DNA of 64,000 nt from Promethearchaeota archaeon (GTDB lineage Archaea > Asgardarchaeota > Lokiarchaeia > Sigyniarchaeales > SOKP01), in contig JAEOTA010000084.1 in assembly GCA_016840085.1 (NCBI GenBank), positions 10,401-74,400 of the forward strand, read 5' to 3'. Position 1 is the first letter of the stretch. The number at the start of each line of letters is the position of its first letter. The notes under the pieces are model-generated. The model was not told the origin of the DNA and ran no database searches. It worked only from the letters and a program-made list of their open reading frames with translations. The position numbers and the translations under genes were made by a program. Of this stretch, positions 1 to 64,000 are shown in pieces.

Positions 1-624
1 TATGAAGTCTTTTAAAAGTACATATATTATCGGGCTAATTTTTAATTTAATTGAATATTTATTGTTTTTTAACAATATATTTCTATTTTTATATATAAGA
101 TTTTTTTTTTTTTATGTATTCTAATCATATCTTTTTTATTGTTTAATTTAAAAATAATTGGAGGAAGCGATGGAAAACTATTTATATTAATTTTTTTAAT
201 ACAACCTATTCAAAATTTAAATATAAATTGTGTTTTCTTATTCTTCTTATCATTCTCGATTTTATTTATTATCATTTTTTTATTAAACCTATTGATTAAT
301 AGTATTTTTATAAATTGCAATGCATTCATTATTTTATTTAGTTCAAATTTAAAAATATCAATTTTACAGAAATTTTTTTTAAAATCTTTCTTTAAGTTTT
401 TTAACTTTTCAGATTTAAATAAAAATATGAGTATGAAGAATCCTGTAAGATCATTAATTTTGATTTATAATAACGAAAAGCAAAAATTCCAAATATTATG
501 TCAATATCGACCTCCACTGATTATAATCATAATTCTATCTTATACCATACTATTATATTTAACAATTTGTTATTAATTATTTTACTTCGAATTAATTTTA
601 AATTTAATAATTTTTATTAATTTA

Positions 625-1053
625 ATGAATTTTAATGATTTGTATTGTGAAAAGCAAAAGATGGAGATTGAAAAAACAAGAGAAACTTCATGGAAAATTC
701 AATTAAAGAACAATAAAGAAAATATTGAAATAACTTCTGTGGAAATTAGTGGAGAAGTCAGGATTATAAAATTAGCATTATTTGATAATGAAAACTCTTT
801 AAAAGTCGAGATGAGTAAAGAAGAATTTTTCAACTTTCTTTCTTTAATTTCAGCATTTAAAGATGTTGTAATAGGAGAAGAGTCCGTTTTTTTGGATGAA
901 GATTCGGATTTAATTGAAAATGAACATTTAGGGATTCAAGAAGTTTTAGACTCAAATGATTTTTTATCTAAGATTAATGATGAATCCGCAGAAAAAGACA
1001 TAGATGATAATACTGGAGAAGAATTAAACCCTGAAGAATGGGATCCTTGGTAA
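625..1053 (+). CDS. Hypothetical protein with acidic C-terminal tail (ends PEEWDPW); true start may be ATG 661
   Basis: ORF track; natural amino-acid composition; convergent with the V4R gene. Confidence 0.7.
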   Translation: MNFNDLYCEKQKMEIEKTRETSWKIQLKNNKENIEITSVEISGEVRIIKLALFDNENSLKVEMSKEEFFNFLSLISAFKDVVIGEESVFLDEDSDLIENEHLGIQEVLDSNDFLSKINDESAEKDIDDNTGEELNPEEWDPW

Positions 1054-1059
1054 TATATT

Positions 1060-1551
1060 TCACATTTTTTTCATTTCAATTTTATATTCACAAAATTCTA
1101 AATTGGTATCTTCAATACAACACTGATTTTCAATAACATTTACTTTATATAAAGCAAATTCTCCAAAACCAGTTAATAATCCCGTTATGAAATAACAGAA
1201 ATATTTTGATTTATTTTCTAATTCTGAGGAAATATTATGAAAGAGATTAATGATAATCAAATCATCACTTATTTTTTTAGGAACAAATCGGCCCCACCCG
1301 TGATTAGTTATTATATTACAGAATTGATTTACTAAATCATCTAAAGATTTTGATTTTAAATTTTCATCCCAATTCTGAATTAATGTCCAACCTGCTTTTT
1401 TACCAAGCCAAACCAATAAAGATTTCACACCTTCACCGTAAATAGATGATAATATATCAATTACTTGTGGTGGAAAAAATACAAAGCGGTCATTAAACAA
1501 CTCGTATTTGCCTTTATTGTATTTTAAACCTTTGATTTTTAAAGTTTTCAT
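1060..1551 (-). CDS. V4R domain-containing protein
   Basis: LGKKAG...GWG...C.FITGLLTG...E..C......CEY pattern typical of V4R. Confidence 0.8.
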   Translation of the reverse strand: MKTLKIKGLKYNKGKYELFNDRFVFFPPQVIDILSSIYGEGVKSLLVWLGKKAGWTLIQNWDENLKSKSLDDLVNQFCNIITNHGWGRFVPKKISDDLIIINLFHNISSELENKSKYFCYFITGLLTGFGEFALYKVNVIENQCCIEDTNLEFCEYKIEMKKM

Positions 1552-1729
1552 AATTATTATCAGCTTTTTTTATTATATAATATTTTCTAACGCTATCTAC
1601 CTTTCTAAAAAAATATATCTTTAAAACATAAAAAAATGAAATAAACTAAAAATTCTGAGAAAAATCTAGATTTTTAATTTTATCTTAAGTTGAGACCTTT
1701 AAATAATTCAATAATAATCTAATTATTGA

Positions 1730-2029
1730 ATGATAGAATTAGATATATTAATTTTAGAGATTTATGTAATTTTAGCTATATTTATACTTATTTTTATATA
1801 TTCGGTAATTGCAACCGATACTGTGATAACTTTATTAGCATTTATAATGTTCTTAATTTTCTTAATTCCTTTCAATTTGCTATTAGAAAAATTAGAACTT
1901 CTAATATTTGTTAACAATTTTGAAAATTATAGTTTTTTCAGACTAGTTTTTTTTTATTCAATTCTTATAACTTTTTTCATAGGGATATTCTTATTTATTG
2001 AATTAATATATCTTACATTTTTATGCTAA
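1730..2029 (+). CDS. Small membrane protein (about 3 TM)
   Basis: ORF with three hydrophobic segments. Confidence 0.55.
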   Translation: MIELDILILEIYVILAIFILIFIYSVIATDTVITLLAFIMFLIFLIPFNLLLEKLELLIFVNNFENYSFFRLVFFYSILITFFIGIFLFIELIYLTFLC

Positions 2030-2056
2030 TTAAATAATTACTTGATTATGTGTAAT

Positions 2057-3577
2057 TTAAATAAAGCTAAGAATACTTGTAAACGAGATTAAAAAGCTTA
2101 AAGTAAAAACTATATTTGTTGTCAATATTAAAATAAGTCTTTTATTATAATTAATGATCTTTAAGAAATAGTTAGTAGTAATTGAGACACTTGATAACAA
2201 AACTATTAAAATTCCTGCCATATTGAAAAGATTTACAGGAGTATTAAGGACACTCAAAAAATAATTATTATTTAAGCTAATATTTTTCATTATTCCTGTT
2301 AAAATAGGGAAAAATCCTGAGATTCCACCAATTATTATAGGTAAAAGGAAGATAAAGAAAAAAATCTTAAATTTTTCTCCTTTAATTATTATTTCCAATT
2401 TTCTTTCAAGTTTTTGATGTTTATTTATTAATTTTAAGATTTCAAAAATTTTATCAGCGGAAAAGTAAGAATCTCTTTTAATAAATTTTTCAATCACCTC
2501 TAATAACATACTATAACGTATCGTTTGTAATTCTAACTTTAAATTCTCAATAATTTCATCAAAAGAGTTAGAGAAATTTAAAAGCCAAGCTATTTGATTT
2601 TGTAAGGGTTTTTTTAATAGTATTATGAATTTTTTAGTTTGAGAATAAGATTTAAAGAAAGCTTGTTCAGGTGATGCATTATTTTTTAGATTAAAAGCAA
2701 AACTTTTTAGAAAAACTAAAAATTCATCAAATTTTTTTCTTTCAAAATTTGAATATTCATTTAAAAGTCCAATCATATAAGAATTTTTTCTCATAAATTT
2801 TCGAAATAATAAATTTAGAGAGAATAAAAAGAATGGAATGAAAAAGATTAAAAATAAAAAATTAACTATTTGGAATAAAATTAAAAAACATAAACCAATT
2901 GGAGAAAATAACCCTATAAAAAATATTATGCTAATTTTTGACTGTAGTTCCCTTAAATAGATTTTAAATCGCTTTTCTAAAGGATAACTATTATAGTCAT
3001 TTGAATTATTAAAAAAATTATTTAGCACAAGATTTTTTAGATAGTTGTTAAATTCATTTGAAGGTGTTATTATTCTAGTTAATTCTTTTTCTGGTAATCT
3101 ACCTTCATGAATTCTATTGAAAATATTTTTAAAATATGAAGAAAGAGGACTTCTAGAATTTTTAATTATTTTTATGAAATGAAGACAGTAATCAGAAGTT
3201 TTCTTTAAAGTCATTTCAATTAAAGAAAATTCAATTCTAATCAAATGAAGCATAGCATTAATCGATGATTCATTTCTATTAATCTCCTGATAAAGAATCA
3301 AATTAAATTTGTAAGAAACTATTATTGAAATCATAATTGAAAATAGAAATAAGATTAAAACATTTATAGACGTTAAAAGTATTGATAATATTAGAAAGGT
3401 AATTAATGAAGTTAAAAAGATTATAAAACTAGCTTTATTTATATCATCTGCTTCAATGTTATAAAGTTTTTTATAGATTTTATAGTACCTTTCATCTAAT
3501 TCTTTGAATCTTAATTTTGGTAATTTATATTTATTAAATTTCCTACATAAGTCAATATAATTTTCAAGGTTTATCAT
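2057..3577 (-). CDS. Type IV pilus/T2SS F-family membrane platform protein (TadB/TadC/ArlJ-like, two-domain)
   Basis: Two soluble domains alternating with TM pairs; co-oriented downstream of a secretion ATPase. Confidence 0.7.
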   Translation of the reverse strand: MINLENYIDLCRKFNKYKLPKLRFKELDERYYKIYKKLYNIEADDINKASFIIFLTSLITFLILSILLTSINVLILFLFSIMISIIVSYKFNLILYQEINRNESSINAMLHLIRIEFSLIEMTLKKTSDYCLHFIKIIKNSRSPLSSYFKNIFNRIHEGRLPEKELTRIITPSNEFNNYLKNLVLNNFFNNSNDYNSYPLEKRFKIYLRELQSKISIIFFIGLFSPIGLCFLILFQIVNFLFLIFFIPFFLFSLNLLFRKFMRKNSYMIGLLNEYSNFERKKFDEFLVFLKSFAFNLKNNASPEQAFFKSYSQTKKFIILLKKPLQNQIAWLLNFSNSFDEIIENLKLELQTIRYSMLLEVIEKFIKRDSYFSADKIFEILKLINKHQKLERKLEIIIKGEKFKIFFFIFLLPIIIGGISGFFPILTGIMKNISLNNNYFLSVLNTPVNLFNMAGILIVLLSSVSITTNYFLKIINYNKRLILILTTNIVFTLSFLISFTSILSFI

Positions 3578-3590
3578 AAAATTGAAAGGT

Positions 3591-4013
3591 TTAATATAAA
3601 TTAATAAAATTTACAATAATATATGATGATGAGTAAGATACGTTAAGATGGTATAACTTTGATGGAATATTAAAAAAGGATTTTTTATAAAAACTAGTAT
3701 TATAAACTAAAATTTTGTTATAAATCTCGTTATTGATTATAAATGTGCAAATAATATAGTACTCATTAAAAGTAATGTTAAATTTACAGGGATAATTAAT
3801 TTCCCTAAGATAATCCTCTTCAGGATTTTGTATGACAAATTGAACAGCTTGATCAATTTCACTAATAAAAATCATATATGACTCTAAATCTGTGGTCTTA
3901 GTTTTATTAAATTCTGAAACTTGATCTAAAAAAGGAATTACTATAGAAATAAAAATCGTCAATGTAAAAATTCCAAAGCCTAATAACAATGACTTCTCTA
4001 ATAAATTTGTCAT
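3591..4013 (-). CDS. Pilin-like protein (N-terminal hydrophobic helix with Glu at mature +5)
   Basis: MTNLLEKSLLLGFGIF followed by a TM helix and beta-rich domain; lies between ATPase and platform genes. Confidence 0.6.
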   Translation of the reverse strand: MTNLLEKSLLLGFGIFTLTIFISIVIPFLDQVSEFNKTKTTDLESYMIFISEIDQAVQFVIQNPEEDYLREINYPCKFNITFNEYYIICTFIINNEIYNKILVYNTSFYKKSFFNIPSKLYHLNVSYSSSYIIVNFINLY

Positions 4014-4034
4014 ATAAAGTAAAGTTAAAATTTA

Positions 4035-6212
4035 TTAATTTAAACTTCGAGTCTTTTTCCAATTGTCCCAAAAATCTTTTAATGATCCTATTGAGTTAAA
4101 TGAGTAATAAGAAATCCTATGAAATAGTTCAATTAATTCATTAATTTCAATTTTTTTGAGTTTTGATATAAATTCAAAAATATCATGATATAAGTTAATA
4201 AATATGTTGAATTTATTTAAAGACAAATCTTCATATTTTCTTAATTCAGAAATCACACCAGTGTTAAAAAGATTTTTTAATAATTTCCATTTCTTAAATT
4301 TTGGACTATATTGAAAAATTGGACTATCAAATTTACCATTTTCGCTATTACTTTTATCAATTTCGACCAATGATACAATTCTTCTTTTATTAAATTCTTT
4401 TTTCATTAAAATTATCAGATCCAAATCAAATAAACATGATTTATTAATTTTGAAATGGTAAAGAAAACGATGAATTAAAGATTCTATGTCATTTGCATGA
4501 ATAGTTTGAAAACCTTTTAATCCTGCCGCTAAACAGTGAAATAAGGCTTCTGTTTCTTCTTTAGTCAAAATTTCACCTAGATAGATTATATCAGGAGTTC
4601 TATGTAAAAGTGTCTTAATTAGGTTACTTTTTGAATAATTTTGTCTAATAAGGTCCTCTAAAGAATCAGCTTTATATTTTAACTGATGTTTACCAAATTC
4701 ATTTTGGTTTAAAGACTCAGTAATATTTTCAACATAAATCTTTCTAAATTCCTTTGGAACTAATAAATCCAATGCATTAATTAATGTTGTTTTTCCTGTA
4801 TCTGTTTCACCCGTAACTGTTATATTAATTCTTCGCAATAGATTAAAATATAAAAATGCCGCCATCAACGGGTCTAAAGTATCACATTTTAATAAATCCT
4901 GCAATGTAAGAACATTTTTATTCAATTTGCGTATATCTAAAGCAAATCCATTTATTTGGATTGGGTCAATATCAATAGCAAATCTACAATTAAAAAATTT
5001 GTTTTTTATGACGAATTTTATCTGTGGATTCATAAAATCCAATCTTTTACCACTATATAATCTTATTAATGTTTTAAGACGTTCTATATCTTTCAAATTA
5101 AATCTAATCGAAGTTCTACATCTGCCAAATTTTTGATGATTTATGTATATTTCATCATTTGGAGAATCTAAGAATATTTCTTCAATTGAATTGTCAATTA
5201 ATAATGGGAATAACTTATCTAGATTTAATTTTTTTAGCGTAGCTAAGTAAGTAATCCTTCTTTTAACAATCTTAGAGAATTTATATTTTAAATTTAAATT
5301 TTTTAATATTTCATCTTTATAAATTTCAATTAAGGTTTCAAGAGGAATAATCTGATTGAATTCTTTAACTTCAATATTTTGAATTAAATCATTGATTATT
5401 TTTTCAGAGTAATCAGTATTTTCATTTTCTTTTGAATAAAATTTAACAAAATATCTTTTTTCGTATTCAAATGGAGTTCTATATATTTGTATTTGAAAGA
5501 CATCATCTTCTCCAATTCTATACTCTGATAATAAACTAAGATTTTCGTTTAAGCAAAAATTTCCGTATGTATGGGTCTTTTCTTTTAAATAAGCAAATTT
5601 AGAGAAGATATACTCGTAAAAATTAGTAAATTTATGAGCAAAAGTCTTATTATTTTGAAATGCCTTAAAATCTTTAATAACATTTAGATTTTCAAAAAGT
5701 TTTAGAACATATTTCTCAGAATTCTTAATATACTTATAACATTTCTGACATATAGGATCAAATATAATATTGTTTTCAGATCTAATATCTCTTTTAATGA
5801 GTAAACGATATACTAAAATTGGATCGTAATACTCAAAATCTTGGATTTTATATGTTGAAGAAAAACTTGGAAAGAATTTACATTTAAATTCTCCATAATT
5901 ACATTTTTTATTCTTAATTTCTTCTATTTTTTTATTTATTTTTTTGACTTTCTTTAACTTTTTAAAATATTCTAAAAATAATTTAACATTATGATACTCA
6001 ATCGTAATATCTTTTCCTAATAAAGAAATTTCATTGATCTTTTTATTTTTATTTTTAAATAAAATAGATAGTAAACAGTAGCGACAATCTTCATTTTTAA
6101 AAAAGTTTTTATCTTTTTTAAGACATTTATTACAATCAATAAATAAAATAGCTTCTTTTATACCATCTAAATTTTCTCTTTCTTGAAAATAACTTAAATT
6201 TTTTAAGATCAT
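4035..6212 (-). CDS. Type II/IV secretion (TadA/CpaF/ArlI-like) ATPase with Cys-rich N-terminal extension
   Basis: IEEIFLD, Walker A GETDTGKT, PDIIYLGEI Walker B, TIHA His box. Confidence 0.9.
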   Translation of the reverse strand: MILKNLSYFQERENLDGIKEAILFIDCNKCLKKDKNFFKNEDCRYCLLSILFKNKNKKINEISLLGKDITIEYHNVKLFLEYFKKLKKVKKINKKIEEIKNKKCNYGEFKCKFFPSFSSTYKIQDFEYYDPILVYRLLIKRDIRSENNIIFDPICQKCYKYIKNSEKYVLKLFENLNVIKDFKAFQNNKTFAHKFTNFYEYIFSKFAYLKEKTHTYGNFCLNENLSLLSEYRIGEDDVFQIQIYRTPFEYEKRYFVKFYSKENENTDYSEKIINDLIQNIEVKEFNQIIPLETLIEIYKDEILKNLNLKYKFSKIVKRRITYLATLKKLNLDKLFPLLIDNSIEEIFLDSPNDEIYINHQKFGRCRTSIRFNLKDIERLKTLIRLYSGKRLDFMNPQIKFVIKNKFFNCRFAIDIDPIQINGFALDIRKLNKNVLTLQDLLKCDTLDPLMAAFLYFNLLRRINITVTGETDTGKTTLINALDLLVPKEFRKIYVENITESLNQNEFGKHQLKYKADSLEDLIRQNYSKSNLIKTLLHRTPDIIYLGEILTKEETEALFHCLAAGLKGFQTIHANDIESLIHRFLYHFKINKSCLFDLDLIILMKKEFNKRRIVSLVEIDKSNSENGKFDSPIFQYSPKFKKWKLLKNLFNTGVISELRKYEDLSLNKFNIFINLYHDIFEFISKLKKIEINELIELFHRISYYSFNSIGSLKDFWDNWKKTRSLN

Positions 6213-6343
6213 TTAAACTTTTTTTTGTAAAGAAAAATTTAAATAACCCTCTTTTATTCATTAATGAAAATCAGTAGAATTACATTTCAATAAAAAAATT
6301 TATTTATTTTGAAAGATTCCTAAACAAAAGTTCGTGATAAAAT

Positions 6344-7363
6344 ATGGGTCATCGAAAAAAACATGCACCAAGACATGGATCGTTAGCATTTCTGCCGAGA
6401 AAAAGAGCAGCAACAATAAAATCCCGAATAAGAAATTGGATAGATTATGGAGATGATATAAATCTTCTTGGATTTGCAGGTTTTAAGGTTGGTATGACTC
6501 ATATTATATATATTGAGGATCAACCAAACAGTCCCTACTATGGAAAAGAATTATTGAAGCCTGTGACTATTATTGAAATTCCTCCATTAGTACTCATAGG
6601 ACTTAGAGTATATAATGAAGATGAGTATGGAAAATTTATTGTTGGAGAAATTTTCATTAATGATTTTAATAAATTCCTGGCTCGAAAAATAAATCTCCCT
6701 AATAGAGAAAATTATAACAAAACAGAACTAAAAAATAAAATTTTGGAGAATTTAAATTATACCAGTGATATTAGAGGGATTTTTCAAACTCAGCCCTATA
6801 GAACCTCACTACCAAGAAAAAAACCAGATATAATAGAAATTAAGATAAATTCAATAAATCAATTTGAAGAAGAATTCAATTATTTATTTGATAAGTTAGG
6901 AAAAGAAATTAGAGCTCGAGAAGTATTAAAAGAAGGAGAGTTGGTAGATGTTATTGCTGTCACTAAAGGAAAAGGATTTCAAGGACCTGTTAAACGATTT
7001 GGTATTAAGATTTTAACCAGAAAAAATAGCAAAATCAGAAGAGCTGTAGCATGTATTGGACCTTGGCATCCTGCGAGGGTTTTATACACCGTACCTCGTG
7101 CGGGACAGCTAGGTTTTCATCAAAGAACTGAATATCATAAAAGAATTATGGTAATCGGTGAAAACGAAGAAGAAATTAATCCAAAGGGCGGGTTTATTCG
7201 TTATGGTAAAGTTCGAGGAGATTACCTATTATTATTAGGCTCTATTCCAGGATCTAAGAAAAGATTAGTAAGATTAAGGAAAACTATTCGACCTTTAGGA
7301 TCTTTTATTATTAAATCACCAGAAATTACATTTATAAGCAGAGAAAGTCAACAGAGAAAATGA
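6344..7363 (+). CDS. rpl3: 50S ribosomal protein uL3
   Basis: APRHGSLAFLPRKR, GFKVGMTH, TKGKGFQGPVKRFG, GPWHPARV motifs. Confidence 0.99.
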   Translation: MGHRKKHAPRHGSLAFLPRKRAATIKSRIRNWIDYGDDINLLGFAGFKVGMTHIIYIEDQPNSPYYGKELLKPVTIIEIPPLVLIGLRVYNEDEYGKFIVGEIFINDFNKFLARKINLPNRENYNKTELKNKILENLNYTSDIRGIFQTQPYRTSLPRKKPDIIEIKINSINQFEEEFNYLFDKLGKEIRAREVLKEGELVDVIAVTKGKGFQGPVKRFGIKILTRKNSKIRRAVACIGPWHPARVLYTVPRAGQLGFHQRTEYHKRIMVIGENEEEINPKGGFIRYGKVRGDYLLLLGSIPGSKKRLVRLRKTIRPLGSFIIKSPEITFISRESQQRK

Positions 7364-7385
7364 AATAAATTATAAGAGGGATTAT

Positions 7386-8174
7386 ATGGATAAAGTTAAT
7401 GTTTATAGTTTAGAGGGAGAAAAAAAGGATCTAGTCAATAAACCACCAATTTTTTATATTAAGCCAAGAAAAGATGTCATCCAAATGGCAAGTTCCGGCT
7501 CACAAAGTAGAGGAAAACAAATTCAGGGAAGAGATAAAGGTGCTGGTCTAAAAAATATCTCAAAAGGTTGGGGAACAGGATATGGTATGTCAAGAGCACC
7601 AAGAATAAAAGGGTCTGGTTTTCCTACAGCTCGGCATGTAGGCAGAGTTCCTTTTGCTAAAGGTGGGAGACGTACACATCCTATTAAAACCGAGAAAAAA
7701 ATCAAGAAAAAAGTTAATAAAAAAATTAACAAATTATCCATTATTTCTGCGATCTCTGCTTCTGGAGATGAAAACTGGGTGAGTTCAAGAGGTTATAAAA
7801 CTGACGATATACCTGAAATTCCTTTAGTTATTGATGATAAAATACAAACTATTAAAAAAACTAATAGAATCTATTCAATTTTATGTAATTTAGGATTAAA
7901 AAACGAGTTATTAAAAATAAAGAATGGGAAAAAAGTTAGAGCTGGAAAAGGTAAACTAAGAGGACGTAAATATAAAAACAAAAAAGGAATATTAATTATA
8001 ATAAAGGATGATTTTGGGATTATAAAAGCATCTAGAAATATTCCTGGTACAGATGTAATAACAATTGAGACCTTATCGATTAATAATTTGGCACCTGGAG
8101 GCGCCCCAGGCAGATTAATATTATGGACGCAATCAGCTTTCAATGAGTTAAATAATTTTGAGGTGCATTTTTGA
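7386..8174 (+). CDS. rpl4: 50S ribosomal protein uL4
   Basis: [32 protein letters not shown] motifs; follows uL3. Confidence 0.98.
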
Positions 8175-8175
8175 A

Positions 8176-8439
8176 GTGGAGAAATTTTATACTATTATAA
8201 AGAGACCTTCGATTACTGAAAAAACTTTTGATTTAATTGAAAGAGAAAATAAATTAGTATTTATTGTTAATAGAACTGCGAACAAAAACCAAATTAGAAA
8301 AGCGGTAGAAAAGATACATAATGTAAAGGTAATAAAGGTTAATACTTTGATTTCTTCAAAGGGAGAGAAAAAAGCGTTTGTTAAGCTTCATCCAGATTAT
8401 TCAGCGCAAGATATTGCAATTGATTTAGGGATATTTTAA
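8176..8439 (+). CDS. rpl23: 50S ribosomal protein uL23 (start likely GTG 8176; track gives TTG 8158)
   Basis: P.ITEK...ENKLVFIV...NKNQI..AVE...VNTLI...KKAFVKL; SD GAGGTG at 8160-8165. Confidence 0.97.
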
Positions 8440-9561
8440 TTATGTCTTATTTTTAAAAATTTTGAGATCAAAATTTGAAATATTATCGAGGAGGATAACT
8501 TTGATATTTTTTAATTTGTTAATCTCTTTTATTTGAGATAATTTTTCGTAATCTAATTTATTCAATAGAAAAAAATAGATAAGATATTTTAAGTAATATT
8601 TTTTGATAATACGTTGAATATAATTCGATTCTAATATTGGTAAAATTACAATTAAAAAAGCTTGTTCAACAAGTAATAATTTATTGCTTAGCCTAGTAAA
8701 TTTGATTTTATTATTTATTAGATTTTGCTCAAATTTTGAATTGAATTTCAACAATAAAGGTAAAAAATAGTGTTCTTTAGTTATAAATAAATTGTAAAAA
8801 AACCTTAAAAGATAAGCATCATCAGAAATTCTTAATCTCCATAAGTAATTAAGTAATTTTTTAATTTTTACATTCTGTTTTTTTAGTATATTATTATCAA
8901 AGAAATTATTTACCTTTTCGGCAATATCCGAAGTATAATTAAGTTTATTACTTACTTCAACAAAATATGAGCAAATTTGTATTTCATCTATGAAATTGAT
9001 TTGAAAATTGAAGAATAAGTACCCAACTCGATTATAATTTTGAATTAGACTTGCAAATGAGTCAATAAAAGAATTTTTCTTTTCTAAATATTCTAGACTA
9101 ATTTTATAAAAATCTAATAATCTCAATCTTTTTTCATTTCTGATTAAGAGTGCCCCTGAGTTCTCTGTAATAGTTATATTAGAATTTATTTTTTCAAAAA
9201 TAACCTGTAAAAAAAGTTTTTCTAACGTACTATTTTCTAAAAATTTAATCGAAATTTCGCATTCACATAACTTTTGATAAATTATATTAAAAATTTTAGT
9301 AATTCCCTCTTTTTCTGTATCTTCAAAATTTAATAGAATTGTGTGTTTTTCTTTGGTAGCGGTATATATTTGAACAGAATAATAATGAATAAACCTTTGT
9401 CTTAAGAAATCATTCATTAATAAGATTATTGGATTAAATGTATTTGATTCAATTGCAGCAAATGCTATAAATTTGTTATTGTTGTTAAAACTTTTATAAT
9501 AAATTAAAAATCTATCAATTATATATGAAAATAATTTATATTTACCCTTTTTGACCATCAA
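8440..9561 (-). CDS. Hypothetical protein
   Basis: 373-aa ORF, no motif recognised. Confidence 0.7.
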   Translation of the reverse strand: MMVKKGKYKLFSYIIDRFLIYYKSFNNNNKFIAFAAIESNTFNPIILLMNDFLRQRFIHYYSVQIYTATKEKHTILLNFEDTEKEGITKIFNIIYQKLCECEISIKFLENSTLEKLFLQVIFEKINSNITITENSGALLIRNEKRLRLLDFYKISLEYLEKKNSFIDSFASLIQNYNRVGYLFFNFQINFIDEIQICSYFVEVSNKLNYTSDIAEKVNNFFDNNILKKQNVKIKKLLNYLWRLRISDDAYLLRFFYNLFITKEHYFLPLLLKFNSKFEQNLINNKIKFTRLSNKLLLVEQAFLIVILPILESNYIQRIIKKYYLKYLIYFFLLNKLDYEKLSQIKEINKLKNIKVILLDNISNFDLKIFKNKT

Positions 9562-9837
9562 TAATTATTTTCTGTTAAAAATATAAAAACGTATGAATTT
9601 TTTTAGTTTATTTTTTGGAATTATTTAATTAATTGTAATAAAAAAATTGGGTGAAAGTTTAGTTGATAAAATTTATTTTAGAGATCTAATTGAATGCAAT
9701 AACTAGGTCTGAGATTTGACATATCTTCTGATTTAGGTAGAGCTATTAGCTAGTTCAAATAAGAAATAATCTAATATCCAAAATTTTAAAGTATCATCGA
9801 TTTTATATTAAATTAAAATCTATCTTAGGTTTTATAT

Positions 9838-11100
9838 TTGTTAAATTCTATTAAAAAATTTTTGTATAGTTTAAATCCTGATATTATAGTTCAAGCTCCA
9901 TCAAGAATAAATCTAATAAATCCATTAGATGCTGTCGAAGGAGATTTTTGGATGCCATCTTTAGCGATAACAGGCATTAATAATCCGCTTTCTGTTTTTT
10001 TATACATAAAAAGAATTGAAAAAGAAAGTAAATTAAAAATTTATCAAGTTAAATATGTTGATAAATCACATACTATTAGGTTACTTAGTGAGGAAACATT
10101 ATTAAAAAATATAGAATTAATTAGAAAAAGATTTGCAAATAAAAATGGGTTAGTATATGCCAGTATATATAGATTCTGTAGAATTAATTCATGTTTTGAA
10201 AAGAATTATTTGAAAACTAATATTGAAATTGGCTTACTTTCAACAATTCCGCAACAAAGTGGTTTGGGGGGAAGTGCAGCAATAATTATTGCCACTCTAT
10301 ACGGATTTGCCAAATTTTTCAATTTATATAACAATTTCAATTTATTAAAATCAAATGAATTTCCAATAAATAAAGATATAATTGCTGAAATGGCAACTAA
10401 AATAGAAGATGAGGATTTAAAAATTACAGCAGGTTATGGAGATCGCTATGTAATAAGTAGAGGTGGATTATGTTTTTGTTCTTATTATGGTAAACTATAT
10501 CATAGGGAGATATCGTTAGAGCCCCTAGCTATTTATGATAGAATTGATCAAACATATGATATAAATGATATTCCTATTATTATCTGCTTTTCTGGTGTAT
10601 TCCATCAAAGCGGAAACGTTCATGGAAGATTAAGGAGGCTTTACTTAAAAAAAGATCAAAAAATATTGTATAATTATAATAAATTAGCAGAAATAGCATG
10701 GAAATCTAGATTTGCCATAATGAAACATGATTGGGTGTTATTAGGAAAATATTTTAAGGAAAATACTAAAATTATGAATTCGGTAATGCGAGATGCTGGT
10801 TTTAAATATGGGATAGGTCTAGCAAATAATATTTTAATAGAGATTGTAGAAGAGCATCCTGACGTTTATGCAGCTAAGTTAACGGGAGCTGGTGGGGGTG
10901 GTTCAGTTTTTGCATTGGTTGATCCAGAAAAAATTAATGGAGTTTTTTCATTTTGGAAAGAAAAATTAGATGATTTAATTCAAAACCAAGTGAAGTTTAC
11001 TTCAAAGTTTCCATCATATCCTATTGAAATAACGGACCAACTTAAAAATGCTCAATTCTATCAAATTAAAATTGATATTAATGGTGTGAAAAAGTTATAA
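9838..11100 (+). CDS. GHMP-family sugar kinase (glucuronokinase/heptose-kinase-like)
   Basis: APSRINL, PQQSGLGGSAA, AGYGDRY, AKLTGAGGGG motifs. Confidence 0.85.
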   Translation: MLNSIKKFLYSLNPDIIVQAPSRINLINPLDAVEGDFWMPSLAITGINNPLSVFLYIKRIEKESKLKIYQVKYVDKSHTIRLLSEETLLKNIELIRKRFANKNGLVYASIYRFCRINSCFEKNYLKTNIEIGLLSTIPQQSGLGGSAAIIIATLYGFAKFFNLYNNFNLLKSNEFPINKDIIAEMATKIEDEDLKITAGYGDRYVISRGGLCFCSYYGKLYHREISLEPLAIYDRIDQTYDINDIPIIICFSGVFHQSGNVHGRLRRLYLKKDQKILYNYNKLAEIAWKSRFAIMKHDWVLLGKYFKENTKIMNSVMRDAGFKYGIGLANNILIEIVEEHPDVYAAKLTGAGGGGSVFALVDPEKINGVFSFWKEKLDDLIQNQVKFTSKFPSYPIEITDQLKNAQFYQIKIDINGVKKL

Positions 11101-11143
11101 TCTATTATGTATTTTATAAATAAAAGTAATTAGGAGATTTAAA

Positions 11144-11326
11144 TTGAGTAAATTCGAACGTTATAAAAATGAAACTGGAACTTACATTTATCCTCATAAA
11201 CACTGCAAGAACTGTGGTGAAATGATATCTGAAGCATTTACATACTGTTCAGAATGTTATACCAAGCTAAAAGAAAAGAAAAAGCGAAAATTATTTAGTA
11301 GAAAAACAAAACATCATAATTTTTAG
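11144..11326 (+). CDS. Small Zn-ribbon protein (DUF2116-like)
   Basis: PHKHCKNCG...YCSEC followed by a basic tail; SD GGAG upstream of TTG. Confidence 0.8.
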   Translation: MSKFERYKNETGTYIYPHKHCKNCGEMISEAFTYCSECYTKLKEKKKRKLFSRKTKHHNF

Positions 11327-11352
11327 TAGTTATTTTAAGAAAAGTAAAAATT

Positions 11353-13056
11353 TTAAATATTAAATCTATTTATTAACCAACTCTTATCTAATAAAGTTAA
11401 AAAAGAACCCAATCTTGGACCATAATTCTTCCCTAGAATTACTTGATATATTGCTCCAAATAACTTTCTTGGTGGGATTTTTAATTTTTCCTTTGCAATA
11501 GTAAATATCTTATTTTGCAAAGACTCTGGATCTATTAGCTCATTTTCATTTAAATATTCTCTTAAAAGAAAAATACCTTTTTTTTGAGTATTATTTAAAT
11601 CATTTAATATTTTACCATCAACTTTCTCAGGAATAGTAAATATATTAACCTTTCTTAAGATTTCTTTTTTTATTTTTTCATTTTTCTCACTCTCAATAAT
11701 ATCTTTTACTTCATTGATCCATTTGCTAGTTTGATTGATTAATTCTTCAAATTGTTCAATAGTGATAAAATTCTCAAAATCCTCATATTGAGTTGCATTT
11801 TTTGCTTTCTGATATAATTTTTCTATACTTAAAATATTCTGAATTTGAGTTAAAAATGTTAATGATTTAAAAGAAATTTGTACAGTTTTTTTTCTTGGAA
11901 TTTCATCAATTTGAGTTAATGGATAAATATATTTTAGATTTTCAGGATAATCACCACTTTCTTTAGTTTGTGAGAAGTATGTATCTTCCATCTTTTCATA
12001 GTAATCATAATATTGTGGAAGTTCTTCAATTCTAAATGCAATGTGTTTTATTGGGTTGGTCCTTAGTATTAAGGTCCTAAATACTTCAGGTTTGGCAATT
12101 TCAAGATATTTTTTTGGTGTAAAAACAATACCTTTTGATGTTTTCATGTCACGATCTCCTAATCTCAACCATTCATAAGGAACTTTTACAGGTCCTATAT
12201 ACTCGTATACTTCCTTACATAATTCTAATCCTGTGTCATAAGCTCCACCTTTTACACTATGATCTTTACCTGCAGGTTCACACGTAGTGTTATACAAAGA
12301 CCATTTAGCAGGCCAATCTACTCGCCAATTCAATTTTAACCTCCCACTATAAATTGATATTTTTCCTGTAGTCCCACAAGCATTACATTTATAGCTGACT
12401 TGTTGCTCATCTTTGATGTATTCAGTTACTCTATTGGGTATAATTGTACCATCTTTGGTCCGATGTTGAATTTTATCGCAATTTTCGCAAATTACCATTA
12501 CTGGCATCCAGGTTTTTTGCATTTCTGTAAAATATTGTTTCTTTACATCATCTAATGTAGGTAAAATATATTTTCCAATTATTTTTTTAATTTTAGCTGT
12601 ATTCTCAAGAGCCATTTTTATTTTTTCTTGCATTTCTTTAGTATTATATAACTCATGTGTCCATATTATTTGCGTTTTTATCCCAAAATTTCTGAATGAA
12701 GATGTTAAATCATTACCAAAATGATATGCCCAACTTTTACAATTGCAATCTTTAAAAGGGCAAGGAATAAAAGAAAAAGGTTTCCCCAAATGTTTTTCTT
12801 GGAAGCTTTTATCGATATATGGAGGAAATCTCTTAGCAGCATCAAAACTATCTAAAAATAAAAAAAACCTTACTTTATAGCCTTTACTTTTAAAGATTCT
12901 TCTTAAAGAGTCACAAATTATTATTTCTCTTAATATTCCTAGATGTATATACCCAGAAGGTGTTTTTCCTGTTGCTAAAGTAATCGGTGTTTCATTTCTC
13001 TCTAAAATTTTTTCAACTATTTCCTCTAACCAGTGAACTGGATATTCTTCAGTCAA
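11353..13056 (-). CDS. lysS: Lysine--tRNA ligase, class I
   Basis: TPSGYIHLG, WRVDWPAKW, EPAGKDH, MKTSKG, GPRLG motifs. Confidence 0.98.
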   Translation of the reverse strand: MTEEYPVHWLEEIVEKILERNETPITLATGKTPSGYIHLGILREIIICDSLRRIFKSKGYKVRFFLFLDSFDAAKRFPPYIDKSFQEKHLGKPFSFIPCPFKDCNCKSWAYHFGNDLTSSFRNFGIKTQIIWTHELYNTKEMQEKIKMALENTAKIKKIIGKYILPTLDDVKKQYFTEMQKTWMPVMVICENCDKIQHRTKDGTIIPNRVTEYIKDEQQVSYKCNACGTTGKISIYSGRLKLNWRVDWPAKWSLYNTTCEPAGKDHSVKGGAYDTGLELCKEVYEYIGPVKVPYEWLRLGDRDMKTSKGIVFTPKKYLEIAKPEVFRTLILRTNPIKHIAFRIEELPQYYDYYEKMEDTYFSQTKESGDYPENLKYIYPLTQIDEIPRKKTVQISFKSLTFLTQIQNILSIEKLYQKAKNATQYEDFENFITIEQFEELINQTSKWINEVKDIIESEKNEKIKKEILRKVNIFTIPEKVDGKILNDLNNTQKKGIFLLREYLNENELIDPESLQNKIFTIAKEKLKIPPRKLFGAIYQVILGKNYGPRLGSFLTLLDKSWLINRFNI

Positions 13057-13144
13057 AATATCTTCACTATTTAGCTAATTCTTTATAGATTTAATGAATA
13101 TATTTATTTATCATTTTTGATTTTAAATAATAGTGAAGTAACTA

Positions 13145-14968
13145 ATGAGGATCGCAGTTCTCAATAGGGATTTTTGTAAACCTGATAAATGTAGTCCTTT
13201 TGGAGAAAAGCCCTGCATAAAATATTGTCCTAGAGTGAGAACTGGCGATAAAACTATAGTTTTAAGTCCAGATGAAAAATATGTAATAATTACTGAATCT
13301 CTCTGTTCCGGAGAGGGTATATGTATTAAAAAGTGTCCTTTTAACGCGATAAATATTGTTAATTTACCAGATCCATTAGAAAATCAAATTTCATATCGAT
13401 ATGGAGTAGATCAGTTTTCTTTATTTCGAATGGCAATCCCTAAAAGAGGAAAAGTTCTTGGTTTAATTGGACAAAATGGAATTGGAAAGAGTACTTTACT
13501 AAAAATCTTATCTAATGAAATAAAAATAAATCTCGGTAGATTTGGTGATGAAGCGCCTAATTGGAAGGAAATAATTGATCATTATAAAGGATCAGAACTA
13601 CACCAATACTTTATTGATCTTAAAGAAAATAAGATAAAAATTGTTCATAAACCTCAAAATATAACTATAATTCCAAAATTTGTCTCTGGAAAAGTATTTG
13701 ATCTTCTAAGTAAGAATAATGCTGAGAAAAGATTAGAACATATAATAGAAAAATTAAATCTTAAAGAGATATTAGAGAGAGAAATATCAGTATTATCAGG
13801 CGGTGAACTCCAGAGAGTAGCCATTGCTGCTGCATATCTTAAGGACGGAGATGTATACCTATTTGATGAGCCGAGTTCTTATTTAGATGTGAGTGAAAGA
13901 ATTAATATAGCAAAATTAATCAGGAGTTTATCAGAAGAGGATAAAACAATAATAGTTGTTGAACATGATTTAGCCATATTGGATTACTTAAGTGATTATG
14001 TATCTCTTCTCTATGGTGGGCCTGGAGTATACGGAATTGTTTCTCATCCTCAGGGTGTCAGAGTTGGAATTAATATTTATTTAAATGGATATATTAAAGA
14101 TGAAAATGTAAGATTTAGAGAAATTCCTATTGTATTCCATGAACGTCCACCTCAAGAATCCTTATATGATTCTGGAGATGTTATTTTCTCTTATGATGAT
14201 ATTGAAACTTCTTTAGGAAATTTTCATTTAACTATAGCAGGGAGTGAAATCCATGCTGGTGAAATCATTGGAATATTGGGTCCAAATGGAATTGGAAAAA
14301 CTACATTTGTAAATTCTATTGCTAAAATCGTTGAAACTGATGACAAAAAAATAAAAAGTAATAAGCTAGCAGATGATAATTATAAATTAAAAGTTTCTAT
14401 AAAACCACAATATATTAAAATAGAAGAAATAGGATTAGTTTCTGATATTATAAATAAAATTAAGTTAGCACCTCATCTTAGTCAATCATCTAAAAAGCGA
14501 TTAATTAATATTTTAAATTTAGAAAATATTAGAGAAAGAAAAATCCCAGAATTAAGTGGAGGAGAACTACAAAGAGTTGCTATAGCAAAATGTTTATTAA
14601 GTGAAGCTGATATTTATTTGTTTGATGAGCCATCTGCATTCTTGGATATTGAAATGCGATTACAAGTTGCTCAACTATTAAGGAAATCTATAGAAGAATT
14701 AAAAAAAGCTAGTTTTGTTGTTGAACATGATATAATAACACAAGATTTTATCGCAGATTCGATTTTAGTATTTGAAGGAACTCCTGGATTGAGGGGAAAA
14801 GCTTTAGCGCCTCAAAACTTAAGAGATGGATTTAATAAATTTTTAAAAATAATGGAAATTACATTCAGGAGAGATTCTATAACAAAAAGACCCCGAGTAA
14901 ATAAATTAGGAAGTAATAAAGACATTTATCAAAAAAAGATTAATGAATATTATTATATTCCAAAATAG
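13145..14968 (+). CDS. rli: Ribosome recycling ATPase ABCE1/Rli1
   Basis: N-terminal Fe-S cysteines, two ABC cassettes (GQNGIGKS, GPNGIGKT, LSGGELQR x2), TFRRD...RPRVNK. Confidence 0.98.
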   Translation: MRIAVLNRDFCKPDKCSPFGEKPCIKYCPRVRTGDKTIVLSPDEKYVIITESLCSGEGICIKKCPFNAINIVNLPDPLENQISYRYGVDQFSLFRMAIPKRGKVLGLIGQNGIGKSTLLKILSNEIKINLGRFGDEAPNWKEIIDHYKGSELHQYFIDLKENKIKIVHKPQNITIIPKFVSGKVFDLLSKNNAEKRLEHIIEKLNLKEILEREISVLSGGELQRVAIAAAYLKDGDVYLFDEPSSYLDVSERINIAKLIRSLSEEDKTIIVVEHDLAILDYLSDYVSLLYGGPGVYGIVSHPQGVRVGINIYLNGYIKDENVRFREIPIVFHERPPQESLYDSGDVIFSYDDIETSLGNFHLTIAGSEIHAGEIIGILGPNGIGKTTFVNSIAKIVETDDKKIKSNKLADDNYKLKVSIKPQYIKIEEIGLVSDIINKIKLAPHLSQSSKKRLINILNLENIRERKIPELSGGELQRVAIAKCLLSEADIYLFDEPSAFLDIEMRLQVAQLLRKSIEELKKASFVVEHDIITQDFIADSILVFEGTPGLRGKALAPQNLRDGFNKFLKIMEITFRRDSITKRPRVNKLGSNKDIYQKKINEYYYIPK

Positions 14969-15281
14969 ACTAATTATTTAGGCCTCTTGAAATTGTTTTC
15001 TGATTAATATATTTTTATACACCTTGATTTCAAGTGGACTTTCTTATTAAGTAAAATTTAGAAATAATTTTTTAAATAGATAATATTAAAATTTTAATAA
15101 TATAATTTAAATACTATTATAATAGATCTTACTGGGCCCTATTCTAAAATAAATAGATATCAATTATTTATTACTATTCTAAAACTAATTTTCCAGTCGA
15201 AGTTTAAGAGTCTTTAATGATAATGTTAATTTAGAAATAAAATATACAAAAAAATAATATTAAAAAAATATTTGTTAATAT

Positions 15282-15536
15282 TTATGTTTTTAATTTCCAA
15301 AAAACAAGAGGTCTTCCCCTTTTACCATTATTACGGGTAAATTTTTCAATTATTTTTCTTTTTTGGAGTTTAACTAAATTATCATAAATAGTAGTTCTAG
15401 GCGTATTTAGTTGCCTTACTAATTCTCGCCGAGTAACTGATCCTGTATTTTCTAAAGTCTTGATTAGATTATGTTGAATTGGAGATAAGTAGTCTTTTGA
15501 ATCAACGAATTTTCCAATCAAAATTTTATTTGACAT
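15282..15536 (-). CDS. Winged HTH transcriptional regulator (TrmB-like N-terminal domain)
   Basis: TRRELV...PRTTIYDNL.KL...GRP motif. Confidence 0.8.
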   Translation of the reverse strand: MSNKILIGKFVDSKDYLSPIQHNLIKTLENTGSVTRRELVRQLNTPRTTIYDNLVKLQKRKIIEKFTRNNGKRGRPLVFWKLKT

Positions 15537-15752
15537 ATTCTATTCCTCCACATTTTAAAAAATTTTTAAAAACGACAATTTTTCGACTTTTTTATTTTTT
15601 AGATTAAAAATCTATTCCTATGATTTAATAGATTCAAATTATATTTAAATGATGCTTATTTATGTATTATTATCATCAATAAGCACAAAAATTTAAAAAT
15701 AATAATTATTAATTAAAGGTTGTATAATAATTAAATTTTAGAATCATAAGAA

Positions 15753-16127
15753 ATGACAGAAACAACAAGAACGACTGTTACTCTGAATAAAAGTTATATG
15801 AAATTAGTAAAGGATTTAGTCGATGTTTTTGGTGCAACAAGGGCTCAAGTAATAACCAACATTGTAGAATATTTTTTTAATGATAGTAAAAATGACCCCT
15901 TGTTAGAAAAACTAAGAGCTAGAAAAAGAAAAGAAAAACTTCCTGAAGAATTTGAACTTGATAAGAAAATTAAAATTTACTTAAAAAGAACAGACAATAT
16001 ACCTTTTAATATTTTTTTAGATCACCTAAAATTGGATGCAGACTTTGTTATTGACCATCTGGATGAGTGGGGAGAAAAATATAACTTCAAATTAATTAAT
16101 AACAATATTATCAAAGATAAAAAATAG
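15753..16127 (+). CDS. Ribbon-helix-helix-like DNA-binding protein
   Basis: RTTVTL...LV...G.TRAQVI..IVE N-terminal pattern. Confidence 0.6.
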   Translation: MTETTRTTVTLNKSYMKLVKDLVDVFGATRAQVITNIVEYFFNDSKNDPLLEKLRARKRKEKLPEEFELDKKIKIYLKRTDNIPFNIFLDHLKLDADFVIDHLDEWGEKYNFKLINNNIIKDKK

Positions 16128-16151
16128 TTATTTTCTATTTTATATAATAAT

Positions 16152-16358
16152 CTAATTACCTCCAAATAACTGTAGGAAGTCATTAGAAAGTCCAGTTGTC
16201 CAATCTAACATGGATGAAATAACTCCAACAATAATAAAGAAGATAAATAAAGCAAATCCGATTAATAATGCATACTCTACCAAATTTCCTCCATATTCAT
16301 CAGAAAAGAAATCTAAAATTTTATTTTTAAACTTTTTAATAGTTTTTTTTATATTCAT
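16152..16358 (-). CDS. Flp-type (type IVb/Tad) pilin
   Basis: Basic leader, then FFSDEYG|GNLVEYALL and hydrophobic helix, matching the Flp motif F..DE.G...EY.L. Confidence 0.8.
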   Translation of the reverse strand: MNIKKTIKKFKNKILDFFSDEYGGNLVEYALLIGFALFIFFIIVGVISSMLDWTTGLSNDFLQLFGGN

Positions 16359-16429
16359 TACTATTTTTAATTTTATACTAACTTTTTAAACTAAACTGAT
16401 TTAAAAAAAAGCATTGGTAAAATATAAAT

Positions 16430-16843
16430 TCAAGATTTCAAAGAATTTAAGATTTTATTTAGCTCATCTTCAGTCGCTTGATTTCTTGGTATTTTCATTT
16501 TAAATTTATCATCATTTATACTTCTTGGAATTATATGGACATGAAAGTGCCTTATTACCTGTCCAGCAGCAGGAAAATTATTTTGTAGAATATTATATCC
16601 ATCAATTTTTAATTTTTCATGAATCAATATTGAAATTTTTCTTACTATCTTAAAAACTTCAGTCAATTCATTTTCATTAATGTCTTCTATATTAGAATAA
16701 TGATTCTTTGTAATAATAATTGTGTGCCCCTTAGAAATTGGAAAAATATCTAAAAATGCTAGATATGAATCGTCTTCGAATATAATTTTCGATGGAATTT
16801 CTTTATTCTTAATTTTACAGAAAATACATTCTTCTTCTCTCAT
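16430..16843 (-). CDS. HIT family hydrolase (start likely ATG 16843)
   Basis: CIFCKI, AFLDIFP.SKGH, AGQVIRHFHVHIIPR. Confidence 0.95.
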   Translation of the reverse strand: MREEECIFCKIKNKEIPSKIIFEDDSYLAFLDIFPISKGHTIIITKNHYSNIEDINENELTEVFKIVRKISILIHEKLKIDGYNILQNNFPAAGQVIRHFHVHIIPRSINDDKFKMKIPRNQATEDELNKILNSLKS

Positions 16844-16984
16844 TTCTTTAAGAAACCTCAAAAATATTTTATCTATTTAAAAATAAATTTGTTTCATTAA
16901 TTAAAATTTAAAAAATCTTTACTGAGTTTTATCATAATAAATTATAAAAACTTTTCCTGTTACTACGTAGATAAACTGATTAAT

Positions 16985-17800
16985 ATGCTACTTCAAGAAA
17001 TACAATCAATTTTAAAAAATAAATTATCTCCTAAAATATTTAGATTAGATTCTGAAATCTATGGATTACAGTATAACTCTAAAAAAAACAATAGAATAAT
17101 AAAAAAAGTGATGCTTACTGTAGATTTAAGTAAAGAAGCAATATTTTTTGCCCTAAAAAACAAAATAAATTTAATAATATCTCACCATGGTTTAATAAAT
17201 AAGCCAACTAATACTTTTGATCAAGTCTTAATAAATAAATTGACCTTTTTGACTAAATACCCTATTTCAATATTCATATTAAATTCCTCATTTATAGCAG
17301 CAGAGGGGGGTGTTTCTGAAACGATTGCACAAGCTCTCTACTTAAATATAGAAGAAATGTTTGAAATCAGAAACTTTAAAGGAAATAAAGTTCCAATTGG
17401 AAGAATTTGTACTCCAAAAAATTATGTGAATGAAAACCAAATATTAAGCCTGGAGGATTTGATAAAACGAATTAAAGTAAATTTAAGTACATCATATGTT
17501 ATATATGTTGGAGATCTTAATAAATCAATAAGAAAAATTTGTATCGTGGGGGGTAATACTCCAAGTGTTTCTTATATAAAAAAAGCTTTAAGAAAAGATT
17601 GTGATTGTTATATCTCGGGAAATATTAATTATATAGATGCAGTTTTTAGTAGAGATATAGGATTATCTATAATAGAGATATCACATTATAAAAATGAGAT
17701 AATTGCAATAAAAAAATTATGTAATATACTAAGTTTGGAGTTTCCTTATGTTGAATTCATATTATTTGAATCGAATGATCCTTTCAAATTCTACCATTAA
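16985..17800 (+). CDS. Nif3-like (NIF3/YbgI) dinuclear metal protein
   Basis: TVDLS...IISHHGL...SHYKNE; some metal ligands appear substituted. Confidence 0.85.
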   Translation: MLLQEIQSILKNKLSPKIFRLDSEIYGLQYNSKKNNRIIKKVMLTVDLSKEAIFFALKNKINLIISHHGLINKPTNTFDQVLINKLTFLTKYPISIFILNSSFIAAEGGVSETIAQALYLNIEEMFEIRNFKGNKVPIGRICTPKNYVNENQILSLEDLIKRIKVNLSTSYVIYVGDLNKSIRKICIVGGNTPSVSYIKKALRKDCDCYISGNINYIDAVFSRDIGLSIIEISHYKNEIIAIKKLCNILSLEFPYVEFILFESNDPFKFYH

Positions 17801-17962
17801 AAATGATATAAAGAAGTAATAAGTAATAAAGTCATTTATACCTTTTAGGATCTTGAAGTAGCAAAAACAACCTTAAATAATACTTTAAATTATTTAATTT
17901 ATAGTTTGAAATTAGCAAAGTATTAAATAAATATTTAGTAGAATTTTTTAAGTGAAATTAAT

Positions 17963-18544
17963 ATGCCCATAATAGAATATAACGGGAAAAAACCTGATAT
18001 AAGTCCAAATGCTTACGTTAGTCCCCAAAGTACACTAATTGGTGATGTTAAAGTCAATAATAATGTAGTAATATGGCCAGGATCAATCATCCGTGCTGAA
18101 AATTCTTCAATTAATATAGGTGAATATACTACAATCTTTGATGGGGTAATGATGTTCACACGATCTCAAAGAAGTTCTATTAATATTGGTAGATATTGTA
18201 TAATTGAAACGGGAGTTACCCTTCTAGGATGCTTTATGGAAGATTATGTTCAAATAAAAGAGGGAACATTAATTTTTGAAGAAACTTCTATAGGTGAAGG
18301 GGTAATCATTATGAATCAGAGCCAGGTCCCACCAGGGTTAACTATTCCTGCTCGAACTGTAATGCGAGGGATTCCTGTTGATTCGATTAGAGAACAGACG
18401 CGGAACGATGTTTTAAAACAGAAAGAAAAAGCAGAAAATTATTCGCAACTTTTTATTAAAATTAAGGAACAGCTCCCAAATGCTCAGAGTTACTTATTAA
18501 CTTTACCAGATTTCATAAAATTAATGTTAATAAAAGAAGAATAA
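17963..18544 (+). CDS. Gamma-carbonic-anhydrase-like left-handed beta-helix protein lacking His ligands
   Basis: P.ISPNAYV...LIGDV...IWPG.IIRAE...I.IG hexapeptide repeats; sequence has no histidine. Confidence 0.85.
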   Translation: MPIIEYNGKKPDISPNAYVSPQSTLIGDVKVNNNVVIWPGSIIRAENSSINIGEYTTIFDGVMMFTRSQRSSINIGRYCIIETGVTLLGCFMEDYVQIKEGTLIFEETSIGEGVIIMNQSQVPPGLTIPARTVMRGIPVDSIREQTRNDVLKQKEKAENYSQLFIKIKEQLPNAQSYLLTLPDFIKLMLIKEE

Positions 18545-18566
18545 AAAAACTTTTTTAAAATGTGAA

Positions 18567-19454
18567 TTATACCATAATATTTAATATTTTTACAAGTTCT
18601 TTATATCTAGAACGAAGAGTAACTTCAGTTACTCCTACTAAATTAGCTATCTCTTTTTGCGATATTCTTTTATCTTTCATTTTACAGATTAAATAAAGAG
18701 CACCGGCACATAAACCTTTTGGATCTTTTCCCGATGTAGAAAATTTAGAAATAAAGGTTTGTAAGATTTTAATAGTCGCATTTTCCGCATCTGCATCTAA
18801 TTCTAATTCAGCTATAAAACGTGGAATAAGAGAAATAGGATCTGTAGATGGTACTTTTAAATTTAATTCTCTAATTAATGTTCTATAACATCTCCTCACA
18901 TTCTTAGCACTAATAGATGTTTGTTCCAATATTTCTTGCAGTGTTCTAGGTATTTTTCTTTCTCTACAAGCAAAATATAAGCAAGCTGCAACCATTCCAT
19001 TAATTGATCTTCCTCTTAATAATTTCTTTTTAAAAGCTTCTATATAAAGTCGTATAGCTGCCTTTTTCACATGATTGGGTAAATTTAAATTGCTCCCAAT
19101 TCGCTTTAATTCAGTTGTAGCAATTAACATATTTCTTTTATCCCAAGTCATACGAGAATTCCATTTTGCCGCTCTTTTTAAATCTGGGCTTTTGATATTT
19201 GTCTTATCAATAATCGTGCTTAAACCCATATCAGGGAGTAGAATTGAAATAGGAGAACCCGTTCTTTCTCTACTCTCTTTTTCTTGTTTAGTAAAAGCTC
19301 TTTTGCCACTATGAGAAATATCTACAATTCTTTCACTAATGACTAAGCCACATTGACTACACACGATTTCACCCTTTTCATGAAGTGAAATGGCTTTTCC
19401 CCCACACTCGGGGCATAAATTTGATAAATTACTTAAATCTGATTCTACTTCCAT
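18567..19454 (-). CDS. tfb: Transcription initiation factor IIB
   Basis: CPECG...CSQCG Zn ribbon, RAF...RTG, LRGRS, GKDPKG, GVTEVTLRSRYKEL. Confidence 0.98.
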   Translation of the reverse strand: MEVESDLSNLSNLCPECGGKAISLHEKGEIVCSQCGLVISERIVDISHSGKRAFTKQEKESRERTGSPISILLPDMGLSTIIDKTNIKSPDLKRAAKWNSRMTWDKRNMLIATTELKRIGSNLNLPNHVKKAAIRLYIEAFKKKLLRGRSINGMVAACLYFACRERKIPRTLQEILEQTSISAKNVRRCYRTLIRELNLKVPSTDPISLIPRFIAELELDADAENATIKILQTFISKFSTSGKDPKGLCAGALYLICKMKDKRISQKEIANLVGVTEVTLRSRYKELVKILNIMV

Positions 19455-19633
19455 AATAATTACCCATTTTTGTATTACAAACTAAATTTATTCCTTATAC
19501 CTTATAATTTAATTTTCTTAGGCAAATATTAACCCGTACAGCAAATAGAAAATTACTACTGTTGGTGATTCAATTTCCGTGACTGAAGTAATAATATATT
19601 CTCTGAATGCAAATAATATATGTCTAAATAAAC

Positions 19634-19650
19634 TATATAAATGTTTCGCT
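19634..19650 (-). promoter_or_regulatory. Probable BRE-TATA promoter for tfb (implies about 155-nt 5' leader)
   Basis: Minus strand reads AGCGAAACA-TTTATATA. Confidence 0.45.
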
Positions 19651-19736
19651 CTAGCTAATAAAATTTGTTTAAATTAAGTGAAAATAATATTTAAATAATT
19701 TTTTAGAATCTAATTCTCTCATAGTTTTCTTTAATA

Positions 19737-20369
19737 CTATAACAAGAATGGAAGACATGTTGTAAAACCAAATAAAATACCACCCATAATACCTGAAATT
19801 AAAATACCTAATGCTTTACTTGGGTTATTTATCAAACGATTATTATTAATCAGATACCATAGACTCAACAGAATATCTAATACTGAAATCAAAGATCCTA
19901 TAGCAAAACAGTAATAAATTGTTTTTTCGTGAGGGAATTGAGATGCACTGATATCTTGTATTCTATTCATATAAAATGGATCAATCCCACTAAAGTCTAT
20001 AAAATTATATATTAATTTGTCCGGTAATGGGTCTAAAATCCAAATTAAAAAATATGTAATATAATTAAACAAAATCCCAAAAGCTAAAAAGATATATAGA
20101 ATACCTAATATTAATCTAGGCATTCTAAAAGAATCTTCTTCCTTTTTTACACCCATTAGCTTAGATTGGCGATAAACTCCTCTTAATCGTAATAAGGTGA
20201 GAATACCGATGAATAACATAATAAACACTATAAAAAATTTCAGATATTTACATAAAATTATAAAAAAATTATTAAATGCAATACACCAATTTTCTAATCC
20301 CTTTATTGCGTCTTTAAATACATCTTCTGCAGTTTTGGTATTTCCAGTACTTAGCAGAGAAAAAAACAT
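19737..20369 (-). CDS. Membrane protein (about 4 TM)
   Basis: ORF track; hydrophobic segments. Confidence 0.75.
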   Translation of the reverse strand: MFFSLLSTGNTKTAEDVFKDAIKGLENWCIAFNNFFIILCKYLKFFIVFIMLFIGILTLLRLRGVYRQSKLMGVKKEEDSFRMPRLILGILYIFLAFGILFNYITYFLIWILDPLPDKLIYNFIDFSGIDPFYMNRIQDISASQFPHEKTIYYCFAIGSLISVLDILLSLWYLINNNRLINNPSKALGILISGIMGGILFGFTTCLPFLL

Positions 20370-20457
20370 TACATAATATTGTGAAAAAAAGAATATTTAA
20401 ACTTACAAATAATTTGGATCTATTATAGATTAGATTATAAAAATATTTTTTTTACAA

Positions 20458-20898
20458 TTACAAGATTTTTTCACATTCAGTATTTATTACTTTCATAGTA
20501 GTATTGAAATCTTGCCACCAATCCTGACCTTGTTGAGTTACTAACATTGAATCTCGTTTCCGAGAATCAAGACATCTAATTTCTTCTTTATGAGCTTTAA
20601 TTTTTGCTTTCCAAATTTCAGAAAATATGTTTTGTAAATTAATTTTTACTTTTTTAATTAGTTCCTCATAGGAAACAGATACATCTTCTGTTTTTTGTAA
20701 TCTTTGCAGTTGTTCAAATTTCACTTTCTCTTTTGCACGATTTAAATCACTACAGCTTATTTTTATAGAAAAAGGATCATCTTTTCCCCATTTACAAAAT
20801 TTCTGAATTTCACATATTGAACAATAATTTTCAAAACTGATTGTATAGTCCTCAAGACCTACTATTGAAAAGTTTAAAATTTTGGGCATAGAATTCAC
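20458..20898 (-). CDS. Hypothetical protein with Cys cluster (CxxC...C...C)
   Basis: ORF track, GTG start. Confidence 0.75.
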   Translation of the reverse strand: MNSMPKILNFSIVGLEDYTISFENYCSICEIQKFCKWGKDDPFSIKISCSDLNRAKEKVKFEQLQRLQKTEDVSVSYEELIKKVKINLQNIFSEIWKAKIKAHKEEIRCLDSRKRDSMLVTQQGQDWWQDFNTTMKVINTECEKIL

Positions 20899-21061
20899 TT
20901 TATTTATATAATTAAAAATTTAACCTTTTTCCTATTTATTTTAGGTCAAAAAATTTTTTAGTAATTTATTATTTAAATTATTCGATCAATTCTTAATTTA
21001 ATAATTACTATATTAATTTTTAAACAAAAAGTACTTTAAGAACTATAACTAATCTCTAATT

Positions 21062-21178
21062 GGGAAAGTAGCTTGGGAGAGTGGACGCTTATGATCGAAG
21101 TATCTCTTCAGTGGCTTAGCCTGGTATAGCGCACGGCTGATAACCGTGAGGCCGGGGGTTCGAAGCCCCCCTTTCCCA
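21062..21178 (+). tRNA. tRNA-Ile(GAT) with 43-nt insert near positions 8-15
   Basis: Acceptor GGGAAAG/CTTTCCC, anticodon arm CACGG-CT-GAT-AA-CCGTG, T arm GGGGG-TTCGAAG-CCCCC. Confidence 0.9.
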
Positions 21179-21253
21179 CTATTTTTAACATGAATTAATT
21201 TCAATAATGTTCATTCACTTTTTTAATTATCATTCTCTATTATAAATTTAGAA

Positions 21254-21847
21254 ATGAAAAATATAATAATCTCCGGAACACCTGGTTGTGGAAAAACATC
21301 AGTTACCAGAGAAATTTCAAATTTAGTGGAAGCTAAAATAATTTCTCTAAATGAATTAGCAATTTCAGAAAAATTTTCATTTGAATATGATGAAGAAAGA
21401 AAAACTTACATTGTGAATTTTAAAGTATTTCTGCCTTGTGTATTAAAAAAGATTAGGGCGATTGAGCAAAATAATCCACCATTTCTGATAATAGAAAGTC
21501 ATTTTTCTGATATCATTCCAGAAAATTTTATTGATTTTGCTTTTATTTTAAGATGTGATCCGGATGAATTATTTAAAAGATTAGAAAAAAAAAATTATAA
21601 TTCAAAAAAAATTCTTGAAAATATTCAAGCAGAAATTTTGGGTAATTGTATAAATTATTTTATTCAAAAACAAACAAAAATCCCTCTTTATGAAATTGAT
21701 ACTACAAATCTTAGTATTAAATCAGTAGCAAAAATTATTATAGATATTGCAGTTGAAAATCAAGAGGGAAACAATTATTATATAGGTAAAATCGATTGGC
21801 TAGAAAAATTATTTCAAGAAAACCGTTTAGAAGAGTTTTTTGATTGA
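21254..21847 (+). CDS. Adenylate kinase AK6/Fap7 family
   Basis: ISGTPGCGKT, IIESH, LRC.P..L..RL, KILENIQAEI. Confidence 0.92.
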   Translation: MKNIIISGTPGCGKTSVTREISNLVEAKIISLNELAISEKFSFEYDEERKTYIVNFKVFLPCVLKKIRAIEQNNPPFLIIESHFSDIIPENFIDFAFILRCDPDELFKRLEKKNYNSKKILENIQAEILGNCINYFIQKQTKIPLYEIDTTNLSIKSVAKIIIDIAVENQEGNNYYIGKIDWLEKLFQENRLEEFFD

Positions 21848-21865
21848 GAATCAAAATTAAACAAC

Positions 21866-23527
21866 GTGGAATATATGGAATGGGAGATATCTGATTTTGA
21901 CGCACTAGGAAGAATTGGAAAATTAACTATAAATAAAAAACAAATGAGTACTCCTAATTTATTTCCTGTAGTCCACCCTTATAAAAGTTTTATTTCCACT
22001 TCAGATTTAAAGAAGATAGGTGCTCAATGTGTTTTTACGAATGCTTATATTATCTATCAGAATGCTCAAATACGAGATGATATCTTGAGAAAAGGAATAC
22101 ATTCACATTTAAAATTTGGCGGAATAATCGCAACAGACAGCGGAGCTTTCCAAAAATATATGTACAATAAGAGAAATTTAGAAATTCAACCAAATGATAT
22201 AGAAAAGTTCCAAGAAGATATTGGTACTGATTTTGCCGTAATCTTAGATGAACCTGTGCAACCAGATGATGATTATGAAACAGCCAAGAAGAGAGTTGAT
22301 ATAACCATTGAAAGAGCTAAAGATAATATTAATCGAAGAATAAAAAATGATTGCTACTGGTTTGGACCTATTCATGGGGCTAGGTATGACGATCTACTAA
22401 GAACGAGTACACTTGAAATGAGTAAATTAAATTTTAGTGTTTATGCAATAGGAGGTTTAGTTAAATCTCTTTTAAATTATAGATTTGATTTGGTAATTAA
22501 AATTCTTCTGAATGTAAAAAAGGATATTGTACGCAATAAACCCATTCATATGTTTGGATTAGGATTACCACAATTCTTTTCATTAGCTATAGCATGTGGA
22601 TGCGATCTAATGGACTCAGCAGCATATATTCTATTTGCAAGGGAAAACAGGTATTTCACATTATCTACAGGAACAAGAAAATTAGAAGAATTAGAAGAAT
22701 TTCCATGTCACTGTCCTATATGCTGTGAATATAATCCTAAAGAAGTTTTAAATTTCGACGAAAAATTACGAACTGAATTAATAGCTAAACATAATTTATA
22801 TATTTCTTTTTCTGAATTAAGAACAATACGTCAAGCTATTAAAGAAGGTAATCTATGGGAACTTGTTGAACAACGGATTCGAAATCATCCTACTTTGGTT
22901 AAAGCTTCAAAGTTGATTAAATCATATTTACCTTTATTTGAAAGCCATGAGAAATTGTATAAAACGCATGGTAGGCTATATTCTTCCCCAGAAAGCATCG
23001 GAAGACCTCTGATTTATCGTTATGAATCAAAACTAAAGAATAATTATAGAGTTCCACAAGATGCAAAATATTTAATTATTTTACCTGAATTGGATGTAAA
23101 GGGGGATCAATCACCAAGTATTAAGAAATGGCTAGAGGAATTAGATACTAATTCAATAATTCCTAGAAAATTTCTTCATGTCGCATTTCTCTCTGATTTT
23201 TATGGAATTTTACCCTTAGAACTAAGTTCCTCTTTTCCTATGGGGCAATATGAATCAATAGATCTATTGACCAAAAATGATTTAATTTATCGGGATTTTA
23301 TACAAAAAACAGAATTTTTCTTTAATCTTTATGCACCTCATTATTCGAAAAGTGGAATATTAATACCTGATAAATTTATTAATCAATTTAATGAAATTAC
23401 AGAATTTAAAAAAAAAAATATTATAAATAACTTAACCAAAATGTTGAATTCTAAATTTAAATTAAACGTTGCTTCTTTCCCTAAAATAACACATCTTATA
23501 CAATACTTTAAGAGTGATGAAAAATAA
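21866..23527 (+). CDS. tgtA: tRNA-guanine(15) transglycosylase (archaeosine), no PUA domain apparent
   Basis: GRIG...TP..FPVVHP, TDSGAFQ, HMFGLG.P, DLMDSAAY, CHCPIC, HNL. Confidence 0.95.
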   Translation: MEYMEWEISDFDALGRIGKLTINKKQMSTPNLFPVVHPYKSFISTSDLKKIGAQCVFTNAYIIYQNAQIRDDILRKGIHSHLKFGGIIATDSGAFQKYMYNKRNLEIQPNDIEKFQEDIGTDFAVILDEPVQPDDDYETAKKRVDITIERAKDNINRRIKNDCYWFGPIHGARYDDLLRTSTLEMSKLNFSVYAIGGLVKSLLNYRFDLVIKILLNVKKDIVRNKPIHMFGLGLPQFFSLAIACGCDLMDSAAYILFARENRYFTLSTGTRKLEELEEFPCHCPICCEYNPKEVLNFDEKLRTELIAKHNLYISFSELRTIRQAIKEGNLWELVEQRIRNHPTLVKASKLIKSYLPLFESHEKLYKTHGRLYSSPESIGRPLIYRYESKLKNNYRVPQDAKYLIILPELDVKGDQSPSIKKWLEELDTNSIIPRKFLHVAFLSDFYGILPLELSSSFPMGQYESIDLLTKNDLIYRDFIQKTEFFFNLYAPHYSKSGILIPDKFINQFNEITEFKKKNIINNLTKMLNSKFKLNVASFPKITHLIQYFKSDEK

Positions 23528-23961
23528 TTTTTCTAGATAAAATATACGCTTATGGCCATGAAAATATTAAAGGTACTCATAAAACAACGATAGAACTTAC
23601 AAAAGTTAAAAATTTAACAAAGAAAGGAAATTGCATTATAGGGATTAATTCTACAAAAGCTTGTTTTGATTTAAATTCCACTTTAAAAGAAAAAATAAAT
23701 AATGGAAAAAAAATTGAAATAACATTAAAAGTAGAAAATCTCCAAGATTCTTTCTATGGTTTTGGAAATAAAGAGTTAAGATTATTAGATAAAGAGGATG
23801 TGGTATTTCGTACAAGTAATTATATTTGTAACAGAACTGTGTTGGTTAATTGTACTAAATCATCAAATGAGATAAATCGTGAATTAATTGATAAATTAAA
23901 AATTCCAGGAAAAAGATTATCAATAATATTTGAAATAAATGAGTTAAATGGGAAATATTAA
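23524..23961 (+). CDS. DUF371 family protein (missed by the ORF track; probable ATA start overlapping the tgtA stop)
   Basis: Manual translation: IIFLDKIYAYGHENIKGTHKTTIELTK...LTKKGNCIIGI...VFRTSNYICNRT; in-frame TGA at 23518. Confidence 0.85.
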   Translation: MIFLDKIYAYGHENIKGTHKTTIELTKVKNLTKKGNCIIGINSTKACFDLNSTLKEKINNGKKIEITLKVENLQDSFYGFGNKELRLLDKEDVVFRTSNYICNRTVLVNCTKSSNEINRELIDKLKIPGKRLSIIFEINELNGKY

Positions 23962-25099
23962 CAAGGTAAAAATCACCTATCTGAAATTAAAAAAGAAAGA
24001 TGGACAAGATTTTATCAAATTTATAAAAAATAATCTCAATAGTAAACAAATAATTAACCAAAAATTCAAAATTTTACATGAAAAAGATTACATTTTATTT
24101 CCAATATTTGAAAATCAAGTTCTACTTGATAAAATAACTAAAATATTACGTAATCAAAACGATTTTGAAATTATTTCTAAAGAAGGAATAACCAATGTAA
24201 AGTATAAATATAAATCACTTGAGGAAGCATTAGAAGGTATAATTCCACATAAATATTCAGAATTAATTCCAAAATCATATGATATTATTGGAAATATCGC
24301 TGTAATTGAGTTTGATAAGTATAATCATATAAATGATAAAGAATTCAATGAATACAAGAAAAAGATTGCTAAAGCGATAATAGAAGTAAACAACAATATT
24401 AAAACTGTTTATGAAAAAAAAAGTCAAATTAAGGGAGAGTATCGCTTAAGAGCATTAGCTTTTTTATGTGGTGAAGATAAATCCGAAACAATATATAAGG
24501 AAAATGGTTGTGTTTTTAAGCTTGATATTAAAAAAACATACTTCTCTCCAAGATTAGTTTTCGAACGGCGAAGAATTACCTTAAGTAATATAGAAGAAAA
24601 CGAGGTAATAATTGATATGTTTGCGGGAGTTGGAACTTTTTCAATTCAAATTGCTAAAAATTATAATGTAAAAATTCATGCTTTTGATTTAAATCCTAAT
24701 GCTATTAAATTTCTTAAAAAAAACATTAAGATAAATAAATTAAAAGGAAGTATAACCCCTTATCAGATGGATATAAAACATGTTCTCAACCCATTGAACA
24801 AAGTAGGTACCTCGTTAAATCACAGGGCAGATAGAATAATTATGAATTTACCAGAGAAATCAATCGATTTCATTGATATTAGCTGCTATTTAATGAAAAA
24901 ATCAGGAGGTGTTTTACATTTCTATCAAATTTCTGACAAACCGAATCCGCTTGAAAATACAATTAAACATTTAGAGACTCATTTATCTAAATTCAATTGG
25001 ATTATTGATAAAATACTCAATTCTAAAATTGTTAAATCATATTCACCAACATCAGAATTAGTTGTTGTTGATTTGAAAATAAAAACTTTAGATTACTAA
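23948..25099 (+). CDS. trm5: Trm5/Met-10+ family tRNA methyltransferase
   Basis: SYDIIGNIA, GEYRLR, YKENG, YFSPRL..ER, DMFAGVG, IIMNLP. Confidence 0.9.
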   Translation: MGNINKVKITYLKLKKKDGQDFIKFIKNNLNSKQIINQKFKILHEKDYILFPIFENQVLLDKITKILRNQNDFEIISKEGITNVKYKYKSLEEALEGIIPHKYSELIPKSYDIIGNIAVIEFDKYNHINDKEFNEYKKKIAKAIIEVNNNIKTVYEKKSQIKGEYRLRALAFLCGEDKSETIYKENGCVFKLDIKKTYFSPRLVFERRRITLSNIEENEVIIDMFAGVGTFSIQIAKNYNVKIHAFDLNPNAIKFLKKNIKINKLKGSITPYQMDIKHVLNPLNKVGTSLNHRADRIIMNLPEKSIDFIDISCYLMKKSGGVLHFYQISDKPNPLENTIKHLETHLSKFNWIIDKILNSKIVKSYSPTSELVVVDLKIKTLDY

Positions 25100-25313
25100 A
25101 TTGAAGTTATGAAAAATTATTAGAAAATAATAAGGTAAAGTCATTTTTACCTTTGATAATTTTAAAATCCAAAATGTTAGAAAACGATTAATTATATCTT
25201 AATAATAGTTTTTAACATTCGAAATCATTATACTAATAAGAGAAAAATTTTAATTATTTGAGTCTTAATACAAATTAAGTTATTTATATTTTAAACTCAA
25301 TAAGCCAAATTGC

Positions 25314-25416
25314 GGACTCGTAGCCTAGCCTGGTGGTTTTTATAGTTATAAAGCTAGGTAAATAGGGCGTTGGACTTCTAATCCAAAAGTCGCAGGTTCG
25401 AATCCTGCCGGGTCCG
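25314..25416 (+). tRNA. tRNA-Arg(TCT) with 28-nt D-loop intron (25334-25361, position 19/20)
   Basis: Acceptor GGACTCG/CGGGTCC, anticodon arm TTGGA-CT-TCT-AA-TCCAA, T arm GCAGG-TTCGAAT-CCTGC; full bulge-helix-bulge. Confidence 0.95.
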
Positions 25417-25570
25417 CTTATTTTTAGTTTAAGTAGTAAAAATTACGGGTGAATTTATCCAGAAATTCTGAATTAATTAATAAATCGTTAATATAATTAA
25501 TTTATTAAATCAGATCTCTTAGTTATATTTATTCTATTATCCTAAATATAAACATGAGTGTCTAAGATTA

Positions 25571-26317
25571 ATGTTAAATAAAGAAGACTTTTATCATCAA
25601 AATTTTTATCATCAACACATTCGATATTCTTTTAGTTGGAATTATAAACACCATATGAATAAAATCTCTATTCTTAATCCCCGTTTGTTCGAATTTATAA
25701 AACTTGAAACATATTTTGAAAGAATTTTAAGTGAAAAGCATGCTAAACGTATGAATAGTATATTCAATTCAAAAATTTTCCCTAGAGTTTCACGTTTTAA
25801 AATTTCTGGACTCAAAAGTGCTTTTATCAAAAGTTTCAGCAAAAAACTTGTTCAAACTTCAAAAGTTAAAAAACTTGACTCAAATTCAAAACTTCCCAAA
25901 TATGCCCAAACCGTTTATAATAATTTTTTTAAAGAAAATATTAATAAAATCCCAAGACACGATCCTATTTTAAAATATATTTTAATTAATGATAAAGATT
26001 CAATTGCGAAAGAAGTGCCAATTTGGAAAAAAATGAATGATATATATCTTACAGGACATATTGATTTGATCCAAATTGAAAATAATGTGGTTAAAGTTAT
26101 TGATTATAAACCAGAAGGTAATTTTTTACTTTCCTTACCTCAAGTTGCTATGTACGGACTTCTGATTAAATCTAATTTAAAAATTAAAAATCTTAGATGC
26201 ATATCATTTAATAAAAATGAAGCGTGGGAGTATGATCCGAATATTTTAAAGTTAGACATTAGAGAATATTTAATTTCTCACGGTATTCATGAAAGACCAT
26301 GGGAAGTTTTTTTCTAA
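25571..26317 (+). CDS. PD-(D/E)XK nuclease family protein
   Basis: EVPIW...TGHIDLIQ...VIDYKP...QVAMY (RecB/Cas4-like motifs). Confidence 0.85.
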   Translation: MLNKEDFYHQNFYHQHIRYSFSWNYKHHMNKISILNPRLFEFIKLETYFERILSEKHAKRMNSIFNSKIFPRVSRFKISGLKSAFIKSFSKKLVQTSKVKKLDSNSKLPKYAQTVYNNFFKENINKIPRHDPILKYILINDKDSIAKEVPIWKKMNDIYLTGHIDLIQIENNVVKVIDYKPEGNFLLSLPQVAMYGLLIKSNLKIKNLRCISFNKNEAWEYDPNILKLDIREYLISHGIHERPWEVFF

Positions 26318-26329
26318 GAGCACTCGATT

Positions 26330-26605
26330 TTAGCTCTTATTAATTATTTGTTTAGATGATTCTTTTTCTTCTGGTTGTTTTAGATATCCTTTAAATAGAA
26401 AATAACATACTAATAAAGAAACAACCTCAATTATAATACTAGCAAAAATTATAACCGTCCCATTATACCCTAAATACCTTAAAGATAAAGCAGATCCTAA
26501 CCCAGAAGATGCTAAAATGAAAATAAAAAACCCTTTTACAATTTCCATGAAAGACTCTTTTAAGTACCCGAGTTCTTTTTTAATCCATGATATTAATGAA
26601 GTCAT
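26330..26605 (-). CDS. Small 2-TM membrane protein
   Basis: ORF track; two hydrophobic helices. Confidence 0.7.
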   Translation of the reverse strand: MTSLISWIKKELGYLKESFMEIVKGFFIFILASSGLGSALSLRYLGYNGTVIIFASIIIEVVSLLVCYFLFKGYLKQPEEKESSKQIINKS

Positions 26606-26713
26606 AAAGGGTTTTTCCTGCTATCTAATTAATTTTTAATTAAATTAAATAATAACTCCTTTAATATCTTTCTTATTTAATAATAAATTATAATAAAAAA
26701 AATAACTCTACTT

Positions 26714-28903
26714 TTACCTATTTTTGAACTTAGAATATAACGCTTTATCTAATAACCGACCAATCATTTGGGCAATTTGACTTGCAATCTCATATCTTTC
26801 ACCATCTAAGAGCGTTCCTTTTTCTTCTAAGTTTTTAATTCTTTTAGCTAAAATTTTTTCACTAATTTCATCTATTATATTTTTAATTTTTACAAAATCA
26901 GGTAAATTGATATCTGGATTAAAAGTTTTGATCTTTTCAACCGCAAAATTAAAATATTGAGAAATCAAATCAAAAGGATCTCCCTTTAATTCACTATGGA
27001 GTTTAATATTTTCAGTAGCTGCTTTTGTATCTTTCTCTTGCCAGTATAATTGATTGGGATTGATACCTGGACTGTTAATCCTCATAAGTGAACTTGTAAT
27101 TCTACGTTCAATCCAATTTAAGGTGCTTAGTTGTTGTTCTTCACGAAACTTTTTGGCTTTCTTTTCTTTTTCTTTTTCCTTAGCTTCAATTATTTTTTCT
27201 ACTTCAATTTTACGTGATTCCTCAAAATTCTCAAGTCTCTGAATTATATCATATCCAATACAATAAGAAATAGGAGAGATCAAATCTGATTTAAGTTTCA
27301 AAGGTGCAATATCCTTATAAATAAGACTATTTTTATCTTTTAATTCTTGAATTCCATCTTTTAAAGAAATGTTCATTAAACGCCCTAAAATAAATCCATT
27401 AACTAGAAAGGGTTGATTACTTGCATTAAATATAATTATTAATTCTTCTTGTCTATTTAATATACGCTCAATTATTAATTCTTCTAATTTAATTTTCACC
27501 CATTCTTCTGAATCAGTCGTCTCAAATATTTTTTTCAATGCTAATAGAAATAATGATTTATCATTAGAAACTTTAAAATATGATTCAATTATTCTACTCA
27601 ATTGTCGTAATATCTTTGACATTATATAAAAAAAGATATCCTTAGTAATCTCGTTGATAATATCATCAAATTCTAGAAGAAATAAAATATGTGAATAATT
27701 CTTCAATTTTAATTCATATATAAAAACTCTATCAATAACAGACTTTTTTCTAACATCATTTAGAGATACAATGTCCCGTTTTTTTATGTTATATCTAATC
27801 ATATTTCGCTTTACTTGCTCCGTCAAATCTTCATCAATATTAAGCAAGTATAAAATATTATAAACACCATATTTATTTAACATATAAATAATATCATCAA
27901 AATTACTTTCATTTAAACATTCCAAAAAATAAATAAAATCATTTGGATGTTCTTTTAGTTTTTTAATTAATTCTATTTTTAAAAAATCAAGAATTTTCTT
28001 TTCAAATTCTTCATAATTAATTTTTTCTTTCAGGGCATCTTCTATCCTTTTAAATAATTTTTTTTTCAAATGATTCGCGACTATAAAGGCATTCAGCCCT
28101 GGAATAGAAATCGGAAATCGATTCAAATTAAAATCTAGAACCTTCTTTTTAATCATTCTTACAGGCATTGCCTCGACTTGTAACTCCTTATAAGATTTAA
28201 ATTCGAAATCTACGCGAATTTTCTTAATCAATTTGGCTAATGTAGCTAATTCTATAAATTTATCTTCTTTTTCTTCGAATTCTAATTTTTTTTCTAACTC
28301 TATCGAAACATCTTTAAGCGCTGAACTTTCTTCTAAAATTTCTTTTTTAATTTCATTTGTAAATCCAATTAAATCGCCTATTAAATCGTAGAAAAAAAAT
28401 GGAGGATAATTTAATATGATTTCCTGCAATTCTTGTTCAATTTGTACTTCTATGTCTTTAAGAAGTTGCTCTTTATGAGAGTTTTGACCCTCTCTCCGTC
28501 TTACTTCAATTAAAAAAGAAAGAAAATTAATTTCTAAGTCAATTATCTTATTAAGAAGGTTTATTTCTAAGGAGAATGAGTTTTTTAATAAATTGTTTAC
28601 TTCTTCCATGATTATATCCTTTTCTGTTAATTCCAATTTTTTTGTAAATTCAAAAGTAAATTTATCTCCTTCTATGATATCTTGAACTCTAATCCCTAAA
28701 CTATGATATATATGAATTGTTGCTGTTGCTATTAACAAATCCTTAAATGTCGTATCATGACGAATTAATTCAAAAATTTTTGTTTTGTCAGCGTCTCTTT
28801 TGAAATGAGATATTATTAAATCAACTGTTTGAAAAAATCTATAAGTACTTTCTACTGCTGTTGTCTTTCTTTTTATGCCACTTATCATAATTATTTCATC
28901 CAT
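26714..28903 (-). CDS. Large helical hypothetical protein
   Basis: 729-aa ORF, overlaps the upstream ORF; no motif recognised. Confidence 0.8.
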   Translation of the reverse strand: MDEIIMISGIKRKTTAVESTYRFFQTVDLIISHFKRDADKTKIFELIRHDTTFKDLLIATATIHIYHSLGIRVQDIIEGDKFTFEFTKKLELTEKDIIMEEVNNLLKNSFSLEINLLNKIIDLEINFLSFLIEVRRREGQNSHKEQLLKDIEVQIEQELQEIILNYPPFFFYDLIGDLIGFTNEIKKEILEESSALKDVSIELEKKLEFEEKEDKFIELATLAKLIKKIRVDFEFKSYKELQVEAMPVRMIKKKVLDFNLNRFPISIPGLNAFIVANHLKKKLFKRIEDALKEKINYEEFEKKILDFLKIELIKKLKEHPNDFIYFLECLNESNFDDIIYMLNKYGVYNILYLLNIDEDLTEQVKRNMIRYNIKKRDIVSLNDVRKKSVIDRVFIYELKLKNYSHILFLLEFDDIINEITKDIFFYIMSKILRQLSRIIESYFKVSNDKSLFLLALKKIFETTDSEEWVKIKLEELIIERILNRQEELIIIFNASNQPFLVNGFILGRLMNISLKDGIQELKDKNSLIYKDIAPLKLKSDLISPISYCIGYDIIQRLENFEESRKIEVEKIIEAKEKEKEKKAKKFREEQQLSTLNWIERRITSSLMRINSPGINPNQLYWQEKDTKAATENIKLHSELKGDPFDLISQYFNFAVEKIKTFNPDINLPDFVKIKNIIDEISEKILAKRIKNLEEKGTLLDGERYEIASQIAQMIGRLLDKALYSKFKNR

Positions 28904-31188
28904 TCTCTATATACTTCTTTAAAATTATCAGATAATTCAAATTGCACATTATTATGCCAAAATTTGAAATTTACTACATGAAAAAGCTCTCCTTTAAATT
29001 GTTCCTTTTCTTCATTTGTTAAAATATGTTTTAAAATCAGAGTTAAAGGTCTTGGTACTAGTTTTGAAAAATATTTGAGATCCCTATTTTTAATATAATT
29101 ATAAAATGATTCCGTTTCGTTTAAGCCAAAATATTTTATAGGAATTAATTCCTCTTTTTGATCATTTATTAAACTTAATTCAAGTTTAATCTTGTTTTTC
29201 ACATATTTAGGAAATTCCAAATTAATATTAATACTGTATTCATAATGCTTATACAATTCAATTAATTCTCGTTTTTCTTCAGCATTTGGGATTTTTGCAA
29301 TATATCTGTCTAAAAAATCAAGAAAATTTTCAAGTTTTTGTTCTTTTAATTCTCGTTCTTCTAAATAGTTAATAAAATCATTATGTATCTCAACTAAAGA
29401 CCAATCTTTATTGTTCTCTAATTTGAAAAATTTTTTTGCATAGTCATTTATCCACTCTAGTACATAAGATTTCCATTCTAGATTAATACCTCCTATACGC
29501 TTTTCTAGAAAACGATGAAATTTATTCGCAAAACTAACTGGATCAGTTAATTCTTTTTCGGGTTCTTCTTTTATATATCGATTAATCGTAGAATGCCTTA
29601 GTATATAACTTAATAAGTAATTTAATTCACTTGAAAGTTTTTTAAACTTCTCTGTATGCATTTTTATTGAATTTGCATTTTTTTCCATTTGAATTTCAGC
29701 AAAAGATATTAAATCCTCTATTTTTAATCCAATTTGGTCAAAAAACGAATCAATATTATTATCAACTAATTTTTTAAACTTTTCTTTAAGTTGATCTTCA
29801 TTAAATTCAAGATCATTCAACAATATTGAATTAAATTCAATTTTATTAAGAATATATTCTTTAAATTTCTCTATAAATCTCAACCCTAGAATTTTTGCTG
29901 GTTTTTGCTCATTATTGAATTTATTATTAAGGTTTTCTATTAATCGAAAAGTTAAATATTTTAATCGACGCGTTGATAGATATCTAGGGAGTGATTTGCG
30001 TATTAAACCAAGACTATTTTTAATAATTTCTGAAAAATAATTAAAAACAGAACTTAATTCCATAACTCTCAAATTCTCTTTCTTTATTACTGACTCACTG
30101 ATGAAATTGTAAGCTATTTGACAAATGTTATTAAAATCCTCATTCTCTAGCTTTCCCTTATTGCTAATAAATTGAATATATTTTTCTAATATTTCAGAAA
30201 GATCACCAATCTCACCAGAAGCTAGAAAATTCCTAGAATATTCTAAAAATTTATTCAAAAAACGCTCTAATTTTAGCAATATCTTATATGTATTTTGAAT
30301 TAACCATTGCGATGTTTCGGGTTCTAAGACATCTTTAGTCTCATCCTTAATATGATTGATTAGAAAAAGTATAATTTTATCCTGAGATTCATCTAAAGTT
30401 CCAATATTTGCTAAATTAATAAGATTTGTTCCAAGATTTAATGTTTTATCAACGATAAAATTAGCACTTGGCTCGGATATTATATATTTAAGGTGCTGTA
30501 CTGCTTGCTTTCCTTCAAATAGAGTCTTCAATTTTTCAAATTTATGATTCGATAAATTAATCTCAATCGGCTGTTTATGCCATAGAATCTCTATATTGGA
30601 TTTAATTTTTCCATAGATAGTTAACATTTTCTCTTCCGTTGGGAGGGATTTGCTTATCCCAATTAATTTTTTATTCCATTTATCTTCAATTAAATCTCCA
30701 TAGAGTTTTTTACTAAACCGAGTGGCGAATTTATCATATAATTTTTGCTTCTCTTCAACCTTAAGTTCTGGTCGGTTGGTAAACTCCTCAACCTCATAAA
30801 AAAGTTTGCTTATATTATCAATAGATGTTCTGGATTTATGTATATCCAAATATCCTGTTTCTGGTTTTAAAGCAAGCAATAAACTTTCACAATCTTTAAA
30901 TATACCCGGAATCAAAATCATTGATTTTGGAAATATGTTAGTTCGAGCACTTTTCTCATCAATATTAAATAAATCAAATTCAATACTAAATACTTCTGAC
31001 CCCGTATAATCTCTTAAAACTGCGTTGTACATCATTAAAAATTTTATAACTTCCTGGGAGAGTTCATTAACTTTTTGCTTTGTTAATCTTCCAGCACCGA
31101 TTACATCTCCAGTAATGAAATTATTTGGGGATGAATATCCGAATATTATAGAAAATTGATAATTTATAGATTCTCGTGTGGTTATCAT
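28891..31188 (-). CDS. Large helical hypothetical protein
   Basis: 765-aa ORF; no motif recognised. Confidence 0.8.
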   Translation of the reverse strand: MITTRESINYQFSIIFGYSSPNNFITGDVIGAGRLTKQKVNELSQEVIKFLMMYNAVLRDYTGSEVFSIEFDLFNIDEKSARTNIFPKSMILIPGIFKDCESLLLALKPETGYLDIHKSRTSIDNISKLFYEVEEFTNRPELKVEEKQKLYDKFATRFSKKLYGDLIEDKWNKKLIGISKSLPTEEKMLTIYGKIKSNIEILWHKQPIEINLSNHKFEKLKTLFEGKQAVQHLKYIISEPSANFIVDKTLNLGTNLINLANIGTLDESQDKIILFLINHIKDETKDVLEPETSQWLIQNTYKILLKLERFLNKFLEYSRNFLASGEIGDLSEILEKYIQFISNKGKLENEDFNNICQIAYNFISESVIKKENLRVMELSSVFNYFSEIIKNSLGLIRKSLPRYLSTRRLKYLTFRLIENLNNKFNNEQKPAKILGLRFIEKFKEYILNKIEFNSILLNDLEFNEDQLKEKFKKLVDNNIDSFFDQIGLKIEDLISFAEIQMEKNANSIKMHTEKFKKLSSELNYLLSYILRHSTINRYIKEEPEKELTDPVSFANKFHRFLEKRIGGINLEWKSYVLEWINDYAKKFFKLENNKDWSLVEIHNDFINYLEERELKEQKLENFLDFLDRYIAKIPNAEEKRELIELYKHYEYSININLEFPKYVKNKIKLELSLINDQKEELIPIKYFGLNETESFYNYIKNRDLKYFSKLVPRPLTLILKHILTNEEKEQFKGELFHVVNFKFWHNNVQFELSDNFKEVYREWMK

Positions 31189-31485
31189 AATCTAATTCTA
31201 ATAATAAATCTTAGATATTTAAATAATATATATTACGTATTAATCTTACTTACGCAACCCTTAAATAAATTTAAGTAGTTGTTTAATTATTTTTAAGTTG
31301 ATATAATATTAAAATTTACTTTTAATCTGCTTGGATATATAATAAATAGATAATGTGATAGATAAAAAATCTGAAATTTTTCTTATTAAAAATAGAGTAT
31401 ATTAATAAAAATATAATAAGAAAAATAATTATTATAAATAATATAATATAAGTTTAAAATTTTAAAGCAGTATTGGTGTAGGCTT

Positions 31486-31890
31486 ATACAATTCGGGTCG
31501 GATTTAGGAATTAACCAAGAAGATATCGAAAAGATTAGCCCTCAAATCACATTTATAACATCAAATGCGGATATAGAGGCGATAGCTCTAGTTAGTTCCG
31601 AAGGTTATCAAATAGCATTCTCTGCATTACCCCAATATCATGTTGATGGTGATCAATTTTGCGGACTTGCTAGTGCTTTATTGATGACAGGAAGATCAAC
31701 TATTCAAACTCTATTCCAAGAAGATTTAAGTGAAGTGATTGTTCGAGCCGAAAATGGTTATATTGTCATTACAAATGCTGGTAGATTAGTTATTGTTTGT
31801 GCGGGGACAATTATTGATACATTAATGAAGACAGTAAAGGTAATGAGGATCGCCGCCAAGAACCTATACAAAATTTTTGAAGAACACTAA
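31486..31890 (+). CDS. Roadblock/LC7 (LAMTOR2-like) domain protein; probable ATA start (track shows only 31681-31890)
   Basis: Frame is open upstream of 31681: IQFGSDLG...IEAIALVSSEGYQIAF...GLASALL...EVIVRAENGYIVI; GGTG 7 nt before ATA; in-frame TAA at 31444. Confidence 0.85.
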   Translation: MQFGSDLGINQEDIEKISPQITFITSNADIEAIALVSSEGYQIAFSALPQYHVDGDQFCGLASALLMTGRSTIQTLFQEDLSEVIVRAENGYIVITNAGRLVIVCAGTIIDTLMKTVKVMRIAAKNLYKIFEEH

Positions 31891-32062
31891 TTAATGTTAT
31901 TCTTTCACTATTTTTTAATAATCTCTAATTAATCTTTCGAGTTTAGATTTTTAGTACACTTTTGATCGAACTGGTTTTTCAGAAAATATTTCAAGACATT
32001 CAACAAGTTTTTAAAGGTTGATATATTGTAAAGTTTCATAATAATAAGTAAGACTTTGGTTT

Positions 32063-32119
32063 ATGATTATGGCAACTGTAATATATTTTACTTGGCAGTG
32101 GCCTTGGTGGCGGCAATAG
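32063..32119 (+). promoter_or_regulatory. Trp-rich leader peptide uORF (trpL-like), MIMATVIYFTWQWPWWRQ
   Basis: ATG...TGG CAG TGG CCT TGG TGG CGG CAA TAG, 128 nt upstream of trpB2; overlapping alternative stems. Confidence 0.85.
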
Positions 32120-32247
32120 CGCCATATGCATAGGATTAAACCAAACTAATATTCTCATTTTAATATTAAAATCTCCCTTAAATGCGCATTAATTTTATTG
32201 ATTTCCAATATTTTAATGAAACACTTTAAAAAAAATATGAACAGATT

Positions 32248-33663
32248 ATGGGAAATAAAATGGTAGATTATTTTAATGGAAGAGTTTTATTACAACCGAA
32301 TGAAATACCGAAAGAGTGGGTAAATATTTTACCAGATTTACCCTCTCCTATGACGCCCTTAATAAATCCAATGGATGGAAAACCAGCACCCCCAGAAATG
32401 GCGCTGGCAATATTTCCAAAAGAATGTGTAATGCAAGAAATATCTCAAGAACCAACAATTCCAATTCCAAAGGATTTGAGGGAAATTTTTGCTAGATCTT
32501 ATAGACCAAGTCCTCTTCATCGTGCTTTAGGATTAGAAAAATCGTTAGGAATAGAAGGTGATGATATAAAAATTTTTTATAAGAATGAATCATATTCCCC
32601 TACAGGTTCTCACAAACCAAACACAGCAATAACACAAGCATATTATGCGAAAAAAGAAGGGCTTGAAGAACTAGTAACAGAAACAGGAGCCGGACAATGG
32701 GGTTCTGGTTTATCTTATGGATGTAATTTATTTGGATTGAAATGTACTGTCTATATGGTAAGAATCAGTTTTATTCAAAAACCAGGTAGAAAGATTTTGA
32801 TGGAAGCTTACAATGCTAAAGTGCACGCAAGCCCTTCGAAGTTTACCGAATCAGGAAAAAAATTTCTTGAAAAAGATCCAGAGCATCCGGGTAGTTTAGG
32901 AATCGCTATATCTGAAGCATTAGAACATAGTCTAAAAAGTGAAAAAATAAAATATTCTCTTGGAAGTGTTGTAAACTTTGTACTCTTGCATCAGACTATT
33001 GTAGGTCAAGAAGCAAAATTACAATTAGCAAAAGTCGGTATAACTAAACCTGATATAATAATTGGATGTATGGGAGGTGGATCTAATTTTTCGGGGTTAA
33101 TGATCCCTTTTGTTAAAGACAAATTACATGGTAAACTTCCAGATCTTGAAATAATTGGTGTAGAACCACGAGCTTGTCCTAGCGTTTGTAAAGGACAATA
33201 TCGATGGGATTTTGGAGATACTTCTATGAAAGGTCCAATTGTAAAAATGTATACTTTAGGACACTCATTTATTCCGAGTCCAATTCATGCTGGAGGTTTG
33301 AGGTATCATGGAATGGCTCCAATAATTTCAATTCTTAATAATAACAATGTTATCTCTGCAACTATGCATCATCAAACAGAAGTTATAAAGTCAGGGCTTC
33401 TCTTTACTAAAGCTGAAGGAATCCTTCCTGCTCCTGAAACGGCTCATGCAATAAAAGAAACAGTTGATCAAGCATTAAAAGCTAAAGAAAACAATGAAAA
33501 GAAGGTCATCCTTTTTAATTTCAGCGGTCATGGATTTTTTGATTTACTAGCTTATAAACAATACATGTCTGGAGAATTGGAGGATTATGAATTATCTTCA
33601 GAAGAAATTCAAAAAGCTTTATCATCACGAGAAATGCCTAATATTGATGAATCTCAATTTTAA
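32248..33663 (+). CDS. trpB: Tryptophan synthase beta chain, type 2 (TrpB2)
   Basis: YRPSPLHRA, SPTGSHKPN (PLP lysine), TETGAGQWG, GSLGIAISEA, IHAGGLRYHG, FSGHG. Confidence 0.97.
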   Translation: MGNKMVDYFNGRVLLQPNEIPKEWVNILPDLPSPMTPLINPMDGKPAPPEMALAIFPKECVMQEISQEPTIPIPKDLREIFARSYRPSPLHRALGLEKSLGIEGDDIKIFYKNESYSPTGSHKPNTAITQAYYAKKEGLEELVTETGAGQWGSGLSYGCNLFGLKCTVYMVRISFIQKPGRKILMEAYNAKVHASPSKFTESGKKFLEKDPEHPGSLGIAISEALEHSLKSEKIKYSLGSVVNFVLLHQTIVGQEAKLQLAKVGITKPDIIIGCMGGGSNFSGLMIPFVKDKLHGKLPDLEIIGVEPRACPSVCKGQYRWDFGDTSMKGPIVKMYTLGHSFIPSPIHAGGLRYHGMAPIISILNNNNVISATMHHQTEVIKSGLLFTKAEGILPAPETAHAIKETVDQALKAKENNEKKVILFNFSGHGFFDLLAYKQYMSGELEDYELSSEEIQKALSSREMPNIDESQF

Positions 33664-33745
33664 TCAATATTTTTTTTTATAGTTAAATAAAATCTTAAAA
33701 TAAAGGATTATTTTAAATATTAAAGCTTTGTGAGAATGGTAATAT

Positions 33746-34813
33746 TTGAACATAGTTTCACTCCTAATTTTTTGCATTATGTATTTTTATGGGATATTGC
33801 TCTTTTATATCACTTATTTAGCAAAAAAAAAAGGGGAAAAAGGAGCCTATATTAATAACTTATTTGTCACACTTGTATTTCTTATAGCACTTACGTTTTA
33901 TTTGTTTATTATTTACAATATTAATCCTTTGGGTCATGAGTTTGTAGCTTTTCCTTTTGATATTTTAATAATTTTTTTCATTTTTATATTCATTCCATTG
34001 TTTTTTCTATTGGTTTTTCGCGAAAAAATGAGAATTAAAGGAAGAAATTTAATAAACGGAAAAATAAAACTATATAAATCTGAATTACCACTAAAGTATG
34101 AAATTTATAGGAAACTAACACATTTAGTTGTTTTAAGTATAATTTTATTTTATTTCACCCTTGGGTTTTTAATTCAAGATTTTTTCGTCTATTTTTTGGA
34201 ACTTTTTCCACAATTTCAAACAAAAATGTTATATATTGGGGGAGATACTATGGTCTTTACTCAACATTTAGTTATTTTTTTAGTAGGAATCTCATTGATA
34301 GGGTTACTAACTGCAGATTTTATAAGAATTTTGATGCCTAAATATTATCCATTGAAGCCTATTAATCAATTATTACGTGAAAAAGAACTATATATGAGGT
34401 TAGGTCCTCAAATCTCTATGAGTATTAGCTGTTTTTCGACAATTATTCTTTTTGGTTATATCCAACCACTTGGACCCTTAATAATTTGTACATCAATGAC
34501 AATGGCAATTTTCGGAGATATAGCGTCCAATTTAATTGGAAAATATATTGGAAAAAAAAAAATTCGAAGTACAAATAAAACTTATGAAGGTTTATATGCG
34601 GGGATTATTACTGCTTTTATCTCTGGAATTATTATATTATTGCTGTTGAGGAATTTTTATGATAAAAATATCTTTTTTTTATTTCTGATTCCTACTATTG
34701 GTACTCTTATTATTGGTTTAATAGATTATTTGGATTTAGAAATTGATGATAATTTATCGTATAATTTCACTTTATCAACAATTTTTTTTTTCATTTCAAT
34801 TTTTCTGGTATAA
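33746..34813 (+). CDS. Polyprenol/dolichol kinase-like (CTP_transf_1) membrane protein
   Basis: RKLTH, GD..S..IG...G, NKTYEG, IDDNL motifs; multi-TM. Confidence 0.8.
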   Translation: MNIVSLLIFCIMYFYGILLFYITYLAKKKGEKGAYINNLFVTLVFLIALTFYLFIIYNINPLGHEFVAFPFDILIIFFIFIFIPLFFLLVFREKMRIKGRNLINGKIKLYKSELPLKYEIYRKLTHLVVLSIILFYFTLGFLIQDFFVYFLELFPQFQTKMLYIGGDTMVFTQHLVIFLVGISLIGLLTADFIRILMPKYYPLKPINQLLREKELYMRLGPQISMSISCFSTIILFGYIQPLGPLIICTSMTMAIFGDIASNLIGKYIGKKKIRSTNKTYEGLYAGIITAFISGIIILLLLRNFYDKNIFFLFLIPTIGTLIIGLIDYLDLEIDDNLSYNFTLSTIFFFISIFLV

Positions 34814-34871
34814 ATGAAATTGTGTTATTACAAACATTTCAAAAATTTTATCAATTAAGAGAATTTTATTT

Positions 34872-35384
34872 ATGAAAATGTTAGAAGAAAAATTAAAAAT
34901 AGACAAAATTTCGAAAGGGACCGTTATTGATCATATTGATGCCGGATATGCTTTAACGATCCTTAATCTTACAGGTCTCGATGAATCTAAGAACTTAATA
35001 ACTATAGGTGTTAATGTTTCCTCAAAAAAATTTCAAACTAAAGATATTATTAAAATTGAAAATGTTTTTCTAAACAAAACACAGATGCAACAAATTTCTA
35101 TATTATCACCTAATGCAACTATCTCATTAATTGAGAATTATAAAGTAATTGAAAAGAAAAAAGTGAAACTCCCTAAGATAATAAAAAAATTAATTCTATG
35201 TGTTAATCAAACTTGTATTTCAAATTCAGAAAAAGAACCAATATCAACTGAGTTCATGGTTCTTGAAGAAAAGCCGTTAAAGATTCAATGTATCTATTGT
35301 GAAAGAATCTATAAGTTAGAAGAAATTGTATTTACTTCTAAAGAAAAAAAAGAGAAAAAAGTAAAACAGACATTACACTTATAA
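34872..35384 (+). CDS. pyrI: Aspartate carbamoyltransferase regulatory chain
   Basis: GTVIDHI.AG, KDIIKIE, PNATI, C.N..CISN, C.YCE. Confidence 0.97.
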   Translation: MKMLEEKLKIDKISKGTVIDHIDAGYALTILNLTGLDESKNLITIGVNVSSKKFQTKDIIKIENVFLNKTQMQQISILSPNATISLIENYKVIEKKKVKLPKIIKKLILCVNQTCISNSEKEPISTEFMVLEEKPLKIQCIYCERIYKLEEIVFTSKEKKEKKVKQTLHL

Positions 35385-35401
35385 TTTATAATTGAACAGT
35401 C

Positions 35402-35842
35402 CTAAATAAAGAGTTCAAGTATAGAAGAGAAACTAGGTAGAAATTTCAGCAGTGTATGAATAAAAACGCTTACTATCATAAATAAAAAGAAAAAAATACC
35501 AATTCCGGGTAAAAAAATATTTTTCCAGGCCCAATCTTCCTTATTATATTCAAATTTTAATATTAAGAAACTTACAATAAAGGGAAATAAAAACCACCAT
35601 ACTAGCATCCATGTAAATAAGAGCCACCCTATAAATCCGAATATAAATCTCCCTATAAAAGCACTTAACGCTCCAGTTATAGCACGTATCCAATATAATT
35701 TTGTTTCTTTCTCTAATCGAACATCTAATTCATTTGTAGTCTTTTTCTCTATTTTGATATCTTTTTTTTGAAATTCTTTCCTTCTCTCCTTTAATAACTT
35801 TTTTCTCCTTTTTTTAATATCTACCTTCTTATGCTTTCCCAT
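35402..35842 (-). CDS. EMC6/Rab5ip-like 3-TM membrane protein
   Basis: Basic N-terminus, YWIR...G...G TM1, C-terminal F..GIGIFFFLF.....HTL. Confidence 0.55.
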   Translation of the reverse strand: MGKHKKVDIKKRRKKLLKERRKEFQKKDIKIEKKTTNELDVRLEKETKLYWIRAITGALSAFIGRFIFGFIGWLLFTWMLVWWFLFPFIVSFLILKFEYNKEDWAWKNIFLPGIGIFFFLFMIVSVFIHTLLKFLPSFSSILELFI

Positions 35843-35913
35843 AATTATTAATATAAATATTATTTACTATAAAAATAATTATACATGTTAATATACTAAA
35901 AAATAGCTGAAGT

Positions 35914-37968
35914 ATGATTATACCAACTAAAGAATTTTCCAATTTTGATGTTTTCGCTATTGTTAAAGAATTGGATGCTATCTTGGTAAATAGCATAATC
36001 TCTAATATTTATGAAATTGAAGATTTATTAATATTAAAATTAAAAACTGATTTCGGAAAAAAAAATCTAATTATAAAAAAAGATGCTCGTATCAACTTAA
36101 CTGAATATGATTACCCAATACCTGATTTTCCTAGTCAGTACATTAGATCTTTTAGAAAATTACTGAAAAATAGGAAAATTTTAAGGATCTCTCAATATAA
36201 ATTTGATAGAATTATCATAATAGAGTTGAGTAATCTTGAGACTGGTCCTTGGAAATTTATTATTGAATTATTCAATAAAGGAAATTTCTTGTTATTAGAT
36301 GAAAATAACCTAATAATAATTGCAAAAAAATATAAAAAGTTCAAGGATAGAAATATACTTGCTAAAAGAGAATATATCTATCCTAAATCTTATGGAAGAG
36401 ATTTCTTAACTATAAAAAAGGAAGAATTTATAGAATTATTTAAAAACTCCAATAATGAAATCGTTAGAGACATATCAAGAAAAATACACCTTTCAGGATT
36501 ATATAGTGAAGAAATATGTTTCCAAAGTAATATAAATAAGAAGACTCCTAGTAGCGAAATTAAAAATGATGAATATGATAAACTATTTGAAGCTTTTAGA
36601 AAATTAAGAAATCAATTATTATTCGATCAGATAAATGCTCATATTATAATTGACAAACACGGACAAGAAATTTCTGTATTGCCTTTCGAAATCAAAATTT
36701 TAAAAGATCATGAAAAAAAGCATTTTAATTCATTTAATGAAGCAGTTGATGATTTTTTTTCAAAAATAGATATTAAAGATATAAAAACTCCAAAAGATAA
36801 AAAAATTGATGGGTTAATCAAAAGTCAAGAAAAAATCTTAAAAAATCAAACTAATTATCTTAAAGAGCTTAAAGAGAAAAAAAAAATCTATTATGAAATA
36901 GGAGATTTCATATATGCTAATTTCAATAAGTTTGAAAAAATAATTTCAGTAATAAATAATGCAAAAAAGAAGGGATTTTCTTGGGAAGAGATTAATAACA
37001 AATTTCGAAACGCTAAGGAGGAAAATTTAGAAGGAACCGAATATTTTGAAAAAATCATTCTTTCTACTAATCACGTCTTACTTAACGTTAATGGTAATGA
37101 AGTATATTTTGATTTAAAAGAAACTATTGGAGAAAATGCTAATCTTATCTATTCTAAAGGAAAAAAAGCCGAAAAAAAAATAACTGGAACAATATTAGCT
37201 ATTGAAAAGACCAAAAAAAATATCGAAAAATTCAAGCTTGAGAAAGAATCATTAGAAACAGAAATTAATTTCCTAATCAAGAAACCTAAGAAAAAATGGT
37301 ACGAAAAATTTAGATGGTTTATCTCTTCTGATGGATATTTAATTATTGGAGGAAAAGATGCAATATCTAATGAAATATTATTCAAAAAGTATATAGATAG
37401 ATCCGATCTGGTATTTCACACGAATTTCCCAGGTTCTCCATTAACTATTATTAAAAATCAAGAAAATAAAAAAATTCCTCAAACAACCATAAAAGAAACT
37501 GCAGATTTTGTTGCTAGTTATTCACGAGCTTGGAAAGAAAATTGGGGTATAGTTGATGTTTTCAATGTTAAATCAAACCAAATTTCAAAAAATCCCCCCT
37601 CAGGTGAATATTTACAAAAAGGCTCTTTTATAATTTCGGGTAAAAAAAATATTATCAAAAATGGAAAAACAGAACTCGCTATTGGATTAAAATTTAATGA
37701 AATAGAATCTAGTTCAAATACAGAGGATAAAATTTTCTATCCTAAAATTGTCTGTGGGCCTGTACAGGCAATAAAGAAGCAAACAAACACATTTATTACC
37801 TTAATACCCTCAAAATCGAGTGGCTTAACGAAAGGTAAACTCGCGAAAAAAATAAAGTCACATTATCTTAAAAATGTAAATGAAGATCTAAAAAAGTGGG
37901 TCAATTTATTATCCATTGATGAGATTATTTTATATCTTCCTTCTGGATCTTCAAAATTTAAAGATTAA
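35914..37968 (+). CDS. rqcH: Ribosome quality control protein RqcH/NEMF (NFACT)
   Basis: FSNFDV, FDRII, IELFNKGN, KWYEKFRWFISSDG...GGKDA..NE, GSP, PSGEYL.KGSF. Confidence 0.96.
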   Translation: MIIPTKEFSNFDVFAIVKELDAILVNSIISNIYEIEDLLILKLKTDFGKKNLIIKKDARINLTEYDYPIPDFPSQYIRSFRKLLKNRKILRISQYKFDRIIIIELSNLETGPWKFIIELFNKGNFLLLDENNLIIIAKKYKKFKDRNILAKREYIYPKSYGRDFLTIKKEEFIELFKNSNNEIVRDISRKIHLSGLYSEEICFQSNINKKTPSSEIKNDEYDKLFEAFRKLRNQLLFDQINAHIIIDKHGQEISVLPFEIKILKDHEKKHFNSFNEAVDDFFSKIDIKDIKTPKDKKIDGLIKSQEKILKNQTNYLKELKEKKKIYYEIGDFIYANFNKFEKIISVINNAKKKGFSWEEINNKFRNAKEENLEGTEYFEKIILSTNHVLLNVNGNEVYFDLKETIGENANLIYSKGKKAEKKITGTILAIEKTKKNIEKFKLEKESLETEINFLIKKPKKKWYEKFRWFISSDGYLIIGGKDAISNEILFKKYIDRSDLVFHTNFPGSPLTIIKNQENKKIPQTTIKETADFVASYSRAWKENWGIVDVFNVKSNQISKNPPSGEYLQKGSFIISGKKNIIKNGKTELAIGLKFNEIESSSNTEDKIFYPKIVCGPVQAIKKQTNTFITLIPSKSSGLTKGKLAKKIKSHYLKNVNEDLKKWVNLLSIDEIILYLPSGSSKFKD

Positions 37969-38708
37969 AAGGAATTAATCCAATTTTTTATATTTAAGAT
38001 ATTCTCATAATTATCGAATAAAATTCCATCTATTCCTAATTTTATTAATATTTCAATTTTACTCAAGGGATCCTCAAATTTAAGAAAATCCCATCCTAAT
38101 GCTAAAATCCCGTTCTTATGACTAATATTAATGAATTCCTTAGATATCAAATCAGATCTTAAACTAATCAAATCAGGTTTGAAGTATAGTACCTTTTTCT
38201 TACCTAATTTTAAAAATTCTGAAATTTTCAATCCAACACCTTTAGTTATATTATAACACACCTTACTTTGAAAATAATTATTTTTTATAAATTCTAAATC
38301 ACTTAAACACCTCCCACTAAAAATTACATCATCAAATAACCTAATTTTTTCTATTAGTTTCGGGATGCCTTCTTTTAAACCTTCTTCCTTTAATTCAATC
38401 ATAAATTTTGTTTTTCCTTTTAACTTATTCAAAATTTCAAATAGAGATGGGATGTGAGAATGATTGAAATTTGTTTTTAACCTTCTAATTTCATTGAAAG
38501 TGAAATTTTTTAATAAGCCTAAGCCATTTGTGGTTCTTTCTAAAGATAAATCATGCATTATAACAAATTTCTCATCTTTAGTCTTCCTAACATCAAATTC
38601 AATATAGTCTGCTCCATATTCAATTGCCTTATCAAAAGCAACTAATGTATTCTCGTCAAATTTAGTTCTAGTCCCTCTATGCCCTATAAATATAAATTCT
38701 TTTACCAT
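37965..38708 (-). CDS. Glycerophosphodiester phosphodiesterase
   Basis: IGHRG, ENTL.AF, IEFDVR.TKD, MHD..L.RTT, IELK. Confidence 0.95.
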   Translation of the reverse strand: MVKEFIFIGHRGTRTKFDENTLVAFDKAIEYGADYIEFDVRKTKDEKFVIMHDLSLERTTNGLGLLKNFTFNEIRRLKTNFNHSHIPSLFEILNKLKGKTKFMIELKEEGLKEGIPKLIEKIRLFDDVIFSGRCLSDLEFIKNNYFQSKVCYNITKGVGLKISEFLKLGKKKVLYFKPDLISLRSDLISKEFINISHKNGILALGWDFLKFEDPLSKIEILIKLGIDGILFDNYENILNIKNWINSF

Positions 38709-38715
38709 TTTATTC

Positions 38716-39132
38716 TTAATTTTCTTGGACTAAATACAAATAAATGAGAATTAAAATAAGTCCCAATATTGTAAAAAAGAAGGTCCATAGATTTAGAAGA
38801 GTTTGTCCAATAGAAAATCCAAAGAGCAATAATAATTCTTTCCAATCTAATGGTTTACCTGTTAATTCTTTATAATTCCCCATACTAGTTAACATAAACA
38901 AAAAAAATAGAAGAACCACCAATACTTGAATTAATATTTCAATAATATTAATAATGGGATTTTTATCAATAAACATTGATAAGATTCCCATATTAACAAA
39001 GAGAGATATAATGTAAAAGATACCCCCCAAAATTGCCGAATTTATAACAGTTCTATATGCAAGTTGCTCATCAGTTTTGTATTTTTCTTCTATCTGATTT
39101 TTTTTATTTGGATGTTTTGCAATTTTTGACAT
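38716..39132 (-). CDS. Membrane protein
   Basis: ORF track; hydrophobic segments. Confidence 0.7.
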   Translation of the reverse strand: MSKIAKHPNKKNQIEEKYKTDEQLAYRTVINSAILGGIFYIISLFVNMGILSMFIDKNPIINIIEILIQVLVVLLFFLFMLTSMGNYKELTGKPLDWKELLLLFGFSIGQTLLNLWTFFFTILGLILILIYLYLVQEN

Positions 39133-39133
39133 A

Positions 39134-39928
39134 TTATCGTCTTATTCTTTCTATTTTTTTCTTTAATTTAAAGATTCTATAAATATAAAACCCATATAAA
39201 AACCCAAGAATACAAAAAATAATAATGGATAAGATAAAAAGCGTTAAATTTATGAATGGCTCTTTCTTGAGAGGAGGTGAATTGATGGTTATTAGAACGA
39301 TTTCACTTTTTTTAATCCCATTGGGATATGAAGCAATATCTCCATAAGTTATGTTGAATGCATATGTTGTTCCATAATTCAACATTATATCTTCTTTATC
39401 TTCATCTGAACTATCAATTGGAATCGAGAATTCATAAGTTGATGTAACGCCTTCAAGTTTAGCGGATCCCTCACCATGATAAATTGTATCATTAATAAAA
39501 ACGCTTTTATTAATATTATAATCAAGGTAATCAAACGAAGCATTAAAAATATCAGTAAATTGAATGATTTTGGCATCAATAAAATCTTCTAGATCTTTAG
39601 AGGAACTATTTGATATCAAAATTCCTATAAATTCATTAACGCTATGATCATTGATTTCTATATTAAATTGTACAGAAAGAAAAAGATAATCATCATTTTG
39701 CATAACCCAGAATTTTATCGGTAATCCTGTTAAATTAATTTGAACTTTTGTAGCTTTATTCCATTCCTTAATTGAATCGTCAATATACCCATCTATAACA
39801 GGAGGCTCTCCAAATTCGGGAGTAATTTCTTCCGTTAATCCATAACCCTCTATAATAAATAGAAATGAAATTAAGGAAGTATTTGCTAATAGGATATAAA
39901 TAAGAAAATTAATAGTTAACTTCTTCAA
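39134..39928 (-). CDS. Membrane-anchored extracellular protein, DOMON/CBM9-like domain
   Basis: Signal/TM N-terminus, PVIDG....EW, YEFSIP, C-terminal TM plus basic tail. Confidence 0.7.
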   Translation of the reverse strand: MKKLTINFLIYILLANTSLISFLFIIEGYGLTEEITPEFGEPPVIDGYIDDSIKEWNKATKVQINLTGLPIKFWVMQNDDYLFLSVQFNIEINDHSVNEFIGILISNSSSKDLEDFIDAKIIQFTDIFNASFDYLDYNINKSVFINDTIYHGEGSAKLEGVTSTYEFSIPIDSSDEDKEDIMLNYGTTYAFNITYGDIASYPNGIKKSEIVLITINSPPLKKEPFINLTLFILSIIIFCILGFLYGFYIYRIFKLKKKIERIRR

Positions 39929-40141
39929 GATTTTAAAGTTGTTTATTATATAGTTTTTCTATTTTTAGTTTTATCTAATTTTAAAATTGATAATTAAAAG
40001 TTGTTTTTTAAATTTCGCATGTAATTATAATAAAACAATGAATATGATAATTTTCCTTGCTTTCCTCAAAAAAAAATAAATTTGTAAATTAATAAAACTA
40101 ATTAAATAAAGATAAAATTTTTAATTATACTTTTTCTCAAT

Positions 40142-40606
40142 TCAAGGTAAGAAATTTGGAAGGAATATTGCACAGTTGAATTTATTCATATAAGCAATGA
40201 TATAATTAATTAAGCGCATAATTTCTCTTTTCGCTTCTTGCATATTTTTATTGTTATATTCTGCAAATGGTTTAGGGCCTATCGCTACAAGAATTCCCGA
40301 TAAGTCTTTTTCTCTTTTAATAAAAAACCAAAAGGGTTTTTTCTTCTCATTATCTTTAACCATCAAAAGCATCCAAGGATTTAATGTCCAATCATCTTGA
40401 TCAGGTCCTACAACTTTTTCAATTGCCTTCTTAGTGAAATATTTTTTAGTTATTTTAATAGTTTTTGTAAGAGCATTAAAATAACTTCTTTTTATTTTTA
40501 AATACCCACCAAAATAGGATTTAGCATCAAATAATTCAAGTACTTTATCAGTTTCATCAGAAAATTTTAAAAATACTTTCCAAAGATTCATACTCAATTG
40601 TCTCAA
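40142..40606 (-). CDS. Hypothetical protein
   Basis: ORF track; 4-nt overlap with the upstream gene. Confidence 0.75.
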   Translation of the reverse strand: MRQLSMNLWKVFLKFSDETDKVLELFDAKSYFGGYLKIKRSYFNALTKTIKITKKYFTKKAIEKVVGPDQDDWTLNPWMLLMVKDNEKKKPFWFFIKREKDLSGILVAIGPKPFAEYNNKNMQEAKREIMRLINYIIAYMNKFNCAIFLPNFLP

Positions 40607-41031
40607 ATATTTTTTAATCCAATTTCCTCTATTTTTATTTCTTTGAATATATTTTTAATGTTGTCTAAAGATGCTTTTAAATCCTTGCTTTTTTCCTCAG
40701 ATAAACTTAAATTTAAATAACATTCAAAGAATAAGTGTTTTTTTATTTTTAAAAACCCTGATGTATGGATAACTTGAAATTTTTGAAGAATTTTTGTAAC
40801 TTTTTTAAAAATTTTATTTGATAAATTCCCTCCAAATAAAGTTATTTTTATAATATTTTGTCTATTTATGGGATATATAGTTAATCTTAAAGATTCTTCA
40901 GTAATTGAATGAATTACTAATAGATATTTACAATTCTCTAAAATCTTTAATTCATTTAGAGAAATATTTAAAACTGTTTTAGGAAATTCACTAATATGTT
41001 GAATATAGGCATTTGTTATTCGTGATATCAT
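40603..41031 (-). CDS. Hypothetical protein (possible C-terminal ACT-like fold)
   Basis: ORF track; IHTSG...FECYL pattern. Confidence 0.65.
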   Translation of the reverse strand: MISRITNAYIQHISEFPKTVLNISLNELKILENCKYLLVIHSITEESLRLTIYPINRQNIIKITLFGGNLSNKIFKKVTKILQKFQVIHTSGFLKIKKHLFFECYLNLSLSEEKSKDLKASLDNIKNIFKEIKIEEIGLKNI

Positions 41032-41082
41032 ATTTCATATTAATCTTTTTATTTTAATTTAAATAATCTTATTTTTCTTCTT

Positions 41083-41409
41083 TTATATTTCTAAGTGCTT
41101 CTTTATTGATTTTATAGTACCAGATGTTCTTAAAGGAGAGAAAATTACTCTTTTCCCATTTATATCCCTTATAAGTGTTACTGCTGTTATTATAATCTCT
41201 TTAGTTTCATGAGAGCATCTTATAATCCCTTGATTTTTTTCTAAATCAAGATCTACCAACCATAATCCAATTTTATTGGCTCCTTTCATACCAAAGTATC
41301 GCCATATTGATTGCCAAATAGCTTTTAAAATGTTATTTTGCTCTAATATTAAGTTATCCTCTTTAATTATATTAAAAAGGATATATCTTTGCCTTTCTTT
41401 TTTAACTAT
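41083..41409 (-). CDS. pop5: Ribonuclease P subunit Pop5/Rpp14; probable ATA start at 41409 (track truncates at 41289)
   Basis: Extended frame IVKKERQRYILF...W...FG..G...GIIRC.H...TSGTIK; strong SD GGAGGGGTGA whose TGA is an in-frame stop. Confidence 0.92.
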   Translation of the reverse strand: MVKKERQRYILFNIIKEDNLILEQNNILKAIWQSIWRYFGMKGANKIGLWLVDLDLEKNQGIIRCSHETKEIIITAVTLIRDINGKRVIFSPLRTSGTIKSIKKHLEI

Positions 41410-42130
41410 GATTCACCCCTCCTGAAATTATACTTACATCTGAATCAATTATATCTTCTTTATCTTTATGAATTTCTTCTAACAATAATCTTGGATTTAG
41501 ACCGAAAGCTTTTTTTGCTATTTCTATTGGAATTTCTAAAAGTGAATTGCAGATGCTTATTAAAGCTCTAGGATGGCGATAATCAAACACATTATAAAAA
41601 TTTCCGCTTATAATAAAATTCGCCTTTAATTTAATAGCTAATTGAGTATATCTATATAAATTTCTAAAATTTTTAGATTGGATTTTCTTATCGCTCACCA
41701 TAATTGGAGCTAAAGAGAATTCTATAAATGATTTATTTTGTTTAGATAAGGAAATAATCCCAGCAGAAAGTTTTTTTATTATTTCTGTGTCAGAAAAAGA
41801 GACAATTCCTACTCTTGAATCTTTAGCAGCATGTAATAGTACCTCTCTATTTAAGGATTCAACCGATATAACATCAGAAAAATTATTATAATTCTTTATT
41901 TCTTTTTTAAAATTTCCAATATTAGTTGTTTTCAAATTAATTCGATAAAAAATATTTATATTTGTCTGCTTTTCTATTTCTTTCTTAATCTCTAAAGGAA
42001 TTTTTTTTACATGATTTATAGGCTCTATTATTACATTCTTTATACCTAATTTCTCACAAAAATTTAAACAGCTTTTAATTTTTTTAAAATCTTCAATCTT
42101 TATAGGTAGTCTTGATTCAAAATATGACAA
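41402..42130 (-). CDS. rpp30: Ribonuclease P subunit Rpp30
   Basis: A.KDSRV..., IEFSL, IISG....DYRHPR...NP; adjacent to pop5. Confidence 0.88.
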   Translation of the reverse strand: MSYFESRLPIKIEDFKKIKSCLNFCEKLGIKNVIIEPINHVKKIPLEIKKEIEKQTNINIFYRINLKTTNIGNFKKEIKNYNNFSDVISVESLNREVLLHAAKDSRVGIVSFSDTEIIKKLSAGIISLSKQNKSFIEFSLAPIMVSDKKIQSKNFRNLYRYTQLAIKLKANFIISGNFYNVFDYRHPRALISICNSLLEIPIEIAKKAFGLNPRLLLEEIHKDKEDIIDSDVSIISGGVNHS

Positions 42131-42255
42131 AGGGACAATTACCTCTTAATTTTAGCTTAATATTATATAATTATCTTAGGATATCAAAAAATAAAAAAAT
42201 TTTATTATAAATAAATATTAAAAAGGTTAGTCTTTTAAAAAAATGAGGTTTTCTC

Positions 42256-43542
42256 GTGAATAAAAAAAGAAAACTCTCCGAAATAAGAAAAAAAATAGAA
42301 AAAGGTACCGCTGTTGTATTAACTGTCCAAGAACTAATAGATCGTATTAGTGAAGGTGAAAAAGTTCAATTTGAAGATATTGATATAGTCACAACCGCTA
42401 CTAAAGCACTTATGAGTGGAATAATGGGGATATTTTCTTTCCGACTTTCACCTCCAAAAACTTTGAGAAAATTTACAGAAGTTGATATAAATGGGATACC
42501 TACTTTCCCTGGACCATGCCCAAATGAATATTTAGGCATAGTTGATTTAATTATATATGGAACAGCTCAAAGTAAAACTATAGAAAATTATTGCGGGGGT
42601 TCTCTTTTTAGAGAAATAGTTGAGGGAAAATCTTTAGAAATTATTGCAAAAAGTTCTGAGGGCGAAAATATTGAAAAGGAAATGACAATAGAAGATATGC
42701 AATTCGCTAAATTAATGGGCACAAGGCAAGCTATTAAAAACTATTATGCAATGATTAATTGTGAATCATATGCAGTAGATACAATATTCTCATGTCTCCC
42801 TTTTGAACCTAAAACAGAGATCACATTTTCAGGTTGTGGTGCATTAAATCCTTTTCAAAACGATCCCAAATTTGAAACTTTTGGTGTTGGATCCCCTATA
42901 CTTGTTAATGGTAATATTGGATATCTCATAGGGCCAGGTACTAGGAATTACATAGCAAAACCAAACATGATGGCTATAGCCCCAATGTTGGGCATGAAAC
43001 CAGAATATATGGGTGCTTTTAAAACTTCATATGGATTAGAACCAATTTGTAGTATTGCAGTTCCTATTCCAATTCTTAATGAGAGAATCTTTAATAACAT
43101 AGTAAAATTTGATAAAGAAGTTCCTTTAACAATATTAAGTCTTGTAGGAAGAGAAAAAGTTGGTGAAATTGCTTACGGTGATGTATGGGATAATAATTTT
43201 CTTATTAAATTTGTTCCAAATGCATGTAATAACTGTAAAATTTGTAATGTCATAGATAATTGTCCTACAAATGCGTTTATCATTATAGATGGCAAAATCA
43301 CAGCAATAAATCGTTCCCGTTGCTTTAATTGTGGAAATTGCGCAAGATTATGCCCCGAAGCATTTAAGTTGGACCTAAAAACTATTAAATTTGAAAATCA
43401 TGAGATCCCAGTTGTTTTAAGACAATCAGATAGATATGGGGCTATAAAATTAGCAGAACAATTAAAATCTATGATTCTAAAAGGAAAGTTTCCTTTAAAA
43501 AAGCCAACAGGCGAATTAGATTTTGCTGAACAAGTAAAATAA
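42256..43542 (+). CDS. DUF39/homocysteine-biosynthesis family metalloprotein with ferredoxin domain ('methanogenesis marker 16'-like)
   Basis: KI..GTAVVLT..E, DIVTTAT, GPCPNE, FSGCG.LNP.QNDP, two 4Fe-4S Cys clusters, LRQSDR. Confidence 0.85.
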   Translation: MNKKRKLSEIRKKIEKGTAVVLTVQELIDRISEGEKVQFEDIDIVTTATKALMSGIMGIFSFRLSPPKTLRKFTEVDINGIPTFPGPCPNEYLGIVDLIIYGTAQSKTIENYCGGSLFREIVEGKSLEIIAKSSEGENIEKEMTIEDMQFAKLMGTRQAIKNYYAMINCESYAVDTIFSCLPFEPKTEITFSGCGALNPFQNDPKFETFGVGSPILVNGNIGYLIGPGTRNYIAKPNMMAIAPMLGMKPEYMGAFKTSYGLEPICSIAVPIPILNERIFNNIVKFDKEVPLTILSLVGREKVGEIAYGDVWDNNFLIKFVPNACNNCKICNVIDNCPTNAFIIIDGKITAINRSRCFNCGNCARLCPEAFKLDLKTIKFENHEIPVVLRQSDRYGAIKLAEQLKSMILKGKFPLKKPTGELDFAEQVK

Positions 43543-43569
43543 TAAATTACAGAAACTGATAAATTTTAT

Positions 43570-44013
43570 ATGAAAAATCTAAAATTAGACAAATTTGATC
43601 AAATTGGTATAATAGTGAAAGATATCGAACGATCCTCTCAATATTTTGGTAATTTATTCGATTTTAAAGATAAATTAAAATTAGTGGGACAAACTAATAC
43701 TGTTTTGTATAAAGGAAAAGAAGCTACATTCAAAATGAAAAAAATCATGCAGAATTTTGGAGGAAAGCAATTTGAAGTCATTGAATTAATTGAATCAAAT
43801 GGAGATCACTTGTATTCAGAATTTCTTAAAGAAGGAAAAGAAGGAATCCATCACTTAGGAATATATACTAAAAATGCAGATGCATTTATCGAATATTTTA
43901 AAAGTGAATATGATATTGATGTTATTCAAACCGGAAAATATGGTAAAGTAAAATTTGATTATTTAGATACTAAAGAAACTCTCGGCTTTTATTTAGAATT
44001 AATTTCTTTTTAA
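43570..44013 (+). CDS. VOC (glyoxalase/methylmalonyl-CoA epimerase-like) protein
   Basis: DQIGIIVKD, FEVIE, EFL....EGIHHLG, YLDT...LG..LEL. Confidence 0.9.
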   Translation: MKNLKLDKFDQIGIIVKDIERSSQYFGNLFDFKDKLKLVGQTNTVLYKGKEATFKMKKIMQNFGGKQFEVIELIESNGDHLYSEFLKEGKEGIHHLGIYTKNADAFIEYFKSEYDIDVIQTGKYGKVKFDYLDTKETLGFYLELISF

Positions 44014-44085
44014 TGATGTTCTTTTTTTTTTAATAATTTTAGTGTTTTACCAAAATTTATTTTTCATTTTTAATAACTTTTTAAT

Positions 44086-45822
44086 ATGTCTAAACAAACA
44101 TTAGATGGCGGGGATTTAGTTGTTAAATGCCTATTAAAGGAAGGTGTTTCTAAAATCTTTGGTATAGTTGGTGGAGAATTATTAACCATCTATGATGCTA
44201 TTGAACGATGGGGAAGGGAAGAAGGTATTGACACTGTAATGGTGAGACATGAGCAAGCCGCGGGTCACATGGCTGATGCTTGGGCACGTGCAACAGGAGA
44301 AATTGGAGTATGTATGGGTACAGCTGGACCAGGTGTAACTCATTTAGTACCCGCAGTTGCAGCTGCAAATGCTGATTCAATACCCGTGTTAATTATTGGT
44401 GCTCAAATTGCAAGAATGTTTGACGATACAGGTATTTTACAAGGAGGACTCGATCAAATAGCTTTAATGAAACCAATAACAAAATTACAAATTTCTGTAG
44501 AACATCCATATGAGATACCACATGCAATACAAAGATGCATTAAAACAGCCATGTCTGGGAGAAAGGGTCCAGTCTTTCTTGAATTAAGAGAAACGGCGTT
44601 AGTAAGAAACGCAAGTGAAGAAGATATGAGGAAAATTATAGATCCAAATCAATATCGAGCCATTCTTCGACCTGCTGGTAATCCAGAGGAAATAAAAAGA
44701 GCTATTAATGTTTTAAAGACAGCAAAAAAGCCAATAATTATAGCTGGAGGCGGTGTTAATGCTTCTGAAGGCCATAATGATTTAATAAAATTATCTGAGA
44801 CCTATGTAATACCCACAGCAACATCCTTTAATGGTGTTGGTACTATTGGAAAAGATAAAAAAACCTTTATAGGTTCTAAATTGACCGCTAGTGCATATAG
44901 AAATGCTGCCTCTGAAGCAGATGTAATTCTATCTCTTGGTTGTAGCTGGAATTACACATTATTTTATGGTGCTCCACCGATTTGGGACCAAACTCAAAAA
45001 ATTATTCAAGTTGATATCGATCCCAATGAAATAGGTAAAAATAGACCCGTTAACGTAAGTATTATTGGAGATGCTAAAGTTGTTATCCAACAACTATTGA
45101 AAGAGATGGAAGAAAGTCTTCCTAAAGAAAAAATTTCGGAATGGTCTGAATGGAACGATTATTTACAAGAGATTAGAAAACAAGATGATTTAGAAATCCA
45201 AAAAATACTAAAATCCAAAAAATTACCTATGAAACCTCATAGACTAGTATTTGAAGTTTTAGATTTTTTCCCTCCTGATATTCAGCTAGTAATTGATGGT
45301 GGTGATATATTTGTTTTTACAATGGATTTAATTAATATTAAAAATCGTCCCCCAAGAAGTTTCTTCCGTTCTGTGTCAATGGGTCATTTAGGAACAGGAA
45401 TCCCTTATGCGATTGGTGTTAAAATAGCTAAACCGGATAAAATTGTAGTATGTATAACAGGAGATGGTAGCTTTATGTTTACTGTACAAGAATTAGAAAC
45501 TGCTGTAAGATTAAATCTTCCTATAATAGTAATTATTGGAAATAATTGCGCGTGGGGTATGATAAAGTCAAATCAAAAACTTAACTTGGGGAAAAGATAC
45601 TGTGATGTAGATTTTCCACCAATAAATTATGCAGAAATCGCTCGAGGTTTTGGATGTTATGTAGAGAAGATAAGTAAACCTGAAGATATAAAACCAGCAT
45701 TACAACATGCCATTGATTCAAAAAAACCAGCAGTGATTGATGTAGATATAAGCTTTGAAACACCAACTGCTATGAAATTACTTGGTCTTTATAAAAAGAA
45801 TAAAGGTCTTCTTGAAAGATAA
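44086..45822 (+). CDS. Thiamine-diphosphate enzyme (acetolactate synthase/2-hydroxyacyl-CoA lyase-like)
   Basis: RHEQAAGHMAD, TAGPGVT, GDGSF...NNCAWG ThDP motif. Confidence 0.92.
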   Translation: MSKQTLDGGDLVVKCLLKEGVSKIFGIVGGELLTIYDAIERWGREEGIDTVMVRHEQAAGHMADAWARATGEIGVCMGTAGPGVTHLVPAVAAANADSIPVLIIGAQIARMFDDTGILQGGLDQIALMKPITKLQISVEHPYEIPHAIQRCIKTAMSGRKGPVFLELRETALVRNASEEDMRKIIDPNQYRAILRPAGNPEEIKRAINVLKTAKKPIIIAGGGVNASEGHNDLIKLSETYVIPTATSFNGVGTIGKDKKTFIGSKLTASAYRNAASEADVILSLGCSWNYTLFYGAPPIWDQTQKIIQVDIDPNEIGKNRPVNVSIIGDAKVVIQQLLKEMEESLPKEKISEWSEWNDYLQEIRKQDDLEIQKILKSKKLPMKPHRLVFEVLDFFPPDIQLVIDGGDIFVFTMDLINIKNRPPRSFFRSVSMGHLGTGIPYAIGVKIAKPDKIVVCITGDGSFMFTVQELETAVRLNLPIIVIIGNNCAWGMIKSNQKLNLGKRYCDVDFPPINYAEIARGFGCYVEKISKPEDIKPALQHAIDSKKPAVIDVDISFETPTAMKLLGLYKKNKGLLER

Positions 45823-45857
45823 TAATTAAAAAAAAAAATTTTTAAAGTGACACAAAA

Positions 45858-46655
45858 ATGAAAAATTTTGGATTATTAAAAGAAAAAGTAACCTTAGTTA
45901 CAGGGGCAGGGAGTGGTTTTGGGCGTGAAATGGCAATCGCATTTGCAAGTTATGGTTCCAATTTAGTTTTAAATGATATAAACCTTGAAAGTATTGAAAA
46001 AACTAGAGATTTGATCTTAAAATCTTATGAGGTTGATGTTCTAACCGTAAATGCAGATATTACTGATGAAAAACAAGTTTTTGAAATGAATAAAAAAGTT
46101 TTTAACAAATTTGATAATGTATTTGTATTAGTGAACAATGCAGGCGTAAGAGGAGGCACTTCTTCTTTGAAAACTAAAACTAAAGATTACGACAGAGTTA
46201 TGGAAGTAAATGTGAAAGGAGCATGGAATGTAACAAGAAATTTTTTTAAGAAGATGAAAAAACAGAAATTTACTCCAGTTGCTGGAAAAATAATTAATAT
46301 AACCTCTTGTGCTGGTACAGAATGTGGACTAAATCCTTTTATAGGTATTTATAGCGTCAGTAAAGCAGCTCTTATTGCTTTTACTAAACTATGGGCACTT
46401 GAATTAGGTCCAAGTAATATAACTGTTAATGCAATATGTCCCGGGATTTTTCTAACACCAATGTATAATAATGATGAAAATTTTATTAGGGAATGGATTA
46501 AATTAAGAAATATCAAACTTCCGCTTGACAAAATTGGAGAAAGTAAACAAGTTGCTGATGTAGCTTTATTTTTAGCCTCACCAGCAGCAGATTATATAAC
46601 AGGGCAGAACATCATCCTTGATGGCGGTATGACAATTAGTATTAATAAGCTATAA
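45858..46655 (+). CDS. Short-chain dehydrogenase/reductase
   Basis: TGAGSGFG, VNNAG, YSVSK, VNAICPG, ITGQ...DGG. Confidence 0.95.
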   Translation: MKNFGLLKEKVTLVTGAGSGFGREMAIAFASYGSNLVLNDINLESIEKTRDLILKSYEVDVLTVNADITDEKQVFEMNKKVFNKFDNVFVLVNNAGVRGGTSSLKTKTKDYDRVMEVNVKGAWNVTRNFFKKMKKQKFTPVAGKIINITSCAGTECGLNPFIGIYSVSKAALIAFTKLWALELGPSNITVNAICPGIFLTPMYNNDENFIREWIKLRNIKLPLDKIGESKQVADVALFLASPAADYITGQNIILDGGMTISINKL

Positions 46656-46845
46656 TATAATATTATATAATCCTACATTTTTAATTACATTTTGCTAAAT
46701 TTTTCTTTCTATATTGTTATTATTGTTCTAAAATTTAATTGAAAATTCAAGTCTTAATATTCATTTCTTTTCTAAGAAAAAATACTCTGGGCTTTAAATT
46801 TATTATTTTCAAATTAATTTCAAATAAAATTTACTTAATATTCCC

Positions 46846-48117
46846 ATGAGTCTAAGTAAAAATAGAATTTATTTTGGGTTTTTTATGATTTATTATACAA
46901 TTAGCATTTTTGATGCCCTATTCATCATTTATATTCCTTTATATTACTTAAACATATTAAATGTTAATCGTGTTAAATTGTCTTTTATACAAAGTTTAAC
47001 ATATTTAACTCTATTTGTAACTCCACTTTTAGGTTTTCTCTATGATAAGTATATAAAAAAAGAAATCCAAAGCAAAATGATTCTTTATCTTTCTTGTATT
47101 ACATTATGTAGTAGCTTTCTAATTTTCATTTTTTTTAAAGAAATACTACTGCTATATGGAATTTTTGTGTTTATTTACTTTTTCTCTAAATCATTAATAA
47201 GAACAGGAATGAGTAGTTTATTTTTAAGTATGGTTAAAGAATCGAAGGATATTAAATTAACTCTCATTTTACTAGTTAATACAGCTACTATAGTTGGATA
47301 TTTAGGAGTCTCTCTAATTTTTAATTTTAATGTATTAAATATTAACTCATTAAATTTTTGGAATATATTTTTTCTCATAGGATGGGTTTTTTCCCTTCCA
47401 ATTATTATTGTAATCGGTTTTTTTATTAAGAAAGTTCAATTTTTTAATGAAAACATAAATATCGAAAATGAATCAATTAATAATATTGAATTCAACCTTA
47501 GTAAATATGAAATTATTTTAATGGGTGTTATATACTTCTCATGCATATTAGCGACATCAGACTTATTAATTTCATATCCTTTAAGTTCCTGGATTTTTAA
47601 CAAATTCAATGAAACTGGATTCAGAATATATAGTTCTCTTTATTTTGTGTTTATTATATGTTCAATTTTTGGACTTTATATAGCAAATCTTCTATGTAAC
47701 AAATATAATGAAAAAAAAGTAATGGTTATTTTTCTCTATTTATATGCGGCTTTGTTATTCCCAATAACAATTTCTAATTTTCCAATGTTTATGATTTTAA
47801 ACTCTTTTCTTTCTATTATAGCATATATCATTACTGTAGCTTATACATCTTTAATAACAGATTTTTCTAATAAAGGCAAATATAAAACATTTAAATATCA
47901 ATTTCTTCAGAGTTCTTCCTCATTAGCTAGTACTCTTTATATTCCTTTAGGAACTTTATATTTCGGTATAATAACTGTTGAAACACTTATAATTATTTCT
48001 AGTATATTGATTGGAATTTCAGGAATATTTATTTTATCAACATTTCCTATTGATAAAATAATTGATCAAAGGAAAAAAGAGATTAAAATAGAAGAAACTA
48101 TAGATGTAATATCTTAG
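46846..48117 (+). CDS. MFS transporter
   Basis: About 12 hydrophobic segments; G.LYDKY motif-A-like loop. Confidence 0.75.
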   Translation: MSLSKNRIYFGFFMIYYTISIFDALFIIYIPLYYLNILNVNRVKLSFIQSLTYLTLFVTPLLGFLYDKYIKKEIQSKMILYLSCITLCSSFLIFIFFKEILLLYGIFVFIYFFSKSLIRTGMSSLFLSMVKESKDIKLTLILLVNTATIVGYLGVSLIFNFNVLNINSLNFWNIFFLIGWVFSLPIIIVIGFFIKKVQFFNENINIENESINNIEFNLSKYEIILMGVIYFSCILATSDLLISYPLSSWIFNKFNETGFRIYSSLYFVFIICSIFGLYIANLLCNKYNEKKVMVIFLYLYAALLFPITISNFPMFMILNSFLSIIAYIITVAYTSLITDFSNKGKYKTFKYQFLQSSSSLASTLYIPLGTLYFGIITVETLIIISSILIGISGIFILSTFPIDKIIDQRKKEIKIEETIDVIS

Positions 48118-48610
48118 TAAAAAAAAACTTGTTAAAAAAATATCTCAATAAACGCAGTAAAAATATAAGGAATTTCACTCAATTAAATATCTACCATTTC
48201 ATATTGAAAAATTGTTTTTTATCATCGAATAACGATCAATAAATTTTCGATAGTCATTTGGAAATCTTAATATGATTACAGTAATTATGAAATCTCCATA
48301 GATCTTTTTGATCTCATTTTCATTATATTTAAGTATTCGATTTCTATTAATAAATATTTTAATGCAAGTTCCTTTTTTATAACTTTAAACTCTTTTATAA
48401 TATCCTAGTGATTTTATATGATTTCTGTTTTAAAATTATTGATTTATTTATTATAACGAAAAATAATTGGAATTATAATTTTACTAATTTTAGCTTTCAT
48501 TATCATACTCACTGAAATTTTAATTAATTTTCGTAAACTTTTTTAATTTTATGACTTAGAGATCTATATAAATCAAAACAAAAATATAACAATTGAAAAG
48601 TGAATAATAA

Positions 48611-50215
48611 ATGGCGCAATTATCTGGTGTCCCAATCCTTATATTGAAAGAAGGGACTGAACGAAAAACAGGAAAAGATGCTCAAAAAAATAATATAGCA
48701 GCAGCAAAAGCAGTAGCTGAAGCTGTAAGAACTACCCTTGGCCCAAAAGGAATGGATAAAATGCTTGTTGACTCTTTAGGAGATGTTACAATAACAAATG
48801 ATGGTGCAACAATTTTAGATACAATAGATGTTGAACATCCCGCTGCTAAAATGATCGTTGAGGTTGCTAAAACTCAAGATGAAAAAGTTGGAGATGGAAC
48901 AACTACTAGCGTTATTATATCTGGAGAATTATTAAATCTTGCTGTAGAGTTAATGGAACAATCAGTTCATCCTACAATAATATTTAGGGGATATAGAAAA
49001 GCTTTATTAAAGAGTAAAGAAATTTTAAAAGATTTAGCAAAGAAAATCGATATTAATGACAATGACATCCTATTAAAAGTTGCTGAAACTTCTATGAATA
49101 GCAAACTAATTGCAGGTGTAAAAAGTCATTTTGCTGATATCGCTGTTAGAGCTGTGAGTCAAATCAAAGAAGCACGTGGTGAAAATATAGTAATTGATTT
49201 AGATCAAATTCAAATCATTAAAAAGGAAGGAAAAAGTCTTTTAGACACAACCATGATTGATGGAATTATTGTCGATAAAGAAGTAGTTCATCCCATGATG
49301 CCAAAGTCAATAAAAAACGCAACTATTGCCTTAATAAGCTCATCATTAGAAGTCGAAAAAACTGAATTTGACGCTGAAATAAGAGTACAAACACCTGATC
49401 AAATTAATAAATTTCTTGAAGAAGAAGCGAATATGCTAAAAAAAAGGGCGATAAAATTAAAAGAAATCGGAGCTAACGTTGTTTTTTGTCAAAAGGGTGT
49501 TGATGATAAAGCACAAAATTTTTTAGCAAAAGAAGATATATTATGTGTTCGAAGAGTAAAAAGATCTGATATGGAAAAACTTGCGAGAGCCACTAATGCA
49601 AAAATAATAAATAATATTTTTGAAATTTCTCCAGATGATTTAGGAAAAGCAGGAAAAGTTGAAGAAAAGAAGATAGGAGATGATAATATGATTTTTATTT
49701 CAGAATGTGCGGATCCTAAGGCAGTAAGTATTTTAATAAGGGCAGGCATCGAACATGTTGTTGATGAAGCAGAGAGGATGTTAAATGATGCGTTATCTGT
49801 AGTAAAAGCAGCAATAGAATTACCCTACATCTTACCTGGGGGCGGAGCTTCTGAAATTGAATTAGCAAAAAGATTGAGAACATATGCGAGAACAATTGGT
49901 GGTAGAGAACAACTAGCTATTGAAATATATGCTAATGCTTTAGAGATAATACCTAAAACATTAGTTGAGAATGCGGGATATAATCCTGTAGATTTAATCG
50001 TTGAGCTGAGATCGAAGCATGAATCGGAAGAAGGAAATTCGAATGGTATAAACATTGATACCGGTAAACCAGACGATATGATAAAATTAGGGGTGTTAGA
50101 ACCTTTATCTGTTTTAACTCAAGCAATTCAATCTGCAACTGAAGTATCATCAATGATTTTAAAAATTGATGATGTTATTGCAGCCTCTACATTATCTAAA
50201 GCTGGTGAAGAATAA
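48611..50215 (+). CDS. ths: Thermosome (group II chaperonin) subunit
   Basis: [41 protein letters not shown]. Confidence 0.98.
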
Positions 50216-50246
50216 AGTCTTATAGATTTTTTTATTTTCTATTTTT

Positions 50247-50708
50247 TTAAAAATTGTTTAAATTTTTAAATTGAATTCCCCAAGAAAATTTAGAGAGAAT
50301 TAAATCCGCATAAGTTTTAAACTTTGTTATGAATAACGCTGCCGCCAATGCTTCAGCTGAACTTAATTTTTCCCATACTCCATAATTTGTTGGATTTGCT
50401 GCGATTAAGGGAGGTAATTTACGATCATGGAGAAAGTTAGAATTCCATAAATTAGGAAGTTTATTCCAAGAACAATCTATTACGATTAAACCATATTTTA
50501 ATATTAATTTTCTATCATTAATTGAAATTTCTTTACTAGCAGAAGGATTTAATATAACAGAATTTCTTAAATTACCTTTAATCTTATTTATAATCTTTAA
50601 AAGATTAAATCTTTTTAATTTAATTGCTGTGCATTTTTTAGGATCACATTCTTTATAATGAAGGCAAAATACATTAGGTTTATTTTCTCTTATAATATCA
50701 GTTGGCAT
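50247..50708 (-). CDS. tsr3: 16S/18S rRNA aminocarboxypropyltransferase Tsr3
   Basis: CDPKKCT, IDCSW, RKLPPLIAANPTNYG, LSSAEALAAAL, FSWG..F..LN. Confidence 0.95.
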   Translation of the reverse strand: MPTDIIRENKPNVFCLHYKECDPKKCTAIKLKRFNLLKIINKIKGNLRNSVILNPSASKEISINDRKLILKYGLIVIDCSWNKLPNLWNSNFLHDRKLPPLIAANPTNYGVWEKLSSAEALAAALFITKFKTYADLILSKFSWGIQFKNLNNF

Positions 50709-50769
50709 TATTTAATTTGAAATGAAAATCTAATAAGAATTCTTTTTTTTAATAAAAATTATCCACTTA

Positions 50770-51768
50770 TTACTCATATTTAGAACTGGTGAGCACATTA
50801 ATAGATTTTATAGAACTTTCTGTCGTCTTTTCTTCGCCTACTATTTGCATTATTGAATAAATAATATTTCTGGATTCACAAATAATAGGTATCCCGCCAT
50901 ATGATAAAGTAAATAGCCCAATAAAAGAAATCTCTTCAGTATTTGATGTATCTTCAACTTTTGAGAATTTAATCTTACCTGAAGGACAAGCAATAATACC
51001 ATAAAAATTTTCACTATCTTGACCTGAAATTGCAACATAACATAAAAGATCTCCGATTGAACTCCCTTCTGATTCTTCTTTCATTTTCTGGAATGCAACA
51101 TTAGCACTTGCAGAGAACGCCTCTATAGAAATTGGTAAATTTTGTCCGCTAACTTCCCTAGCATCAAGAGTTAACCCAGAAGGGTTAACTAAGCTATATC
51201 TTATAAATATTGGATTCTGAAGAGAGTCTAAAATAGTACTTATTGTGGGTAGTAAATCTGAAGGCCCAGTAGATTCAGGTGTGTATGATACAAAAGGTAT
51301 TTCTGATCCCATTCCAAAAAGATAAATTGCACTTCGCACTTTATCACAAAATTCTTCAATCTCTTTTTCAGATTCATTGCCACTTCCGAAAAATTCTCCT
51401 AATTTTTGTTTTAAATAATACATCGATGTAGCTAGATTGTCTGCATCTAATGGCCATTCTTTATGATAATTATGTACTATTGTTAAAAGAGTTTCATTAA
51501 TTCTGATTGTTATTAGACATACTTTATCAAAATATGAAAATGAAATAACTTGATGTTTAATATTTAAATCTTCCCAATTTTCTTCACTAGCTGAAAAAGC
51601 TGCTGACGCTAAACTAGTGATTTGATTTGGATTTAACTCAATATCACTTTTTCTACCGATTTTTGCTATAGATAGCCCATTTTGATCACACAAAACTATT
51701 AACACAGTACCTTCAGATGCTCGTAAAATGGAGGTTAAATGTTTTATTAGGGATTCTCTTACACTCAT
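50770..51768 (-). CDS. Tandem roadblock-domain protein (start likely ATG 51768; track 51780)
   Basis: VLCDQNGLSIA...SLASAAFSAS and a second LVNPSGLTL...AFSASANVAF unit. Confidence 0.75.
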   Translation of the reverse strand: MSVRESLIKHLTSILRASEGTVLIVLCDQNGLSIAKIGRKSDIELNPNQITSLASAAFSASEENWEDLNIKHQVISFSYFDKVCLITIRINETLLTIVHNYHKEWPLDADNLATSMYYLKQKLGEFFGSGNESEKEIEEFCDKVRSAIYLFGMGSEIPFVSYTPESTGPSDLLPTISTILDSLQNPIFIRYSLVNPSGLTLDAREVSGQNLPISIEAFSASANVAFQKMKEESEGSSIGDLLCYVAISGQDSENFYGIIACPSGKIKFSKVEDTSNTEEISFIGLFTLSYGGIPIICESRNIIYSIMQIVGEEKTTESSIKSINVLTSSKYE

Positions 51769-51940
51769 TAAAAAAACCAAAATTACTTTTTCCTAGCTAA
51801 ATAAAATATTTTTGTGTTATATATTTTAATAAATTTTTATCATTTATTTTAATCGCATTAAAAATTGAATCCTTTAATAAAAAATTTTTTTATTCTTATA
51901 ATCTATTATTACATACTAAATTTAAACTTGATATCAAGAA

Positions 51941-52058
51941 GCGGGAATTGCCAAGTCTGGTCAAAGGTTATTGCGAGCTGATTCGAAAGCTGACTATAGG
52001 CGGTGGACTTAGAATCCATTCTCGTAGGAGTTCGGGAGTTCAAATCTCCCTTCCCGCA
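51941..52058 (+). tRNA. tRNA-Leu(TAG) with 33-nt intron (51965-51997, position 21/22)
   Basis: Acceptor GCGGGAA/TTCCCGC, GTGGA-CT-TAG-AA-TCCAT, long variable arm, T arm GGGAG-TTCAAAT-CTCCC; BHB GGTC/GACT. Confidence 0.95.
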
Positions 52059-52209
52059 TTCTTTTGAAATTTTTCTTTTCTTATGTAAAGAAGAAGAATT
52101 AAAAAAAGAAAAATTTTAATGGATTCATACTCTATCTTTAATACTAGTTATAGATTTCTATACACATTTATGAAAAAAACTCGTTAAAACAAACTTTCTT
52201 AATTATCTT

Positions 52210-52315
52210 GCTCCTATAGTGTAGTCAGGCCAAGCAATGTTTATTATTTAAATACATACTTGAATGCTAGGCTTTCACCCTGGTGACCCGGGTTCGAATC
52301 CCGGTAGGAGCACCA
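52210..52315 (+). tRNA. tRNA-Glu(TTC) with 28-nt intron (52237-52264, position 24/25), CCA encoded
   Basis: Acceptor GCTCCTA/TAGGAGC, CTAGG-CT-TTC-AC-CCTGG, T arm CCGGG-TTCGAAT-CCCGG; BHB CAAG/CTTG. Confidence 0.95.
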
Positions 52316-52367
52316 ATTTATCAACACTAACGAGGTTCTAATTTTCTTCCTTTTAAACTTAAATTTA

Positions 52368-52688
52368 CTCTACAGTTCAATTGAAGGTTGAGATAAAACT
52401 GAAAAAATTGAGATTGGATGGAAACCTAAATCCTATAAACTTAAACCTGACGAAGAACGGATTAAAGAAGAAGTGAAATCCATTAATTAGAAAGTAGTTT
52501 CTCTAAATTGGAAGTTACCAAAAGGTGAACTCCTAGATCCTACGAAGGAATCCTCCTATACCAATCCCCTCTACAAGCAAAAAAATTGGCTTGAAGACAT
52601 CTATAACAATAAGGAATGGGGATTAACTGACCGAAAAATAGCACGAATAACAAACACTTCTCAAACTACAATAAACTTGAGATTCTAA
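52368..52688 (+). pseudogene. Decayed gene fragment with an HTH-like motif between tRNA-Glu and tRNA-Asn
   Basis: One frame reads LYSSIEG*DKTEKIEIGWKPKS...KSIN*KVVSLNWKLP...PLYKQKNWLEDIYNNKEWGLTDRKIARITNTSQTTINLRF*; two internal stops. Confidence 0.6.
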
Positions 52689-52747
52689 CAAAAGAAAGGT
52701 AAATTCAACAGAAAATCTATAATCATAGAAAAATATCAGAGAATTTG

Positions 52748-52884
52748 CGCCCCGGGCATGGCTTCCGTAACACCTATAATTTAGGTGGAAAATCGAACAT
52801 GCGACCGCCCAGTTAACAGCCGGGTGCTCTACTTTGCCTAGCACACCAAAAAGCGGAAGTTGCTTCTAGCTGAGCTACCGAGGC
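52748..52884 (-). tRNA. tRNA-Asn(GTT) with two introns (D-loop about 52833-52865; T-loop 52762-52791, position 59/60)
   Basis: Reverse strand: acceptor GCCTCGG/CCGGGGC, CCCGG-CT-GTT-AA-CTGGG, T stem GCATG/CATGC split by an insert with BHB TTCG/CGGA. Confidence 0.92.
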
Positions 52885-52990
52885 ACAATTATGACATTTT
52901 CTTTTTTGATATATTATTTTATTAAATATAATATTTAGCTTTTTTCTAATAAGGATGATAAAGCTTAGGAATATAGACAATTATATAATT

Positions 52991-53524
52991 TCATTTGTTT
53001 TCAGCTTGAGTTGCGTAATAGATTAACCATTTTGCCATTGCATGAAATGATTCATTAATATTTATATCATCTTTTGAAGAACAAAACACACATTGATTAC
53101 ATTTTGCGTTTATAGCATAATCATTAGCAATTTGAAAATCTACCTCATGATCTGGTAGATCCCATTTCATACCCATAAGTATGATAGGGATAAATCCAGC
53201 TTTTTGCCGAATTATTTTTAGCCATTCTGGTATTTCTCTAAAAGTATCATAATCACTTATATCAAAACAGATAAAAGCTCCACTAGCACCTTTACAATAA
53301 TCCGGTAATAATTCACGAAATCTTTTTTCTCCGGCAAAATCCCATAGTTGCATTTTAACAGCAGCTCCAGTATCAAGAGTTTCAGATTTAGTATGAAATC
53401 CTGCTCCTATCGTCATTTTGTAACCCTCTTCAAACTTTCCAGTGCAGTAGCGTGTTATCATTGCTGTTTTTCCTACACCGCCAGCACCAGCTACAATTAC
53501 TTTAAATATCCATGAGCTATCCAT
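52991..53524 (-). CDS. Rab/Ras-like small GTPase
   Basis: G1 GAGGVGKT, G2 TIG, G3 WDFAG, G4 MKWD, G5 CSSK; no prenylation tail. Confidence 0.95.
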   Translation of the reverse strand: MDSSWIFKVIVAGAGGVGKTAMITRYCTGKFEEGYKMTIGAGFHTKSETLDTGAAVKMQLWDFAGEKRFRELLPDYCKGASGAFICFDISDYDTFREIPEWLKIIRQKAGFIPIILMGMKWDLPDHEVDFQIANDYAINAKCNQCVFCSSKDDININESFHAMAKWLIYYATQAENK

Positions 53525-53800
53525 TTTAATTAATCACATTAAAAATTCAAAATAAAGAACTAGTATATTGTTAAATAATAAAAATATATGTTTAAAAATT
53601 TTTTTCCATTTTTTAAATATCAAAATGTAATATAATTTTCAATTTCTTAATTAAAATTATTGCAAGTTTCTTAAATTAAATAACTTCTTTTTATTTAGGT
53701 ACCCCTCAAAAATAAAAAAGATTTTTATAAGATTTTGTTCTATTATTTTTTAGAACTTAATTTAATAAGTTTATAATAATTAAGGTTGTGATAAGAGAGT

Positions 53801-54118
53801 ATTAAAGACGACGATATCTGTCCATTATGTAGTTTTCCAAAAGAACTATGTATATGTGATAATTTAAGCGCTGATGAACAACAAATAATAATATCTAACG
53901 ACAGGCGAAAATGGGGGCGGGTTGTCACAGTCATCACCTTCGTAGGAAATTTTGATGTTAATCTGAAAAATATTTTGACGAAAGCTAAGAAAAAATGTGC
54001 CTCAGGAGGAACTGTTAGAAATAATGAAGTTGAGCTTCAAGGAGATCACCGATTCAAGATGAAAAAATTATTAATAGACTTAGGATTTCCAGAGGAAAAT
54101 ATTCTCATTCAAGAATAA
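53801..54118 (+). CDS. sui1: Translation initiation factor aIF1/SUI1 (eIF1 homolog); probable ATT start; missed by the ORF track
   Basis: Manual translation: IKDDDICPLCSFPKELCICD...RRKWGRVVTVI...KKKCASGGTV....VELQGDHR...LLIDLGF; in-frame TAA at 53792. Confidence 0.95.
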   Translation: MKDDDICPLCSFPKELCICDNLSADEQQIIISNDRRKWGRVVTVITFVGNFDVNLKNILTKAKKKCASGGTVRNNEVELQGDHRFKMKKLLIDLGFPEENILIQE

Positions 54119-54217
54119 TCATTGATATCTTAGTATGAATACTAAATTCAATCTATTGTAGAATTAAATACTACAAAATGGATAACTATATTAAAAAATC
54201 TAATTTTACTATTGTTT

Positions 54218-54658
54218 ATGGGTTATACTATATACAAAGTAGTTTTTAAGGCATTTGAGCAATCTGAGAGCAAAAACCTTAATTTAAGTTTTAGAAGCAT
54301 TTTTTCTGAAAAACCAATTTCTATCCCTGCTAGAATTATTTTTGAGTTAAAGAGATTAAGTGAAGAACGTTCCGACATAATTAATTTTCAAAATATCGAA
54401 GAAGTTTTAACCATTGGAAATACATCATCTAAAGATACACATAATTATTATATTGTTATCTTATTTACAAATAAATCTAGCGGGATAAAACAAGGATATT
54501 TAATAGGGAACCTAAAAAATATAGGGGATATTTTAATAGGATATTGGCCATTTAATAAAGAAAATATATCTTTCTCTCCTGAAATAATTCATAAGGAGTT
54601 TAATGATATTATAAAAAACCCACAACATTATAATGATATCTGTCTTATTTCTCAATAA
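54218..54658 (+). CDS. Hypothetical protein (track start TTG 54212)
   Basis: ORF track. Confidence 0.7.
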   Translation: MGYTIYKVVFKAFEQSESKNLNLSFRSIFSEKPISIPARIIFELKRLSEERSDIINFQNIEEVLTIGNTSSKDTHNYYIVILFTNKSSGIKQGYLIGNLKNIGDILIGYWPFNKENISFSPEIIHKEFNDIIKNPQHYNDICLISQ

Positions 54659-54702
54659 GATCTGTGTAATTTTAATGCAATATTAATATAGATTTAAAAA
54701 AC

Positions 54703-55626
54703 TTATTCATATCTCTTTAAAAATTGCTTTAATTCATCTTCAAAAGGCATCCCTGTTCTAGCACCTAGTTTTTGGATCTTTAATGCTGCTGCGGCGTTAG
54801 CAAATTTTATTGAATCTTCTAATTCCCACCTTTTTATCCAATATGCAACTGTAAAAGCTCCGTTAAATGTATCACCTGCTCCAGTAGTGTCAATTACCTT
54901 ATTGATTTTATAGGTAGGAATTAATTTTTGAGAATCTTCTGTGGTAACTAGAGCTCCTTTATGTCCTAAGGTTATAATAACAATTGGAATCCCTTTTTTA
55001 ATTAAATCTTTAGCTGCTTCTTCAGCAGTTTCGCTTTTGGTAATCAATTTAGCTCCTTCTTTATTCGGAATTAAAATATCTGTTTTTAATAGAATACTTT
55101 TTAATTCTTTCCAACCTCTTTGAGCAATCTGAGGTTCTAAGTCAATACTTACATTGATATTATATTCTTTTGCGATTTCAATTGCTTTTCTTGATAACTC
55201 TGGATGAATTAAGGTAGTATGTAAAACATTCTTTTCAGCTATATAAGATTCTTCCAAATCAGTGATATCTAATTTCGTTCTCTGCATGTGGGGAGATTGT
55301 ATAATTGTCTTTTCTCCATTAGATATAAAAATGAAATTAATCGGTGTTATCATATCTTTTTTCTTTAAAGTAAAAGTAGTGTCTACTCTTTCTTCAATTA
55401 AATCTTCAATTAAAAAATTTCCATAAGTGTCATCACCAACAGCGCCAATAAACCCACAAGAAACACCTAATCGAGCTACAGCAACAAGATAATTTGCTGT
55501 GACTCCTCCTGGAAAATAATTCTCACTTATTGCATCAATTTTTTCATCTGGCCTAGGAAAGTGAGGTATTGTAGCAACCCAATCTACAACTATTTCTCCT
55601 AATCCAATTATATCTATATTCTTCAT
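54703..55626 (-). CDS. PfkB/ribokinase family carbohydrate kinase
   Basis: GG..AN..VAVARLG, GAVGDD.YG, PN..., ITLG.KG, DTTGAGDTFNG. Confidence 0.95.
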   Translation of the reverse strand: MKNIDIIGLGEIVVDWVATIPHFPRPDEKIDAISENYFPGGVTANYLVAVARLGVSCGFIGAVGDDTYGNFLIEDLIEERVDTTFTLKKKDMITPINFIFISNGEKTIIQSPHMQRTKLDITDLEESYIAEKNVLHTTLIHPELSRKAIEIAKEYNINVSIDLEPQIAQRGWKELKSILLKTDILIPNKEGAKLITKSETAEEAAKDLIKKGIPIVIITLGHKGALVTTEDSQKLIPTYKINKVIDTTGAGDTFNGAFTVAYWIKRWELEDSIKFANAAAALKIQKLGARTGMPFEDELKQFLKRYE

Positions 55627-55704
55627 AATTTAGAAAAATACATAATTTAAAATTGTGTAGAGAAATTGAATTTTAAAAAGAAAAAAAAATAATCATATAC
55701 TATA

Positions 55705-57429
55705 CTATAATTCTATTTCTTTCATTACCTTTTCTAATTCTTCATCAATATTAATATTTTTAAAATCATATATTGATATTTCATATGAATTTGAATAATC
55801 ACTGAATTTAGCCCTACCTTTTATTATAATATCCTTACCTAGAAGTTCAGAAGATTTTCTTTCTAAAATTTTCTCAAAATCAGGAGTATCCTTAATTTGA
55901 ACAATTTTCTCAGTTTTTATTCCGATTAGCTTTTCTGCCTTTTCACCCATAAATGTTGTTCTTATAGTTCCAGTTCCATCATCAATAACGAGATTAATAA
56001 TCATCCTGTATTCTGTTTTTTCTCTCATGCCACATATACAGTTATCAACCTTTTTAAAACAGTTTGTACAGGCTTCATAAGTAGTGATATTATTAATACC
56101 TTTGGCTATATATCCTTTTACTTCAATTATTTCAGGAGAATTAATATTTTCGATTTTCTTATAATTACCTGAATAAGATGTTTCTAATCCCTTCTTAGAT
56201 ACTTCTATATATCTAAGATTATTTATTTTTAAATCGATTAATTCCAATTTTGATTCACTTATCAAAGAAATTTCATTTCTTTTTGAAAAGTTGCTATATT
56301 TAACAAAAACATTGCTTAATAACAAGCCCTTATCTGTAGATAATTTTTTAGAATATTCTTCAGCATTTTCACCCCATAAAGTAACCCTAACCCCATCAGT
56401 ATCATCACTTACAACAAATCCTAATAATAAAGTATTTTCCCCTGATTTTAAGGTAACTGTTTTTAAATCATCAATGGAAGTAATAATTCCTCTAAAAATA
56501 ACTACCCCCTTCTGATTTTGGAGTGAACTAATGCTTTCAATCTCTTTTCCTTCAATATCGAGTTTTTTAGACTTTTTCTTTATAATTGAGGTTTTATTCA
56601 CATTTAAATCAATAGTTTTAGAATCTAAATTACTTAATCTTGGATTTAAATTGGTAATAGATATGATCTCATCGATCTTTACATCATTCATTTTTTCAGT
56701 ATCTTCATTCCAAAACGTAACTCTTATTGATCCAGTTGAATCAAGTATTGTTAGAGATCCTACTTTTCCTAAATCGCCATTTTTTCTTGTAAATTCATTT
56801 ATTGGAGATTTTCGGATTACTTTACCTTCGATAGATAAAGATTTAAGATTTAAATTAATTTCACTAATATCTATTAATTCAAATTTTATTTTGGGGTATT
56901 TATTATAATCTACATCATCGGGGGATATTATTATTTTGCCAAATCTTCCAACATGGATTTCAAGTTGCTCATACTTACCTTTTTTAGCAATTCCATTCAC
57001 AATCTTAGTTACTTCATTTACATTGAAATTATCCATGTTAAAAATCTGCACATGCTCATCCCATAAAACAATCCGTATATCTCCTGTATGGTCATTAAGT
57101 AAAAATGAACCAACGTATCCAGTATCTCCTTCACTTCTATCGAAACTATTAACAGAATAAATTTCTTTTATTCTCCCGATCAATGTTATATTTTTCATTG
57201 TTGATTTAATATCAGATATATTAAGTTCAATATCCTTTAATAGATCTCTATTTTCATCTTTTACATCCACTCCTAACTCCCGAGCTATTATAAATAAAGC
57301 ACCCTCCTCAGAAATGAGACCTTTTAATTCTACTTTTTTATCTTTTACCATACCTTGAATTTCCTTCCTTGTTAATCCGGTATCTTCAATAATTTTGTTA
57401 ATATATGCTTCAGTTTTCATTACACTCAT
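55705..57429 (-). CDS. rpa: Replication protein A large subunit (multi-OB fold, Zn motif)
   Basis: GLISEEGALFIIARELGV, repeated D.TG.IR...W OB motifs, ACTNCFKK. Confidence 0.93.
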   Translation of the reverse strand: MSVMKTEAYINKIIEDTGLTRKEIQGMVKDKKVELKGLISEEGALFIIARELGVDVKDENRDLLKDIELNISDIKSTMKNITLIGRIKEIYSVNSFDRSEGDTGYVGSFLLNDHTGDIRIVLWDEHVQIFNMDNFNVNEVTKIVNGIAKKGKYEQLEIHVGRFGKIIISPDDVDYNKYPKIKFELIDISEINLNLKSLSIEGKVIRKSPINEFTRKNGDLGKVGSLTILDSTGSIRVTFWNEDTEKMNDVKIDEIISITNLNPRLSNLDSKTIDLNVNKTSIIKKKSKKLDIEGKEIESISSLQNQKGVVIFRGIITSIDDLKTVTLKSGENTLLLGFVVSDDTDGVRVTLWGENAEEYSKKLSTDKGLLLSNVFVKYSNFSKRNEISLISESKLELIDLKINNLRYIEVSKKGLETSYSGNYKKIENINSPEIIEVKGYIAKGINNITTYEACTNCFKKVDNCICGMREKTEYRMIINLVIDDGTGTIRTTFMGEKAEKLIGIKTEKIVQIKDTPDFEKILERKSSELLGKDIIIKGRAKFSDYSNSYEISIYDFKNINIDEELEKVMKEIEL

Positions 57430-57650
57430 AATTAAAAAACATCTTTAACTTTAATAATACATTAGAAAATATTATTTAATATTTAAAAAAAAAATTATTT
57501 ATTTGTTAATTAAAATTCAATTTTTTATAAAATAAAAGAGTATTAAATAAAGGTAATTTTTCTAACTAGAATTGCTTTGTATGGTATTAGGTAACAGCTA
57601 ATTTTTAACACTAATTTTATAATTCTATAAATAATTTTTTTATTAATAAA

Positions 57651-58388
57651 ATGAAAACATTTCATATTATTCCTGTCATAGATATTTTAAATTCTGAAGC
57701 TGTACATGCCAAAAAAGGTGAAAGAGATAAATATAGACCACTAAAATCAAAAATGTTTAATTCTACTAATCCAATTAAGATAATTAAAACTCTTAAATAC
57801 AAATTTAAATTTAATGAAATTTATATCGCAGATTTAGATTCTATTATTAAGAAAGCCCCTAATTTTCAATTATTTGACAAAATCTCAAAAATCCCAGATC
57901 TAAATATTATGATAGATCCCGGAATCGTAAATTTTCATGACGTTTCTGTTTTTTCTAAATATAGATTTAATAAATTAATAATTGGATTAGAAACAATAAA
58001 TAATTTTAATATTATTAGTAAAAGTATATCCCTACTAGGTCGAAACAGGCTCATATTAAGTATAGATATGTATAAAGGAAAAGTAATGTCTAAATTAGAG
58101 GATTTACGCAATGAAGATCCAATAAGGATTATAAATAAAATTTCGAATTTAGGTATTAAAAATATAATACTTTTAGATTTATTTAGGGTAGGTCAAAAAT
58201 TTGGAGGAATTCCAACGTTATTTTCAGAGATTGTATCTTTATTTAACGGGAATGTTTTTGTGGGAGGCGGAATAAAAAATCAAGAAGATCTTTTATATTA
58301 TAGGGAACAAAAATTTTCGGGGGTATTAGTTGCAACAGCGTTATATGATGGAACGATAAATATTAAAAAAGTAAGAAAAATTCTTTAG
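57651..58388 (+). CDS. HisA/HisF-related TIM-barrel protein (archaeal hisAF-related family)
   Basis: IIPVIDI....AVHA..GERD.YRPL, YIADLD.I, GLET, LLDL.RVG, VGGGI, VATALY.G. Confidence 0.88.
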   Translation: MKTFHIIPVIDILNSEAVHAKKGERDKYRPLKSKMFNSTNPIKIIKTLKYKFKFNEIYIADLDSIIKKAPNFQLFDKISKIPDLNIMIDPGIVNFHDVSVFSKYRFNKLIIGLETINNFNIISKSISLLGRNRLILSIDMYKGKVMSKLEDLRNEDPIRIINKISNLGIKNIILLDLFRVGQKFGGIPTLFSEIVSLFNGNVFVGGGIKNQEDLLYYREQKFSGVLVATALYDGTINIKKVRKIL

Positions 58389-58398
58389 GATTTAAAAC

Positions 58399-58926
58399 TT
58401 AATCGAGAAAAATTACACCAGTACTAGACACATTTAATGATTTCTTGCAAACTGGACAAGAATGTTTCATTCTAACCCAATCTGTCAAATGTTCCTTATG
58501 AGCTTTAGCTTCACAAATAGGACAACCCGCCACATCATCAAAAATCTCAATATTTTTTCCACATACGGAACATTTAGTTTTTGATGCAGTAGATATTTTT
58601 AATAATTCTTTTTTTACGTCTAATATAACTTTTTCTGTATTTTCTGCTGTTGGATTAATTTGTTTTAATTCATCCTTAGTATCGACACAAAAAATAGTAC
58701 CTTCTGTATCATCCTTTTTATTGCCAATCCATACTACTTTGCCTTTAAAATAACTAGAACCCTGATGATCTAATAATATATTTAATCGTCGATCTTCCAT
58801 AACGTATGTTTGAATAACTTTAGTATATTTTAAACCCAAATTCGAAGATAATTGTTTAACAACTTCTATTGGTTCTTTAAATACTTCATTAGTGATATCT
58901 ACTTTTGTAATCTCTTTAGGGGACAT
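58399..58926 (-). CDS. RING-finger domain protein (putative E3 ligase)
   Basis: CSVC-x11-CPIC-x4-H-x2-H...W...CPVC at the C-terminus. Confidence 0.8.
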   Translation of the reverse strand: MSPKEITKVDITNEVFKEPIEVVKQLSSNLGLKYTKVIQTYVMEDRRLNILLDHQGSSYFKGKVVWIGNKKDDTEGTIFCVDTKDELKQINPTAENTEKVILDVKKELLKISTASKTKCSVCGKNIEIFDDVAGCPICEAKAHKEHLTDWVRMKHSCPVCKKSLNVSSTGVIFLD

Positions 58927-59196
58927 AATAATCTTATCACTATTTTTTTATATTTAATAATAATGATTTAATTTAAATTTTTATATATATCTTTTATTGA
59001 ATTACATTAATTTTTGCTCTTGATAGACTATTAGAAATAAACACTCTTAATAAATTCGCTCTAAAATAAAAAATTTAATTATCATAAGTCTAAAAATGAA
59101 GGATTTTACTGCACCTTATTAGTTCTTCAAAAATAAATTCATTATTAATACCCAAATTTTTTTATTTTATATATGAAAAAACCTTGTCTTAACTTC

Positions 59197-60156
59197 TTAT
59201 CCTTTTAAAATTCGAATTCCATTATTGTTAATTGATAAATTATAAACTTTAACTTCGGGTTTGTATGAATTAAAAATCTCTAATACTTTAGATACACTTT
59301 CTTTTTTGCATATTACATAAACAGCTCTTCCTAATTGATTCATACTTGACCCTAAAACCTTTAATTTGTTTAAGCTATTTATTAATTCCTTGATTTCATA
59401 TAAATTCAAGATATCTAAAATTTCTGTTTCTTTAACAAATTCAATTGAGGCTTTTATAAATGTTCTAATATTTCTTTTTTGGATTAATTTTTCTAAAGCT
59501 TTTCTACCAGCTTTCTTTATTTTCAAATTTAATACTGGATCAGTTAATACAGACTTAGTATGAATCATTCCAAAAGAAGCACATACTATTATATAGTTAT
59601 CAGGAACTTCAAGACGTTCAGAAACACAAGGATAACCTGGTTCTTTTAGTATACATAAACCTCCACGTAATAGACCACAAACAGTACCTAAACCTGTTCG
59701 ATTTACAACCTCTGCAATATGTGCTATTCTACCCTTTTCTATATTTGAAAGATTTAGATTTAACAAATGATTCAAGCCAAAAATCGTTCCTAAAGCTCCA
59801 GAACCACTTGCTCCATAACCGCATCCTACAGGTAAATCAAAATTATGAAAAATATTAATTCTTACTGAATTCTTTATAAAATTTCTAATATTATTGTAAA
59901 TGTAATATGTTGTTTCAGCTTTTTGGTTTATCTTTTCATTATTAATATAGATATTTAATTCACTTTTGTTTAATTCATCTAATTCTTCAACTTGAATTTT
60001 AGTTCTTCCCACAGCACTTAAATTAAAACCAGCTCCTCTCGATCCAATTTTTTCAGGATCTTTTATTTTCATACCATATATCTCATCAACAATTTCAAAA
60101 AATCCCGAAATTCTGTGAGGTACTTCAACAATAACTTCTTTTTCTAATATAACCAT
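59197..60156 (-). CDS. Pantoate kinase (GHMP family)
   Basis: VPHRISGFF, GSRGAG, PVGCGYGASG, AHIAEV...TGLGTV, SMNQLG. Confidence 0.92.
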   Translation of the reverse strand: MVILEKEVIVEVPHRISGFFEIVDEIYGMKIKDPEKIGSRGAGFNLSAVGRTKIQVEELDELNKSELNIYINNEKINQKAETTYYIYNNIRNFIKNSVRINIFHNFDLPVGCGYGASGSGALGTIFGLNHLLNLNLSNIEKGRIAHIAEVVNRTGLGTVCGLLRGGLCILKEPGYPCVSERLEVPDNYIIVCASFGMIHTKSVLTDPVLNLKIKKAGRKALEKLIQKRNIRTFIKASIEFVKETEILDILNLYEIKELINSLNKLKVLGSSMNQLGRAVYVICKKESVSKVLEIFNSYKPEVKVYNLSINNNGIRILKG

Positions 60157-60277
60157 TTATATTAAGAAGATTAATTTATTAAATCATCTATATATAAATA
60201 AATAGATAAATCGAATGAAAATGTTATGAAAGAATCACGTATTATTTGAATTTAATACCTCTCATTTACTAATTTTT

Positions 60278-63200
60278 CTAATTATTCTTAGAATTATTTT
60301 TATCTAAATAATATTCAAGATTAGATTTATTTGGTTTATATCTTAACAAATCCATCTTATAATAAGACTTATTCTTTTGAATGAATTTTTCAAGTTCATT
60401 ATGATTATAGTTATATTTCTCACGTATTGTCTTCCTACATTTAACCGCAATTTCTTGCAGTTCCTCAAAAGCTTTAGAATCATATGGAGCTCGTTTCACC
60501 AATTCAATACTTTTGGAGAATATCTCTAATAAAGTTCCTTTATAGCCTAAAAAATTAGCAAAACTCACAGGGGCCATAATCTTGACATTATAGGAATAAG
60601 GAACATTTATAGGAGTTAGTCTGGGTCTTGTTGAATGAGTAGGAATTAGAATTAACATTCTTTTATGATTCTGATACCCTCTTAAACAGTGTTTTTTTAT
60701 ATATTTAAAGGAATTTCCTAAAAAATAATCAAAAGTAAGTAGTCTAATAGTCTTTCTTTTTTCAGCAAATAAATTTTTTGTAGCTTTTGATAGACTATTA
60801 ATAGATTTATCAAAAATAATTGCATTATCGCAATGGTTCATAACATATTTTTTAAACATCTTATTATTCCTATAATCTGTTTTTATATTTATATAGGGTT
60901 CATAAAATGAATGACACCCTTTCACTCTTGTATGTTTAAGAAATAAAAATTCTTGAATCCAATGAAAGTAATTGCCAATTTTACTGAATGTCAAGGATTC
61001 ATGTATGTTAAGACCTGCTTTCTCTAAGATATCATTATAGGACAAATTTCTTTTAGAAATAGCACTAAAAAATTTTTGAAGTTTGCTGTCTTCAACATTC
61101 ATAGTCGGAGTCTCATCTTTGCCTAGATTATATTTTTTCTGGAAATCTTTAGTAAATAAATATCTTATAAAATACTCTGCAGCCCTCTCAATAGCTTCTT
61201 CATAACTTAATAATTTTCCATTTTCATCAGAATCTAGGAAAGCCCATTTTCTATAATCTAAATTTATTAATAGATCAGATTTTCTTAATATATCATTATA
61301 AGACAACCCTCTACGCCCAATTGCTCCTCTAAATTTCATTAATTCCGTATCAGGCGTATCAATGCTAGGAGCTTCATTTTTATTAAGATTATATCTCTCC
61401 CTAAATCTATCTGTCAAGATCTTTTTTGACAAATACTCCCCAGCTTTTATAATAGCTTGTTCATAGGTTAACGTATTTTTATTTTCATCATAATCTAGAA
61501 AAGACCACTTACCATGTTCTAAATTTATTCTTAGACCTGCCTTTCTTGCAATATCATTATAAAGTAGATGCCTTTTTCTAACAGAAGCTAAAAATTTACT
61601 CAATTTTACGTTGGTTAAATTTATAGCAGGAGCTTCATCTTTTTTTAAACAATATTTCTTTCTAAAGTCATTTGTTAAAATTTCATTATTTAAATATTCT
61701 GCTGCCCTCTTGATAGCTTGCCTATAATTCAGTGGTTCCCCATTTTCATTACAATCTAAGAAAGACCATTTATCAAGTTCTAAATTTATCTTTAGACCAG
61801 CTTTTAGCAAAATTTCATTATAAGATAAATTTCTATATCCAATTGCCCCTCTAAACCTTAAAATTTTTTTATTTTCAATATATAGGGTAGGAGCTTCACC
61901 TATTTTTAAACGATATTTCTTTCTAAAATCATCAGTTAAAATATTATCAATTAAATATTCTGCAGCTCTCTTAACAACTTCCTCATGGTCTAGAGAATTT
62001 CCAAATTCATCTCGATCTAAAAAAGACCACTGACTTTCTCGCATAAATTTTTTATTTTTACATAATTCATGATAAATTCTTGATATGGTTGCTGAAGATA
62101 ATTTTATTCCTATTCCTTTAAATTCTTTTAATATTCCTTGTTGAGTTAAATTAGAATTTTGGATCTTTTCGATTATGAATTCTTTAATCTCTAGATTGTT
62201 ATTAATTTCTATACAAATATCTTTTAAATGATCCAGATTTTTTTTTTCTCTAGTTAATATTCCATCTTTTTGAATTCTTTTATCAAGCCAGGTAATAAAA
62301 TCTTTTCGAATGTTTATACCCCAATTCGCATATTTTCCTGTTTCCTTATGATATTCCTTAAATTTTTCTTGTAATTTTTTATTAAAATTGATATCTTGAT
62401 CAACAGAAAATTCCAAACAATCTTTATCGTCAAAAAACTCATTGGATATTTTTCTCTTTAGATACTTATTTAACATTAACTTTTTGGCTCCAATATTATA
62501 ATCCCAACCCCGTCTCACATAATTCTGTGTATGTTTTTTAAAATCCTTTCCTAATAAAGAAATTAAATCTTCTGTTGGAAGTTTGATTAATAATGAGATA
62601 ATTTCCACTTTGTCTTTTTCATTAAGTTTTTCCTTTTGGATAATTTTATTTATTATTGCCTTTTCATTCAATCTCAAAGTTATATTTTTATATAAATTCT
62701 CCTTTAAAATCTCCTTTAAATTTTGAAAACCAGGATTATTTTCAATAAAAATTTTTTGTAAAATGTAGTTCTTTTTTATTTCAACTAATTGATGAGCTAT
62801 TTTTTTTGCTACTCTTTTTCCTTCAAGAATTAAACTTTTTTCATATTTTCTACTTTTATATTCATTATAAATTGCTAGAGAATGTCTTAATTCTTTAATA
62901 AAATCATCAAATCTTGGATTATGTTCTTTTAATTGCTTGATTAAAAGTTTTTTGTTATTGATGAACTGGTGAATTAAATATTGTAGTTCTTCTTTAATTT
63001 CTTTAGAGAACTCTTGGTCAGTTGACTCTTCAATATGTTTTTTCAAAAATATTGCCCATTCTTTGGATACACTATTCTTTTCTAATGTATCTTGTGAAAT
63101 TCCTTCTTTCTTGAATTGTTCTAATCTTTGAGAAATATTTAATAAAAATCTATTGGTTTTGTGTGAGATTTGTAGCATAGCTACTCTTTTACCAGCTCTC

Positions 63201-63994
63201 CTCACGATTTCATTATAATCCCTACGAAACCTTTCGAAATATTTGAATAAAAGCGTTCCTACTCTTAATTTTTCGCCTAATTCTTTTTCTATTTTTTCTA
63301 TTTCTTGCTCAAATTCTTGTTTAACAATTTCTCGATTCTGTAATTTCTTATACAATTCACAAACTTTATCATATTCTTTTAATAACTCAATTAATTCTTC
63401 TCTTGATTTTTCTGAGATTTCTTCATTACTGGCAGTTTCTTTAATGCGATTAATTAAATATTTTACCGGTTCTTCTTTAAGTTCTTGAATTTCTTTTTTT
63501 GATTCTTTATCTAATTCTTGTTTTTCTTCATATTCTTTATACTCTTTTTCTCCTTTCCCTTCTTTCCACTCCATAAAACCTTTAGTTTCTTTTTGGGCAT
63601 AAATTGCTCTCCTTCCTGTTTCTTGATGATATTGCTCTTTAAGGATTTCATAATTATCTTTTTCTGTATCTTTTATATTTTCTTTCGAATCTTGCAGTTT
63701 TTCTAGATTGGATTCTTGTAAAGACTCTTTAAATTCTTCTTGAGTTTCTTGGCTCTCGATTTCCTCTTTTATCTTGCCATTTTGATGTATTTCGTCCTCA
63801 AATTTTAATTCTCGATCATTTATAGAAACCTCTTTTTCTTCTTGTTCTAACAGATTATCAAATTCCTTTTCTGGTTCTAATTCTGATTTATATTCATGGT
63901 TTTGTTCAGTTTCTTGTTCTAAATCATGATCTGAATTAAGTTCGGGAGATTCATCATGACGATAAAAAGGTTCAGTGTTATCTGCTAACCCCAT
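60278..63994 (-). CDS. Large repeat-containing protein: acidic N-terminus, HTH, four 87-aa repeats, putative C-terminal PD-(D/E)XK-like domain
   Basis: 1238-aa ORF; repeats read directly; C-terminal G..FH...FYE...CDNAI...FDY pattern. Confidence 0.8.
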   Translation of the reverse strand: MGLADNTEPFYRHDESPELNSDHDLEQETEQNHEYKSELEPEKEFDNLLEQEEKEVSINDRELKFEDEIHQNGKIKEEIESQETQEEFKESLQESNLEKLQDSKENIKDTEKDNYEILKEQYHQETGRRAIYAQKETKGFMEWKEGKGEKEYKEYEEKQELDKESKKEIQELKEEPVKYLINRIKETASNEEISEKSREELIELLKEYDKVCELYKKLQNREIVKQEFEQEIEKIEKELGEKLRVGTLLFKYFERFRRDYNEIVRRAGKRVAMLQISHKTNRFLLNISQRLEQFKKEGISQDTLEKNSVSKEWAIFLKKHIEESTDQEFSKEIKEELQYLIHQFINNKKLLIKQLKEHNPRFDDFIKELRHSLAIYNEYKSRKYEKSLILEGKRVAKKIAHQLVEIKKNYILQKIFIENNPGFQNLKEILKENLYKNITLRLNEKAIINKIIQKEKLNEKDKVEIISLLIKLPTEDLISLLGKDFKKHTQNYVRRGWDYNIGAKKLMLNKYLKRKISNEFFDDKDCLEFSVDQDINFNKKLQEKFKEYHKETGKYANWGINIRKDFITWLDKRIQKDGILTREKKNLDHLKDICIEINNNLEIKEFIIEKIQNSNLTQQGILKEFKGIGIKLSSATISRIYHELCKNKKFMRESQWSFLDRDEFGNSLDHEEVVKRAAEYLIDNILTDDFRKKYRLKIGEAPTLYIENKKILRFRGAIGYRNLSYNEILLKAGLKINLELDKWSFLDCNENGEPLNYRQAIKRAAEYLNNEILTNDFRKKYCLKKDEAPAINLTNVKLSKFLASVRKRHLLYNDIARKAGLRINLEHGKWSFLDYDENKNTLTYEQAIIKAGEYLSKKILTDRFRERYNLNKNEAPSIDTPDTELMKFRGAIGRRGLSYNDILRKSDLLINLDYRKWAFLDSDENGKLLSYEEAIERAAEYFIRYLFTKDFQKKYNLGKDETPTMNVEDSKLQKFFSAISKRNLSYNDILEKAGLNIHESLTFSKIGNYFHWIQEFLFLKHTRVKGCHSFYEPYINIKTDYRNNKMFKKYVMNHCDNAIIFDKSINSLSKATKNLFAEKRKTIRLLTFDYFLGNSFKYIKKHCLRGYQNHKRMLILIPTHSTRPRLTPINVPYSYNVKIMAPVSFANFLGYKGTLLEIFSKSIELVKRAPYDSKAFEELQEIAVKCRKTIREKYNYNHNELEKFIQKNKSYYKMDLLRYKPNKSNLEYYLDKNNSKNN
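60986..62029 (-). repeat. Four tandem 261-bp (87-aa) intragenic repeats
   Basis: W(S/A)FLD unit starts at 62029, 61768, 61507 and 61246, exactly 261 bp apart. Confidence 0.92.
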
Positions 63995-64000
63995 TTCTTC

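Follow-up and report, generated by a model that had tools for sequence, protein, structure and literature searches.

The gene for the start-codon fidelity factor aIF1 (SUI1) in this genome lies in a frame where no ATG, GTG or TTG precedes the conserved N-terminus. The locus therefore raises two questions: where translation of aIF1 begins, and whether the codon used there could allow the factor to limit its own synthesis. The window analysed was a stretch of 64,000 nucleotides from contig JAEOTA010000084.1; it belongs to a metagenome-assembled genome that is 98.8% complete and contains a sole aIF1 copy.

The aIF1 gene, its probable start codon and its predicted leader

The features of the locus were as follows.

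53714..53731, + strand: BRE/TATA-like promoter block AAAAAAGATTTTTATAAG, the top-conserved upstream block in the family alignment
53783..53792, + strand: Shine-Dalgarno-like (SD) motif AGGTTGTGAT, complementary to the 16S 3' end at 8 of 10 positions; the two mismatches are central
53788..53805, + strand: out-of-frame six-codon GTG...TAA mini-frame; its GTG lies inside the SD and its TAA overlaps ATT-AAA
53789..53794, + strand: two in-frame stops, TGA (53789-91) and TAA (53792-94), 4 and 3 codons before ATT; TGA in 45 of 45 close genomes
53801..53803, + strand: inferred start codon ATT (AUU), aligned with ATG, GTG, TTG or CTG in other archaea
53801..54118, + strand: single-copy aIF1/SUI1 coding sequence of 105 codons and a TAA stop
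53807..53812, + strand: GAC GAC (codons 3-4); GAC in 40 of 45 close genomes at both positions
53819..53857, + strand: four-cysteine zinc-knuckle motif, aligning to 4MO0; 5' of any canonical start
53903..53920, + strand: basic loop 1 (RRKWGR), counterpart of P. abyssi R31-Y32-G33-K34; 5' of any canonical start
53975..53977, + strand: first in-frame canonical codon, TTG (codon 59), from which only 47 residues would be made, lacking both knuckle and basic loop

To judge from its profile and structure matches, the gene product is an ordinary aIF1. It matched PF01253 (E = 1e-17, 64.6 bits against a cut-off of 25.5) and NF002096 (114 bits, above the cut-off of 98), and it aligned from its third residue with the structure of M. 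jannaschii aIF1 (4MO0, E = 6e-25). The zinc knuckle CX2CGLPX3C-hydrophobic-C, present in 64% of archaeal aIF1 (PMC6237735), retained all four cysteines and the proline, with SF in place of GL. In basic loop 1, which is required for 30S binding (PMC6237735), K, W and R stood at the positions aligned with P. abyssi R31, Y32 and K34; these are conservative changes. The first-pass annotation had described a complete SUI1 gene, its frame closed by the TAA at 53792, with no canonical codon ahead of the N-terminus and with an SD-like motif at 53784-92; all of this was borne out and the coordinates were verified. The first canonical codon, TTG 53975, is followed in frame by ATG 54059. The divergent neighbour of aIF1 is a Ras-family small GTPase gene (window 52991-53533, - strand); downstream, an ATG in another frame occurs 17 nt past the aIF1 stop, and a 170-codon frame (window 54146-54658, + strand) had no Pfam or NCBIfam match.

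After the TAA, the frame reads GAG AGT ATT (53801-03) AAA GAC GAC GAT ATC TGT (53819). The three codons between the stop and ATT varied freely and even included TAG, and are thus non-coding. ATT itself was found in 44 of 45 close genomes, where the commonest codon at each of seven internal isoleucine columns occurred only 19–37 times; the codon after it was AAA in 45 of 45. The AUU start proposed by the first-pass annotation could be extended to a near-cognate start throughout the Lokiarchaeia family: 59 of 59 genomes, representing 8 genera, had ATT (54), ATA (3) or ATC (2), and none had ATG. This tally comprised 22 genomes of the same genus (ATT in 22 of 22), 30 family genomes picked blind to the start codon and 7 others.

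Upstream, the motif GGTTGTGAT (53784-92) lies 8 nt 5' of ATT 53801, and the 16S 3' end of this genome is the usual one, GATCACCTCCT. At clear ATG starts genome-wide, the spacing from GTGAT to ATG was 3–8 nt; at the aIF1 ATT it was 8 nt. Within the SD region, TTG TGA was retained in 45 and AGG in 44 of 45 close genomes. Transcription would start near 53752-53757, producing a leader of about 45–50 nt, if the distance from promoter to transcription start is that of archaeal promoters in general. A leaderless start from TTTATAAT at 53770 was rejected, this element being unconserved whereas the block at 53714-31 is conserved. A sigma-70 promoter scan of the upstream region scored below chance and is irrelevant here.

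The consensus fold contained no conserved structure over leader, SD or start. GAC is a rare aspartate codon, constituting 13% of Asp codons genome-wide, and the other Asp columns of aIF1 were mostly GAT. GAC GAC is nevertheless retained at the nucleotide level; pairing between these codons and the SD had a mean probability of 0.07 and is not supported. A small GAC/UGUC hairpin just 3' of the start (window 53807-53822) was predicted in single sequences and absent from the consensus; it was disrupted where Ala comes after Cys, and was not kept in all genomes.

The initiator tRNA that was found had a normal CAU anticodon and A1-U72. A special initiator tRNA was rejected on the evidence of this one gene, from an incomplete search in which ARAGORN returned only 13 tRNAs for the genome; that number suggests many multi-intron tRNA genes. 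The initiator tRNA gene itself (contig C22, near 51652-51786) seems to contain two insertions (introns).

Near-cognate starts elsewhere in the genome and among relatives

It had been cautioned in the first-pass annotation that other genes here also have near-cognate starts, and this caveat was both correct and large. For 8–10 other genes in this genome, the conserved region began well before any ATG, GTG or TTG; genes with such starts included DUF371, Pop5, a Roadblock protein, a profilin-like protein, an AN1 finger, E2 and a tRNA-binding protein. Comparison of orthologs by reciprocal best hits (288 pairs with another genus and 66 with another family) suggested that AUH starts serve at least 2–3% of conserved genes, as a lower bound. 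In a census anchored on strong SD motifs, 230 genes had a canonical codon and 72 lacked one; an in-frame near-cognate codon was present in 57 of the latter, against 13 and 5 in the other frames. About 45–57 strong-SD genes (~15%) needed ATA, ATT, ATC, CTG or ACG. In three other genomes (300–400 kb each) the same census produced 3, 2 and 1 near-cognate cases, too few genes for lineages to be compared.

Since AUH starts are routine in this lineage, AUU on aIF1 is unremarkable by itself. Moreover, five Lokiarchaeia genomes appear to use ATT or ATC as the start of uS12; AUU can therefore support a ribosomal protein and need not be very weak in Lokiarchaeia, where it may be only mildly so. Other ATA (or neighbouring ATT/ATC) starts behind an SD were observed at DUF371 (23521-23958, + strand), Roadblock/LC7 (31447-31887, + strand) and Pop5/Rpp14 (41086-41412, - strand); the AN1-finger gene may start at GTA, and the Roadblock gene of genus g13 has an ACG start.

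The first-pass annotation had proposed asking whether the non-AUG start of aIF1 was more conserved than those of other genes, and it was. As controls, five genes that have an AUH start here were traced in 30 genomes drawn from the same 8 genera. Canonical aIF1 starts occurred in 0 of 8 genera, against 4–8 for the controls: orthologs with ATG, GTG or TTG were present in 8/8 genera for DUF371 and Pop5, 6/8 for Roadblock, 5/7 for a 92-aa protein and 4/8 for E2. DUF371 had AUH in only two other genomes, Pop5 was mixed, and Roadblock had ATA or ATT throughout its own genus. The controls were picked for being AUH, a choice that favours them; they are five of probably over 100 AUH genes, the genera are related, and equally fixed genes may exist. 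General conservation does not explain the fixation of the aIF1 start, because the Roadblock and E2 proteins match or exceed aIF1 in sequence conservation. ATT was likewise kept in second copies of aIF1, which are about 60% identical. This pattern points to selection against a canonical start and for a weak one.

Across the archaea, the comparison proposed earlier supported fixation of AUH within the family and failed to extend it to the domain. Near-cognate aIF1 starts were found in 8 of the 28 Asgard families sampled; 15 had ATG (Jordarchaeia mostly), four had GTG and one was ambiguous. The sister family had ATA in part, the rest being TTG, GTG and one ATG. ATA was also found in f5, Baldrarchaeum and f18, and ATA or ATT in part of f17, while CTG was found in f7 and part of Thorarchaeota (GTG in other Thorarchaeota). 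Among the best 80 matches, an uneven sample, the named non-Asgard archaea had ATG in 64 of 69 cases, TTG in three, ATA in one and probably CTG in one. The near-cognate start is, then, not pan-archaeal and is patchy in Asgard. In a set of 30 Asgard genomes selected for non-ATG aIF1, near-cognate starts were seen in 0/29 for aIF2-beta, 1/30 for aIF1A and 5/30 for uS12, all five being Lokiarchaeia. The use of different weak codons at aIF1 in different Asgard families argues for selection on weakness, rather than on one sequence.

Several further differences were observed. aIF1 lacked the zinc knuckle at twelve loci in several Asgard families; the start of these genes was ATG or GTG in all but the ambiguous f19. 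Two loci of family f6 have an in-frame mini-frame of four codons that opens with ATG and whose TGA directly precedes the aIF1 ATG. The present genome contains two aIF1A paralogues (C60:57828 and C43:42630).

Proposed negative feedback and its closest alternatives

The best reading of these patterns, held with moderate confidence, is that aIF1 is subject to negative translational feedback through its AUU start. The gene would be transcribed with a short leader, on which the SD would set the 30S subunit so that AUU 53801 occupies the P site. There, the ordinary CAU initiator tRNA would initiate with a third-position mismatch, a step that comparison strongly supports. Since the fidelity factor destabilises initiation complexes on non-AUG codons in other archaea, aIF1 should be made more slowly when it is abundant and faster when it is scarce, which would set the stringency of start-codon choice. 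Selection would keep the codon weak, and this is the presumed reason why aIF1 never reverts to ATG in the family, unlike other AUH genes. The set point would be lax enough to accommodate the few per cent of other genes with AUH.

A fidelity role in vitro has been shown for archaeal aIF1 in S. solfataricus (PMC4705826; PMC6237735): both AUG and AUU mRNA were bound in complexes without aIF1, and only AUG mRNA with it (PMC4705826). In P. abyssi, aIF1 hinders full tRNA accommodation (PMC6237735). The intact zinc knuckle and basic loop of the present protein favour feedback, and by analogy the Lokiarchaeia factor would discriminate against AUU. Against feedback, P. abyssi aIF1 stabilises SD-led mRNA on the 30S subunit, which is a positive effect (PMC6237735).

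Two established systems invite comparison. According to PMC4705826, which draws on Butler, Springer and Grunberg-Manago (1987), bacterial infC (IF3) is translationally autoregulated via its AUU start; here too, the gene of a start-fidelity factor opens at AUU behind an SD, and the same negative loop is predicted. Unlike infC, however, AUH is common in this genome, and the loop is proven in E. coli whereas here it is predicted; nor is aIF1 homologous to IF3 (PMC4705826, PMC8576121). Eukaryotic eIF1/SUI1 is autoregulated via a poor-context AUG, as PMC4705826 and PMC6237735 relate from Ivanov et al. (2010). eIF1 is homologous (PF01253), and both genes have a suboptimal initiation site on their own mRNA, kept across many genomes. 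The weakness of aIF1 resides in the codon, however, rather than in Kozak context, its initiation is SD-led without long scanning, and its start is patchy across Asgard (AUH, CUG, GUG, UUG or AUG by family). As a protein, it shares family, zinc knuckle and basic loop with the aIF1 of M. jannaschii (4MO0), P. horikoshii (5ZCY), P. abyssi and S. solfataricus; its start sets it apart from most of the non-Asgard archaea sampled. In having a suboptimal start of its own, conserved beyond background, the gene would belong with infC and eIF1, although in that class the weak start is rare and inefficient, and here it is not rare and may be only mildly weak.

The arrangement resembles that of infC, though on an eIF1 homologue. 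No report of archaeal aIF1 autoregulation was found in the literature searched, which excluded many subscription journals. Should the loop prove real, a start-fidelity factor would be limited through its own weak start in each of the three domains. The archaeal case would then combine the eukaryotic protein (aIF1/eIF1) with the bacterial device (AUU behind an SD), and would do so in the archaeal group nearest to eukaryotes. Tentatively, a wider scheme may be suggested, in which Asgard aIF1 forms a feedback loop via a near-cognate start, the AUH, ACG and CUG genes of Lokiarchaeia are tuned by aIF1 level, and the whole is a counterpart and possible forerunner of eukaryotic eIF1 stringency control. 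The group so tuned might conceivably take in E2, Roadblock, profilin-like and Pop5 genes and, in relatives, uS12, although this is likewise doubtful. Whatever the mechanism, a gene finder that accepts only ATG, GTG and TTG would shorten or overlook aIF1 together with a few per cent of proteins in these genomes.

Without any feedback, the same weak start could instead hold aIF1 at a constantly low level; low output would then be what was selected in the weak codon and the mismatched SD, and use of AUU would not respond to aIF1 in the physiological range. The rationale is that excess aIF1 would shut off many AUH, UUG and GUG genes, and this genome does rely on many weak starts. Such a cap would account equally for fixation of the start, and it is consistent with the two central SD mismatches, which are fixed, and with an SD as far from the start as the observed spacing extends. 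However, an excess of aIF1 that repressed AUH genes should repress its own AUU also, which is feedback; furthermore, any weak SD could provide a cap, yet in many Asgard families the start codon is the weak part. Constant low dosage was considered unlikely.

Alternatively, given a good SD, AUH may be read throughout Lokiarchaeia with nearly the efficiency of AUG; aIF1 would then have acquired ATT by drift in the ancestor of the family, and kept it because its whole 5' region is frozen for some other reason. The AUH background and the uS12 starts accord with this, as do the unusually invariant neighbouring codons (AAA 45/45, GAC 40/45) and the presence of AUH at Roadblock and E2 in every same-genus genome examined. 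Such laxity does not predict that five of five controls should revert in at least four genera and aIF1 in none. Nor does a frozen region fit easily with a constant AUH start in g12, g13, g15, g17 and g18, genera that differ from one another in SD, spacer and codons 2–5. Weak aIF1 starts also recur in families outside Lokiarchaeia, where three universal controls are almost all canonical. Drift in a lax lineage was judged quite improbable, and feedback retained as the preferred reading.

Other possible start sites and sequence error

Translation might begin elsewhere. The candidates are ATC 53816, before the first cysteine, TTG 53975, and GTG 53788; the last is out of frame and would require either a frameshift or re-initiation at the TAA that overlaps ATT. 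Conservation lends this some colour, as GTG at -13 and TTG-TGA at -15 were present in 45 of 45 close genomes, and an in-frame GTG inside the SD, four codons upstream, occurred in 5 of 59 main copies (three in g13, one in g18 and one of the second-copy type in g14), and generally in second-copy aIF1. However, GTG and TTG-TGA are part of the SD itself, with no separate SD to serve them. The GTG mini-frame is cut short by a stop in one g12 genome, and in g13 and g18 it is in frame; it was judged an SD by-product, as was the TTG-TGA start-stop. The in-frame GTG of the copies above was likewise read as SD, though its use as a start is possible there too. ATC 53816 is separated from the SD by 23 nt and shows synonymous variation, while the codons ahead of it are conserved as protein (KDDD) in the close genomes. 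Initiation at TTG 53975 would strip the knuckle and basic loop from the only aIF1. A start at any of these sites is very improbable.

Sequencing or assembly error, or a pseudogene, has a negligible probability, despite the metagenomic origin of the assembly and its 7.6% contamination: 59 of 59 family genomes have ATT, ATA or ATC, so conservation already refutes an error, the frame is intact at 89–98% identity within the genus, and the base, which the first-pass annotation had wished to see confirmed, had no variant at 53801-03 among the matches listed for contigs from three studies, one run of which may be the source sample.

Possible decoys were observed near some starts. At three loci an in-frame ATG lies directly 3' of the SD TGA, probably too close for use; in f17 an ATG occurs three codons before an ATA that a relative uses alone, and in g17 ATG-TAG precedes ATT. 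The second aIF1 type (~60% identical), present in some family members, was found at five loci behind GAGGTG with ATT, and the copy of this type in one genome (G007) was interrupted by stops.
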